Shown: in pieces, positions 1 to 64,000 of the stretch | How positions within the stretch are numbered: the stretch's first letter is position 1 | Layout of the letters: each line of letters starts with the position of its first letter | Assembly (NCBI GenBank): GCA_951406725.2 | Contig: OX597819.1 | Location: 109,430,001-109,494,000 of the forward strand | Length of the DNA stretch: 64,000 nucleotides | Source of the DNA: Octopus vulgaris | Lineage: Eukaryota | Direction of reading: 5' to 3' | The notes under the pieces: model-generated | Seen by the model: only the letters and a program-made list of their open reading frames with translations | Database searches by the model: none | Told to the model about the DNA's origin: nothing | Position numbers and translations under genes: made by a program

Positions 1-1286
1 AATGTGGAAGTGATATATCTCGACTTTGCAAAGGCCTTTGATAAAGTCGATCATGGAATGATATGTCACAAACTGCGTGATCTCAACATAGTTGGAAAAC
101 TGGGAGAATGGCTTCATGACTTTCTGAAGGATAGAAGTCAGGTGGTAGTAGCCAATGGGGCCACCTCCATTAACACACAAATAGTGAGCGGTGTTCCGCA
201 GGGCACTGTTCTGGGACCACTACTGTTCATAATGGCCCTCTCAGACATGCCCTCAGCCACGCAGAGAGCCACGATCACAAGTTATGCAGATGATACAAAA
301 GTCTCACAGGCAATACAGAACCCTGAGGACACTAAACACCTGCAATGTGAGCTGGACGAAATATACAAGTGGGCTGAAAAGAATAGCATGCAGTTCAATG
401 CTGGAAAGTTTCAAGCTTTATACTATCAGCATGCAAAACTGAATGCAATACCCAATGAATACACTGGACCCGGAGGGATTGCAATCCCAGAGGCACAATC
501 AGTGCGTGACCTTGGTATTCACATGAGTGATGACGCGACCTTTCATGTACATGTTGCTAAACTGACAATGAAATGTAGACGGCTGGCTGGATGGATTCTT
601 AGAACCTTTAGAACAAGAGAACAAGAAACCATGATGGTCCTCTGGAAGACACTTGTCCTAAGCCACTTTGACTATTGCTCTCAGCTATGGTCACCATCCA
701 GTGTCAAGTTGATCACAGAACTTGAGGCGATCCAACGAAGCTACACAAAGAAGATAGCCTCTATGCAGAATGTAAGCTACTGGGAAAGACTCAAGAGATT
801 AAAATTATATTCCCTGGAGCGTAGGCGGGAAAGATATGCCATAATATACATCTGGAAGATCCTGGAGGGAAGTGTCCTGAACTTTGGCATCGAGAGTTAC
901 GCAAATGCCAGAACTGGGCGCCACTGCGTGGTGCCTAGGACTCCAAACCTGCCATCAAGATGTAGGACAAGATTCTGTGATAGCCTGGGCTTCCGAGGCC
1001 CACAGCTCTTCAATATCCTCCCGAAGAACCTGAGAGACCTGCATGGGGTGGATACAGATGTCTTTAAAATGAAGCTGGATCTCTTCCTGTCAGGTGTCCC
1101 AGATGAACCAACTTCACGGCAGGAGGGGCAGATGAGGGCAGCTGCATCGAACTCTCTCATGCACCAAATAGCAGTTGCTAGAAAGCCTCCATGAAGTGAA
1201 ACCAAGTAGCAACACCAAATGGCGGTGCCCCAGCATGGCCACAGCTCATAAGCTGAAACTAGAATCAATCAATCAATCAATCAATC
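1..1286 (+). mobile_element. 3' portion of a CR1/L2-group LINE (RT C-terminal half, short 3' UTR, (AATC)n tail); continues beyond the left edge
   Basis: The frame has the RT motifs YLDFAKAFDKV, SGVPQGTVLGPLLF, SYADDTK and DLGI, and a C-terminal LYSLERRRERY. Stop at 1194, short UTR, then (AATC)n at about 1263-1286. Confidence 0.93.
4..1194 (+). CDS. LINE ORF2 reverse transcriptase, partial (5' end outside the window)
   Basis: 396-aa uninterrupted frame with non-LTR RT motifs (DFAKAFD, GVPQG, YADD). Confidence 0.9.
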   Translation: MEVIYLDFAKAFDKVDHGMICHKLRDLNIVGKLGEWLHDFLKDRSQVVVANGATSINTQIVSGVPQGTVLGPLLFIMALSDMPSATQRATITSYADDTKVSQAIQNPEDTKHLQCELDEIYKWAEKNSMQFNAGKFQALYYQHAKLNAIPNEYTGPGGIAIPEAQSVRDLGIHMSDDATFHVHVAKLTMKCRRLAGWILRTFRTREQETMMVLWKTLVLSHFDYCSQLWSPSSVKLITELEAIQRSYTKKIASMQNVSYWERLKRLKLYSLERRRERYAIIYIWKILEGSVLNFGIESYANARTGRHCVVPRTPNLPSRCRTRFCDSLGFRGPQLFNILPKNLRDLHGVDTDVFKMKLDLFLSGVPDEPTSRQEGQMRAAASNSLMHQIAVARKPP

Positions 1287-1611
1287 ATATATATATATAT
1301 AGTGTTTAAGAAAATCACTACAATATAAGTTTGGAAGTTTAAACACAAGTAAAACGAAACCAAATGATGATTAATGATCAACATTTTTAAAACTTTGTAT
1401 TTGAATATTTCGGATTAAAAAACTATTTATCAAGTAAACGGAGAATGATTTAACTCCGTCTGAACAGTTCAAAATAAGTAATTAGTAATTTTTCAAACGT
1501 TTACATCCAGAAAAAAAACACGTCAATGAGAGAAATATTGTTTCGCATAATCTCACAGCAGTATTACAAACAAATAATAATTTATATCAACGCACGATCC
1601 TAGTGTATTCA

Positions 1612-1733
1612 TTTATTCTTTTATTCTTTTACTTGATTCAGTCATCTGACTGCGGCCATTCTGGAGCACTGCCTTAAAGGGTTTCTAGTCGTAGACATCG
1701 ATTCCAGGACTTATTCTTTGTAAGCCCAGTACT
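1612..1733 (-). mobile_element. SINE family A, 3' fragment
   Basis: Reverse complement of the family A tail (...gtgctccagaatggccgcagtcagatgactgaatcaagtaaaagaataaaag). Confidence 0.8.
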
Positions 1734-1786
1734 GTATATTCCTTCTTCACCCGTTTATTTATGTTCTTATTCTAACTCATGTCCAT

Positions 1787-1831
1787 TGTCTGGAAGTCTT
1801 TCGTCACACATCAGTGACTTCTTCAGCGACA
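1787..1831 (-). ncRNA. Minimal type I hammerhead ribozyme motif (Penelope pLTR type)
   Basis: Minus strand reads ugucg-CUGAAGA-A-GUCAC-ugaugu-GUGAC-GAAA-gacu-UC-cagaca. Core, 5-bp helix II and helix I (one bulge) are present, with AATAAA downstream. Confidence 0.7.
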
Positions 1832-1868
1832 CTTTTCATCCTCGTATATAATATATGTATATATACAA

Positions 1869-1925
<57 letters not shown>

Positions 1926-1930
1926 TACAT

Positions 1931-1998
1931 ATCCTTAAATCCTTAAATCCTTAAAAGTGTTTTAGAACAAAGGCCGCGGCCATGCTGGGGCACCACCG
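1931..1998 (-). mobile_element. Very short 5'-truncated retroposon 3' end with (TTTAAGGA)n tail
   Basis: Minus strand reads ggtggtgccccagcatggccgcggcc...ttttaaggatttaaggatttaaggat, the same motif as the LINE 3' UTR at 1221-1245. Confidence 0.65.
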
Positions 1999-2719
1999 TT
2001 CGTAGATATACATTCGTAGATATACATATATGTATGCATGTCGGCACATGTATATATGTACACATACACACATATATATTATATATACACATGTGTTTAT
2101 AAGCGTTAAACTAAAGAAACATTCGTTAAACCCACTCTCACCCGGGTTGTCTTTTTGTGCTCATTGCATTCTTAATACATACACAGATTTGTGCTTATTT
2201 TGGTTGCTTAATCTTAATTCGACATCGATCAATCAGACCTATGATTAAAAACATTCCAGTCATGACCATATCATCAAACACAATGCATGTAACACTAAAT
2301 TATCTAATGAGTACCTCCTGCTTTTCAAAATCAAAATGGCGTCTGTTTTGAGGTATATGTTTCCCATCGGTCGATTGAAAGCATAGAGGTTTACTCTTGG
2401 GCTGTAAATTTTCTTTGTTTTAATGTTCAGCAGGTTTGGATGATATTCATAGCAGGTCGGGCTACTGTGTGAAACCCCTTCGTTGGTTCACGTGACCACG
2501 TATGGTAGAGCTTTATTGGCTTGTTAAAAGTTATAGGTATTATTGGTTCGAGCGGATATTAAAAACATTGCCAATAACGATATTTCAATTTTAATCAAAG
2601 AATTCTTCCCTTTAACGTAAGACCAAGCTTTATACATACATAAATATATACATATAGATATACATATACATACATACATATATATTATGATTGAACGTCA
2701 AGCATCCTCTTCCAAGTAA

Positions 2720-4665
<1,946 letters not shown>

Positions 4666-4697
4666 ATGTCTGAGTGTCCGTATGCTTACTGATTGCA

Positions 4698-4901
4698 CAA
4701 GGGAGTGCTGAAAAGTAAAAGAAAATACAGGAGGGTCACTTAATTATGATTGTACTCAACATATTTTCCTCTCAGATTCACACATTTATTGCAGAGGTCC
4801 TTCAGTTTTTCTAAGCTCTGTAAAAGAACTCTGAAGGATGGGCCTCCAAGAGGGCCTTTCGTGATACCCTTAAAGCCAGGAAGTTTTCCGACACTCCTTC
4901 G
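4698..4901 (-). mobile_element. Mariner-derived MITE, degraded (same family as 39185-39398)
   Basis: Ends aagggagtgctgaaaagt and aaagccaggaagttttccgacactccttcg|TA. The internal sequence is the reverse complement of the 39185-39398 copy. Confidence 0.75.
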
Positions 4902-6691
4902 TATATATTTTTATTAAAATAATTTTCATGTTTCATTATTATTTGGTTTAGAGCTATATCTTGTCATGTCGTCCGTGCGTTCTACGCTAACTCATAAAGG
5001 TTTTCGTTTTGAAAATGAAATTGTAAAAATCTCGAAACGTCGGACTTATATATATTTAGAAACGTTATTGTCCCAAACTAGATATAAAAGAACTAATATT
5101 GAAATATGAAAAACTTTATAAAAAAAAAAGGTCAAAGAAGAATATTTTGTTTTTAATTTAACATGTTTGAAAGAAAATCTATTCGCACTTTATATATATA
5201 TACACGTATACATACATACATACATACATACATACATACATAAATACATACATACATACATACACACACACATAGACACACACACGTGTCATGCATTGAT
5301 GTGACGTCTGTTTAATACATGTTGTTTTCTTCATACCATGATTTCACACACATGTCCAGTTTTCCAGATATAGTTAATTTCTCTAAAGGTTATTGACCTC
5401 GGGAATGATTTGAACTTTGAAAGTAACCGTAAGCAATAAAGTAAATGAATCAGTGTTAGTTTCGACGTCAAATATTTCAGTTGTTCGATCAATTAATTTA
5501 CCTGTTTATAGAATTAACGTATAATTGGTTGAGTATCAACAGACAAATGTACTTATAACGTAAGGGTACACTTGTCTTTGTGCCTTAAGCTGTGTACCCT
5601 TACGTTAAGTGTATGCAGCCTTACACAGTGCGTGAAAAGCCTGTCTTTGAGTTTGAAATATAATTCATCCGATAACGGCAGCGAACTGGAAGAATAGTGA
5701 GCACGGCGGACGAAATGCTCATTGATATGTGGGTTGGGTCGTACCATTGCAAGAGGTACATTACTGGGCAAACACCGTTTAGTTTTGAATAGTTGGTGAG
5801 TTTCTCCAGGCGTTGCAGGCCTTGTTTTTTTGCATGTATGAGTGAATCCCTTCGGAGCTTAGGGCACTGAGGTTTTGCTGTGCATGAGATGATGGGGTAA
5901 ATACAAAATAAGAATAATTTCAGTCACCTGCATCGCTGTCCTGAAGGACCAGGAGTGAAGCACGTCAGCTGCCAGAGGTAATTAGCATAAAAGTGGTAAA
6001 ACTCCGGTTGCTTGGCTGACTTGAATTAGTATTATGTGAATAGTCATTAGGTGCGGTCATTTCTCAAAAAAAATTCCAGCGAAAATAACTCTTTTGATCT
6101 CGACAAAATTAAACTTCAAAGGATAAATCTCTTTAAGACATTTGTTTCAAAATTCAAATATTCTTCTTTAGCCACTTTTGTGGAGTTTATTACATTATTT
6201 TATGTTAAAAGCAAAATCATATATTTGAAAATGAGATTCTTTTATTTCTATTTCTAAAACACGATCCTGATCTACGACTGAAGTCGTGGGCTTGTTAGTA
6301 GACGAGTATAAAAGATTTCAGTTATGAATGAATAGCGAATATTTTCTTCTCCTTATGATTTAGCAGTGTGCTTTTGAAGTTTCAGTCTAAGTTACGTTTC
6401 TGAAGAGATATTACGGTATCATCAACAGATTCTGTGGTTAATTGTTTACGAATGGGGAGCTTTTATCGGACTACGTGTTCAATTACCGGCTGAATGAAAA
6501 CGGTTTTTTTTAACCAGTTAAGTCGTCTTTATCGATAGTGCAATCAGACAGAATTTCAAAATTATCTAGAGAAGCAGAGTTCGCTAGGAGTCCCGAATAA
6601 AAGTCACTATTTCCTCGTCACTATTATATCTTTACACCTCATAAAGAGAAGCAGCGGATGCCTAAAGGTGCGTTAAGACCCCAAAACTATA

Positions 6692-7045
6692 TTTTATCTT
6701 TTAATTGTTTCAGTCACAAGACTGCAGCCATGCTGGAATTTTAGTCGAATGAATCGATTCCAGTTCGTATTTTATTTAAATCTGGTACTTATTCCATTGA
6801 TATATTTTGCTGAAACGCAAAGTTATGGAGACGTAAATAAACCAATACCAGTTGTCAAGTGGTGGTGAGGACAAACATCCCCACACACGACAAGCTTCAT
6901 TCAGTTTCTACCTACCAAATCCATTCACAAGGTTTTGTTCGGCCCAAGACAATAGTAGAAGGCACTTTTCCAAAGCGCCACACAGTGGGGATGAGCCTGA
7001 ACCATGTGCTTAGGAAGGTAACCTTTTATCACACAACTCATCTCT
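6692..7045 (-). mobile_element. SINE family A, diverged copy
   Basis: Colinear with the reverse complement of 16890-17283. Confidence 0.8.
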
Positions 7046-7429
7046 TTTGAATATTTGGTTACTCTTTTCTAGTTTAAAAGGGGAACTTTTCCCGAAATAT
7101 TATAGGATCATTAAAAAATAAATTATGAAAGGTTGTTTTCTTTCACTGACATCGCCCTACATATTTTACATAACCCTTCTTCTGCATTGCTCATACGATT
7201 TTGCAAACATCTAATCTACACATATCGCAATGGTTCAAGCATGCTACATCCCACTTATATATACATACATGCGCGCACGCACACACACAGACACAGACAC
7301 AGACACACATACACACACACATACACACTCATATAGATAATAGCAAAAGGTAGTAATTGCAGAACATCGTGGAGATTCGATACGCATTTCTATTATCATA
7401 GTACAGCATTGTTTTCATAAAATTATCAT

Positions 7430-7444
7430 AGATAATAATGGCGT

Positions 7445-7484
<40 letters not shown>

Positions 7485-7860
7485 GAGGATAATGATGATG
7501 AAAATGATTGCGATCATGAAGAATTTTTATCGAATACTAGAATATGAAATACACTTTCCATCACATAAATCTACTTCCTACTCCAAAGGTGTACAAAAAT
7601 ATTAAAAAACTGTCCCCCCCAACAACAACAACAATAATGATGATGATGATGATGATGATGATGATAATGATGTTGATGTGATGATGATGATGATGATGAT
7701 GGTGACGACGTCGACGACGACGATGATGATGATAAATCGGAGAAATCGAAAGACGACGGTTAATAGAAATAATGAGTTATGACGATAGTGATGATGATGA
7801 TGAAGATGATGATTGTAATGAGGATGATGATGGCGATGATAATGATGGTGATGATGATAC
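7430..7860. repeat. (GAT)n-rich trinucleotide repeat region
   Basis: Directly visible. Confidence 0.9.
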
Positions 7861-8202
7861 CACTGTTCATATGTATCTTAATAATAGTAATGACTTCAAA
7901 CTTAGAAATAATCGACCGTACCACAATTTTCTGTGACGTTACATCTCTGTTGCATTACTTGATTGCTACTTATTTTATCGATCCTGGCAGAATTTGAACT
8001 AAGAAAGTAAATATAATTGTAAAGAACTATTATTTCTAACATAAGCACAGGGACGACACTTATTTGGTCGGCAGGGCTTAGTCAGTTTAGTCGAATCTCA
8101 CTCCTTTACTGGTACTTTATTTTATCGTACCCCAGTGGAGTTTGAACTCGGAATGTAAAGAACCGGAAGAAATACTAGCGCTCTTCCAATTCTGTCAGAC
8201 AT

Positions 8203-8431
8203 CTTGTGTGAATAGAAATTTACGTAGACACACGCTTACACACGCTTACACACACATACAGGGACACACAGACATACTTACACACACGCGCGAACCAGCT
8301 AACAAGCAGAGAGAGAAAGAGAGAGAGAGAGACAGAGAGAGAGGGAGAGAAAGGGGGAGAGAGAGTCCTGTAACATCACAGCAAAGCAGAGCCTGATGAA
8401 TGAAATGGCTGAACTCTGATCCGTGGCTATA
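8203..8431 (+). repeat. Dispersed repeat; inverted partner at 12111-12290
   Basis: ctgtaacatcacagcaaagcagagcctgatgaatgaaatggctgaactctgatccgtgg matches the reverse complement of 12114-12175. The agaaatttacgtag end also matches. Confidence 0.85.
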
Positions 8432-8854
8432 CATATATATTATTGATTTTATAATATAAGTACAAGAGAAAGGATATATCGATTATACCTCCCTAGTATT
8501 ATCCTCGGCAGGATTTGAACTTGGAATGTAAACGGAAGAACGTTACTAAGTTCGGATAAAGCGATACATAAACAAGATAATACCTTGTGGTAATGAAATA
8601 ATTTATTAGAAATAGGGATTTAGTGAACAGAAGACTGTCATTTATGCCCTGATTGGGTAAACTTATGGTCGAAAGCGTTCCTAACATGAATATACCATTT
8701 CAAAAAAATACCAAGAACTATATTATTCGATGTGTTCTGAAGACATTGGTTTGTGTTTCGAGAGAGATTTGACTGCTATTTGTGGGAGCGACCACGTCGT
8801 ATCTTCCACATTCGATTGTTGCTTGATGAAAAAATTGTTTCTTACAAAAGCTCA

Positions 8855-9015
8855 ATGCCATAAATTCAAGGGGAGAGGTTATTCGATTAAATCGACTCAA
8901 TATTTGACTAAGACAAAGTTGGCCTCGGCGACATTTGAACTCAGAATGTAAAGAGCCAAAACAAATACCGCATAACGTTTTTGTTCGACGCTCTAATGAT
9001 TCTGCCAAGTTACTG
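8855..9015 (-). mobile_element. SINE family B, diverged copy (similar fragments at about 7960-8010, 8035-8195, 8445-8545 and 11765-11975)
   Basis: Contains the family B segment ctcggcgacatttgaactcagaatgtaa (reverse-complement B box). Confidence 0.7.
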
Positions 9016-9524
9016 CCCATGGCAGCAGATCATGATTTGCGTCATTGCTGTTGTTAGAGTTGTTGCTATTGTTTTGTTATTGTCATTGTGAAGAAACCTA
9101 TGATCACAAGCAATTCAAGCCAAGACCACTCCATATTTTATCAGATATACTATCCCTTGGAGATCACAATCCAGTGTATCATTCCATTTCTGCAATCCAC
9201 AAGAGATTTGGCAGCTATTTCTAGCAAGTCAAGTGACAGTATAAACGTCCTCTTGTAGGTTGGGAGAGTTTGGGGTTGTGGTGTAAGAACAGTTGGCGAT
9301 CAAAATTAAAACGATTTTAATATGACGACGTTCTGGCCAATATGTCATTTTCTTATAAATTATTATACTTCAGTCTCATTATATACCTATTAATATTCAT
9401 TAGATGTACATCATGTTCATCACACATGTACATGTAATGCACACACACAGATTTACACAGATATTCATACATGAACAGAATGCAGAAATATAGAAGTATA
9501 CAGCTGCTCGCCTCAACCTCGCAA

Positions 9525-9594
<70 letters not shown>

Positions 9595-9773
9595 GATATA
9601 TGTATATATATATATAATTATAATCAAGATTATAAACGACAGAATTAATACCAGTATTAATTCTGTATTAATACCAAAGCGCAATATTGGTTTTCAATTT
9701 GATTACGCACTGCAATGGCCGCTTCAGTGACAGATGTCCACGAAAATTCGACTGTTATGTCGCTGCTGGACAT

Positions 9774-9820
9774 CTGTCACTGAAGAACCTATAGCAGGGC
9801 GAAATCACGTGATCTGGCAG
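9774..9820 (+). ncRNA. Type I hammerhead ribozyme motif
   Basis: cuguca-CUGAAGA-accu-auagc-agggc-GAAA-ucacguga-UC-uggcag. Helix I is 6 bp (cuguca/uggcag), helix III is palindromic (AUCACGUGAU), helix II is imperfect. Confidence 0.7.
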
Positions 9821-9930
9821 TTACGGCGGCCGTAGCAGACGGTTCTGATTTGTCAACGATGTAGTTACGAGTACTTTTATGGAACACAAGTCCATACGAG
9901 AGATCTCTCAAGTATTCTGTTCTGACACAA

Positions 9931-9981
<51 letters not shown>

Positions 9982-9984
9982 ATA

Positions 9985-10212
9985 TATCTTTATCTTCTGC
10001 GTGTTCCAGTCATTGGACGATGGCTCTACGGGGACACTGCCTTAAAGATTTTAATCGAAAAAATTGACCCTTGCACTTATTTTCAAGTATAGCACTTATT
10101 CTATCGAACCGATTCGCCGAACTGCTAGATAATGGGGACGTAAACAAACTAACACTGGTTATCAAGCGCTGGTTGGCACAAATACAAACACGCAGATACG
10201 CACGCACACACA
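9985..10212 (-). mobile_element. SINE family A, diverged 3' half
   Basis: cttattctatcg...gccgaactgctag...ggggacgtaaacaaactaacactggttatcaagcg matches family A. Confidence 0.7.
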
Positions 10213-10308
10213 AACGTGTATATATAAATTGACATCTACTGCCGTTCCAGCCATGAATTCACATATAAGTCGAGGCAGGACACGCAGATATTCATAATAC
10301 CCCTACAA

Positions 10309-10408
<100 letters not shown>

Positions 10409-10412
10409 TATA

Positions 10413-10629
10413 GTGGAGGCGCGTGACTCAGTGGTTAGGGTGTTGAACTCATGATCGTAAGGTTGTGGTTTCGATTCCTGGACCGGGCGATGCGTTGTGT
10501 TCTTGCGCAAAACACTTCATTTCACGTTGCTCCAGTCCACTCAGCTGGCAAAAATGAATAATCCTGCGACCCGTCCAGGTGGGGAATTTCTACGCCATTG
10601 AAAGCGGGAAACCGGCCCTCGTAAACTCT

Positions 10630-10630
<1 letters not shown>
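10413..10630 (+). mobile_element. SINE family C (tRNA-derived head), embedded in (TA)n
   Basis: A-box-like tgactcagtgg, B-box-like gtttcgattcc, then gtgttcttgcgcaaaacacttcatttcacgttgctccagtccactcagctg. Related copies lie elsewhere in the window. Confidence 0.8.
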
Positions 10631-10685
<55 letters not shown>

Positions 10686-10785
10686 ATGATAACTGAAGTG
10701 GATTCTAATGACTTATGATTACAGTAGAAAACGGGTGATGGTGTTGTACAAGGAAGGAGTAGATGAAGAGTAGAAGAAAAAGAAT

Positions 10786-10807
10786 TAGTAGTAGTAGTAG
10801 TAGTAGT

Positions 10808-10866
<59 letters not shown>

Positions 10867-10900
10867 AAGAGGAAGAAGAAGAAGAAGAAGAAGATGAAGA
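10786..10900. repeat. Compound trinucleotide repeat (TAG)n(CAG)n(TAG)n(GAA)n
   Basis: Directly visible. Confidence 0.95.
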
Positions 10901-12110
10901 GGTGAAAAATAAAGATGATGGCAAGGTTGAAAGAGGGATGAAGGAGGTAGATACTATAAGATGTACCCTCACATAGACAAATCCCTACTTTTTGTGAAGA
11001 CCCCCCCCCACAAATTTAATAATGTTTCATTATGCACTCATACATTCGGTATCCCATACATAATTTAGTCGCTTTGGACGCATAGCAATTTTTTGTTATG
11101 TTTAGAAATTAAAAAGCGCGTCTTATCCACGGGTATCTACGGGTAACAGGGAAAAAAACGTCGTTCTTCAAATGGGTGAATTCAGTTGTTCAATGAATTA
11201 AATAAGTTGACGATTGTTTAGATACCTTCACCCGTAACGTAATTGTCAGACAGAATCATCGTAGCATACGGTGTGCCACAAGGTTGCACCTTTCGAATTA
11301 CAGGTACAATCCACCCGATGAATTTTTATACAGTCTCCGTCTCCCTTAGTTTCGTTCGCTGGGTAGAGGTCGAACGGCAGTGGTAGAAAATGACATTTGG
11401 TCAAGGTGTCACGCAATGGGATCGAAAGCGGAACGTTGTGGTTGCGAAACAAATCTCTTAATCCTTCGGCCGTACTGAACCTACTGAAACAAGAAGTTGG
11501 ATGAATGAAGATGAAAGAAATAGAGAAATAAGAGTGAAGAAAGTGGATGTAGAAAGCAGCGAAAGGGGAGGTGTTGAGGAAGAAGGAGAGTGGGTAATGA
11601 AGGTCATTGAAGAAGGAGGAGAGGGTAACTGAAGAGGAGGATGAAAGAGGAGAGATCATTTGATCAAGAGAAAAAGAGACAGAAAATGAAATAAAAAAAG
11701 TGTATCGAAATCGTTTCCGCTTTGCCGATATTTTTTATTAGTAATATATCGATTTGTGAGAAAGGTCCAAGGTCGCACATTTGTGACAGAGGCAAAGCGA
11801 AGAGACTATTATTGATTAAATAGACCTCGGTGCTTGACTAACACACTAGTTTATCGATACTGGGAAGATGAAAGGTAAAAGTTGACCTCAGGCGGATTTG
11901 AACTCAGAAGGTAAAAAGTATGACGCTAAACACCCTAATGCAATTTTGTCCGTTATTCTAATGATTGAGCCAATATACCAGTCTTGAACTATATGTGTGA
12001 TATTTTCTTAGATTTTGTCACAATATTGTTGTTTTACGTTTGATATTTTGTTGATATTTCTGTCTTGTGATGCAAGAACTAGTTTTGAGAAAGCACTACA
12101 TTGAAATAAA

Positions 12111-12290
12111 TAACCGCGGATCAGAGTTCACCCATTCCATTCATCAGGCTCTGCTTTGCTTGTGATGTTACAGAACTCTTTCTCTCTTTGTCTCTCTCTT
12201 TCTGTGTTTGCTAACTGGCGTGCGTGTGAGTGTGTCTGTGTGTAAGTGTATGTGTGTGTATGTGTGTGCCTACGTAAATTTCTTTTCACA
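12111..12290 (-). repeat. Dispersed repeat; inverted partner of 8203-8431
   Basis: ccgcggatcagagttcacccattccattcatcaggctctgctttgcttgtgatgttacag ... cctacgtaaatttcttttcacaa. Confidence 0.85.
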
Positions 12291-13518
12291 ACGTTAAGAC
12301 CATCTAACTTAAAAAGTCTTCTACCAAGCTGATATATTTCTTACCATGGGCGAATTACTAGACTAAAATTCAAATCTTCCTATGGCATCACAAGAAAGCG
12401 ACTGGAAACGACCATGCAAGAATAAATTTTAAAATAACATAGGTAATTCGGTGGTTTCACCATAGGATAACTTTTTGGTTTACATCTTATGTCTTTTTAT
12501 TTTGTAATCAAAATTTATTGTCTTGATCGGAAAAGCTTGTCTTCATTTGATCAGGTCAATATACTAATAGAGACATTGAAAGCTAGTGACTTGTGCTTGA
12601 TATTTTAGAATATCAAGTTCGGTGCCTCCTATAGCTTTGAACTCAAGTTACAATGGAAGCAATTTTTGTAATTCGTCTCTTTTCTTGTAGTTGAAGTAAC
12701 TCTACCTCCCTTATACACTTGCACACACTCTCTCTCCATTTCCCTCCCTCTATTTTTCTTTTTATCTCTCAAGCACATACACACACACAATGTAAGTTCA
12801 ATTTCTTTAACGAATAGGACAGACATTGTGCAAGGTCAAAAGAATGAATAATTATATCTAATTAAGTAAATATACCATCCTATTCTGCATTGTCTCCATT
12901 CCCGTACACCCAACTATCTATATTCGTCCATTTTCGTTCTATTTAATATCCGTAATTACTTCATCTTGAATATATTACTTCAACCGAAATGACTTTTTCG
13001 TCTTATCATCCTACCCGCCTACACAACGTTTTCTTTGAATCATTTTTTTTTATATCGAGCGCTATTTTAATTTGTCGTCTGCTTTTCTCTAAAAATATAT
13101 TTCAGAAACAATGCATGGTAAATGTATTACACTCGAGCAGATATGACTGAAATATATTCAGTGTATCTGATTAAAACGATATCTCTTCTTATAGTTAAAT
13201 AGAATAGCTAATGGTTTCATACTTAAATACATATTGCCTCCGTTCTAATTCACTCTTCTTATCTGCCTTTCTTTTATCTTCCTTTCATGTTGAACGAAAA
13301 TCATTTCTACATTGGGATTCCAGATAAATTGTTTCTAAGACGATTCCGCTTATAACATTCTTTGCTTTGATATATCTTTAGCGGAAGCAAAACTAAAAAT
13401 ATATTTTGGGGGCAAAATATTAATAGCTCTCTCTCTCTCTCTCTCGCTTTCCCTCTCTCTCTTTCTCGCTTTCTCTCTCTCTCGCTTTCTCGCTCTCTCT
13501 CGCTTTCTCTCTCCCTCG

Positions 13519-13558
<40 letters not shown>

Positions 13559-13632
13559 ACTTTCTCTCTCTCTCTCTGTATATATATGGTAAATGAAAGA
13601 CGGAAGATGGAATATACGGGAATTTATTATTA

Positions 13633-13738
13633 ACCACTATAGTTGTTTCGACACATCTAGCATCGATCCCTCACGTGTGGGATACTCAACAACTGGTTCA
13701 GGAACATCCGGCGGAGCATATGTGTCTCATTGGGTGAT
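13633..13738 (-). ncRNA. Degenerate hammerhead in the inverted pLTR copy
   Basis: Minus strand reads aucac-CCAAUGA-gacacau...augugucGAAAC-aacu-AUA-guggu. Core mutated relative to the copy at 14980-15085. Confidence 0.6.
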
Positions 13739-14042
13739 AAATAGACACAACAGATATAGGAATCAGGATGCTCTCTGGTTCAACCCGATTTTTAGTTCGC
13801 ATGTTTCAACCAAGATCGCTGGAAATTTTTTTGCCGCTTTGGACAAATGTTTTCCTAAATCTAATCGATATCATGCTATTTTAATCGGTACACCGTGAAG
13901 GTATTCTACGCCAAATCTGCTAATTTAGAGTAGCTTATGCATCGAATAAACAATAATAAAATGCGACAAAGGTTCAATAACCCACCTACCGGATCTAGCG
14001 AACATACGTATTTAAATACTAACAAAAGAGATGTAAACCGCA

Positions 14043-14408
14043 ATGAAAAAACACCAATTACAGCCAAATAATAGTAAAAATGCTTATGATACAGCTAACA
14101 CGGTAACAACGTCAGTAAAAGGAGTCAAAATTGCCTTATATACAAATAAATATGATGAATGCTCATGCAGAGATAAATCAAAATGCCCGTTAATGAACAT
14201 CTGCATGAGTACAAATCTTGTATATAAATGTACTGTGCACGCAAGGGGAGGGCCGTATATTTACATTGGGCAAACGGCGGGTTCATTTAAGAATCGTTAT
14301 CGTAACCATGTCGCCATCTTTAAGACAATCAATAAGAGGCATTCAACATCTTTGGCCGATTTTGTATGGCGACTGAAGGAGGATAAAATTAAGTACAGCA
14401 CAACATAG
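14043..14408 (+). pseudogene. Penelope-type GIY-YIG endonuclease fragment
   Basis: Cys cluster followed by VY...YIG...FKNRY.NH motifs, with flanking stops and frameshifts. Confidence 0.85.
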
Positions 14409-14979
14409 TAAAGCACGTGAAACCATTCAATATCATTTCTAGGAGATGCCGCCCCTACTCCGAGGAATCCCTGTCTATTCTGTGGACTAATGAAAATATC
14501 ATTAATAGAATTTCTGAAAGACTCTCAAGATTCCTACACGCATATAAATGTACTTTCGTACAACGCAGTGGGAATGAATTTGAGTAACTGTTAACCTAAT
14601 TTATTTTAAGGTATGGATGAATTAAGTTTAGTTTTAACCTCCCCATTCTTAAAAACACCAAGTAGCTATTTAACTCGCTTTGTGATCGTGAGTGCACCGA
14701 ACCACACGTGCGTGTATGCTTACATTTTTGCGGATGCTTGTACGAGCGTGTGTACATGCGCCATGTAGCTTGAGCGAGGGCGTTTATACATCTATATTTG
14801 TTATCGGTTGTTTTAAATACTTATCTTGCTGTATTGCGTGTTCGTTTCTTTTTTGCATTTGTAATTTTATTTTTGATCTTCTATGTAAATGAAGATGTTT
14901 CCTTCGTCTGTCTGCCTTTCTTTCTACGAAATGAGAAGGTACATTGCGGAACTGTTATTTTAACGAGTTGTGTCTATTT

Positions 14980-15085
14980 ATAACCTGACGAGATACATCT
15001 ACACCGCTGGATGCTCCTGAACCAGCTGTTGAGCGTCCCACCCGTGAGGGATCGATGTTAGATGTGTCGAAACGATTGTCGTGAT
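14980..15085 (+). ncRNA. Type I hammerhead ribozyme in the Penelope pLTR, with extended helix II
   Basis: CUGACGA at 14985-14991. 10-bp helix II gauacaucua/uagauguguc (14992-15001 with 15059-15068). GAAAC-gauu-GUC at 15069-15080. Helix I auaac/gugau (aucac in the other copy). AATAAA at about 15090. Confidence 0.82.
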
Positions 15086-15852
15086 TAATAATAAAATATC
15101 GTATATTCCATCTTCTTTCTTTCCTTTACCATATACATAACGATTATTGTGAAAGTGACCGTGCTTTACCAGTAAGCTAACAGGTGTAAACCATTCGTTT
15201 TATCATCTAATATATATATATATATGTATGTATATATATATATATATATAAATATATATACATATATATATATAATATATATATATATATGTATATATAT
15301 ATAATATATATATATATGTATGTATGTACATCTATCTATCTATCTATTCGCACACACACATATGTATACATATGCATAAGCGCATACACATAGAAACACA
15401 GAAATACAGTGGCCACCATAAGTCGAATAATTACGCAGTTTAAAATTTTTTATATTTTTAACCTTTTAAATAAAATTGATAATCAATTCATACAGTAATA
15501 TAAAGAAATTAATAAGCACTTAAAGCGGATAATAAAGATTTCTTTGATAATAACTTTATTTAAATTATTTTCTCAAAGACTTCGTGGTATTAAATTTCAC
15601 GGGTCTATAAATTTAGAAATGCAAATAAAAGTTACAAAACTTGTTTAAGTTCGTGATTCTAGGCCAGCATTTCGCATTATTTTTAATAGTATTATGGTAG
15701 TTGCAACACTACAAATGGGAAAGCAAAAAAAAAACAAACAAACAAAATACCCAGTTTGTTGACTATGAGACGGGCGTACATTATTTAGTTGTATGAGTAA
15801 GGCATACCCAGTGGGATATTTTTTTAATGTCTAAGTAGATGTCATTCATTCT

Positions 15853-16245
15853 TATTTCTTTATTGCCCACAAGGGGCTAAATATAGAAGGGACAAACAAG
15901 GACAGACAAAGGGATTAAGTCGATTACATCGACCCAGTGCGTAAGTGGTACGTAATTTATCGACCCCGAAAGGATAAAAGGCAAAGTCGACCTCGGCGGA
16001 ATTTGAACTCACAACGTAACGGTAGACGAAATACCTATTTCTTTATTACCACAGAGGGGACAAACAAGGACAGACAAAGGGATTAAGTCGATTATATCGA
16101 CCCCAGTGCGTAACTGGTTTTTAATTTATCGACTCTGAAAGGATGAAAGGCAAAGTCGACCTCGGCGGAATTTGAACTCAGAACGCAACGGCAGACGAAA
16201 TACCGCTAAGCATTTCGCCCGGCGCGCTAACGTTTCTGCTAGCTC
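15853..16245 (-). mobile_element. SINE family B (tRNA head plus Nin/Deu-like domain), internally duplicated dimer
   Basis: Two tandem body units, each with B box gagttcaaattcc and a gcctttcatcctttc.g.gtcgataaatt-like domain, but only one A-box head. Confidence 0.88.
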
Positions 16246-16643
16246 ATTCTGACATTCATTCTGTGTGAAGTGCAGAACACCTCCAGAGACGCAGGCAACT
16301 GTCCGCCATAGAGTTCTATAGCAGATCTTTTCCTTTAGGAACATAGCGGGGCAATGCAACAAACCTTGCAAACTACATTTGGTTCTTGAAAGTGAAAACG
16401 GTGGCACATTATGTTATTTACAAAATAAGGTTATGTGAAAGATCCCTTAAGCTATCAAACCCATGCAGAAGCCAGTAACGACACATAATATATGCAACTT
16501 TATATACAATGTAATGAAATGATCCACCATCTCACCCACTCCTTTTTGAATTACTTAGCTTTTTGAAAATTGGGTAGTAAGGAGTTGAGTCCAAAGCTTT
16601 GTTAGAGTTGATGGTAATTAGGGTAGGTCTTGAAATTTTCGTT

Positions 16644-17304
16644 GTTACTCTTTTACTTGTTTCAGTCATTTGACTGTGGCCATGCTGGAGCACCGTCTAT
16701 TGTCGAGCAAATCGACCCAAGGACTTATTCTTTGTAAGCCTAGTACTTATTCTATCGGTCTGTTTTGTCGAATCGCTAAGTTACGGGGACGTAAAGACAC
16801 CAGTATCGGTTGTCAAGCAATGTTGGGTGGGGGTGGGGGGACAAACACAGACACACAAACATATCCACACACATACAAATATATATATAGGCGCAGGAGT
16901 GGCTGTGTGGTAAGTAGCTTGCTAACCAACCACATGGTTCTGGGTTCAGTCCCACTGCGTGGCATCTTGGGCAAGTGTCTTCTGCTATAGCCCCGGGCCA
17001 ACCAATGCCTTGTGAGTGGATTTGGTAGACGGAAACTGAAAGAAGCCTGTCGTATATATGTATATATATATGTGTGTGTGTCTGTGTTTGTCCCCCTAGT
17101 ATTGCTTGACAACCGATGCTGGTGTGTTTACGCCCCCGTCACTTAGCGGTTCGGCAAAAAGAGACCGATAGAATAAGTACTGGGCTTACAAAGAATAAGT
17201 CCCGGGGTCGATTTGCTCGACTAAAGGCGGTGCTCCAGCATGGCCGCAGTCAAATGACTGAAACAAGTAAAAGAGTAAAAAGTATATATTTATATATATA
17301 TATA

Positions 17305-17351
<47 letters not shown>

Positions 17352-17574
17352 TATATATACATACACACACACGCACACACACATATATATATACATACAT
17401 ATATACATATATACGACGGGCTTCTTTCAGTTTCCATCTATCAAATCAACTCACAAGGCTTTGGTCAGCCTGAGGCTATAGTAGAAGACACTTGCCCAAG
17501 ATGCCACGCAGTGGGACTGAATCCGGAACCATGTGGTTTGTAAGCAAGCTACTTACCACAACCACTCCTACGTC
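16644..17574 (-). mobile_element. SINE family A, split by a nested opposite-strand copy (3' half 16644-16889, 5' half 17412-17574)
   Basis: The two halves are colinear with the reverse complement of the family consensus and are interrupted at the internal (TA)n tract. Confidence 0.88.
16890..17283 (+). mobile_element. SINE family A, full length (tRNA-derived, CORE-like box, internal microsatellite, LINE-like tail)
   Basis: A box tggctgtgtgg, B box ggttcagtccc, cttgggcaagtgtcttc, and tail ggcggtgctccagcatggccgcagtcaaatgactgaaacaagtaaaagagtaaaa. Confidence 0.92.
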
Positions 17575-17829
17575 TTATTGAAGTTATTAAGTATTGTTTG
17601 TGTTGTGGTGGACTCCCCAGGTGGGAAGTGGGTTAGTCCATTACTAATGAACTGTCAGTAACGTCAATCGGCGATAGTAGGCCGTTCGGACCAGTCCCGC
17701 AGAGACGACGAAATACGTTGTCATCATGGGACATATCAGTGGCGACGAGGATTTGGACAATATCGCCTCTGATATAACAGTTTGTGAGTAGTGTGGTAGG
17801 TTCAGTGTAGTTGTTTGAATTAATCTTAT

Positions 17830-19400
17830 AGATTAGAAAAATAACATCTTAGCTAATTAGTCTTGTATTTTCGAACGTGCGATAGAGGGTTGTGGATTTG
17901 TACGCTGCTGCATTGGTTGGTTTTAGAATTGCTATAAGTTTGCTCAGTTTCCAAACATTGGGCTTTTCTCAGTTTTTGTATGCTTGTACATTGAACATGT
18001 TGGTGAGTGCAAAAACTGCTTCAGCTCCTTGGCCTCTTTTAGGTGTATGCATAAAATTTTGTGGGGGTCTGGAGACTTTTGATTTATTGGATTATCCTAT
18101 TACTTTTCTAGTATCTAACAAAAGGTGGTTTCAAATTTAAGGGCTTGGTATAAGGCATGCTTCTTGCCTTTTGTGTTTCTCATTTCTATGTATAGTCTAT
18201 GACGACAGATTATAGAATAATGTTTATTATGCGAGTTTTCTTTTGCTGTTACAATGTGGTTATATCATCTGTCACGTATGATAATGTGGTGAAAGTCATT
18301 ATTAGTGTTGCTGACGCTGTTGTTTACTTTATACACTATAGGACATCACTGCATGTTATGTACTGTTAGTGTCCGATACAAATCTTTGCCAATTAACGGC
18401 TTTTCTTCCGTATAATTATTTCCATACTTAATCGTTTTATGTTGTGTGTATTTCTGTTGTGTTGGGGGTGTTGGCTGGTTGTGTGTGTTGTCTCAGGTTA
18501 GCTACTTCACTGGTGTAATTTAGTTGATATGTTTTATGTTGTCTTGTGGAATATATATTTTTCGTTTGTTTTTTGAAGCTAGAACAGTTATTGTTTTGTT
18601 TGTACTGCAGTGTCTATGTCAATGATCGTGGCGTTGCTGAATTCAACGAACTGCAATTTTATCTCTTCTTGGAAGTATTTCCTCAGTTTCCTTTTGAAGT
18701 TTCCGACCGAAAATGATTTTGTTTGGTTCATTGATGTGTAAGCGTTTCTGATGATAGTTGGTTGGATGTGAGTTGGGGAATTGTTTACACATAGATATTG
18801 TTAGAGATGTTTGCTGAGTTTTTGTAGTCAACTGAAGGAGGTATGTATGTTGTTCTGTGTTGTTTAAGATATAAAAGAGTTTAGTTGCAGCGGAATTGTG
18901 TCTCCTCATGTGTTATAAGAATTATTTTTATACCAGGATGTATTATTTGTACTGAAGTTTTTTAAATTTTTAGGTAAGTATAAGGCATTGTCGCTAAGTC
19001 TGATGGTTGGATAGATATATGTTACATTTTTTAATATTCCATGTTGCTGCTTTATTTTAAAATCATTGCATTTTGAGTGCATTATTAGTGTTCTTGCACT
19101 ATTTTTTGATATTTCTGCACTCTAAGCATTATGTTAACTACAATTCGGCCTATTTACTCAAATCAATATGTAGTCAAGGCTTTAAGGTTTTAGGATTCCT
19201 GTATTGGATTTGTAGTCTTATTCCTGTATTGGATTTGTAGTCTTATTCCTGTTGATGTTTTTTTAGCAACAGGTCGGCCATGATTAAGCAAATATATGAT
19301 CACAGGTTTTTCACCCATTGCTGTCCTGCCTTTTATTCAAATATGTCTCAATCGTGGTATTACAATGTGCTCCTTCAAAGTTTTGGTTCTAACGAGACAT
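17830..19400 (-). mobile_element. Highly decayed Penelope-like element (RT to Cys-rich linker)
   Basis: Minus-strand remnants read by eye: TAMG (about 19312-19325; PLE RT motif GTAMG), a YLSNH-like segment (about 19005-19020) and a possible Cys-rich linker near 17945-17975. Many stops. Confidence 0.5.
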
Positions 19401-19747
19401 GCAAACAATAACAATATCTAATCTTCATCCAATGTACTTCTTCGCCGTGCGGTCTTAATACACACCTCAATTTCTGGTTCTTCTCTCTACCGCTTTCTTT
19501 ACAATGATAACCATATCTGGGAGTCCTTCGATTCCGTATAATATGTACGTACAGCATTTATACGTATAATACGTATAATACATGCTATGTATTTGTATTA
19601 AAATGTACTTATATGTATGTTTCTTTGTTTCTATGTATGTATGTATTTATATATAAATCTACATAATATGTGTGTGTGTGCGTGCGTATGTCTACATCAT
19701 GTGTGCATAATAACTATAAGTTCACTCTCCCGTTCTCTCTGTCTCTG

Positions 19748-19855
<108 letters not shown>

Positions 19856-20320
19856 TGCATGTATGTATGTACATACATATACATAAATGTATATTCAGTG
19901 TATTCTTGAATGAAGAACGAGGAGATAAGAGCTTAACAAATGGCTCAATGCATTATGTATGTAGAGTGAATGAATTCTTTTATTAAAGTAGTATGATATT
20001 GTAGCCACACAGCTGTTTTAATACATAATCATATTTTATCGACAGTTTTCTGAATAACTATCTATTAAAACTTTACGCGAAGGTTTAAAAACAAAATCCA
20101 AAATAAAACTGCATAAGAAACCAGACACACACACATCTCCGCACAAATACATTTAGATAAAATAAATGATTTAAATAGAGTATAATTCCCATTCATTATG
20201 CATAAATATAAAAATATCAAAGATAATGGTTAAAAATACGAGGGAAGTTTGATTGATCGCTATGTTAAGATCATTACACAGAATGAAACAGAGAGAGAAA
20301 AATATAACTGGAAATAGTGC

Positions 20321-20413
<93 letters not shown>

Positions 20414-20459
20414 GCACGCACGCATGCACACACACGCACGCATGCACGCACACACACAC

Positions 20460-20598
20460 GTACCGGGCTTCTTTCAGTTTCCGTCTACCAAATCCACTCA
20501 CAAGGCTTTGATCGGCCCGAGGCTATAGCAGAAGACACTTGACTAAGTTGCCACGCAGTGGGACTGAACTCCGAACCATGTGGCTGGTTACCACACAG
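20460..20598 (-). mobile_element. SINE family A, 5' half
   Basis: gggcttctttcagtttccgtctaccaaatccactcacaagg...gccacgcagtgggactgaac. Confidence 0.85.
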
Positions 20599-20841
20599 AA
20601 ACGTGAACGCCTAACGAGCATGTAGAAAACAAATCAGTTGATGATGATAGGAAAATACATTAGACTAATTAATATTATATACGATACAATCATAAATCAT
20701 CAACCGAAACAGGGTGTTATTTAGGGAATACTTTGGTGCATTGGTAAAATGTTTGGTAAAAAAATGTTTATCATGTTTACAAATGTTGGTTCGTGTTCCG
20801 TGGGTAACCTTCGAATGTTTTCCATCCAAGTCCTTATTTTA

Positions 20842-21172
20842 GGCGCAGATATGGCCGTGTTGGTAAGAAGCTTACTACCCAACCATGTCTCTATGGTTTA
20901 AGTCTCACCTCGCGGCACCTTGGGCAAGTATTTTCTATTATTGACTCGGGCCGACTATAGACTTTTGAGTGGATTTGGTAAACCGAAACTGAAGGAAACC
21001 CATCGCAATCAGTTTTGAATTGCTTACGTCCCATAATGTAGCGGTTCGACAAATTAGACCGTTAGAATAAGTACCGGGCTTAAATAGGTACTGGGGTCGA
21101 CATTCACGACCAAACCCGTCAAGGCGGTGCCCCAGCTTGGCCGCAGTCTAATAACTGAAATAAGTAAAAGAT
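20842..21172 (+). mobile_element. SINE family A, diverged full-length copy
   Basis: ggcgcagatatggccgtgttggtaagaag ... aggcggtgccccagcttggccgcagtctaataactgaaataagtaaaag. Confidence 0.82.
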
Positions 21173-21910
21173 ATTTAACTCCTTAAAATTAAAGCCTTTT
21201 AACACAGTAACTTAGTATAACGTGCGGTTATAAGTGTAGATCAAGAAACATGAAGAGAAAGACAAATGAAAAGAAGCTGGAATTAGGTGTAGAATAAGAC
21301 TAGGTTACACGGAAGAAATTGACTTAAGTAAATATCAGCCGATTAGAATCTGGTGTTGAAAACTGTGCCGAGGGAAGAACTTCATGAAATGTTAAATTAG
21401 ATATTGGTTCGTTTCAGTCGGAATAGTATGGGAGGATAAAAGGAATAATAAATCAAAATGTAATATTAAAAGAAAAAAATATTATTTATGAAGAAGAAAA
21501 TATTAATAAAGACGGTAAATTGGGTCTGCAAATCTGTATCGAGATTAAAAGATGCACACGTATACACACATATACACACATACGCATATACGCACATGCG
21601 CACGCAAATCTATATATTTTTTTGCATTCGTGCGTATGTATGTATTCATAATTTATTAGCTGTGAAGCCACGTTTCTGACTCAGGGGTCTACAACCACAT
21701 ATGTAACTTCATAGCTAATAAATAATGTATTTTCTGATATTTGTATTGAATTCAAGCCTATATACATACATGCATGCATGCATGCATACATACATACATA
21801 CATACATACATACATACATACATACATACACTCACACACGCACACACACGTATGTATATATTTATACATACACACATACACACACACGCATACATACATA
21901 CGTATGTGTT

Positions 21911-21966
<56 letters not shown>

Positions 21967-22136
21967 ATTCAAAAGGTGTGCCGAGTAGTGTGACACGTTA
22001 CCAAAAGGTATGCGCGCGGTAGAACTGTTTGCTACTCAACTCTTATCTTCGATGTGGTAGGACGTTCTTCATGACTCCAGAGTATGCGGAGTCTGCAACT
22101 GTGTCATATTTTCATGAAACATATGTACTTTATATA

Positions 22137-22333
22137 AAGGGAGAGTTTATGAAAAAAACAAAAGACGAAGACAGTTGGTGTACGAAACAAACAGATGTAT
22201 AACGCTCAGGAATAGAAAAAGTCTTTTATGTTTCGAGCCTACGCTCTTCTACAGAAAGGGACACAGAAAAAAAGGAGATAAACAAGGAGAGAAAAAAATG
22301 TGTGTAGTGGCTAACGATCTATCATGGGCGACT
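22137..22333 (-). mobile_element. About 200-bp non-coding dispersed repeat carrying a minimal hammerhead (solo pLTR or retrozyme-like); second copy at 50442-50648
   Basis: Reverse complement of 50442-50648. Flanked by the direct repeat actttatataaag (22127-22139 and 22331-22343). Confidence 0.8.
22223..22258 (-). ncRNA. Minimal hammerhead-like motif (CUGUAGA variant; this copy has GAAACAUA)
   Basis: Minus strand reads cuuu-CUGUAGA-A-GAGC-guag-GCUC-GAAAC-AUA-aaag. Confidence 0.6.
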
Positions 22334-22375
22334 TTATATAAAGCATGAATACCTCTACGTTTTCTGTGTTACTTC

Positions 22376-22415
<40 letters not shown>

Positions 22416-22519
22416 GCGCGTGTATACTTGCGTATATATGTTGTATGAATCTATACATGCGCATATGCGTGACTCGTCATTGCAACATGGCGTTGTGTAA
22501 TGTATTAGAGTGCATTGCA

Positions 22520-23290
22520 AGGCACTTCAATCGTGTTGACGGAGTTTTTTTCTGTTCCAGTCTTAAGCAGATCTTGCGTTCCGCAATACTCGGTTTTATC
22601 TCTCACTCTCTTCTTTTTATACATCAATGATCGTCTTATCACCTCATCGTACAAAATCCACTCTTATGTACATAACAAGAACATTCATATTTCTCAAAGT
22701 TTCCTTGACCATGCATCATCCACATGCGACCAACATATCACAAATGCCAAACCTGCATCGATTTTATAAAAGCATCCTCCACTGGGGTCATGCCAACCTT
22801 GACTCTTTTAACAGCAAAAAACTCAAGCACCCTCATGAATATAGCACCGCACCAGTGCGGCATTCACTTACCAAGAGACCTAAGTCATTCCAAATGCTGG
22901 TCATCACCGTGGATCCCTCCTAGTGAAAACCATATCTCTAGTTAGAACAGAATCCTAAAATTAACCTTTCTCTTCAAGGGCAGAAGATATTTCAGCATCC
23001 CTAACAGCTGCGGACACTCTACAAGACTCAAGTAATGCCCATAATAGCACATTGCGTTCACATCTAGGACAGTGATGCTTGTACGCACACACATCGTTGA
23101 ATGCATCCGGAGTGCGTCCGTTTGTGACTGCCTTCTCTCTGTCTTCCGTTACTATAATGGCTTCTGCTCCACGAAGCTGATTCCTTTTTGTATTACTTCC
23201 ACCACTTATGCATATCCATCCCACTTGTCTTTCCACTTCTTGGTACCCTTGTTGTGTCCAACCCATCCTCCATAGACAACAAGCAATAAA
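22520..23290 (+). mobile_element. Decayed LINE RT remnant (CR1/L2/Jockey group)
   Basis: VPQYSVLSLTLFFLYIND...IHSY resembles GVPQGSVLxPxLFxxYIND...YADD. C-terminal FRYYNGFCSTKL. A related fragment (FYNGFCSLEL) lies at about 55700-55860. Confidence 0.7.
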
Positions 23291-23544
23291 AAGAAAGAAA
23301 TGATGCATCGCCATATAGTGGAGTGTAATGAAATATAGAGTGATGCAGCGTGGTACAAAATAGTGCAGTGTACTGAAATATAATGGAGTATAGTGTAGTG
23401 TGTGAAAGTGTAGCATAATATTGTGTAGTTATAACTCGTTCAACATAATGCAGCGTAATGCAGTGTTGTGTGGTGCAGGGTAATATAGAACAACGACAAA
23501 AACCACCACCACCACCACCACCACCACCACCACTACCACTCAGT

Positions 23545-24085
23545 ATTACTGTTTCAAGTTCTGGGACACACAGGGCCATTTACCCAGGTGTAAGTGACAG
23601 AAATCACAGCATTTCCCCTGAAAAGGACACTAATTTACAGCCGAGTGAACTGCAGCAACGTGAAATTAAGGGTTTTTGCTTAAAAATAAAACGCACCGCC
23701 CAGCCCAGGAGTTGAAACCACTATCTGGTGATAGTGACTGGAGCAACGCGAAATGAAATGTTTTGTTCCAGAATACATCGCAGCCCCCGGTCCAGGAATC
23801 GAAACCACAATCTTACGATCGTGATTGGAGCAACGTGAAATGAAGATTTTACTCAAGAACACAACACTCTTCACGGCTCGGGATTCGAATCTACGATCTT
23901 GCGATCGTGACTGGATCAACGTTAAATAAAGTATTTTACTCTGAGAACATAACACATCGCTCGGTCCAGGAATCTTAGGATCGTGATTGGAGCAACGCGA
24001 AATGAAGATTTTGCTTAAAAACGCAACATTCTTCACGGCTCGGGATTCGAATCCACGATCTTTCGATCGTTAGTGCAATAAGCCT
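23545..24085 (-). repeat. SINE family C with a tandemly amplified internal unit of about 85 bp (5 copies)
   Basis: Recurrent ggagcaacgtgaaatgaag...cgaa.c.acgatctt.cgatcgtga units beginning near 23652, 23740, 23828, 23913 and 23989. Confidence 0.85.
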
Positions 24086-24807
24086 CGAAGGGTAGTATAG
24101 AACAATTAGACATGATGTAATGTAGGGTAGCGTAACATAGTGTATAAAAAAATACTATGTTGTGTAGTGCAGAGCATTACAAACGCAGGGTTGTTTAGAA
24201 CGATGTAATATCGTGTGGTATCGTTTAGTATAATTTGGTGCAGAACAAGATAATATATCATACAATTTCTAAATCGATTTGGTGCGTTTCCAAATTTATT
24301 TTCTGTCATACTTCAAATAAAATGCTAGATTATATCTCAAGGCTATCATATGTTCACTTCAAATATTATGTTTTTACCCTATATTTCAGACAAATTCACA
24401 GCACTCGCAGACACAGAAACATACAGAGAGAGATACACACACACACACACGTACACTGACGGCCATAAATACACACATACACACATACGCACACACACGT
24501 GCACACACACACATGCATTAATATGCAAATATGTGTACACATTTTCGTTCAAGCATACTCATATACACATCATCACCACCGCCGCCACCACCGCCGCCAC
24601 CACCGCCGCCACCACCGCCGCCACCACCATTGGAACCGGACCCCCCACCATCCTTATCATCATCAGTATCACCAATCTTAAGGGTCTTATGATTCAATAT
24701 CATACAATACTCTCACTCACACTGAAAAGAGAGTGAACATATACATATCACTCATGGAAACAACCAAACAGAGAACAATACGCACAAACAGCCAACAAAC
24801 CCACACA

Positions 24808-24862
<55 letters not shown>

Positions 24863-25299
24863 TCACAAATATGTATATACACATACATGCGCAACTAAAC
24901 AGATAGTGATGATGCATACATATTCACATATGTGTAAACTCGCAGCCTCGTAACATACATACACACATACATGCTTATACATATACGCTGAAACGCACAT
25001 ATACTAGTACATACACGTACATAAACACATGTGCAGGGTACATCCCCATCCATCCCCATCGCCCCCCCATCACCCCCCCATCCAAAAGCTATCACGATTC
25101 TATATTTCGCATTACTATGGCAGTAGATCGGAAGAGTCGGTAGACAACGGTCAAAATGCCAAGTGATATTTAATTCTAGTTGCTTGCATTTTGAGTTCAA
25201 ATCCCGCTGAGTTTGATATTACCTTTTACCATTTCAGAGTCGTTAAAATTAAGTACCAGTGAAATACTGAGATTGATATATACTTCTATATTCCCCCAC

Positions 25300-27082
25300 T
25301 CTATAGCAGATGTGATAATGTGAAAGTCCCATCAGTGGATGTATAATATAGTGGCAGCTATAACATTGAAACTATTTCATTAACTGTATATTATTTTGAT
25401 GATGACTATAACGTAGAAGATCCATTATTAAATGTATATTATGGTGATGGCTATAGCTTAGAAGCGCCATCATTTCTGTAAATTATTTTGGTGAGGGCTA
25501 GAAGTTAGAAGCCTAATCAGTGGAAGTATATAATGGTGGAAGCTATAGCGTAGAAAAAATACCGTCATTGATTGTGTATTATGATGATGATTATAGCGTA
25601 GAAGCGCCATCATTAGGTGTACAGGGTACGTAAATTATTTGAGGACGTACCTTTTTTGCGTCATTGCTGCATGTTTTGCTAACTCTGTATAATCTTTGTT
25701 TCAGAAAATAATAATGGCGCATCCCCAGCTTACTCAAGAAATGAAGAGGCATGCTGTTATTGTGGTTATAAAGGCTGAACATAACGATTTAGAAATATCT
25801 CGAGTTTTAAAAGTTGCTAGATCTTTCGTCTACAAAGTTTGTAAGGAGTTAGAGACTGAAGACGGAAACGTATCACCAGTATCAAAGCATTCTAAACGCT
25901 TTGAAATCATTAGAACACTTGAATTTATCCAGCAAGTTCACCAGACCATTGATTGCAGTCCAGGAAAGTTCATGAGGTCATTTGCAAAAAAAAAAAAAAC
26001 CACGTGTCAGAAGGAACAGTCAGATATATTGTCAACGAAGACATCAGATATAAGTCTTATATGATGAGGAAAGGTCAATTTGTCAGAGAAAGCAAAAGAA
26101 AAAATCAATATATCAGATCTAAAGGGCTTTGAAACAAACTGAAAAATCCAGCAGAAGATTTGATTTTTTCTTTTCAAACGAGAAAAACTTAGATCAAAAA
26201 GTTAACAGAAGAAATGACAGATGGTTATGTGCGGACCCTTCTGAAGTTCCAAGTGTTATGCAAATAAAATTTCCTGCAATTGTTATGGTTTTAGGAGTTG
26301 TCAGCAACGAAGGACATGTGATGCTTCCTTACTTCTTTCCATAAGGCCTTAGAGTTAACTCTGCCGCCTACATTGAAGTCCTGGAAATAATTGTTAAACC
26401 CTGGATAGGCCATATATGTTTCAGTAAGACTCTGCACTATCACACATGGCTCTAGTAACAACGGAAAGGATGGCTGTAAATTTTCATGATCACATAAGCC
26501 CTAACATTTGGCCTCCTAATTCCTCAGATCTCAATCAATTGTTGAGAGAGAGGTCAATGAACACACCCATAACACCAAAGGTTCTTTGAAAGCTGCCATA
26601 GTGAGAGTAATATCGAAAATGAACCAGGACCACTTGATTCAAAAATTTAGATGACTTACATCTCATATAGAAGCAGTTGTTGAAGCTGAAGGTGGCTTTA
26701 TTGAATAACATCATAGAAAAGAAGGTATATTTTTATCCTCATAGCATTTTTTGATATATAAAGTTATTATGTTATGATATATGTTTTTTTTATATCAACA
26801 TAAATCTGTCCTCAAATATCTTACACACCCTGTATATTAATATGATGACTATAGAGTAGAAGCTCCATTATTGACTGTATATTATTATGATGACGGTTAT
26901 AGACTATAGCATAGAAACTCCATCATTGGATGTATATTATGGTGGTAGCTATAGCGTAGTAACCCCATCATTGGATTTATTATATTGTGGTAGCTATTGC
27001 GTAGAAGTCCCATCATTAGTTGTATATTTTGATGATAGTTATAGCGTAGAAGCTGCATCATTGACTTCACATTATGGTGGTT
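25300..27082. repeat. Degenerate minisatellite of about 45 bp (gctatagcgtagaagcgccatcattggatgtatattatggtg...), interrupted by a DNA transposon
   Basis: Units visible at 25300-25620 and 26833-27082, with 45-bp spacing (for example 26947 to 26992). Confidence 0.85.
25622..26832 (+). mobile_element. Tc1/mariner-superfamily transposon (maT/DD37D-like), decayed full-length copy
   Basis: TIRs cagggtacgtaaattatttgaggac and gtcctcaaatatcttacacaccctg, with TA on both sides. Transposase fragments: an N-terminal HTH, FFSNEKN...NRRNDRW, VMVLGVVS and WPPNSSDLN. Confidence 0.9.
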
Positions 27083-27383
27083 GACACGGTTTGAATATTA
27101 TCGTCATTGTACCCCTACAATGAACGCTGGTGATATACATCTCGGCACAGTGTTTGTTTTCTGAAGTATTAATAATGTTATTGTTTTTCTGAACATAAGA
27201 TAAGAAATACAGTTTAGCTACGTGCTGTAATGATATTTGAAGATTTGTTGAGTGTACAGTTATTGTTTTGAGGGTGTAGGCATGGACTATAAACCTACTC
27301 GCCCGCCTACCTACGTGGCATAAATGGCGAAAAGAGTTCTTGGGCTGACCTGTGACTAAGCGACATACGCATTTACATATTTA

Positions 27384-28320
27384 ATCATCATCATCATCAT
27401 CATTGTTCGACCGTGGTCGAGACAATGGAATTTACTATGCTACGCCAGACTTCACGGTCCATCATGGCATTACGGAGGTCCTGTTGCTGGATGCCTGTAT
27501 CCCTAGAGATTACATCAGGGTAGGAGAGTGTGCGCCCTCTGGCATTGCGAGTAGATGGCTTCCAGAGGAAGAGAGTAGAAATTACCTCTTTTTCAGTTCT
27601 ACAACAATGTCCAGCAAACTGGACTCTCCCACCTTTCACAAGAGATGACACAGGTGGTAGTTTCCCATATATTTGCATTTTGGTTGGATGGCGCCTCCAC
27701 GAGAGATTTTGAGCTCTCATAAGGAGGCGAGTGTAGGTTCCATCCAACCGCCTCTCAAGCTTCTTTGATAACGTCCAGGTTTCTGAGCCATATAGTAGAA
27801 TTGGTTCGACTGTGGCTTTGAAGATTTCAAGTTTGAAGTCTCTACTTAGATTTGATGACCAGATCTTATGCTTGTCATTACAGGCTGACCAGGCCATACC
27901 CTTTCTAGTTAGAAAGTCTTTTCCAGATGATGATATGTATGACCCAAGATATTTGTAATCAGAAACCATATTTAAGGGCGCATTGTTGAGAGAATGGATG
28001 ATGCAATCACTGTTGGACAGGCACTTGTTTATATATTCAATCTTGGCCTCATTGAGGTAAAGACCTACACAATTTGAGGCTTGTTCGAGAGATTGTAAAA
28101 GAGACTGGGCATTGGAGAGAGAATCACTGATAAGAGCGATGTCGTCAGCTATGTCAGTGTCTGTCAAGTATTCAGCTGGGTGTCTGGAACTTCTTCTTGG
28201 TTTTATTTCAAAGCCCTTGCCAGAGATGGTATCAACTGACATACGTAGCACATAGTCAACGACAATGATGAAAAGAAATGGGGCGAGTGTGTCTCCCTGC
28301 AGTATTCCGGCTAAGCATAC
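27384..28320 (-). mobile_element. 5'-truncated RTE-clade LINE with (TGA)n tail
   Basis: ORF 27400-28332 has GILQGDTLAPFLF, IADDIALI, YKYLGSYI, ILLYGSETW and MDREVW. The tail (atc)n starts at the stop codon. Confidence 0.92.
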
Positions 28321-28332
28321 AAATGCACTCAA
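27400..28332 (-). CDS. RTE-like reverse transcriptase C-terminal fragment (5'-truncated copy; open frame, probably not expressed)
   Basis: 310-aa open frame with RT motifs QGD and xADD. Confidence 0.75.
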   Translation of the reverse strand: MSAFVCLAGILQGDTLAPFLFIIVVDYVLRMSVDTISGKGFEIKPRRSSRHPAEYLTDTDIADDIALISDSLSNAQSLLQSLEQASNCVGLYLNEAKIEYINKCLSNSDCIIHSLNNAPLNMVSDYKYLGSYISSSGKDFLTRKGMAWSACNDKHKIWSSNLSRDFKLEIFKATVEPILLYGSETWTLSKKLERRLDGTYTRLLMRAQNLSWRRHPTKMQIYGKLPPVSSLVKGGRVQFAGHCCRTEKEVISTLFLWKPSTRNARGRTLSYPDVISRDTGIQQQDLRNAMMDREVWRSIVNSIVSTTVEQ

Positions 28333-28839
28333 AGTTCATCCATAGGCAGTAAGCTGGCAGTGTTGTTAGAACATCGGATACAATGCTTGGCGATATTCGT
28401 TCTGACTTCCTGAGCTTTGAGTTGTAATCTTGCCGAAGTCAATTTTTATCATTCATCATTTTGGAGGTCGATAATGAATTACTAGTACTGGAGTAGACAC
28501 TTCTTATCTCTTCCTCTATCTCATAATGAGGTTCTCTGGAAGAAATCAGTTGTGTTCTGACTCGGAAATTCGTGGACTCTACCTGAAATATCGTATTGTA
28601 TATCATGAGATACAACTACAGCTCAATCAAGGCTTGAATTCCAGATATAAGCCATACATATGCACAAGAACACATATACGTATATCAGAATATATGCATA
28701 ATCATATCCTAGATGATATCGTCACAGTTAGTTATGTATCTCCTGCATCCACTTCAGTAACCTTCTGGAATTTTCTCTACACTATTCTTTTGCGAGCGGA
28801 CATTGACTGACAGATGTACATTAACCGCATCAGTCTCAT

Positions 28840-29278
28840 CAGTTTGGTAGTGATGGTATTGTGTGATGGTGGTGGTTTTTCGTGGTGTTGCTGTTGCATG
28901 GTGATGGTGGTAGTGGTGGCTTTGGTGGTATCTAATGGTGTTTGTATTGTTTTGTGGTGGCGATGTCGAAGGTGGAGCTATGTACGTGGTATTGGTGACG
29001 ATGGTATTGTATGACGGTGGTATTGAGGAAGGACAGTGTCGTGTGGTGATGTTGGTATTGTTGTTGCTTATCGTGGTGTTAATGGTTGTGTTGATGATGT
29101 TTCTATTGCTGATGGCTATCTTGATGGTTGGTGTTGGTGGTAATGGTCGAGTGGTTGAGGTGTTGATGGCAGCGGCGTTGATGGCGTTGTTGTTATTGTT
29201 GCTGCTGATGGGGGTCTTGATGGTTGGTGTTGATGGCAGTCTTGAAACTATGTCGGTAGTTGTTGTTGATGTTGATGC

Positions 29279-29309
<31 letters not shown>

Positions 29310-29340
29310 GCTAGTGGTGGTGTTGATGGTTGTTGTTTGT
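28840..29340. repeat. (GTT/GGT/GAT)n low-complexity tract with an internal duplication (tcttgatggttggtgttg)
   Basis: Directly visible; the ORFs here are compositional artefacts. Confidence 0.85.
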
Positions 29341-29979
29341 GATAAAGAAAATGATAAACTGCAGACGACCACAGGAGATCAATACTGGTATTTTGGGAAG
29401 GAAACGAAGGAACGAAGTATGATGTGTGAGGGAAATACAAGAGATGGAGGGATGATTTGAAGAAAAAAATGAAAGAGAAGGAAGAGAGAAAAAGAAATCA
29501 CCTGAAGACTGCATCACCAAGGCAACAAATACACTATAGCTATTGCATTCTGCGCCAATCGATTTATCGATGAAGTAAACTAGCAGTTGCACTCTGAAGT
29601 GAAACAGCAACGCCGTCTGCTCTTAGCGTGTTAATATGTTTAATCTATCGTGACGGTTTAACCGAGCTGCAAAGTTCTGTGGTTGTGGTGATGTTCGTGG
29701 TGGTATAGTGACGGGTGGAGATTTTGTTGCGAGCTATGATGGGTGGTGGCGTTATGATGATGATGATATTGATGTAGTGGTAGTTTTGAGGCGATGTTAG
29801 TGGTGTTGTGTCAATGATCTAGAGGACATGGTGGTGGTATTGTAGATATGGTCTTAGATATATGGTATTGTAGATATGGTAGTGGTGGTGGTGGTTTTGT
29901 GGTGATGATCTTGGGGCAATGGTGGAATGCTACCATGACCCTTTATAGGTCTCCGGGACTGGTGGGGAAGAAGTTACCT

Positions 29980-30362
29980 TCAACACTAGAGCCATATCTA
30001 GGGCCAACACTAGAGCCATATCTAGGGCCAACACTAGAGCCAGCACTAGGGTCAGCACTAGGGCCAGCACCAGGGCCAGCACTTGGATGGCACTAGGGTT
30101 CGCACTAGGACCAGCACTAGGGCCAGCACTAGGGTCAGCACAGGGCCAGCACTAGGGCCAGCACTTGAACCAGCACTAGGGCCAGCACTAGGGCCAGCAC
30201 TTGGACCAGCACTAGGGTCAGCACCAGGGCCAGCACTTGGACCAGCACTAGGGTCAGCACTAGGACCAGCACTAGGGAAAGCACTAGGATCAGCACAGGG
30301 CCAGCACTAGGGCCAGCACTTAAACCAGCACTTCGACCAGCACTAAGGCCAACACTAGAGTC
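29980..30362. repeat. GC-rich 12-bp minisatellite (AGCACTAGGGCC)n, about 30 units
   Basis: Directly visible, with variants agcacttggacc, agcaccagggcc and aacactagagcc. Confidence 0.95.
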
Positions 30363-30779
30363 AGCTCTTTGGTTTGAGGATACCTTCTCTATCTTCTACC
30401 TACCAGTTTCGATATCCTGCGAAAAGCCATGAATGATGCATTCTTTCCTGGTTAAAAGATAAAATATTGGGACCAAAAATATGGGTTAAACCTTATAACA
30501 AGAAAAGGGAATTAGAGTGGTTTCTACAGGCGTGCAGTGGAATGAGAACGAACCCAGCACTACAGCTAACAACTAACGAACAGCTTGTGTATTTGACGGT
30601 GCCATTACATGTTGCTCTTAACCTGTGGCACCTGTTTCAACTGAGTGAACTGAGCTATTTAAGAGATAATTATAGCATATGCATACATAATACCTACCTA
30701 CCTACCTACCTACCTACCTACCTACCTACATACATACATACATATGTACGTATAAATGTAAAATATCGATTATGCTATT

Positions 30780-31330
30780 CCAATGAGGAAGATCTCTTAT
30801 TATAAACAACTGCCCCAAAATATCCGCAATACACTACCTTCCCATGAGACATAATGCTGTTTCCAATTTTATTTGCAATACTATTCACAGGAAGGAGTGT
30901 CTTGATGGTCATACCAAAGGCATGAAACTCAGGACCAGGACCAGAATGTAACCACACAAATGAATACTGGTGGAATATTCCAATAACAATAGACCTGTCA
31001 TCGTTTTATGGGAAGGAAACAAAAGTAAAACGTTGTAGAGGTCAGCTTCCCTGCAGGTTTGACTGTCTTGTTTTAAAGTCACAGGAAAAGATTATGTCTA
31101 TGGTGTACCATTGCGAAATTGACAGCTCTTGTAATCTGGCTATAGGCTTTTATTTGTACTTCTTACCTTCCATATGCATGAACAAATTTTCATAAAAACC
31201 TGGATATGCCGAGATATTTCAAGCTCGAACAAAGGAAACTTAAAGTCATTCAAACGCAATCGATTAGTGGTTTACTGAAAGTTTATAAAACATTCTTAAA
31301 GATTCTTTATTTGACAGAATCTTGGAATAT
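30780..31330 (+). mobile_element. R4/Dong-like (RLE) LINE 3' fossil
   Basis: Fragments RHNAVS, EYWWNIP, NNRPVIVLWE and VVEVSFP match the CCHC/PD..D/ExK restriction-like endonuclease region. Confidence 0.65.
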
Positions 31331-31554
31331 ATATTCGATGATATGTTACACACACATGTAAAGAGTATTCAAAAATGCAATCGTATATTAAAGAGACATG
31401 TATACTCATAGCACGAGTGCAAACATATCTACATATACATACCTACACTTATGCACACATTAACTCACTCACATATTCACGACTTCTTGGAATTGTCTTG
31501 ACTCAAACAAAAGGTCCCGATCACACTGTTCGTCTCAACCTAAATCAGTAACAA

Positions 31555-32470
31555 AAACGGAAAGCTGATGACAACTGTGGTGAACAACCATAAACGGAGA
31601 TATTGATAGCAGACATGATAACCGTGATGGACAACCATAAGCGGAGATATTCTTTTCTACTCTAGTCACAAGGCTCGAAATTTTTGGGGATGGGGCCAGT
31701 CGATTAGATCAACCCCAGTACGCAACTGATACTTAATTTATCGACCTCGAAGGGATGAAAGGCAAAGTCGACCTCGACAAAATTCGAACTCAGAATACAA
31801 AGACAGACGAAATACCGCTAAGTATTTCTCCCGGCGTGCTAACGTTTCTTATTTCTTTACTGCCCACAAGGAGCTACACAGAGAGAGGAAAAACAAGGAC
31901 AGACAAACGGATTAAGTCGATTATATTGACCCCATTGCGTAACTGATACTTATTTAATCGACCCCGAAAGGATGAAAGACAAAGTCGAACTCGGCGGAAT
32001 TTGAATTCAGAACGTAGCAGCAAACGAAATACCTATTTCTTTACTACCCACAAGGGCTAAACACAGAGGGGACAAACAAGGACAGACAAACGGATTAAGT
32101 CGATTACATCGACCCCAGTGCATAACTGGTACTTAATTTATCGACTCCGAAAGGATGAAAGGCAAAGTGGACCTCGGCGGAATTTGAACTCAGAACGTAA
32201 CGGCAGACGAAATACCGCTAAGTATTTCGCCCGGCGTGCTAACGTTTCTGCCAACTCGCCGTCTTCATACGCGGAAATATTGATGGTACAAAAGTGAATT
32301 ATGGTGAACAACCATAAACTGACATATTAATGGCACAGAGGTCCGCCACAATGAATAACCATAAACGGACATAATGATGACACAGAAGTCAACTGCAATG
32401 AACAAACATAAACGAACCTAGAGATGGCACATACATCAATTGTATTGAAAAGCAACCATAAACCGGACGT
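31555..32470. repeat. Degenerate tandem repeat of roughly 40-45 bp (acaaccataaacggagatattgatggcacag...), split by a SINE B multimer
   Basis: Units at 31555-31650 and 32265-32470. Confidence 0.7.
31650..32263 (-). mobile_element. SINE family B trimer
   Basis: Three head-to-tail units with B box and Nin/Deu-like domain; junctions near 32030 and 31848. Confidence 0.9.
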
Positions 32471-32479
32471 CTCTTATAA

Positions 32480-33580
32480 ATAATGAAGACTATCTCTTGT
32501 CTGGATGCTCAAAGCCGATCTGAATGGGACAATAGAAAGAACATTAGCGATTCAATAGCAAGCCGTGACAACTACACATATTAAAGATAATATCCTCAAT
32601 TACAATATAAATGACAAATAAAGACTGTGTGGAGCATTTGCTAAGACAATACTCTATATTATATCTGGATGCTCTCCAGCTGCACCAAAATACACTTCAA
32701 GATACAAATCCGTAGCAAAGCTACTGTGACAGCTGCTCCAAGAATAAGTTCTCTGGTACTGATATGAATCTTCGACTGATTTAAAAAAAAAAAAGTAACT
32801 GTAAAGATACTATCAAACTGTAGCATATGGACATATCGCAAGATAGTATATAAAATGTCTCACATTGTTCTCCGAGACAGAAATAACAATGGCGAATTAA
32901 TTATCGATATATCAATACCAGATGACTATAATGCTGTGGAGAAACGAGTTGAAAAGCTAAGAAATTACATTGACTTAGCTGTTGTATGAAAAACATCATA
33001 GCAGTTAAGGAATATGTCTATCCTCACAGCTGGAATGAAACGCAGCCATTTATATACCCACACCAAAAGAAAAAAAATACAAACCATTGGCACATCTTTA
33101 TATATAAAAGTGAGGTTGTGTGCTGTCTGTCTCCTACGATTTAGATTCCTAACTACTCCCACATTTTGCGGTGCAGTTTAACCAAAACCGGGTATCTTAT
33201 AGTCGTGATTCATATCTAGCCCTTCTGGGTATTAGCGCACGTCTACGATGTGTCTACGATTTTAAAAATAATTTACCATCAATTTTTCCCATTTTTAATG
33301 CATTTTTGGCATATATAAGGGAAGTAACTCTCTAAAAATTTATTATTAAATCTCAGAACGTAAAAAGCTACAGTAACAGCCCCCCTCCCTTTGTGGTTAG
33401 CCATATTGAGATGGGTATCATACTTTACATCTCTAAAAATGCTTATATAGTTATTTCCCTTACAAACCCGAGCAACGCCGGGCGATACTGCTAGTTACCT
33501 ATAAACTATTAGGATAAACTTGTATCCGATCCAGAAAATAATAATACTGGGATCTTTGAATATTACGAGGGCCTTTTCTC
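32480..33580 (+). mobile_element. R4/Dong-like RLE LINE 3' fossil, interrupted by a Helitron
   Basis: RLCGAFAKTILYIISGC (zinc knuckle), then HIVLRDRNNNGELIIDISIPDDYNAVEKRVEKLRNYIDLAV (32861-32986). IQKIIILGSLNITR resumes after 33495. Confidence 0.8.
33095..33494 (+). mobile_element. Non-autonomous Helitron (about 400 bp)
   Basis: 5' TC(tttatatataaaag), subterminal hairpin cccgagcaacgccggg and 3' CTAG. Inserted between A and T with no TSD. Confidence 0.88.
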
Positions 33581-33741
33581 ATAAGGGCGTTCTTTATTAT
33601 TTGTTTTTAATCCTGAAGATGCTGGTTATCTTTTAAAATTGCAGTTAACCTTTGGCGTCCTTTTTAACCGAAATACTTGTACGCATGTTTGTCATTGAAC
33701 ATTATCGTCAACTTTGAAACTGTTTGTTAGCCCCGAAAACT

Positions 33742-34205
33742 CTTTTATCTTTTACTAGTTTCAGTCATTAGGTTGCGGCCATGCTGGGGCACCGACTTGA
33801 AGAACTCTAGTCGAACGAATGGACTCCCAGTACTTATTTTTTAAAAACCCCGTTCTTATTCTATCGGTATCTTTTGCCGAACTGCTAAGTTACGGGGACG
33901 TAGACACATCAACACCGGTTTTCAAGTGGGGGCGGAGGACAAACACTGGCAAAGGTACACACTCATAAGCATACACACACATGTATATATATATATATAT
34001 ATATAGGACGGGCTTCTTTTAGTTTCCGTCTACCAAATCCACTCACAAGGCTTTGGTTGGCCCCCGTCTACCAAATCCACTCACAAGGCTTTGGTTGGCC
34101 CCAGGCTATAGTAGAAGACACTTTACCAAGGTTCCACACAGTAGGACTGAACCGGGAACCCTGCGGTTGGGAACCAAACTACTCACCACACAACCACACC
34201 TGCGG
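33742..34205 (-). mobile_element. SINE family A with an internal tandem duplication
   Basis: ccgtctaccaaatccactcacaaggctttggttggccc occurs twice in tandem (about 34026-34102). Confidence 0.85.
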
Positions 34206-34488
34206 TTATGCATATCTTCCAAGATATAAGCAAGTCTTGTTCTAAGAAGAGCAATTGTATTTCGCAAACTTCGAATGATAAGAATAAGGCAGTTGAACCG
34301 AAGACGATGGTCAACAGACATTTCTATTTCACTGCCCGAAAAAATATCCGTTAAAATAATGAAAAATCAAAGCAATATAAAATAAACAAAAATATCGAAA
34401 ATTGTGTAAGGGATGCATTAAGTTATTACAGAAAGTTTTTTGGTTTTTTCCTAACATATGTAATGTCTTGCAAATTTTTACAGCATAT

Positions 34489-34650
34489 GCACAGAAAGTG
34501 GCTGTGTGGTAAGTAGCTTGTTTACCAACCACATATTTCCGGGTTCAATCCCACTGCGTGGCACCTTCGGCAAGTGTCTTCTACTATAGCCTCGGGCCGA
34601 CCAAAGCCTTGTGAGTGGATTTGGTAGACGGAAACTGAAAGAAGCCTGTC

Positions 34651-34719
<69 letters not shown>

Positions 34720-35190
34720 TGGTACATAATTATTGTGGCTTTTTTTCAACAAATTTTATTGAACAAAAACAAAAGCAACATTTAACAAAAACATCTTTAA
34801 ATGATTATTCCGGACCATATTCACCATCTACTTCAATTACGGCTTCCCATTTGCTTGGCAGGCTGTCAGACCGTCATTTAAAGATACCTTTGTTAAATAT
34901 TATTATTGTCTTTGTTGAATAAAATTTGTTGAAAAAAAGACGCAATAATTATGCACCAACTCAATATTTATACATGTATCCGTTTGTGTGCCTGTGTTTG
35001 TCCCCCATCATCGCTTGACAACCGATGTTGGTGTGTTTATGTCCACGTAACTTAGCGGTTCGGCATAAGAGGCCGATAGAATAAGTACTAGACATACAAA
35101 AAAAAATCCTGGGGTCGATTTCTTCGACGGATGGCGGTGCTCTTGCATGGCCACAGTCAAATGACTGAAACAAATAAAGGAATAAAAGAA
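34489..35190 (+). mobile_element. SINE family A with a mariner MITE inserted in its internal (TA)n
   Basis: 5' half at 34489-34652, 3' half at about 34980-35190. Confidence 0.88.
34714..34964 (-). mobile_element. Mariner deletion derivative (MITE) with inverted ends of about 55 bp
   Basis: ggttggtacataattattgtggc...caacaaattttattgaacaaa pairs with tttgttgaataaaatttgttgaaaaaaagacgcaataattatgcaccaac. The minus strand encodes SLPSKWEAVIEVDGEY, a mariner transposase C-terminus. Confidence 0.88.
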
Positions 35191-35199
35191 TATATATAT

Positions 35200-35259
<60 letters not shown>

Positions 35260-35345
35260 TAGGTGACATATACGGGTGGGTATATATTTATAAAAAAGAA
35301 GTTTGAAAACGCCACTATATAAGATAAATTTTAATTTTCTGAGAG

Positions 35346-35393
35346 ATTTTACATGTTTCGGTTCTTCTTGAAAAAACGAACCTTATCAAAAAT
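35346..35393 (-). ncRNA. Type I hammerhead motif with a U3-A8 core variant
   Basis: Minus strand reads auuu-UUGAUAA-GGUUC-(13 nt)-GAACC-GAAAC-AU-GUA-aaau. Confidence 0.6.
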
Positions 35394-35699
35394 ATGTATA
35401 TTTTAAAAGTTAAGTGTAATAAAAGAAAAAAATCATAATTGTTTCTTACTAGTCTCAGCAGAGTCCACGTTGTAGCGTTTTATGTGTGGGAACATAATAA
35501 AAATATAGAATTTAGTTAAAATCGAAGGACTCATTAGTATAATTTTATCCAAAATCTCCAAGAGGATAAGGAGATAGACAAAGAACATGTTTTACCAACA
35601 ACATCACAGTTGTAACTGAGATTTTTTAAAAAAGGCACTGCTTTTCACAGATTTTTTCTGTTATTTAGGTGCCAGAGGAATAATTTTCTATACCACATG

Positions 35700-37105
35700 C
35701 TTATTTTACAGGTAGATCCTACCTCCTAAACGAGACCACCACAACAAGTACATATAAAATCTGGAGAGAAAACAACCCTGATCTACAAGTAACTTCGGAT
35801 CCCAAGAACGAAACTAATTTCAGATGTCTTCTCCAAACCCAAACGATATCAGACATAGAAACAGATTACTCGGAATAAAGAATATATAAGGAAAATACAA
35901 ATAAGTATGAAACAAAGAAAAAGAGAATGAAAATGCTAAAGTTATAAACACTGAGAATGTAAATCATGAAGCTAGATCTGGCACACGCCAGACTAAACAA
36001 CAAAATCAAACTCAAGAATATCCATAGAAAACTGACCAACAAATGTCGAACCAAAACTACACAAACGAAACCATGAATGCAAGGGAATATGAAACAGATT
36101 CGGGAATAAAAACTTCTAAAGATGGAAATTTCGATTATGACAATTATGTAAAGGTAGAAATGGTCAAAGAATTAAAATCGATAGATCTTCTTATGGACTA
36201 AAGAAAGTAACTCTTGAAAATAAAACAACAATAAAATACTGACAACAACAACAACAACAACAACAGCAGCAGCTGCAGCAACAACAGCAACCACCACCAC
36301 CACCACCACCAAGCGTAGACATCTCAGATTTAGTGAAAACAAATGCAAATATCAATATCACTTGAATATATCAAATAAGCTACGCAGTAGCCAGAGTAGT
36401 TACAAAGAAGAGTTGGTATTCCCTGAGAATTTCTGATATATGACGATCTAAAATGAAGCAAACAAGGTGGAAAATAAACACATTGAGAAAAATAGAAAAA
36501 AAAAAGACCATTCTGTCCTTAAGGAAATCAATAACGGAACGATTCGAGTGAAAATAAAAGAGACAAATTCTACAGAAATGAAAGGAAAAAAACCCCAAGA
36601 AATACTCGTAAACAAAGAACGCCTAAAACGTGAAATCCTCATTAATTTGTAAGCAATCCACCATTTTGAAAAATTCAACGATTTGTTTTTAAGCAAAACA
36701 ATTGGTTCAACTCCAAAGCGAAATGATTTTTACCAAGAGCTAGGTAAAATTAAAATAGAAATCAATTCAATGCTAACAGCAAGACAAGTAGAAGTGTTCG
36801 GTTGAGAAGTATGAATAGCGAAGGGATCTCTACAAGTGAGATGTTTAAAACAACAAGTGTAGCAATTGAACATTAACTGGAAGTATTAACAACACGGCAA
36901 ATAGCTCGAATGTGACAAAGCAGAAAATACAAAGAATTAAAAATGTAAATTTCGAGTTAAAATATTTAAAAGGCCCACTGTGGTAGCAGAATTATTAAAG
37001 ATTCAAAAAAAGAAAAAAAAAAAAACAACACTTGAATGGATTACAGAGAACAACATTATCTTCTTAATCCCCAAGACAAAAGAGAAAATCCCAAAGACTA
37101 CATAC
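35700..37105 (+). mobile_element. Decayed R4/Dong-like LINE, N-terminal to the start of RT
   Basis: A-rich sense strand with by-eye remnants YQISYAVARVVT, KQNNWFNSK...FYQEL and EWITENNIIFLIPKTKE (resembling WLTxGxTxLIPK). Confidence 0.55.
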
Positions 37106-37117
37106 AAATATGCTGGT

Positions 37118-37320
37118 TTCAAATTTTGGCACAAGGCCAGCAAGTTCGGGGGAGTGGTTAAATTGATTACATCAACCCCTGCGCTCAACTGATGTTTATT
37201 TTATCGACCCCTAAATGATAAAAGGTAAAGTCGATCTCGGTGGAATTTGAACTCAGAATGTAAAGGCGGACGAAATGCCGCTAAGCATTTTGCGCGGCGT
37301 GCTAACGATTCTGTCTGCTC
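37118..37320 (-). mobile_element. SINE family B
   Basis: ttatcgacccctaaatgataaaaggtaaagtcgatctcggtggaatttgaactcagaatgtaaaggcggacgaaatgccgctaagcattt. Confidence 0.85.
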
Positions 37321-37359
37321 TCTACATTACTACATACATATATATATTAATCATCATCA

Positions 37360-37620
37360 TCGAAATCAACAACCCCTGGGCACTAATGCTCTGGTTTCTA
37401 GGAGTCATCAAACCGCTTCTCATGTATAGTTAACCGAACTCACAGCATTCTCCCTGAACGGTACGCCAGTCCATTAGATGGTTAATCACAACTGAGTGAA
37501 CTGGAGCAACGTAAAATGAAGTCTTTTGCTCAACAACACTACACGACGCACTACCCAGTCCAGGTACCGAAACCACAATTTTGCAGACAACACCCTGACT
37601 ATTTGGTTACGCGCCTTCAC
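37360..37620 (-). mobile_element. SINE family C, diverged
   Basis: actgagtgaactggagcaacgtaaaatgaagtcttttgctcaacaacac...cagtccaggtaccgaaaccac. Confidence 0.7.
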
Positions 37621-37819
37621 TCACATAAATGCCTACAATATATGATTCGTTTTATTTTCACTATAAAATTTTCTGAAAAAACACACAAGTATTTAAGTGA
37701 TAATGTTGTTTCCACTGCTTTTGCTGTTGTTATTGTCGAGCGAAACATTAAAGCCATCTTCGTTACTCGAAAAATCTTAATTATGTTTCCTTCCGAAAAT
37801 TCTGTGCCGGTGTGAAGTA

Positions 37820-38384
37820 TTGGGTTGTCCGGAAAGTTCGTGCCGATTTTTAAAGGAAAGAAAAAGGTCAATAAATACTTGCCATTACATTTTTAATCAA
37901 CAAATATGAACCATTTTGTTGCACAATGCGTCTCCATCTTTCCTTTAACTTGAAAATACCCTCTTCCCAGAATTGAGATGGTTTCATGGCAAAGAATTCA
38001 TCAAGGTATCTTTTTACGTCATCCAAGGAATTGAAACTTTTACCATTAAGGCTATTCTGAAGAGACCTGAATAAGTGGAAATCTGAAGGAGCAATATCTG
38101 GTGAATATGGAAGATGGGGTAACACATCTCAGCCGAGCTGCAGCAATTTTTGTCTGGTTCCCAAAGCATCAAGTGCCGAAAATGAACTTTCTTATCTTCC
38201 ATTTTAAAGGGTTACAGAATTAACACAGGTTATAGGAATATAAACCTTCTTCCACGAAAAAATAGCTTAAACTGTACTCTAAATGGAGGCGTAGTCAAAT
38301 CCTATTTTATGGACTCAACCATTTTCTAAAATAAGTCGAAAGGTAAGCTCCTATAAATCGGCACGAACTTTCCGGACAACCCAA
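37820..38384 (-). mobile_element. Internally deleted mariner transposon
   Basis: TIRs ttgggttgtccggaaagttcgtgccgattt and aaatcggcacgaactttccggacaacccaa. The N-terminus MEDKKVHFRHLMLW is joined to the C-terminal PYSPDIAPSDFHLFRSL...RWRRIVQQNGSY. Confidence 0.93.
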
Positions 38385-38774
38385 TGTTTGTATTCATGTT
38401 CTTATTTTCCCGCTTAGCGTGTGTAGAAACATTTAGATTTTTCTTTTAAGGAAGTTATCTTGGTAGAATCGATTTGTTCTTATATTATACAAAGCATTAC
38501 AGAAATTGAAAATAAGTCGAACGAACTATAATGTTCATATAAGGTGCCGTTTTGTTCCGAAGAGGAAGACGATGTAAATAGGTAATAGATATCTTTGTTT
38601 CACAGTGGTATACCTAAATTACAAACTTTCCATACATAAAAATACCAAATAACATCCAAGTTTTCGGAGACAAAAACAAACAATTCGTTCCGGCGCAAGA
38701 AATAATGATAATGATGTTGTTGACAACGACGATGATGATGATGATGATAATGATGGTGGTGGTAGTGGTGGTGG

Positions 38775-38810
<36 letters not shown>

Positions 38811-39184
38811 CGACTCTTTCACATTTTGGCACAAAGCTAGCGATTTTAGGGAAGAAGGTTTGCCGATCATATCGACTCTAGTAAATGACTAGTACTTTAT
38901 TTTATCTACCCCGAAAAAATAAAAGCAAAGTTGACTTCAGTGGGATTTGAACTCAGAACATACAGAGCCGCAATCCTTTCGTTATTGGCCACAAGGAACT
39001 GTACATATAATACAAAATGTGTTATATAAAAAGGAGTACAAAGCATGCATGTATGTATGTGTATGTATGTATGTATGTATGTATGTATGTATGTATGTAT
39101 GTATGTATGTATGTATGTATGTATGTATGTATCGAGTTCTACACCAGGTTATTAGTCTCGCAATGCCTAAATAAAATATATACA

Positions 39185-39398
39185 CGACGGGGTGCTTAAA
39201 AATTCCTGGTTTTAAGGGCATCGCGAAAGGCCTGGTCGGAGGCCTAAGCTTCCGAGTTCTCTTACAGGGCTCAGAAAATCTGAAGGACTGCTGCAATAAG
39301 TGTATGAATTTGAGAGGGGAATGTGTTGGATAAAATCAATAACTGATCCTCCTGTACTTTATTTTACCCAAAGCCAGGAACTTTTCAGCATCCCCTCG
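39185..39398 (+). mobile_element. Mariner-derived MITE (about 215 bp)
   Basis: TIRs cgacggggtgcttaaaaattcctggtttt and aaagccaggaacttttcagcatcccctcg|TA. Internal KCMNLRGECVG* resembles a transposase C-terminus. Confidence 0.85.
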
Positions 39399-40607
39399 TA
39401 TATGTGTGTGTGTGTGTGTGTGTAAATTTATTTCTATAAAAGCAGAGATAGGGTGGGCAGCAAAACAATACAATATATTAACACAACGCAAAAATTTGCC
39501 ACCAACCCCTAAAATATGAGAAGCTATCACTGGATTAAGATCAAGTCATTCCGTGACTCTGATCCTTCGAACTTGGCAACGATCATCTTTTGTGTTATCC
39601 GAACAGTGAAGTTTCCCAATTTGAGTACCTTTAGACCGTTGATGTATTTTTGCCCGTCTATTCCCTAGGGCACCAGGTATTTGTTTTCGGTTTCTTTCTT
39701 TATCAACTCATTATTTGTTTTACCCACTTTTAAATTTTCCAGAAGTTCGTATAGGCTACAGAAAGTTTGCTTGCTTGACGATACGTCAGTCATAACAAAG
39801 GTACTCAGATACTTAAGGCTGTGGGACGCAGCCTGGTGTCTAGCAATTCAGTACTGGTGGAATAACAACGGAGAGCTAAGATGTAAAAGGATGACAACAG
39901 CAGTAATAATAATATAAGGTAAGGAAAAGCTGAAAGAAGAAGAAAAGGAGTGAGTATAAAAGAAATATAAATAGAAGAAATAGCAGAAAGAGAAGAGAAA
40001 AAAGTATAAGAGGCAGAAGTAGGAGAAAGAGAAGAAACAGAAACAGAAAAAGAAAAAGAAGTAGAAGAAATACAGGTAGAAAGAGAAGAAAAACAAAAGA
40101 AAAGTATAAAAAAATCATAGATAGAAGAGAAGAAAAAGAGGAAGATGAAGAAGAAGTAGAAGAGGAAGGGGAAAAGGATGTATGAAGGAAAGGAATATGG
40201 AATATGCTGGGAATGTGGGAAAAGCATGAAGATTCAGAAATAGTTGGATGGATGGATAAAGAGAGTTGCAGTATTTAAATATCTGGGCGGACAGAGAATG
40301 TAATCAAAGAACGAAAGCGAAAACAAAAACGTTAACTCTATTTCACACAATGATCGCTGGGATGTTAAATTATAGAGACGCCATATTGATTCATTTCGTT
40401 TTCTAAGATTTCGTTTTAAATATGCTTTGTTTTGTTATTTTAGTTTTGTTTTAATGTATGTGTTTTCTTTCGTTTTAATGTCTTGCGCTTGTTTATTTAT
40501 TTATCTGTTTATCTATTCATATTTGTATTTATTTCTTTATTTCTTGAAAAGAACGACTGGCTTTTCATTGGAGGAAATAAATCAATAATTATGAAAGTAC
40601 GAACCAT

Positions 40608-40622
40608 AAAAACAACAACAAG

Positions 40623-40713
<91 letters not shown>

Positions 40714-41100
40714 GCAGCAATAAATATGCTTAAAATCTAGAAATAAATAAATACTAACAATAGTAATACGAACAAGCAGATCAGCAATAACAAAAAGCAA
40801 CAACAACAACAACAACAACAAATATAACAGCAACAAGTAAAACAGCGATAATTACAGCAACAACAACTCCAAAATTTCAAACTCAAAGACAACAGCAGCA
40901 GCAACAACAGCAGCAACGTTAGCATTGGAGAAATAGCATCAACTACAAGAACAACTACATATGAAAAGCTACAACAACAGCAATATGAAGAACAGCAAAA
41001 AACAAAAACAAACACAATAAAACAATATCAAAAACGGAGACTAGAAAAACAAAATAGTTTCTACGACTACTACTACTACTACTACTACTACTACAACAAC
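40608..41100. repeat. (CAA)n/(CAG)n/(CTA)n microsatellite region
   Basis: Directly visible. Confidence 0.95.
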
Positions 41101-41214
41101 ATCGATTTTTATCCTTCCTCTTTATCGATCAGTCTTCGAATTAATTGTAGATTATTATTTAAAGACAAATTTTAGACGAGTCTACACCTTCTGCTGTTCA
41201 TTCCTCCACTACAA

Positions 41215-41245
41215 ACACACACACACACATGCATATGCATATGCA

Positions 41246-41311
<66 letters not shown>

Positions 41312-41380
41312 ACTTTATCTATCTATATATATATATATATATACATATATACATATACATACAAAACATATATAATACAC

Positions 41381-41456
<76 letters not shown>

Positions 41457-41742
41457 ATCTGTCTATCTGTCTGTCTATCTGTCTGTCTGTCTGTCTGTCT
41501 GTGTATCTGTCTATTTGAGACAGCTTGTCTGTTTAATTCTATTCCAGAGTTATAATATTTAATCTCTGTATTTCCCCCTCACTCACGCGCACTCGCACGT
41601 TTACACGCATACATACACATGCATGCAGATACAGAGATGCACACACACTGCATTAATGCATTACTGAAAGTACAAACGAGTTTCACTCTTGACTATTTTA
41701 TAGTAACTCTTCCATATTTTTATACGTTTATACGTACATATG

Positions 41743-41827
<85 letters not shown>

Positions 41828-42194
41828 TGTATGTGTGTGTGTGTATGTGCGTGTGTGTGTATAAATATATGTATAAGTAGATGCATATATATATATATAT
41901 ATATATATACATAATACATATATAATATATATACACATAAATACCTATCCATGCACACGCATATACAAACTTAAGCACATGCACACATACGCGTGCATAT
42001 GTGTGTGTGTATGTGTGTATTTATACATATGTATATAAACCTATGTCCATGTGTGCATGTGCTTACAATTGCACGTGTGTGTATTGTATATGTGTTTATG
42101 TACATCTATCTAAATTTATATATACAGGTGTATTTGGATGTTTGTACGTATGCATCTATCCAAATATCTCCCTATTTCACCAATTCTCTCCTCG

Positions 42195-42265
<71 letters not shown>

Positions 42266-42573
42266 GTGTATATATACACATACATAAATAGATATGCGAA
42301 TACATACACACACATATATATATATATACATACATATATATGTATATATATACACACAGACACACGCGTATATATGTATATATGCATGTATGTATATTGA
42401 ATAATCAGAAATTTGAAATGAAAGTGTTTGTTCTTCGATGACTCTCCAAATAGAAATGAAACTACTTAGAACAGTTCAATATTTTCCAAGTGACAAAAAG
42501 ATATAAATATTTGTTTGCATTTCTCAATGAAACTCGCAAATTAGAATTTTAGATACATACATTAAACAATTCC

Positions 42574-42650
<77 letters not shown>
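41215..42650. repeat. (TATC)n, (TGTC)n, (TATG)n and (TA)n microsatellite tract
   Basis: Directly visible. Confidence 0.95.
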
Positions 42651-42652
<2 letters not shown>

Positions 42653-44150
42653 TATGTTTATTAGATTAACTGAATATTCTATTATTACTTTACTACTTTT
42701 CGTTTCGTCATGACAAGGTAATCAACGTTTCTTAATTTTCCTACTTTGTGTTGCTTCTCAAATTTGAATCGTGATGTATTGTGTATCACTGATTTAATAG
42801 TTGGGCATATTTCCTCATTGGCTGTTATGTTTTATGAGGTTTTATATCGTAGAGTGGCCATTTAATGATATGGGGTAATATGTAATGTTATTTGTCAAAA
42901 CGACATATGTTTTGTTTTGTATTTTATCTCCTTTGTGATGTTATATGTGGATGAAGCCTCTCTTTAAATTAGTTTGTCATCATACTTGAATAATCAAGGC
43001 TGTTTTTTAAAGGTTTTTCTCAGATAAAGCGTCAACTTATACCTAGTAAATGCGTTCTCGTTGCTCCACAGGAAAGCTTGTGATCTCGATGCATCAAACT
43101 AGCATAAGTAGGCGTTCGCTACATTGAATTTTTTGCACACTCACATGAGTAGATACCTACTAAAATACTTATCGACATCCCGTTGGGAGCAATTTGAAAT
43201 TCTCATACCACATACACTCTCTTTCCATTTTCAATTTCATATTTATTTCTTCAAACAATATTTCGCGCCCAATTAGTAATTTAGGAATTATCTAATATCT
43301 TTAATAGATTAAGTGCTTACATAGAAATATCAATGTCATCCCAACAGAGGAAATATGAAATCCCAATTGAATAGACATATTTTTTTCTTTAATTTCTCTT
43401 TTCTTCTCTCTCTTCTCTTCAAATACTACTCAGTGATTAATGAGTAATAAAGTTAGAGTGATATAACTATTTTTTAATAAATAGACTTAGCAACCGCTAA
43501 CTTGCAGTCTCAGTAGACATATAAATGGACATATGCATACATGGTACACAGTGACACATTAACATCCGATATTGAATATTACTCATGCGCATATATTAGA
43601 CGGTTCCAAATATATATATATATATATTACATATATATGTATGTAATATAATATATATCTATATACATACATATATATGATGCATATGTACGTATAACGT
43701 ACACATAATTGTATGCTTATATTTATATGAATATATATCGATATTTACACGCACATTTATATTTGCACATATGTATGCTTACATTCAAGCATATATATGC
43801 ACACACATAATCTCACACATATAAACGTATACGCATATATAAAGACAAATAGTCAGCCCAAAGCCACTTTATCGGATCAATAATTTTATCAAGTCATTCA
43901 ATGGCGTTCTTAATAACGTCATCTGTCCGTCTGAAACCCATTTAACTCTGTATGCGGAGAGAAGCTGTCTTGATTTGTTAATTATTTTATATTTGATGGC
44001 AGCTGACATATGTTACACATACATACATACATACACACATACATACATACATACATTCATAAACATATCGAGTCGCATATACAGACTCTCACATCTCCAC
44101 ATACACACACACACACATATATATACATACGTATACACATATATTATGTA

Positions 44151-44256
<106 letters not shown>

Positions 44257-44415
44257 TTAAGTAGACAAACGAATTATCTTATTACGGATAATTCGAAAGA
44301 TAACCGATACCTGGGTAGCAAACTCACAACAGAAAGGGCAGACTTCGAAACATATGTCGAAAATAAAATAAAGGAATTTTGTTAAATCTTCGTTCAGCTC
44401 CATTCTTTCCTATAC

Positions 44416-44467
<52 letters not shown>

Positions 44468-44468
<1 letters not shown>

Positions 44469-44790
44469 TGACACTCTGTCGGTTACGACGACGGGGGTTC
44501 CAGTTGATCCGATCGACGGAACAGCCTGCTAGTAAAATTAACGAGCGAGTGCTTGAGCACTCTACGGGCACGCGTATCCTTAACGTAGTTCTCAGGGAGA
44601 TTCAGCGTGATACAGATTGGGACAAGGCTGGCCCTTTGAATTACGGCTCATTTTTGCCAGTTGAGTAAACTGGAACAATGGGAAATAAAATGTTTTGCTC
44701 AAGGACACAACATGCTGCCGGGAATTGAACTCACAACCGTGAGCCGATTACCCTGACCGAATATCCCGACCACTAAGCCATGTGCCTTCA
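44468..44790 (-). mobile_element. SINE family C (long-tail variant)
   Basis: tttttgccagttgagtaaactggaacaatgggaaataaaatgttttgctcaaggacacaac...gggaattgaactc...cactaagccatgtgcc. A degraded copy of its tail lies at about 5445-5565. Confidence 0.78.
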
Positions 44791-44899
44791 CAAACATATA
44801 CATATACATACACACACACGTACGCATATTCATACACATACATAGATATATTCGCAGATACATATACGGATATATACATCACTTCTCAACTTAGAAGGC

Positions 44900-45900
44900 T
44901 ACTCTTTTGCAATCCTATAACATAAGATAACTAGTAAATACCTAATCACCAAGAGAGATAAGAATGTCTCTAGACATCCACTTTGTTATAGAAAATACCA
45001 ATTGTGTCATATCAGTGTGGCTGATATCACTTATAATCATAATCAGCATAAATTTTTGCAAGATTCTGCTTTCCCATGAGACAGGACAATCCTCCGAAGG
45101 TAGGATTATCCTGACAGCCATGCCAAAGGCACACCAGAACCAGAATGTATGGCTCTGTGGTAAGTAGCTTGCTTACCAACAACATAGTTCAGAGTCCATT
45201 CCCACTGCGTGGCACCTTGGCCAAGTGTCTTCTACTATAGCCTCGAGCCGACCAAAGCCTTATGAGTGTGTGTGTGTGTGTGTGTATGTATATATGTGTG
45301 TGTATGTTTGTTTGTCCTCCCAACATCACTTGACAACTGATGCTGGTGTGTTTACGCCCCCCGTAACTTAGCGCTTCGGCAAAAGAGACCGATAGAATAA
45401 GTACTAGGCTTACAAAGAATAAGACCTGGGAGCGATTTGCTCAAATGACTGAAACAAGTAAAAGATTAAAAGAATAAAAGAATATTTAACAAAAATAATG
45501 AACACTCGTGGAAAAGACCAGTAAAAACAGTTACCCGTTATAAGCGCAACAAGCCAGATATTGTTATTTGGGACAGGCAAAAGTCATGCACAGTTGCATG
45601 GATCAACTGCTCGGCGGATGTGAATGTCACGTTAAAAATTGGGTAACAAGAATATCTATAGAGAATAAACGAGAAGCCTACAGCTTTCATACCAAAAATA
45701 TAGATTTCTATTTTTTCCTATTATAATACGTGTTTTGAGTTATGCAACAACAGATCGGCATAAAAATTTAGAAATGTTGGTGGTTTTCCGAAAAAAAAAA
45801 AAGTAACAAAACAAAACAAAAAACAAACACATTAGCATTCTCTAAATACAGTTTTGAGATTAAAGCCACGGTGAAAAGTTGCAAAACATTTTAGGAATTC
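44900..45900 (+). mobile_element. R4/Dong-like RLE LINE 3' fossil, interrupted by SINE A (45148-45485)
   Basis: PVKTVTRYKRNKPDIVIWDRQKSCTV...SADVNVTLK at about 45520-45640. The upstream part resembles 30835-30925. Confidence 0.7.
45148..45485 (+). mobile_element. SINE family A with internal deletions
   Basis: tggctctgtggtaagtagcttgcttaccaac ... aatgactgaaacaagtaaaagattaaaagaataaaag. Confidence 0.87.
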
Positions 45901-46376
45901 TCCGTTTGCGGCTCCAGGGAAGAACGCATGTACACAATCATGTACACACGCACATGCACACATATGCACACAAGCACACACACATGCACCCACCCACCCA
46001 CCCACACACGCATACACACATACACACACACACACGCACCACCTCCACAGAATAATGAAGTGCACAGAGTTGTGTATTAGTAATATGCATACCCCACTAC
46101 AAGTTTACCCACACACCACACACATACGCACACACATACTCATGCACACACGCGCACATAGATTTATTCATACACCACACACATACTCACACACATACTC
46201 ACACACAAACGCACACACATATACAAACACGCACACATACATATATGCATACATTTATTCATTCATATATATATATACACGCATATCCATTAAAGCGTTA
46301 AGCTAATGCCGTATTTGTTAAAGCTTGTTCTTCCTATGTTGCCTTTATATTGTTCGTTGTATTTACTCAATTTGTG

Positions 46377-46494
<118 letters not shown>

Positions 46495-46863
46495 GCACAC
46501 ATATTTATTTAGATAATCTGAAATATAATAAAAATTCTTGTGTACTTTGCTTTAGACAAGTCCTCATCATGTAAAACTAATATTGTAAAACATTATCAAA
46601 CCAGGGCAGTTGTGTTTATGTAGTCACTCATACTAATCAATGCAGTTCCGGTTACCCACCGTCGGCTAATTTCCCACCGTCATTACAATGAAAAAGGACA
46701 CGTTTTAATGTCCCAAATATCAGGTTGGCATAACTAAAATAATGGTATAATACAGGGACGGCGGGAAAATTTTGTGTAATCAAAAAATTCTTTGATCTGA
46801 GAGGAAATTGAAGAAGCTGAACAGTGTTATATAAATTAACAAAACTACCAATTGTAGCAACAT

Positions 46864-46873
46864 TAGTAGCAAC

Positions 46874-46965
<92 letters not shown>

Positions 46966-46995
46966 CAATAACAGCAGCTGAGTCAGTAGTAGTAG
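46864..46995. repeat. (TAG)n microsatellite
   Basis: Directly visible. Confidence 0.97.
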
Positions 46996-47404
46996 TTGTT
47001 TTGTTATTGCTTTCACAGTTCGTGAGTTTGTTTTTATTATTGCTGCTGTTCGTAAGGTAAATTTTGTTATAGATTTTTCTTATGACTTCAGTTACAACAA
47101 AAACAGCAGAGGTAGTAGCATTAGTTAGTAGTTACGGGTTCAAGGCTAATCCTATTTTTGGAGGATTGTTGGAGGATTGCCTCTGATGATGTACGTACAG
47201 ACTTGGGCAACATCTTTTGCGGAGGTCTAGCAGTTACTCATACATGCAAATCTTCTTTCTTTACATCACCAGTGTTTATCGGAAAGAATGTCGCCAGTGT
47301 CGTCGCAGGCGTTGCTGGTAGAACTCAAAGAGCCGTGAAAGATACTGCAAGGCGTCTAACTCGATTCGCTAATTGTTACACCAATCCACTGCCCTGGATC
47401 AGTC

Positions 47405-47720
47405 CGTTTCTTAGTAATCCCGAAAGGATGAGAAGTGAAGTTGACTTCGGCGGGATTTGAACTCAAGTGCTGCAGATGAATAAAATGAAACGAGATATTC
47501 TATCCAACGCTCTGACAACTTTGCTAATTCACTGTGTGGCAGAATCGTCAGCACGGCGGGCAAAATGCTTAGCGGTATTTCGTCTGTCTTTACGCTCTGG
47601 GTTCAAATTCCTCCTAGGTCTACTTTACTTTTTATTCTTGTGAGGTCGATGAAATAAGTACTAGTTAAGTACTGTGGACGATGTAATCAACTTACCCACT
47701 TGTGCCAAAAGTTGAAATCA
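47405..47720. mobile_element. Two SINE B copies head-to-head in divergent orientation (minus 47405-47532, plus 47537-47720)
   Basis: ccgaaaggatgagaagtgaagttgacttcggcgggatttgaactc followed by tggcagaatcgtcagcacggcgggcaaaatgcttagcggtatttcgtc. Confidence 0.75.
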
Positions 47721-48641
47721 CCATAATCATCATTATAATTGTTGTTGTTGTTATAGATCTCTAAACGATGAAAGGCAAAGTCGACCTCAGTGGAATCGAA
47801 AGGACTGATCTAGAGCTAAATGCATTATCATAAAAAAACATAAAAATAAAAACAAAAGCAAAAACAGTAGCAGCAACAGCAACAACAAATGTAGTGTATC
47901 CACAATCAAACTCTCTTGTGACAATCGAAATCCCCCCATCGCCCCCCCCATTTGTTATTGTATGCGTTACCAGTAATGTGTCTGTACATGTCGTATTTAC
48001 ACGAGATTAAACTTGAGAATATCATGTGTATATAACCCATATTGACATAATTTCTAAGTAAACGAACACTAATAGATTTATCAAATACTAGAAGCAATAC
48101 CTGACATTGCCTGGGTTTATTAATTCCTAAAATAAATATTATCCCATGAATTCACTATAATTTCTATAAATTGCTTTTAACGAATAATTGATAATATATT
48201 CGGTTAGTCTTGGAGCATCGGATAATTCAGTCAAAATTGTTCCACTGAAACAGTTCCTAATTTCTTTCTTGAGAAAGAATTAGAGAAAGATATTGGAATC
48301 TATGAACTTTTATTTGTACCACAAAGTAAAATTTCAGTTGCATATTTATAAAATAAAAATTGAGGTCTACAACTTGGAATGTATATACATACACTTATGT
48401 GTACATACATTCACATAAGTGCATACAAGCAAACAAAACATTATGACACGCTAACATGAGCTTTGCATGCACAATGTGTAAGTGGAACAGTAAAAATATG
48501 CAAGATATTCTTAAAGTTCGATATGTGACAATTTTCGTTATTGATATCCAAACTTCAATAATGGAGTTTTTCTCTCTTTGTTACAAACCAGCTCATTCCT
48601 TCTAGAAAGAACACCAATGAATAAAAAGAAGGAAAAGCCTA

Positions 48642-48995
48642 ACATACATACATACATACATACATACATACATACATACATACATACATACATAAACACG
48701 TACATACATACACACACACATACATACATACATACGTACACACATACATACATACATACACACGTACATACATACACACACATACATACATACATACATA
48801 CACACATACATACATACACACGTACATACATACACACACAAACATACATACATACATATACACATACATACATACACGCATAAATACATACATACATACA
48901 CACACATACATACACACATACACACACATACATACATACATACATACATACATACATACATACATACATACATACATACATACATACATGCATAT
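48642..48995. repeat. (TACA)n microsatellite
   Basis: Directly visible. Confidence 0.97.
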
Positions 48996-49031
48996 ATCTA
49001 TGCATATATTTACTTTTGAAAGTTCAGCATA

Positions 49032-49355
49032 GGTGCAGGTGTGGCTGTGTGAGAAGAAGTTAGCTTTCCAATCAAATGGTTCCGATTTCAATTCCATTGT
49101 GCGACACCAAGGGCAAGTGTCTTCAATTACAGACAAAGCCTTGCGAATGGATCTGTGTTAGTCCTCTGCCCTGCTGGACAATTGGTGTTGGTGTGTTTAC
49201 GACCCTGTAACTTAATAGTTCCGTCAAAGAGACTGATGGAATAAGTACCAGGCTTTAAAAACAAAGTCCTGGGATCGATTCATTCGACTAAAATTCTTCA
49301 AGATGGTGTCCTGGCATGGTCGCAGCCAAAAGACCGAAACAAGTTAAAGATAAAA
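49032..49355 (+). mobile_element. SINE family A, diverged
   Basis: ggtgcaggtgtggctgtgtgagaagaag...gggcaagtgtcttc...atggtgtcctggcatggtcgcagcc. Confidence 0.78.
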
Positions 49356-49829
49356 CATACATCTCTAAATGCAATACTTGAACGTATTCTCAGTGTCGTT
49401 TCTTGGGATCACTGCGTGTTTTGGGTCTTATAATATGCATCTTCATCCAGACGACCAAATCTAGATTGATCAAACCTAAGCCAGTGTTCTAACGGCATTC
49501 TAATGACTTTGCCGATCATCTTTTCCTCATGCAGAGCCACGTAGGTGTTTTTCACAGCAGTTTCTACGTTATCTCCAAAGGCTCTTCTTTTGCTCATTAC
49601 TTTTACATATAAAGATAGAGCCTTGTTTTTTTTTTGGAAATAATTGTATAATTACTTTATATACGTTAATACATAGAAGAAAAAATTATTAAAAACCCCG
49701 GTATTTTCGTTGTATTCTCATCCAATTGTTTATGACAGAGTGGCGTCGTGCATCAATGGTCCGTTTTATTATTCTCTGCTACATCGTGCGAAATGCGATA
49801 TTGTTGATAATTTCCATAACGGAATAGGT

Positions 49830-49830
49830 T

Positions 49831-49926
<96 letters not shown>

Positions 49927-49931
49927 CCTAC

Positions 49932-49982
<51 letters not shown>

Positions 49983-50001
49983 CCTATCTATCTATCTATC
50001 G

Positions 50002-50043
<42 letters not shown>

Positions 50044-50095
50044 TTATCTATCCATCCATCTATCCATCCATCCATCCATCCATCTCTCTCTCTCA

Positions 50096-50135
<40 letters not shown>
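49830..50135. repeat. (TATC)n/(CATC)n/(CA)n microsatellite
   Basis: Directly visible. Confidence 0.97.
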
Positions 50136-50374
50136 TCTACCTTCAGTGAGCCTTCTATGCATATCGTAAGTATTGTGAAATGCTGATAAAATGTATTGCA
50201 AGATTATATGTTTCTACAACTGTTATGTATTCATGGGGAAGCACGAGTTTGTCCTGTAAAAGCATCGAATTACATACCTTCCATACCTGTTTTCTATTTG
50301 TTATTATCTCTGTCTGTCTGCCTGTCTATATGTGTTTGCGCATATGTATATCTGCCTATATGTATATCTATCTA

Positions 50375-50432
<58 letters not shown>

Positions 50433-50441
50433 CATATATCA

Positions 50442-50648
50442 GACGCCATGATAGATCGTTAGCCACTACACACATTTTTTTTCTCTCCTTGTTTCTCTCC
50501 CTGTTTTTTCAGTGTCCCTTTCTGTAGAAGAGCGTAGGCTTGAAACGTAAAAGATTTTTTCTATTCCTGACCGTTATACTAATACATCTGTTTGTTTTGT
50601 ACACCACCTGCCTTCGTCTTTTGTTTTTTTTTGTAAACTCTCCCTTTA
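50442..50648 (+). mobile_element. About 200-bp hammerhead-bearing non-coding repeat (same family as 22137-22333), embedded in (TA)n
   Basis: gacgccatgatagatcgttagccactacacac...ccctttctgtagaagagcgtaggcttgaaacgtaaaaga...gtaaactctcccttt. Confidence 0.82.
50518..50553 (+). ncRNA. Minimal hammerhead-like motif (CUGUAGA core variant)
   Basis: cuuu-CUGUAGA-A-GAGC-guag-GCUU-GAAAC-GUA-aaag; helix I cuuu/aaag. Confidence 0.65.
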
Positions 50649-51108
50649 TATATATAATATAGGGGTTTAGTTCACAGCTGTTCTAAACGGATAGGTATGC
50701 TGGGTAAGTGCTATAATGGATTACCAGGGTTCCAAGCTCATAACCGAGACAGGAGTTATGGAACTATTATAGATTTCCAGTACAGCAGATGTAAATTTGT
50801 TAAAAAGGAAAACAAACGCCAAGGCAAGGATATCCAATTTATCCGCCAATTTATCCGAGGAAATCTTCAATAATTACGTCACATAGTAGCTCTAGCTACT
50901 AGCGGTTATACATACATATATACATACATACACATATACACATGCATACACACATGCAGATAATATATACATGCTTACACACACACGCACGCGCACGCAC
51001 ACATACGCACGCGCACATGTATATATATATATATATTTATATATCTATGCAGGTGTGTGTATGTATGTGAGTGTGCGTGTGTGTGTGCGCGCGTGCGTGC
51101 GTGCGTGC

Positions 51109-51162
<54 letters not shown>

Positions 51163-51326
51163 ATGCGTTCAGTTTCCGAGGAACTATTGAATTGACGAAA
51201 GCAGAGATTCCCTGCTAAAACGTTAATTCTGTAACACGTAACGAATCACACGAGGGTTAGTTCTGATTCGTGTTGAGTCCTCTTTGTATTTTTGGTATCC
51301 TTGATCTGCGATTCAAGAATTTTCAC

Positions 51327-51368
<42 letters not shown>

Positions 51369-51458
51369 AAAGAGACAGAGAGAGAAAGAAGATAGAAAGT
51401 GAGAGAGACATATATGCGTATGTGTGTACATAGGTATATGTGTGTGCGAGTGTATGTA

Positions 51459-51510
<52 letters not shown>

Positions 51511-51536
51511 AATGTATATTTATATGTTTATATACA

Positions 51537-51695
51537 GGTGCAGCAGTGTCTGTGTAAGAAGTTAGCTTCCCAACCACATGGTTCCGAGTTCAGTCCCACT
51601 GCGTGGCACATTGGGCAAGTGTCTTCTAGTATAGCCTCGGGCCGACCAAAACCTTGTAAGTGGATTTGGTAGATGGAAACTGAAAGAAGCTCGTC

Positions 51696-51726
<31 letters not shown>

Positions 51727-51972
51727 TGTATGTATGTATGTATGTATGTATGTATGTATGTATTTGCATGTCTGTGTTTGTTCCCGCACCATCACTTGAC
51801 AACCGATATTGGTGTGTTTACGACCCCGTAACTTAGCGGTTCGGCAAAAGATGCTGAATGAATAAGTACTGGGCTTCCAAAGAACAAGTCATAGGGTCAA
51901 TTTGTTCGACTAAAGGCGGTGCTCCAGCTTGGCCGCAACCAAATAACTAAAACAAGTAAAAGAATAAAGAAT
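51537..51972 (+). mobile_element. SINE family A, full length, internal (TATG)n
   Basis: Colinear with 16890-17283. Confidence 0.88.
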
Positions 51973-51975
51973 AGC

Positions 51976-52007
<32 letters not shown>

Positions 52008-52480
52008 TACACATGCAAGCATATATGTATATGCATGTGTTTTTTCTAAATATTCTAATTCCTGTTTTTCTTCCCACTTTTCACTCTTACACATCTTCAG
52101 CATCTTTTTGCCTCTTTACACTGCGTGATTTTTTACTATGCCACCTACCTACCTACCTATCTACCTATCACATATTCAATCCTTCACCTTCCCCTCTCTC
52201 CTGTATTACTTAAAACAACCCTATCTCTTCTCCACAACCACCTATCGTTTCTCCCTCCTAAGGCTCCCACTAAAAATATTAGCGAATCTAATAATATCTT
52301 TAAGCTAAACTGTTTGCCTGACAGATGGAGTTCATAGATTCCTACTCCGACATATCCCATTGCTTTGATTGGTCGATATTTTAATCCGATACTTCTTCAT
52401 TGATCACATGACATGCCCTATTCTCGTTTCATCAGTCCTTAATTTAACTTGAATGCATAATACGTATTGGAGAACGGAAT

Positions 52481-52574
<94 letters not shown>

Positions 52575-52597
52575 ACATGGTGATTCGTGTGTGTATG

Positions 52598-52688
<91 letters not shown>

Positions 52689-53271
52689 AGACAAATAGAT
52701 AGATATACATGGGGAGAGAGAGAAAGATAAGTAGAGATAGGGAGTGAGAGAGTAAAATTTTGATTACTTCGACTACATTCAAGGTCAACGTGTTTTTCCA
52801 AAGAAAAGGTTGAGCATAAATGACGGTATCATATTAATTGGTATTATCTGGTATACAAGCATCCAAGAGAAGTTCTTTGTTGTTGTTCTAACTGCTAGAA
52901 ATATATGCTAAATCGCCCTCAGACTATACACTACCGTCTTAAAGAAAAGGTAGAGAAGTGCATAAGTAGTCTTGTTTACAATTTCTGGAAAATGAAGAGT
53001 AATCACAGCTGGATATCCTTTCATCATATTAGATCAAATCTGACATGGCGTTCAACAAGTTCAAAAAGTGCCCCCCTCCTCCTGCTCCTCGTCGTCGTCG
53101 TCGTCGTAGTCAACAACATTACTGTTTTAATTCTTTAATATGAAATGATCCAGTTTTTATAGCTGTTTATTCTTCCGGTCAAGTACCAAGGTGTAGATGC
53201 TTCTGCACTTCGGCACAATGCTGTCAGCTGTATAAAATATATCCCACTCTCTAAACACAAACCAAAGATAC

Positions 53272-53361
<90 letters not shown>

Positions 53362-53437
53362 CATACATACACACATATATATCACAGTATATATATATAT
53401 ATATATACGTACATATATACACATATGTATATGCATG

Positions 53438-53487
<50 letters not shown>

Positions 53488-53491
<4 letters not shown>

Positions 53492-53942
53492 CGTGATTTC
53501 AGCGATGGTTACGATGTCGTTAGCGAAACGGAGGTGGGTGAGGAGCTCGCCATTGATGTTGACACCGCCTTGCCAGTCGATGCCTCTGATGATCTGCTCG
53601 AGACATGCGGTGAAAAGTTTTGGGGAGATCGTATCTCCTTGCTTCACTCCCTTCTCGACCGGCATCGTACGGGTGATGACAGCAGAGCTATGTCGGTGGT
53701 GCATCCGGAATTTGCCTCCCTGAGCAGTTGCACATATTGCGCCTCGACTCCCTGCCTCTGTTGTCGAGTGGTACCCGCTCGAACAGAAACGACCACTCGG
53801 AAGGCCTCCACGACGGTGGAGTTACGATTTCAGGAGAACGATTGGGATCACGTGAATGAGAAAGGCGCGATCCAGAGAAGAGTGGACAGCGTGCTGTGAC
53901 CAGCGGTGTCAAATGGACGCTCGACGGGACTGGTCGGTCATG

Positions 53943-53947
<5 letters not shown>
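53488..53947. mobile_element. GC-rich RTE-clade LINE insertion with a 5' inversion (RT segment on minus 53488-53759; 3' end on plus 53760-53947)
   Basis: Minus strand: [12 protein letters not shown]...[18 protein letters not shown]...[11 protein letters not shown]. Plus strand: [23 protein letters not shown]...KARSREEW. Flanked by (TA)n. Confidence 0.88.
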
Positions 53948-53981
<34 letters not shown>

Positions 53982-53983
53982 TG

Positions 53984-54283
<300 letters not shown>

Positions 54284-54561
54284 AAAAAAAGGGTAATAAC
54301 ATAGATTACTACCAGTGGCCCAGCACAAAAGACGAATTAGCCATTAGACAAAATATTATTCATATAGAAATATAATTAAGGGCTCCCAAATAAGGATGCC
54401 AAGTGCTAGGGACACAAAAAAGGGATATATATATGTATGTGTGTGTGTGTGTGTGTGTATTTATAAGTATATGTATATGTACATACGCTACCAAAATGTT
54501 TCTGCGTGTCTGAATATGTCTGCATGCATATGTGTGTTTGTGTGTGTGAGTGCGCGCGCGC

Positions 54562-54602
<41 letters not shown>

Positions 54603-55226
54603 ATGTAAAATTTCTGAAGTTCGGTTGCCGTTGGGTGAAGAATTTCCAACTTTTTCAACAAAGTCAATCGGAAAAATCTGCGGGGGAACGGAACAGTTTT
54701 TCTTTATACCTACTCCATAAGATCTTGGATACTACCTCTCGATCTACGGATGAAAATAATCTTTTCCCCGCTCTCCGAAGAAAGCACTTGTTCGAAAACA
54801 TCGGGAACATTTCCCCCTGGGGCACATGAACTTATTAAACTTTACACTTATTAAACTTTACCAATAAATACATTCTTTGCAGACGGAAATTTGGTTTGAA
54901 ATACAGGTAGGAGCTGCTTTTGCACCTTTACTCAAGAGCAATCAAAGTTAAAGAAACTAACACACATAGAGATCTGAAACAATTTATATTGGAAATATCA
55001 TTTTGGATAACATCTCTTCACTAAAGTCTTACATAACCCGGAAGCCATATCAGAAATCTCGAATAATACTTCTGATGTTGATATTCATGTGGAAATAACA
55101 AAAACGAAATAGAAAAATCAGTAAGACGGACGAACAACTGTTAAGTCTATTGTCTAGACGCCATAAGTGCTAGTGTACTAAAAGTAAGATGAGAACGCAA
55201 CGCACGACATATTAATATTGAGCATA

Positions 55227-55626
55227 GGCGTAGGAGTGGCTGTGTGGTAAGTAGCTTGCTTACCAGCCACATGGTTCCGGGTTCAGTCCCACTGCGTGGC
55301 ACCTTGGGAAAGGGTTTTCTACTATAGCCTCGGGCCGACCAAAGCCTTGTGAGTGGATTTGGTAGACGGAAACTCAAAGAAGCCCGTCATATATATATGT
55401 ATGAGTGTGTGTTCGCGTGTCTGTTTGTCCCCCCCCCCCAACATCGCTTGACAACCGATGCTGGTGTGTTTAAGCCCCCGTAACTTAGCGGTTCAGCAAA
55501 AGAGACCGATAGAATAAGTACTAGGCTTACAAAGAATAAGTCCTGGGGTCGATTTGCTCGACTAAAGGCGGTGCTCCAGCATGGTCGCACTCAAATGACT
55601 GAAACAAGTAAAAGAGTAAAAGAGTA
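55227..55626 (+). mobile_element. SINE family A, full length
   Basis: ggcgtaggagtggctgtgtggtaagtagc ... gactgaaacaagtaaaagagtaaaagag. Confidence 0.92.
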
Positions 55627-56099
55627 TATTATGGAAAAAAAGAAAAGACACCACAAAAGAAGAAAGGCAAGAAATAAAAATCACTTAAAGTCATGCCCAG
55701 CCTCTGCCCACAGAGCGGGCTGCATCCACTCTTTGCTTCTATAATGGCTTCTGTTCGTTAGAATTGACTGGTCTCATGTTACCTTCATTTAGACATTCTT
55801 GTTGCACTGATCTCTTCTTTTCTCATCACAAATATTGTATCCACTCAAAGACCCTACACTAAACACTAAACCCAGTCCTCCCCACTTCTAGTCGGGCCTC
55901 TGGTTCTCCTTCTTTGCTTATGTTTTTCCTGTGGGTCTGATTTTTAATAGTTTAATCGAATCATTAATAGTAACACTCTTCTTGGTCTTCGTGAACCTGC
56001 GAAGTCCATAGGCTCTGTTTCTGTTCCAAGATCCAGCAATTGAATAAGAAAAAAGCAGTACCATCACTCAAAGTAATTATCCTCTTATCAACATCAGGG

Positions 56100-56400
56100 A
56101 ATGTACTCAGTAGAATTCTCCTCCACGGAATGAGAAGCTTAACTGAATAACTGACGGAAAACAGTCAGGCTTTAAAGTTAGTTGAGGCACAGTTGATGTT
56201 TTTGTAGTCAGTGAAAAAGAATTTAAAAAAAACCCAAAAAAACTTCAAACAACGTTACATTTCAAAGTCATCGACTTAAAAGTTGCTTTCGACTCTGTGA
56301 CAGAAGGCTGTGCAGAAGATGAGGAGAACAAGTGTAGACCCAAATAGTATGAACTATAGGAGCACATTACGACAATAGCCAGTTATTGATAGTTAACTGA
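56100..56400 (+). mobile_element. Decayed RTE-like RT fragment
   Basis: QSGF...GTVDVFVVSEK...LHFKVIDLKVAFDSV, read across frameshifts. Confidence 0.55.
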
Positions 56401-56699
56401 TGGATGTATGCGTATGTATAAGACAAGACTGCTATTCTTTACTCTTTTCGTCACCTTGGGATTTGTCACGAAAGAACTGACAGATCTGGATGAATGTCTA
56501 GAACTTACTGATTTTCTTTTCCAAACTATCAAAATAAGGTGACGATACAATTGTATCATCCACAATCTTTAAAAAAACTGAAAATATCTTCACGAACATG
56601 TAATAAAAGAGGTGTTAAAATGATCGAGGCTGGTTAAATACTGTATAGAGTTTGTGTTTTATGGTGCTATAATACCGAATGCATAAGAAAACACGAAAA

Positions 56700-56870
56700 G
56701 ACGGATATCACTGGTGTCTACAGCGCTATCTTCTCTATCCCAAATCACTAAATCAGATATATTATGTGTACATCTTATTGAGGTTTTCACTGGGAACTTA
56801 CGCCAGTACTCCTTATTATGAGTGGCTATGACTTCTACCATACTGTGGTTTCTTATTTCTATGGCCTCAG
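56700..56870 (-). mobile_element. R4/Dong-like RLE fragment
   Basis: HNKEYWRKFPVKTSIRCTHNISDLVIWDRE resembles EYWWNxPVKT...HNRPDIVIWD. Confidence 0.65.
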
Positions 56871-56901
<31 letters not shown>

Positions 56902-57115
56902 TGTATGTATGTATGTATGTATGTATGTATGTATGTATGTATGTATGTATGTATGTATGCATGTATGTATGTGTGTATGTACGTATGTATGTAAGCATAA
57001 ACACACTATTCTTCAACAAGAATAGTATCGACAGTGACATCGAAATTTTGACCATCGGAATATATATATGTTTGTGTGTATGTATGTGTGTGTGTGTATA
57101 AACACACACACACAC

Positions 57116-57174
<59 letters not shown>

Positions 57175-57176
<2 letters not shown>

Positions 57177-58404
57177 TAAAGCGGTTTTTTCAATTGCATG
57201 AACTAAAAGTCGGAGAGGAACGGGATAAACTACCTGCATCAACTTACTATAAAAGCAGGTAGTAATTTTACCTTATCCTTATTCTTCGTGTAAGTTTTGA
57301 AGAGTGCAGTTCGATATTAACAGTTATTTTTTTCAAAGCTATAATGGAAGTGACAAAGGAGCATATTCGACATATTTTGCTTTATGAGTTCAATAAAGGT
57401 AACAACGCAACGGAAAGTGCGAGGAATATTAATGCAGTATATGGAGATCGGACAATAAGTATAAGCCAGTGTCAACGGTGGTTCCAGAAATTCAGAGCCG
57501 GAAACTACAGCCTAGAAGACGAGCCTCGACCTGGAAGATCTATGGAGCTCGATGAGGACTTTCTACAAATCCTGCTGGAACAAAATCTCATCGTAGCTAG
57601 CAGAGAAGCTTGGATTCAACCATTCATCGACACATGTGTGCCATCGGAAAAGTCAGCAAATTGGGTCAATGGGTTCCTCACAAACTTTCCGAGCCTAATC
57701 GCGAGCAGAGAGTGAATATATACTCTTCTTTGCTGTCACGTCTCACGAATGAACCTTTTTTTGGACTAAATATTGACTGATGACGAGAAATGGGTTCTCT
57801 ATGAAAATGTTAAGCGCCGAAGACAATGGGTAGGGAAAGGAGAAACACCGGCACTCCAGGCTAAAGAAAATCTTCATCCACGTAAGGTGTTATTATCTGT
57901 TTGGTGGGATATGAATGGTTTAGCCCACTTTGAACTATTAGTCCCAAACCAAACGATAATAAAGGAGATCTACTGCGAGCAGCTTAAGCGGTTTAAGTCA
58001 GCGGTAGAAGAAAACCGACCGTCTTTGGTTTCAATACGAAAGGTGTTCTTCCATCAGGATAATGCTTGGCCACACATAGCGAGGATGACATCCCAAAGCC
58101 TGGAGCAGTTTGAATGGGAAACGATGTCCCACCCACGATATTCGTCGGGCATTTCCCCATCTGATTAACATTTATTCCGCAGTTTACAAAGTCATTTGGA
58201 CGGAAAAAATATGAATTTTGTAGACGAGTTCAGAGCAGTACGGGAGGAGTATTTTTTCACAAGTGAATTTTGGAAGAGAGGTCTTGCAAGTCTACCAGAT
58301 TGATGGAAGAGCATTGCGGAAAATGAAGGAGAGTATATTTTAAATTAAAAAACAACTTGAAAAATAAAAGAAATATAAAAAAACCGCATTATGTATGGGA
58401 TGAC

Positions 58405-58408
<4 letters not shown>
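57175..58408 (+). mobile_element. Near-full-length mariner (DD34D) transposon, inactivated
   Basis: Right TIR aaaaaaccgcattatgtatgggatgacctaa|TA; left TIR partial (aaataaagcggtttttt). Transposase fragments listed in the next feature. Confidence 0.92.
57344..58344 (+). pseudogene. Mariner transposase pseudogene
   Basis: MEVTKEHIRHILLYEF...QRWFQKF...LEDEPRPGR, WVPHKL, TDDEKWVLYEN, FHQDNAWPH and YSSGISPSD*. Frameshifts and stops present. Confidence 0.93.
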
Positions 58409-58472
<64 letters not shown>

Positions 58473-58477
58473 GTGTG

Positions 58478-58520
<43 letters not shown>

Positions 58521-58524
58521 TGTA

Positions 58525-58589
<65 letters not shown>

Positions 58590-58855
58590 ACGTATTTGCT
58601 TTACAGGATGTTCAAAGCAGGTGATTGAGGCTATCGCTCCTTAGAGCTTCTTGATCGATGCGATCTCAAGATCTCTCGAGTGACTACAAAACAAATGGCA
58701 GTGTGCGCTGTATCGGGAAGCCATTGCAAGGAGACGTTATTTCTCATTGGACATATCAAGACATATAGTTAATAGTATTCCCTGGTGTACTTTGGTGGTA
58801 GTTATTATCGGATAACTCTTTTCGTTAATAACCTGGTTATCATTATAGAGAATTA

Positions 58856-59468
58856 CGAAAAGGTGCTGAAAAGTTCCTGGCTTTAAGGCTGTCGCGAAAG
58901 GCCTGGTTGGAGGCCGAACATTCCGTGTTCTTTTACGGAAGAACCGCTTTAATAAGTGTATGAATCCGAGGGGAAAAGGATATGTTACTCTCTTTACTTG
59001 TTTCAGTCATTTGACTGCGGCCATGCTGGAGCACCGCCTTTAGTCGAGCAAATCGACCCCGGGACTTATATTCTTTGTAAGCCCAGTACTTATTCTATCG
59101 GTCTCTTTTGCCGAACCACTAAGTGACGGGGACGTAAACACACCAGCATCGGTTGTCAAGCAATGCTAGGGGGACAAACACAGACACACACACACACACA
59201 TATATATATATACACACATATACGACAGGCTTCTTTCAGTTTCCGTCTACTAAATCCACTCACAAGGCATTGGTCGGCTCGGGGCTATAGCAGAAGACAC
59301 TTGCCCAAGATGCCACGCAGTGGGACTGAACCCGGAACCATGTGGTTAGTTAGCAAGCTACTTACCACACAGCCACTCCTGCGCCTATATGTTGAATAAA
59401 AATCATAATTAACTGATCCTCCTGTATTTTCTTTTATCTAAAGCCAGGAACTTGTCAACGCCTTCTCG
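58856..59468 (+). mobile_element. Mariner-derived MITE (family of 39185-39398), interrupted by SINE A
   Basis: TA|cgaaaaggtgctgaaaagttcctggcttt ... aaagccaggaacttgtcaacgccttctcg|TA. Confidence 0.87.
58987..59385 (-). mobile_element. SINE family A, full length, with target-site duplication ATATGTT
   Basis: ATATGTT at 58980-58986 and 59387-59393; the host MITE sequence resumes after it. Confidence 0.93.
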
Positions 59469-60629
59469 TACATATCACGACGTAGGAGACATATCAGCCA
59501 CCATTGTGTATTGGTGTCAGTCACCAACATGCTGTTGGTGACGCTGTTGGTGACTGACATGGAAATTTTGACCCCAAATAATAGATGTTGTAAAGTTAAT
59601 AATTTTTTTAACGCTTTTGAATAGCTAATATATATATCTCTTCATCGCTGTAGCCATTTTAGTTTCAACACATGGTATCATATCAAATCACTTGTCTGGT
59701 AAGTACACCTCGAAATATCTAATGTCTAGTTTATATTAACATTTTGCATCTAAATGAAGCAACAGCGTGATTCCGCTATCACTATCTGCATTGATATCAT
59801 CACCAACATCGTTATCGTCTTCGCTGTCACCATCGTCACGACGATCGACAATCTTATCGCCTTCTGTATTTGTCACCATCATCGATATCACCGTCTATAT
59901 CGTCATTGATCTTCAGTATTTTATGTCTGTGTTTTTCCGATGTCCGATATGAATCTCCCTCGAGTGATCTCAATTAAATAGAGTCATACATACACGCCTT
60001 CTCTCTCTCCCTCCCCCTCTCTCTCGCTCTGTTTCTCTCTCTCTCTCTCTTTCTCACTTTCTTTCTCAGACACAAATACATACACACATATACAGGAATG
60101 CACTCGTACAAAATTTACACAAGTATTTCTACACACGTGCACACGCGTGCGCACACACAGACAGACACACACTCGGACACACACACACAGACAGACACAC
60201 ACACAGACACACACACACGCATATACACAAACATAGACAGCCATCTTTACACTCAGAATCACATCACAAGGACACATACATCACAAGGACGCATAAATAC
60301 ACACCATCGCACATACACATATACACACACGCACTCACACACACTCACTCACTCACACACACACACACACTCCCAGATGCACAGGAACATAAACATAGAC
60401 AAACATAAACAAACATAAACAAACATAAATACGTAACAACAAAGTAACAACAAACGATATAAAATATATCTATAAAATAACAAGAAACAAAATTACGTAT
60501 TTCCTCTCCGCTAATGTCACGATATGATGGAATCGTGGCTGTTTAACCATGGGCCAGCTTTGAACGAACAAACCTATAATCAAAAACCATTTAAATCATA
60601 TCCATACATTCCTTGATCAAGACATAAAT

Positions 60630-61092
60630 CTGTGGCTACATCGTAACAGTTATTAGTATACTGTATACTGTCTAAAAGGTGGCTACAGCATTATTATAAA
60701 CTACACTGCAGTGTATCTGTGTTGTCTAAACTGTACACAAAACACTGTATATATTATAAACTACACAGTTGTCAGAATTCACTGTGGCTACAGTGTAGTC
60801 AGTGCTGACTACACTGTAACCACAACATTGTTTACTGTATACTCTAGCCTCAACAGTGTTACTTACTATATTGTAGCCAAACACTTGCGTTCTACATTGT
60901 TATCATAACACTGTTACTCTACACTGTAGTCATAACACTTACCGTCGACACTGTAGTCACAACACTTACGCTCTGCACTGTAGCTATAACACTCTTACTC
61001 TACACTATAACCATAACACTTGCTGTTGACACTGTAGTCACAACATTGTTACCCTATACTGTAGTCATCACACTGTTACTGTGCACACAGTA
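60630..61092. repeat. Minisatellite of about 27 bp (acactgtagtcacaacactgttactct) with an orientation switch at a palindrome
   Basis: About 10 direct units at 60810-61085, inverted units to the left, and the hairpin tacagtgtagtcag-tg-ctgactacactgta at 60789-60818. Confidence 0.8.
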
Positions 61093-61126
61093 GATCAATA
61101 TTTCTCCGCAATTTTTTTATCTCTGA

Positions 61127-61543
61127 GGCGTAGGAGTGGCTGTGAGGTAAGTAGCTTGCTTACGAACCACATGGCTCCGGGTTCAGTTCCACTGTGTGGC
61201 ACTTTGGGCAAGCGTCTTCTACCATAGCCTCGGACCGACGAAAGCCTTGTGAGTGAATTTGGTTGACGGAAACTGAAAAAAGCCCGTCGTATATATGTAC
61301 ATATATATGTATAAGTATGTGTGTGTATATGTTTGTGCGTCTGTGTTTGACCCCCCAACATCGCTTGACAACCGATGCTGGTGTGTTTATGTCCCCGTAA
61401 CTTAGCGGTTCGGCAAAAGAGGGGGATAGAATAAGTACTAGGCTTACAAAAAATAAGTCCTGGAGTCGATTTCCTCGACTAAAGGCGGTGCTCCAGCATG
61501 GCCGCAGTCAGATGACTGAAACAAGTAAAAGAGAGTAAAAGAG
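61127..61543 (+). mobile_element. SINE family A, full length
   Basis: Colinear with 16890-17283. Confidence 0.92.
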
Positions 61544-61544
61544 T

Positions 61545-61838
61545 ACCCCTTTGAATACCCTTTTATTCTGGTGGATCCCCATAAACATTCTATATTTAGA
61601 AACTAGTTTCATAGATACTTCTTTCATAATTCCTATTTTGTTTTTTCATACATTCACCTGTGTAGGCTGTACTATGTAAAATGTCAGAGAAAGAGACCAA
61701 ACTGTGTCTTGTCATAAATACATCTAATTCAAAGCTTTTCCTGAACCATTAAAATACTACTATAGACCCCCATGTCACTATTTTGCTTGCATGGAACCAC
61801 TCCCCATCTTATAAGGACCCCGGTTAAGAACCAATACT
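61545..61838 (+). mobile_element. Possible hAT-type non-autonomous element, right end
   Basis: The terminus ggaccccggttaagaaccaatactg resembles hAT MITE ends (...GGTTAAGAACCACTG). The left TIR was not found. Confidence 0.4.
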
Positions 61839-62289
61839 GTAGATATAGCACAATTGCAATCAAGATGTGAGCCACAACAACGCTATTATTTATCCTGTGG
61901 CTCGGCTCTATTACGTATGTAATCTATCGTATGTAATCCATATTACATCTAGAATACTGTTACAGACTTATATTGTTGCCACAAGACTACAAGAACCACT
62001 CAATATTCAGCCACAGCACCGTCGTTAATTTAAAGAATTCGTTCAAGGAAGAAAACTGAGAAATCGAAAGATACAGAACCTCGCCGCCCGGAAAAAAAAA
62101 GAAAAAAAAACTCATCTAAAAAATACAAAAAAAACATGATTTCGCGTTGGCGAAATGTTTTGGTGGTGTTAGTGTTGGTATTGCCGTTGGTGTTGGTGGC
62201 TGTGTTTGGCTGTGTTGGTGTGTGTCTGCATGTGTGTATATGTGTGTGTGTGTGTGTGTGCGTGTGCGCGTGATAGGGGAAGTTTTTTT

Positions 62290-62560
62290 TTTGTAGCATG
62301 ATTGATTGGCATCAAGAGATCGATCCACACACATTCGCTGCAAGTTTGCTTCCTCCCCCTTAATATCGCCACTATTCTTCGGGACACCGAGTAAATCAGC
62401 CGCTTATTTTATACTGGCGAAATGCGCATGCGCAATTGGATTGATATCCAGAGCATACGCTTTTAATTGGAACACCGCAGCGATGGAGTGGAGTGTGCGC
62501 GGGTGATGACGGAGAGCGTTTGGTATTGCTTATGGTGGTCGCGTATGTGAAGGAAAAGTA
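62290..62560. promoter_or_regulatory. Candidate CpG-rich promoter (NRF1 palindrome plus CCAAT boxes)
   Basis: TGCGCATGCGCA at 62423-62434. ATTGG (reverse CCAAT) at about 62305, 62435 and 62466. Locally many CpGs, non-repetitive within the window. Confidence 0.5.
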
Positions 62561-62753
62561 ATGGATATCAATAGAAAATCGAAACGATACCCGTTCTCTC
62601 TCTCTCGGTGTGTGTTTGTATGTGTGTGTGTATGTGTGTGTGTGTGTGTATGAATGTGTACGTGTAAGACTGCTAACGGTAGCCAACCTCCTGCCTAATG
62701 ATATCGTTTTCCGACATAGCTAATGATCCTGCACCATAAGTAGGAACACACAC

Positions 62754-62817
<64 letters not shown>

Positions 62818-62993
62818 ACACGCACACAGACACACACACACACACACACACACAAAGAATCATACACTCTGATATACGTAACCAAGTGAAGTCAAATCAG
62901 ACGTTCAATACAGTAATACACACACACATATACATATGTATATAATGTGTATGCATATATTTGTATATGAATGCATTTATGTATGTATGCATG

Positions 62994-63024
<31 letters not shown>

Positions 63025-63673
63025 GTGTGTATATATATATGAGTATTTATTATATATATATATATATATATATATACATGACATATATATACATATACAT
63101 ACACACACACACACACCACACATATATATATGTAATTATATTAGAGTAAAAAGGACAACAAAACCCTTTTATCATCGTTTTTCCTCTTATATAATATATA
63201 CTTGCTAACTCGGAAGCCTAATACGGATCCCTAGCTCCAGCCCCAGCTGTGAACTTTAGATCACCATTGAACTAAACCTCTCATATTCTTCTTCTTCTTA
63301 TATATATATACATAAATACACACATGCATAAATACACACGCGCACACAACATATGTATATGAAGCTGGTGGAATCACACTGTAATTAAGCAAAGAAAGTA
63401 TTCCATGCAAAGGATCTCCACCTTTTTATTACCATTTTTGCCTATTTTCTAGCTTTATTTCAGTCCCAACCCATTAACGACATCCATTTTCTGTTTACGC
63501 TGTTCTCCGCCAAATGAACCTTGCTCTGTCTTTTCTATTAACACGTTGGACTGTTAATGTTACTGCTTGTCACTTTTACCGGCCTTCAGGCTAGGAGCAG
63601 AGCACATGGCTCAAGCGTTGCTCTCTACACTTCCTTATTTCTTCATCTATATGAAGGTAGTGGATTGGCGGAG

Positions 63674-63908
63674 GGCGGCGAGCTGGCAGAATCGTTAGCA
63701 CGTCGGGCGAAATGCTTAGCGGTATTTCGTCTGCCGCTACGTTCTGAGTTCAAATTCCGCTGAGGTCAATTTTACCTTTCATCCTTTCGGGGTCGATAAA
63801 TTAAGGACCAGTTACGCACTGGGGTCGATATAATCGACTTAATCCGTTTGTCTGTCTTTGTTTGTCGTCTCTGTGTTTAGCCCCTTGTTGGTAGTAAAGA
63901 AATAGGTA
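63674..63908 (+). mobile_element. SINE family B monomer; another diverged head starts at about 63915 and runs off the window
   Basis: A box tggcagaatcg, B box gagttcaaattcc, Nin/Deu-like cctttcatcctttcggggtcgataaattaaggaccag, and tail ...gtagtaaagaaatagg. Confidence 0.9.
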
Positions 63909-64000
63909 GAGGATTGGCAGAATCGTTAGAGCGTCGGAGAAAATATGCGATAGTTGTTCTGGCTCTTTAGGTTCCGATTTCAAATCTTGCTGAGGTAAAC

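Follow-up and report, generated by a model that had tools for sequence, protein, structure and literature searches.

Minimal hammerheads of metazoan Penelope-like elements (PLEs) were described by Cervera and De la Pena (2014, PMC4209133), and their consensus runs from a U-rich stretch through CUGANGA-H, the G10.1-C11.1 pair, GAAAN, a palindrome and NU-H to an AU-rich stretch. The A at core position 6 (A6) is invariant in the 44 of 44 alignment rows seen from supplement file 2 of that paper. Solo derivatives of the PLE terminal repeat (pLTR) that carry minimal hammerheads are already known. PLEs make up 6.8% of one curated octopus genome (PMC13282606, PMC8967140). Given this content and the known solo pLTRs, the repeat described here is itself probably already in automated repeat libraries. 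Neptune and Naiad PLEs show a bias for insertion into (TA)n (bioRxiv 10.1101/2021.04.23.441226, PMC8557442), and the part played by the hammerhead in endonuclease-bearing PLEs is described as unclear, with RNA processing, a structural role or a parasitic ride as candidates (PMC8557442). For a PLE of the anole, insertion is not impaired by mutating the hammerhead and draws mainly on uncut RNA; the DNA that is cut is AT-rich, and ribozyme cleavage requires the protein (PMC11167929). Tandem arrays bearing canonical type I hammerheads are the defining trait of non-LTR retrozymes (PMC7229834; bioRxiv 10.64898/2026.07.22.740005). Activity is low when the CUGA turn carries a single mutation (PMC9901934), and one A6C variant that occurs in nature cleaves at less than 0.1 per min (PMC3088659). 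PLE hammerhead variants were surveyed in 2017 (RNA Biology, Lunse, Weinberg, Breaker, as cited in PMC6765202). The literature searched held no natural family-wide U6 core, a claim that the 2017 survey, outside this coverage, could weaken; matches to the A6U and U6 core strings appeared unrelated, going by listings and the beginnings of abstracts.

Here, we analyzed a family of short non-coding repeats found in a stretch of Octopus vulgaris DNA of 64,000 nucleotides (hereafter, the window). The family motif fits the published PLE minimal-hammerhead consensus in all but A6. It shares with the metazoan PLE motifs the type I topology and short stem I, the extra base between A9 and G10.1, the G10.1-C11.1 pair, a CG palindrome without a real stem III, a U-rich 5′ and AU-rich 3′ context and mostly solo genomic copies, and its 4-bp stem II lies at the short end of their range (PMC4209133). 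By contrast, position 6 is fixed as U in the family, whereas the only core variant given in that paper is U3-A8. Non-LTR retrozymes are likewise non-coding, about 200–300 nt long and low in GC, with one type I hammerhead per unit, a proposed pLTR origin, proposed use of PLE proteins and occasional solo monomers; unlike the family, which consists of (TA)n-inserted monomers with a minimal, non-canonical core, they are tandem, have a canonical core and form circular RNAs (PMC7229834; bioRxiv 10.64898/2026.07.22.740005). The anole element PAc (Poseidon of Anolis, PMC11167929) also has a PLE hammerhead internal to the insert and AT-rich targets, and the family would share its insertion of uncut RNA, but PAc is autonomous, with a canonical core and an ORF that begins inside the ribozyme. 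The A6C hammerhead of phage Bcep176 (PMC3088659) provides another natural substitution at position 6; it has C6, comes from one phage sequence and was measured to cleave slowly, whereas the U6 family is a high-copy animal repeat.

Results

Self-alignment of the window matched positions 22131-22327(-) to 50446-50652(+) with 89.4% identity over 207 columns (E 1e-73), which makes both of the copies claimed in an earlier note on this DNA real. The boundaries of these copies (A and B) had been called identical; their 5′ ends are in fact about 4 nt apart, copy A being the shorter one there, and copy A also lacks a 6-nt stretch present in copy B. The features of the two copies and of a third, truncated one are as follows.

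22140..22330 (-), copy A, between two copies of a target-site duplication
22331..22343, target-site duplication on the 5′ side of copy A, 13 bp, with a perfect 12-bp palindrome inside
22127..22139, target-site duplication on the 3′ side of copy A, nine bases of which equal the end common to copy B
50440..50644 (+), copy B, inside a (TA)n tract; the hammerhead strand is pyrimidine-rich
50581..50586 (+), AATACA of copy B, 31 nt past the predicted cut; deleted in copy A
10619..10640 (+), lone 3′ tip of the family (about 20 bp) with (TA)n after it; a 5′-truncated copy

The 13-bp palindromic direct repeat claimed for copy A is exact and contains a 12-bp palindrome, but nine bases of its 3′ member recur where copy B ends, so that the duplication extends into the terminus of the element itself. 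The repeat was found once, flanking copy A, with no other occurrence in the window. AATACA is a polyadenylation-signal variant, and in copy B it may be the functional counterpart of the AATAAA-like signal of canonical relatives, which lay no more than 60 nt after the motif in 35 of the 82 such relatives among the metagenome matches listed. The tip at 10619-10640 aligned with a score of 34-35, against a maximum of 24-25 in 500 shuffles. At 10413-10640, a SINE-like repeat is fused directly to this tip, both lying within (TA)n; the arrangement could be a template-switch chimera.

Scans of both copies for Pol III boxes, terminal inverted repeats and ORFs were blank, in agreement with the earlier note. 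No Pol III A-box (one mismatch or fewer) was present on the hammerhead strand of copy A or B, nor was an exact B-box present within either, so that neither copy has the paired A and B boxes of a tRNA-derived SINE. The listing of inverted pairs gave no terminal inverted repeats for copy A, and none for copy B among the five longest of 30 pairs, all of which were (TA)n; the sole terminal inverted pair was the palindromic duplication itself, which does not make the element a MITE. No ATG-initiated ORF of at least 20 aa lies wholly within either copy.

The CUGUAGA hammerhead motif reads in both copies as had been claimed, at the following positions.

22223..22258 (-), minimal type I hammerhead of copy A, core CUGUAGA at 22254-22248, U6 at 22251
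50518..50553 (+), minimal type I hammerhead of copy B, stem I of 4 bp, stem II of 4 bp, 4-nt loop

The motif of copy A has a 4-bp stem I, an extra A, a 4-bp stem II with a 4-nt loop and then GAAAC, with the predicted cut at 22227/22226. In copy B, C3 is at 50522, U6 at 50525, N7 at 50526, G12 at 50542 and H17 at 50549; the palindromic ACGU occupies 50545-50548, and the predicted cut is at 50549/50550. Across the family, C3-G8, G5, A9, G12, A13, A14, A15.1-U16.1 and H17 are all present, as are the other hallmarks of a PLE minimal hammerhead, namely the extra base between 9 and 10.1, G10.1-C11.1 and the 4-bp stem II. The exception is the A6 of CUGANGA, which is replaced by U6 in both copies and family-wide. 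Copy B has U at 11.1, giving a G-U wobble at 10.1-11.1, where 84–97% of the family depth has C. Copy B retains an intact ACGU palindrome at 15.2-16.2 (dimer stem III), as does most of the family depth; copy A has an A at 16.2 that breaks it, so the descriptor applied below misses this copy. Stem I, which closes the motif, is a weak helix of 4 bp, three of them A-U and one C-G, and U replaces its outer G in 3–16%.

The U6 motif had two matches in the window and none in 100 shuffles. With positions 6 and 7 left free, the minimal-hammerhead descriptor matched copy B but not one of 20,000 dinucleotide-shuffled versions of it, nor any of 30 shuffles of the window; permitting any single core mismatch gave a match in 1 of 10,000 shuffles of copy B. 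Folding was no better than in shuffles for the isolated motifs (z -0.5 and +0.8) or the whole element (z +1.7). Rfam at the gathering threshold returned no matches in the window, with only (TA)n noise around copy B, and this threshold also missed both canonical PLE hammerheads of the window. We rejected an alternative register, with a U inserted after G5 and 50526 as A6: the A at position 8 would face C3, and 50526 is the variable site.

Two other properties of the core came to light. At 50520-50529 and 22247-22256, U6 and A7 make the ten core bases self-complementary, with two G-U pairs, and when two copies were co-folded the cores paired together and the hammerhead was not formed; in this model, core-core pairing is a possible off state. 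At 50480-50527 and 22249-22310, a pyrimidine tract followed by UAG at core positions 6-8 resembles a strong 3′ splice acceptor, and with such a tract in many copies the element could be exonized.

To describe the family beyond the window, we used 24 listed public sequencing runs; 20 of them, from four organisms, contain the searched stretch, and 12 contain at least half of 18 sampled words. Four of the 24 were analyzed, one per organism (X1, X5, X6 and X9), at 82% likeness and with letters listed from 3%. The numbers of contigs on the element (216 bases) were 21,180, 14,951, 7,691 and 11,296. What had been presented as a two-copy family is thus high-copy in all four runs; we infer a size on the order of 10^4 copies, contig depth itself not being a copy number. 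At position 6 (50525), every letter other than U was below 3% in all four runs, which bears out the claim that U6 is common to the family rather than copy-specific decay. The two other PLE hammerheads in the window retain A6, so U6 is not a genome-wide trait. Position N7 was polymorphic, with C at 5–10% and G at 4–10% besides A, and H17 had U at 3–16% besides A (contig depth in four runs). G12 was changed to A at 1.5–4.5%, the level of CpG change in the flanks. All letter shares are unphased contig depths rather than phased copies. Even with each of the three letters other than U taken to be just below 3% at position 6, U6 would have to accompany roughly half or more of the C7/G7 depth in X5, X6 and X9; X1 is uninformative.

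Setting CpG places aside and counting a place as polymorphic when a variant reached at least 3% in at least two runs, we observed polymorphism at both of the free positions (N7 and H17) and at 1 of 25 constrained places (Fisher p=0.0085). When loop II was counted as free, the comparison became 2 of 5 against 1 of 25 (p=0.06). Core and flank did not differ significantly (1/25 versus 18/127, p=0.14). N7 shows three states; tri-allelic places in the flanks numbered only 2 of 127. This evidence is mixed, and the variation at positions 7 and 17, which are free in hammerheads, suggests that the U6 core is still under selection. Depth peaked over the hammerhead in X5, X6 and X9, and did not in X1. 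Long loose ends before 50517 carried other upstream sequence, which meets the element at the motif. The depth peak and these joins suggest that diverged families have the U6 motif in common.

The ends of the element point to dispersal of single units. Among the best 24 of 856 loose ends, those at the termini were AT-rich and mutually unlike (agreement 0.41-0.61), and none lay at the predicted cut site, which is mid-element, some 110 nt downstream of the 5′ end and some 95 nt upstream of the 3′ end. We detected tail-to-head joints from 50632 to 50444 (one contig each in X5 and X9) and from 50627 to 50520 (X1), at depths below 100 against a summed element depth of 1e5-1e6. Within the window, no tandem array surrounds copy A and copy B gave just one match; in short-read contigs, arrays can go undetected. 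The family shows insertion into (TA)n or AT-rich targets, a variable duplication and 5′ truncation, as expected of a PLE derivative. With fixed ends in (TA)n or AT-rich DNA and rare tail-to-head joints, the family appears to be a dispersed non-autonomous PLE derivative, not a tandem retrozyme. The earlier note had proposed a successful retrozyme-like or solo-pLTR family: a successful non-coding element of solo-pLTR type agrees with our results, whereas the retrozyme likeness is weak, given the dispersed monomers and unlike AT-rich flanks. We are highly confident of PLE origin taken by itself, and the source was probably the pLTR of an endonuclease-bearing PLE of Neptune type.

A metagenome scan (at least 120 loci) yielded relatives of the scaffold, with no member of the family among the matches listed and no homology beyond the core among the 120 loci listed. 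Among the matches listed, 113 of 122 occurrences of the GAGC/GCUC scaffold had A6; of the 100 whose tail was intact, 97 did. The only intact-tail U6 match among those listed, L108, was rejected as sporadic decay, having its flanks in common with an A6 copy (L015). One locus, L039, has the GAGC/GCUC scaffold with A6 about 675 nt downstream of a frame with an RT (Pfam RVT_1, E 5e-8) and GIY-YIG motifs; its CxxC linker and GIY-YIG motifs, judged by eye, assign it to Neptune. L039 was the only one of 72 listed loci of at least 1.5 kb with RT and GIY-YIG motifs when the two longest frames were screened, which makes ORF-less copies the rule for canonical relatives too. The Neptune-type pLTR of L039 resembles the family in its GAGC/GCUC stem II, GAAAC-GU-H, the roughly 90-100 nt that follow the cut and an AATAAA-like signal located 20-30 nt past it. 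It differs in having A6 and an upstream RT-endonuclease frame, whereas the family is ORF-less, with a fixed 5′ end, unlike flanks and no homology to L039 outside the core. In two further loci (L062 1478-1547 and L064 606-687), pairs of canonical minimal hammerheads lie on opposite strands less than 100 nt apart, an inverted pLTR arrangement.

The window holds two other PLE relics, to neither of which the family has homology. One, at 13579-15139, is a separate decayed PLE with broken frames, a GIY-YIG-like domain (ESM Atlas score 0.96; Pfam blank), inverted terminal arms of 173 nt (84%) and, at about 14980-15085, a canonical CUGACGA hammerhead with a long stem II. It is not homologous to the U6 family, and a 3′-terminal motif common to both did not rise above shuffles (p 0.12-0.94). 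The other, at 9700-9830, is likely a short PLE remnant, a hammerhead-like motif with a CUGAAGA core and a palindromic stem III that adjoins a 41-nt inverted arm. We also considered an octopus Naiad as partner: the supplement of PMC8557442 gave no relevant motif match, its line breaks being able to hide motifs, and this candidate was rejected on the end shown for Naiad_Obim, which is unlike the family. Motif pattern scans of viral contigs and prokaryote genomes gave no match.

Discussion

The reading we favor, with a probability of about 0.45, is that the family is a dispersed, non-autonomous, short PLE-pLTR derivative that inserts from an uncut RNA template, its self-cleavage weakened by U6 and its fold constrained. 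Family RNA would arise by read-through or from a pLTR promoter, and a PLE protein with RT and GIY-YIG activities would bind it in trans, nick AT-rich DNA and reverse-transcribe from the fixed 3′ end in a target-primed manner, with TA microhomology helping. The template is most simply uncut RNA, because the copies run intact across the cut site. A6U would weaken self-cleavage, and a lone element that would otherwise be cut mid-length would gain from this; the rest of the fold may be kept for recognition by the helper protein or for slow, protein-assisted cleavage. Mobilization in trans and cleavage weakened by U6 are suggested by analogy with the dispensability of the PAc hammerhead and the low activity of CUGA-turn mutants and of A6C. 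Several observations count against this reading: the window, the 120 metagenome loci listed and the Naiad supplement yielded no autonomous partner, the core is not significantly less polymorphic than the flanks, stem I is weak, the isolated motif folds no better than shuffles, and the letter shares are unphased contig depths. Of the two options in the earlier note, a tolerated non-canonical core or spread after loss of catalysis, neither is singled out; the variant pattern leans toward a fold that stayed constrained after U6 was fixed and fits either slow cleavage or a non-catalytic role.

The same PLE origin would also allow the U6 hammerhead to be an active variant, helped by dimerization through ACGU or by a PLE protein, with activity itself conserving the core. 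Free variation falls only at the catalytically free positions 7 and 17, H17 changes to the permitted U and not to G, and C3-G8, G12 and the palindrome are retained apart from CpG-level change; moreover, natural core variants with low but real activity are known (PMC3088659) and PLE hammerheads can be protein-assisted (PMC11167929). However, A6 is present in all 44 published rows seen and in 97 of the 100 intact-looking metagenome matches listed, mutants of the CUGA turn are poorly active (PMC9901934), the element ends away from the cut site and tandem partners for a cis dimer look rare, and we regard an active variant as rather unlikely. A founder effect, in which A6U killed the ribozyme of one source copy and a dispensable, dead motif then spread unselected, would agree with the finding that hammerhead cleavage is unnecessary for insertion in vitro (PMC11167929), with Naiads thriving without canonical hammerheads (PMC8557442), with the non-significant difference between core and flank polymorphism (p=0.14) and with copies that are still 89% identical, leaving limited time for decay. 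It is harder to reconcile with three states at N7 against 2 of 127 tri-allelic flank places, with the H17 change going to a permitted base and with the sharing of the hammerhead alone with other upstream sequences, as indicated in three of four runs; we judge an unselected dead motif improbable, short of negligible.

The remaining explanations carry far less weight. A non-LTR retrozyme monomer, produced from tandem arrays through doubly cleaved circular RNAs and reverse transcription from a fixed start, would have the right size, solo monomers are common in such families (PMC7229834; bioRxiv 10.64898/2026.07.22.740005) and tail-to-head joints exist in X1, X5 and X9. The depth of these joints (below 100 against 1e5-1e6 summed), a copy A without an array, a single copy B, and the canonical hammerheads and longer stem I of retrozymes (PMC7229834) make this highly improbable. 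U6 might instead have been fixed as part of a 3′ splice acceptor formed by the pyrimidine tract and the UAG at 6-8, splicing then removing half of the core. The 40 nt upstream are 88–90% pyrimidine, copy A has a 60-nt AG-free stretch and the Drosophila Penelope intron runs up to the 5′ end of helix I (PMC4209133), but the C7 and G7 variants (10–20% together) abolish the AG, upstream U-richness belongs to the general PLE hammerhead consensus (PMC4209133) and no donor site or spliced read was seen, so that we give selection for splicing very little credence. Least credible is a hammerhead look-alike arisen by chance in a SINE, in a MITE or in a piece of some unrelated transposon: an Rfam hammerhead match and a linked ORF are both absent, yet none of 20,000 shuffles produced the motif, Pol III boxes and terminal inverted repeats are absent, the same scaffold sits in a PLE (L039) and the Rfam gathering threshold missed two canonical PLE hammerheads too.

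A high-copy family that has lost a cleavage-important base, yet whose core varies only where hammerheads are known to be free, offers a natural test of whether PLE hammerheads need to cut. Cleavage by the U6 motif would mean that the hammerhead core consensus is broader than believed; a motif that does not cut would make the family a natural case of a ribozyme fold retained for a non-catalytic purpose. Tentatively, and with the odds against it, we propose a U6 hammerhead class made up of several diverged PLE-derived families in at least four organisms and kept by selection, its members either cleaving (as dimers or assisted by protein) or serving as a non-cutting module recognized by protein. 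Standard descriptors demand CUGANGA (PMC4209133, PMC8557442) and so would miss the U6 family. If such a class is real, PLE ribozyme-like modules may be undercounted, including in clades said to lack them.

Other repeats in the window

Besides the PLE relics, the window contains LINE-type RT fragments at 27400-28335(-), which has an RVT_1 match, and at 53135-53821(-), which is split by microsatellites and blank in Pfam. A broken mariner transposase lies at 57266-58168(+), with HTH_48 and Transposase_1 matches, and a second transposase-like remnant, with weak matches only, lies at about 25693-26064(+). A 400-bp repeat family has many copies, at 16640-17580, 33740-35190, 51535-51970, 55220-55625, 58985-59400 and 61125-61545, and a second repeat family occurs at 15850-16245, 31700-32260 and 63676-63908. 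Both resemble abundant octopod SINEs.
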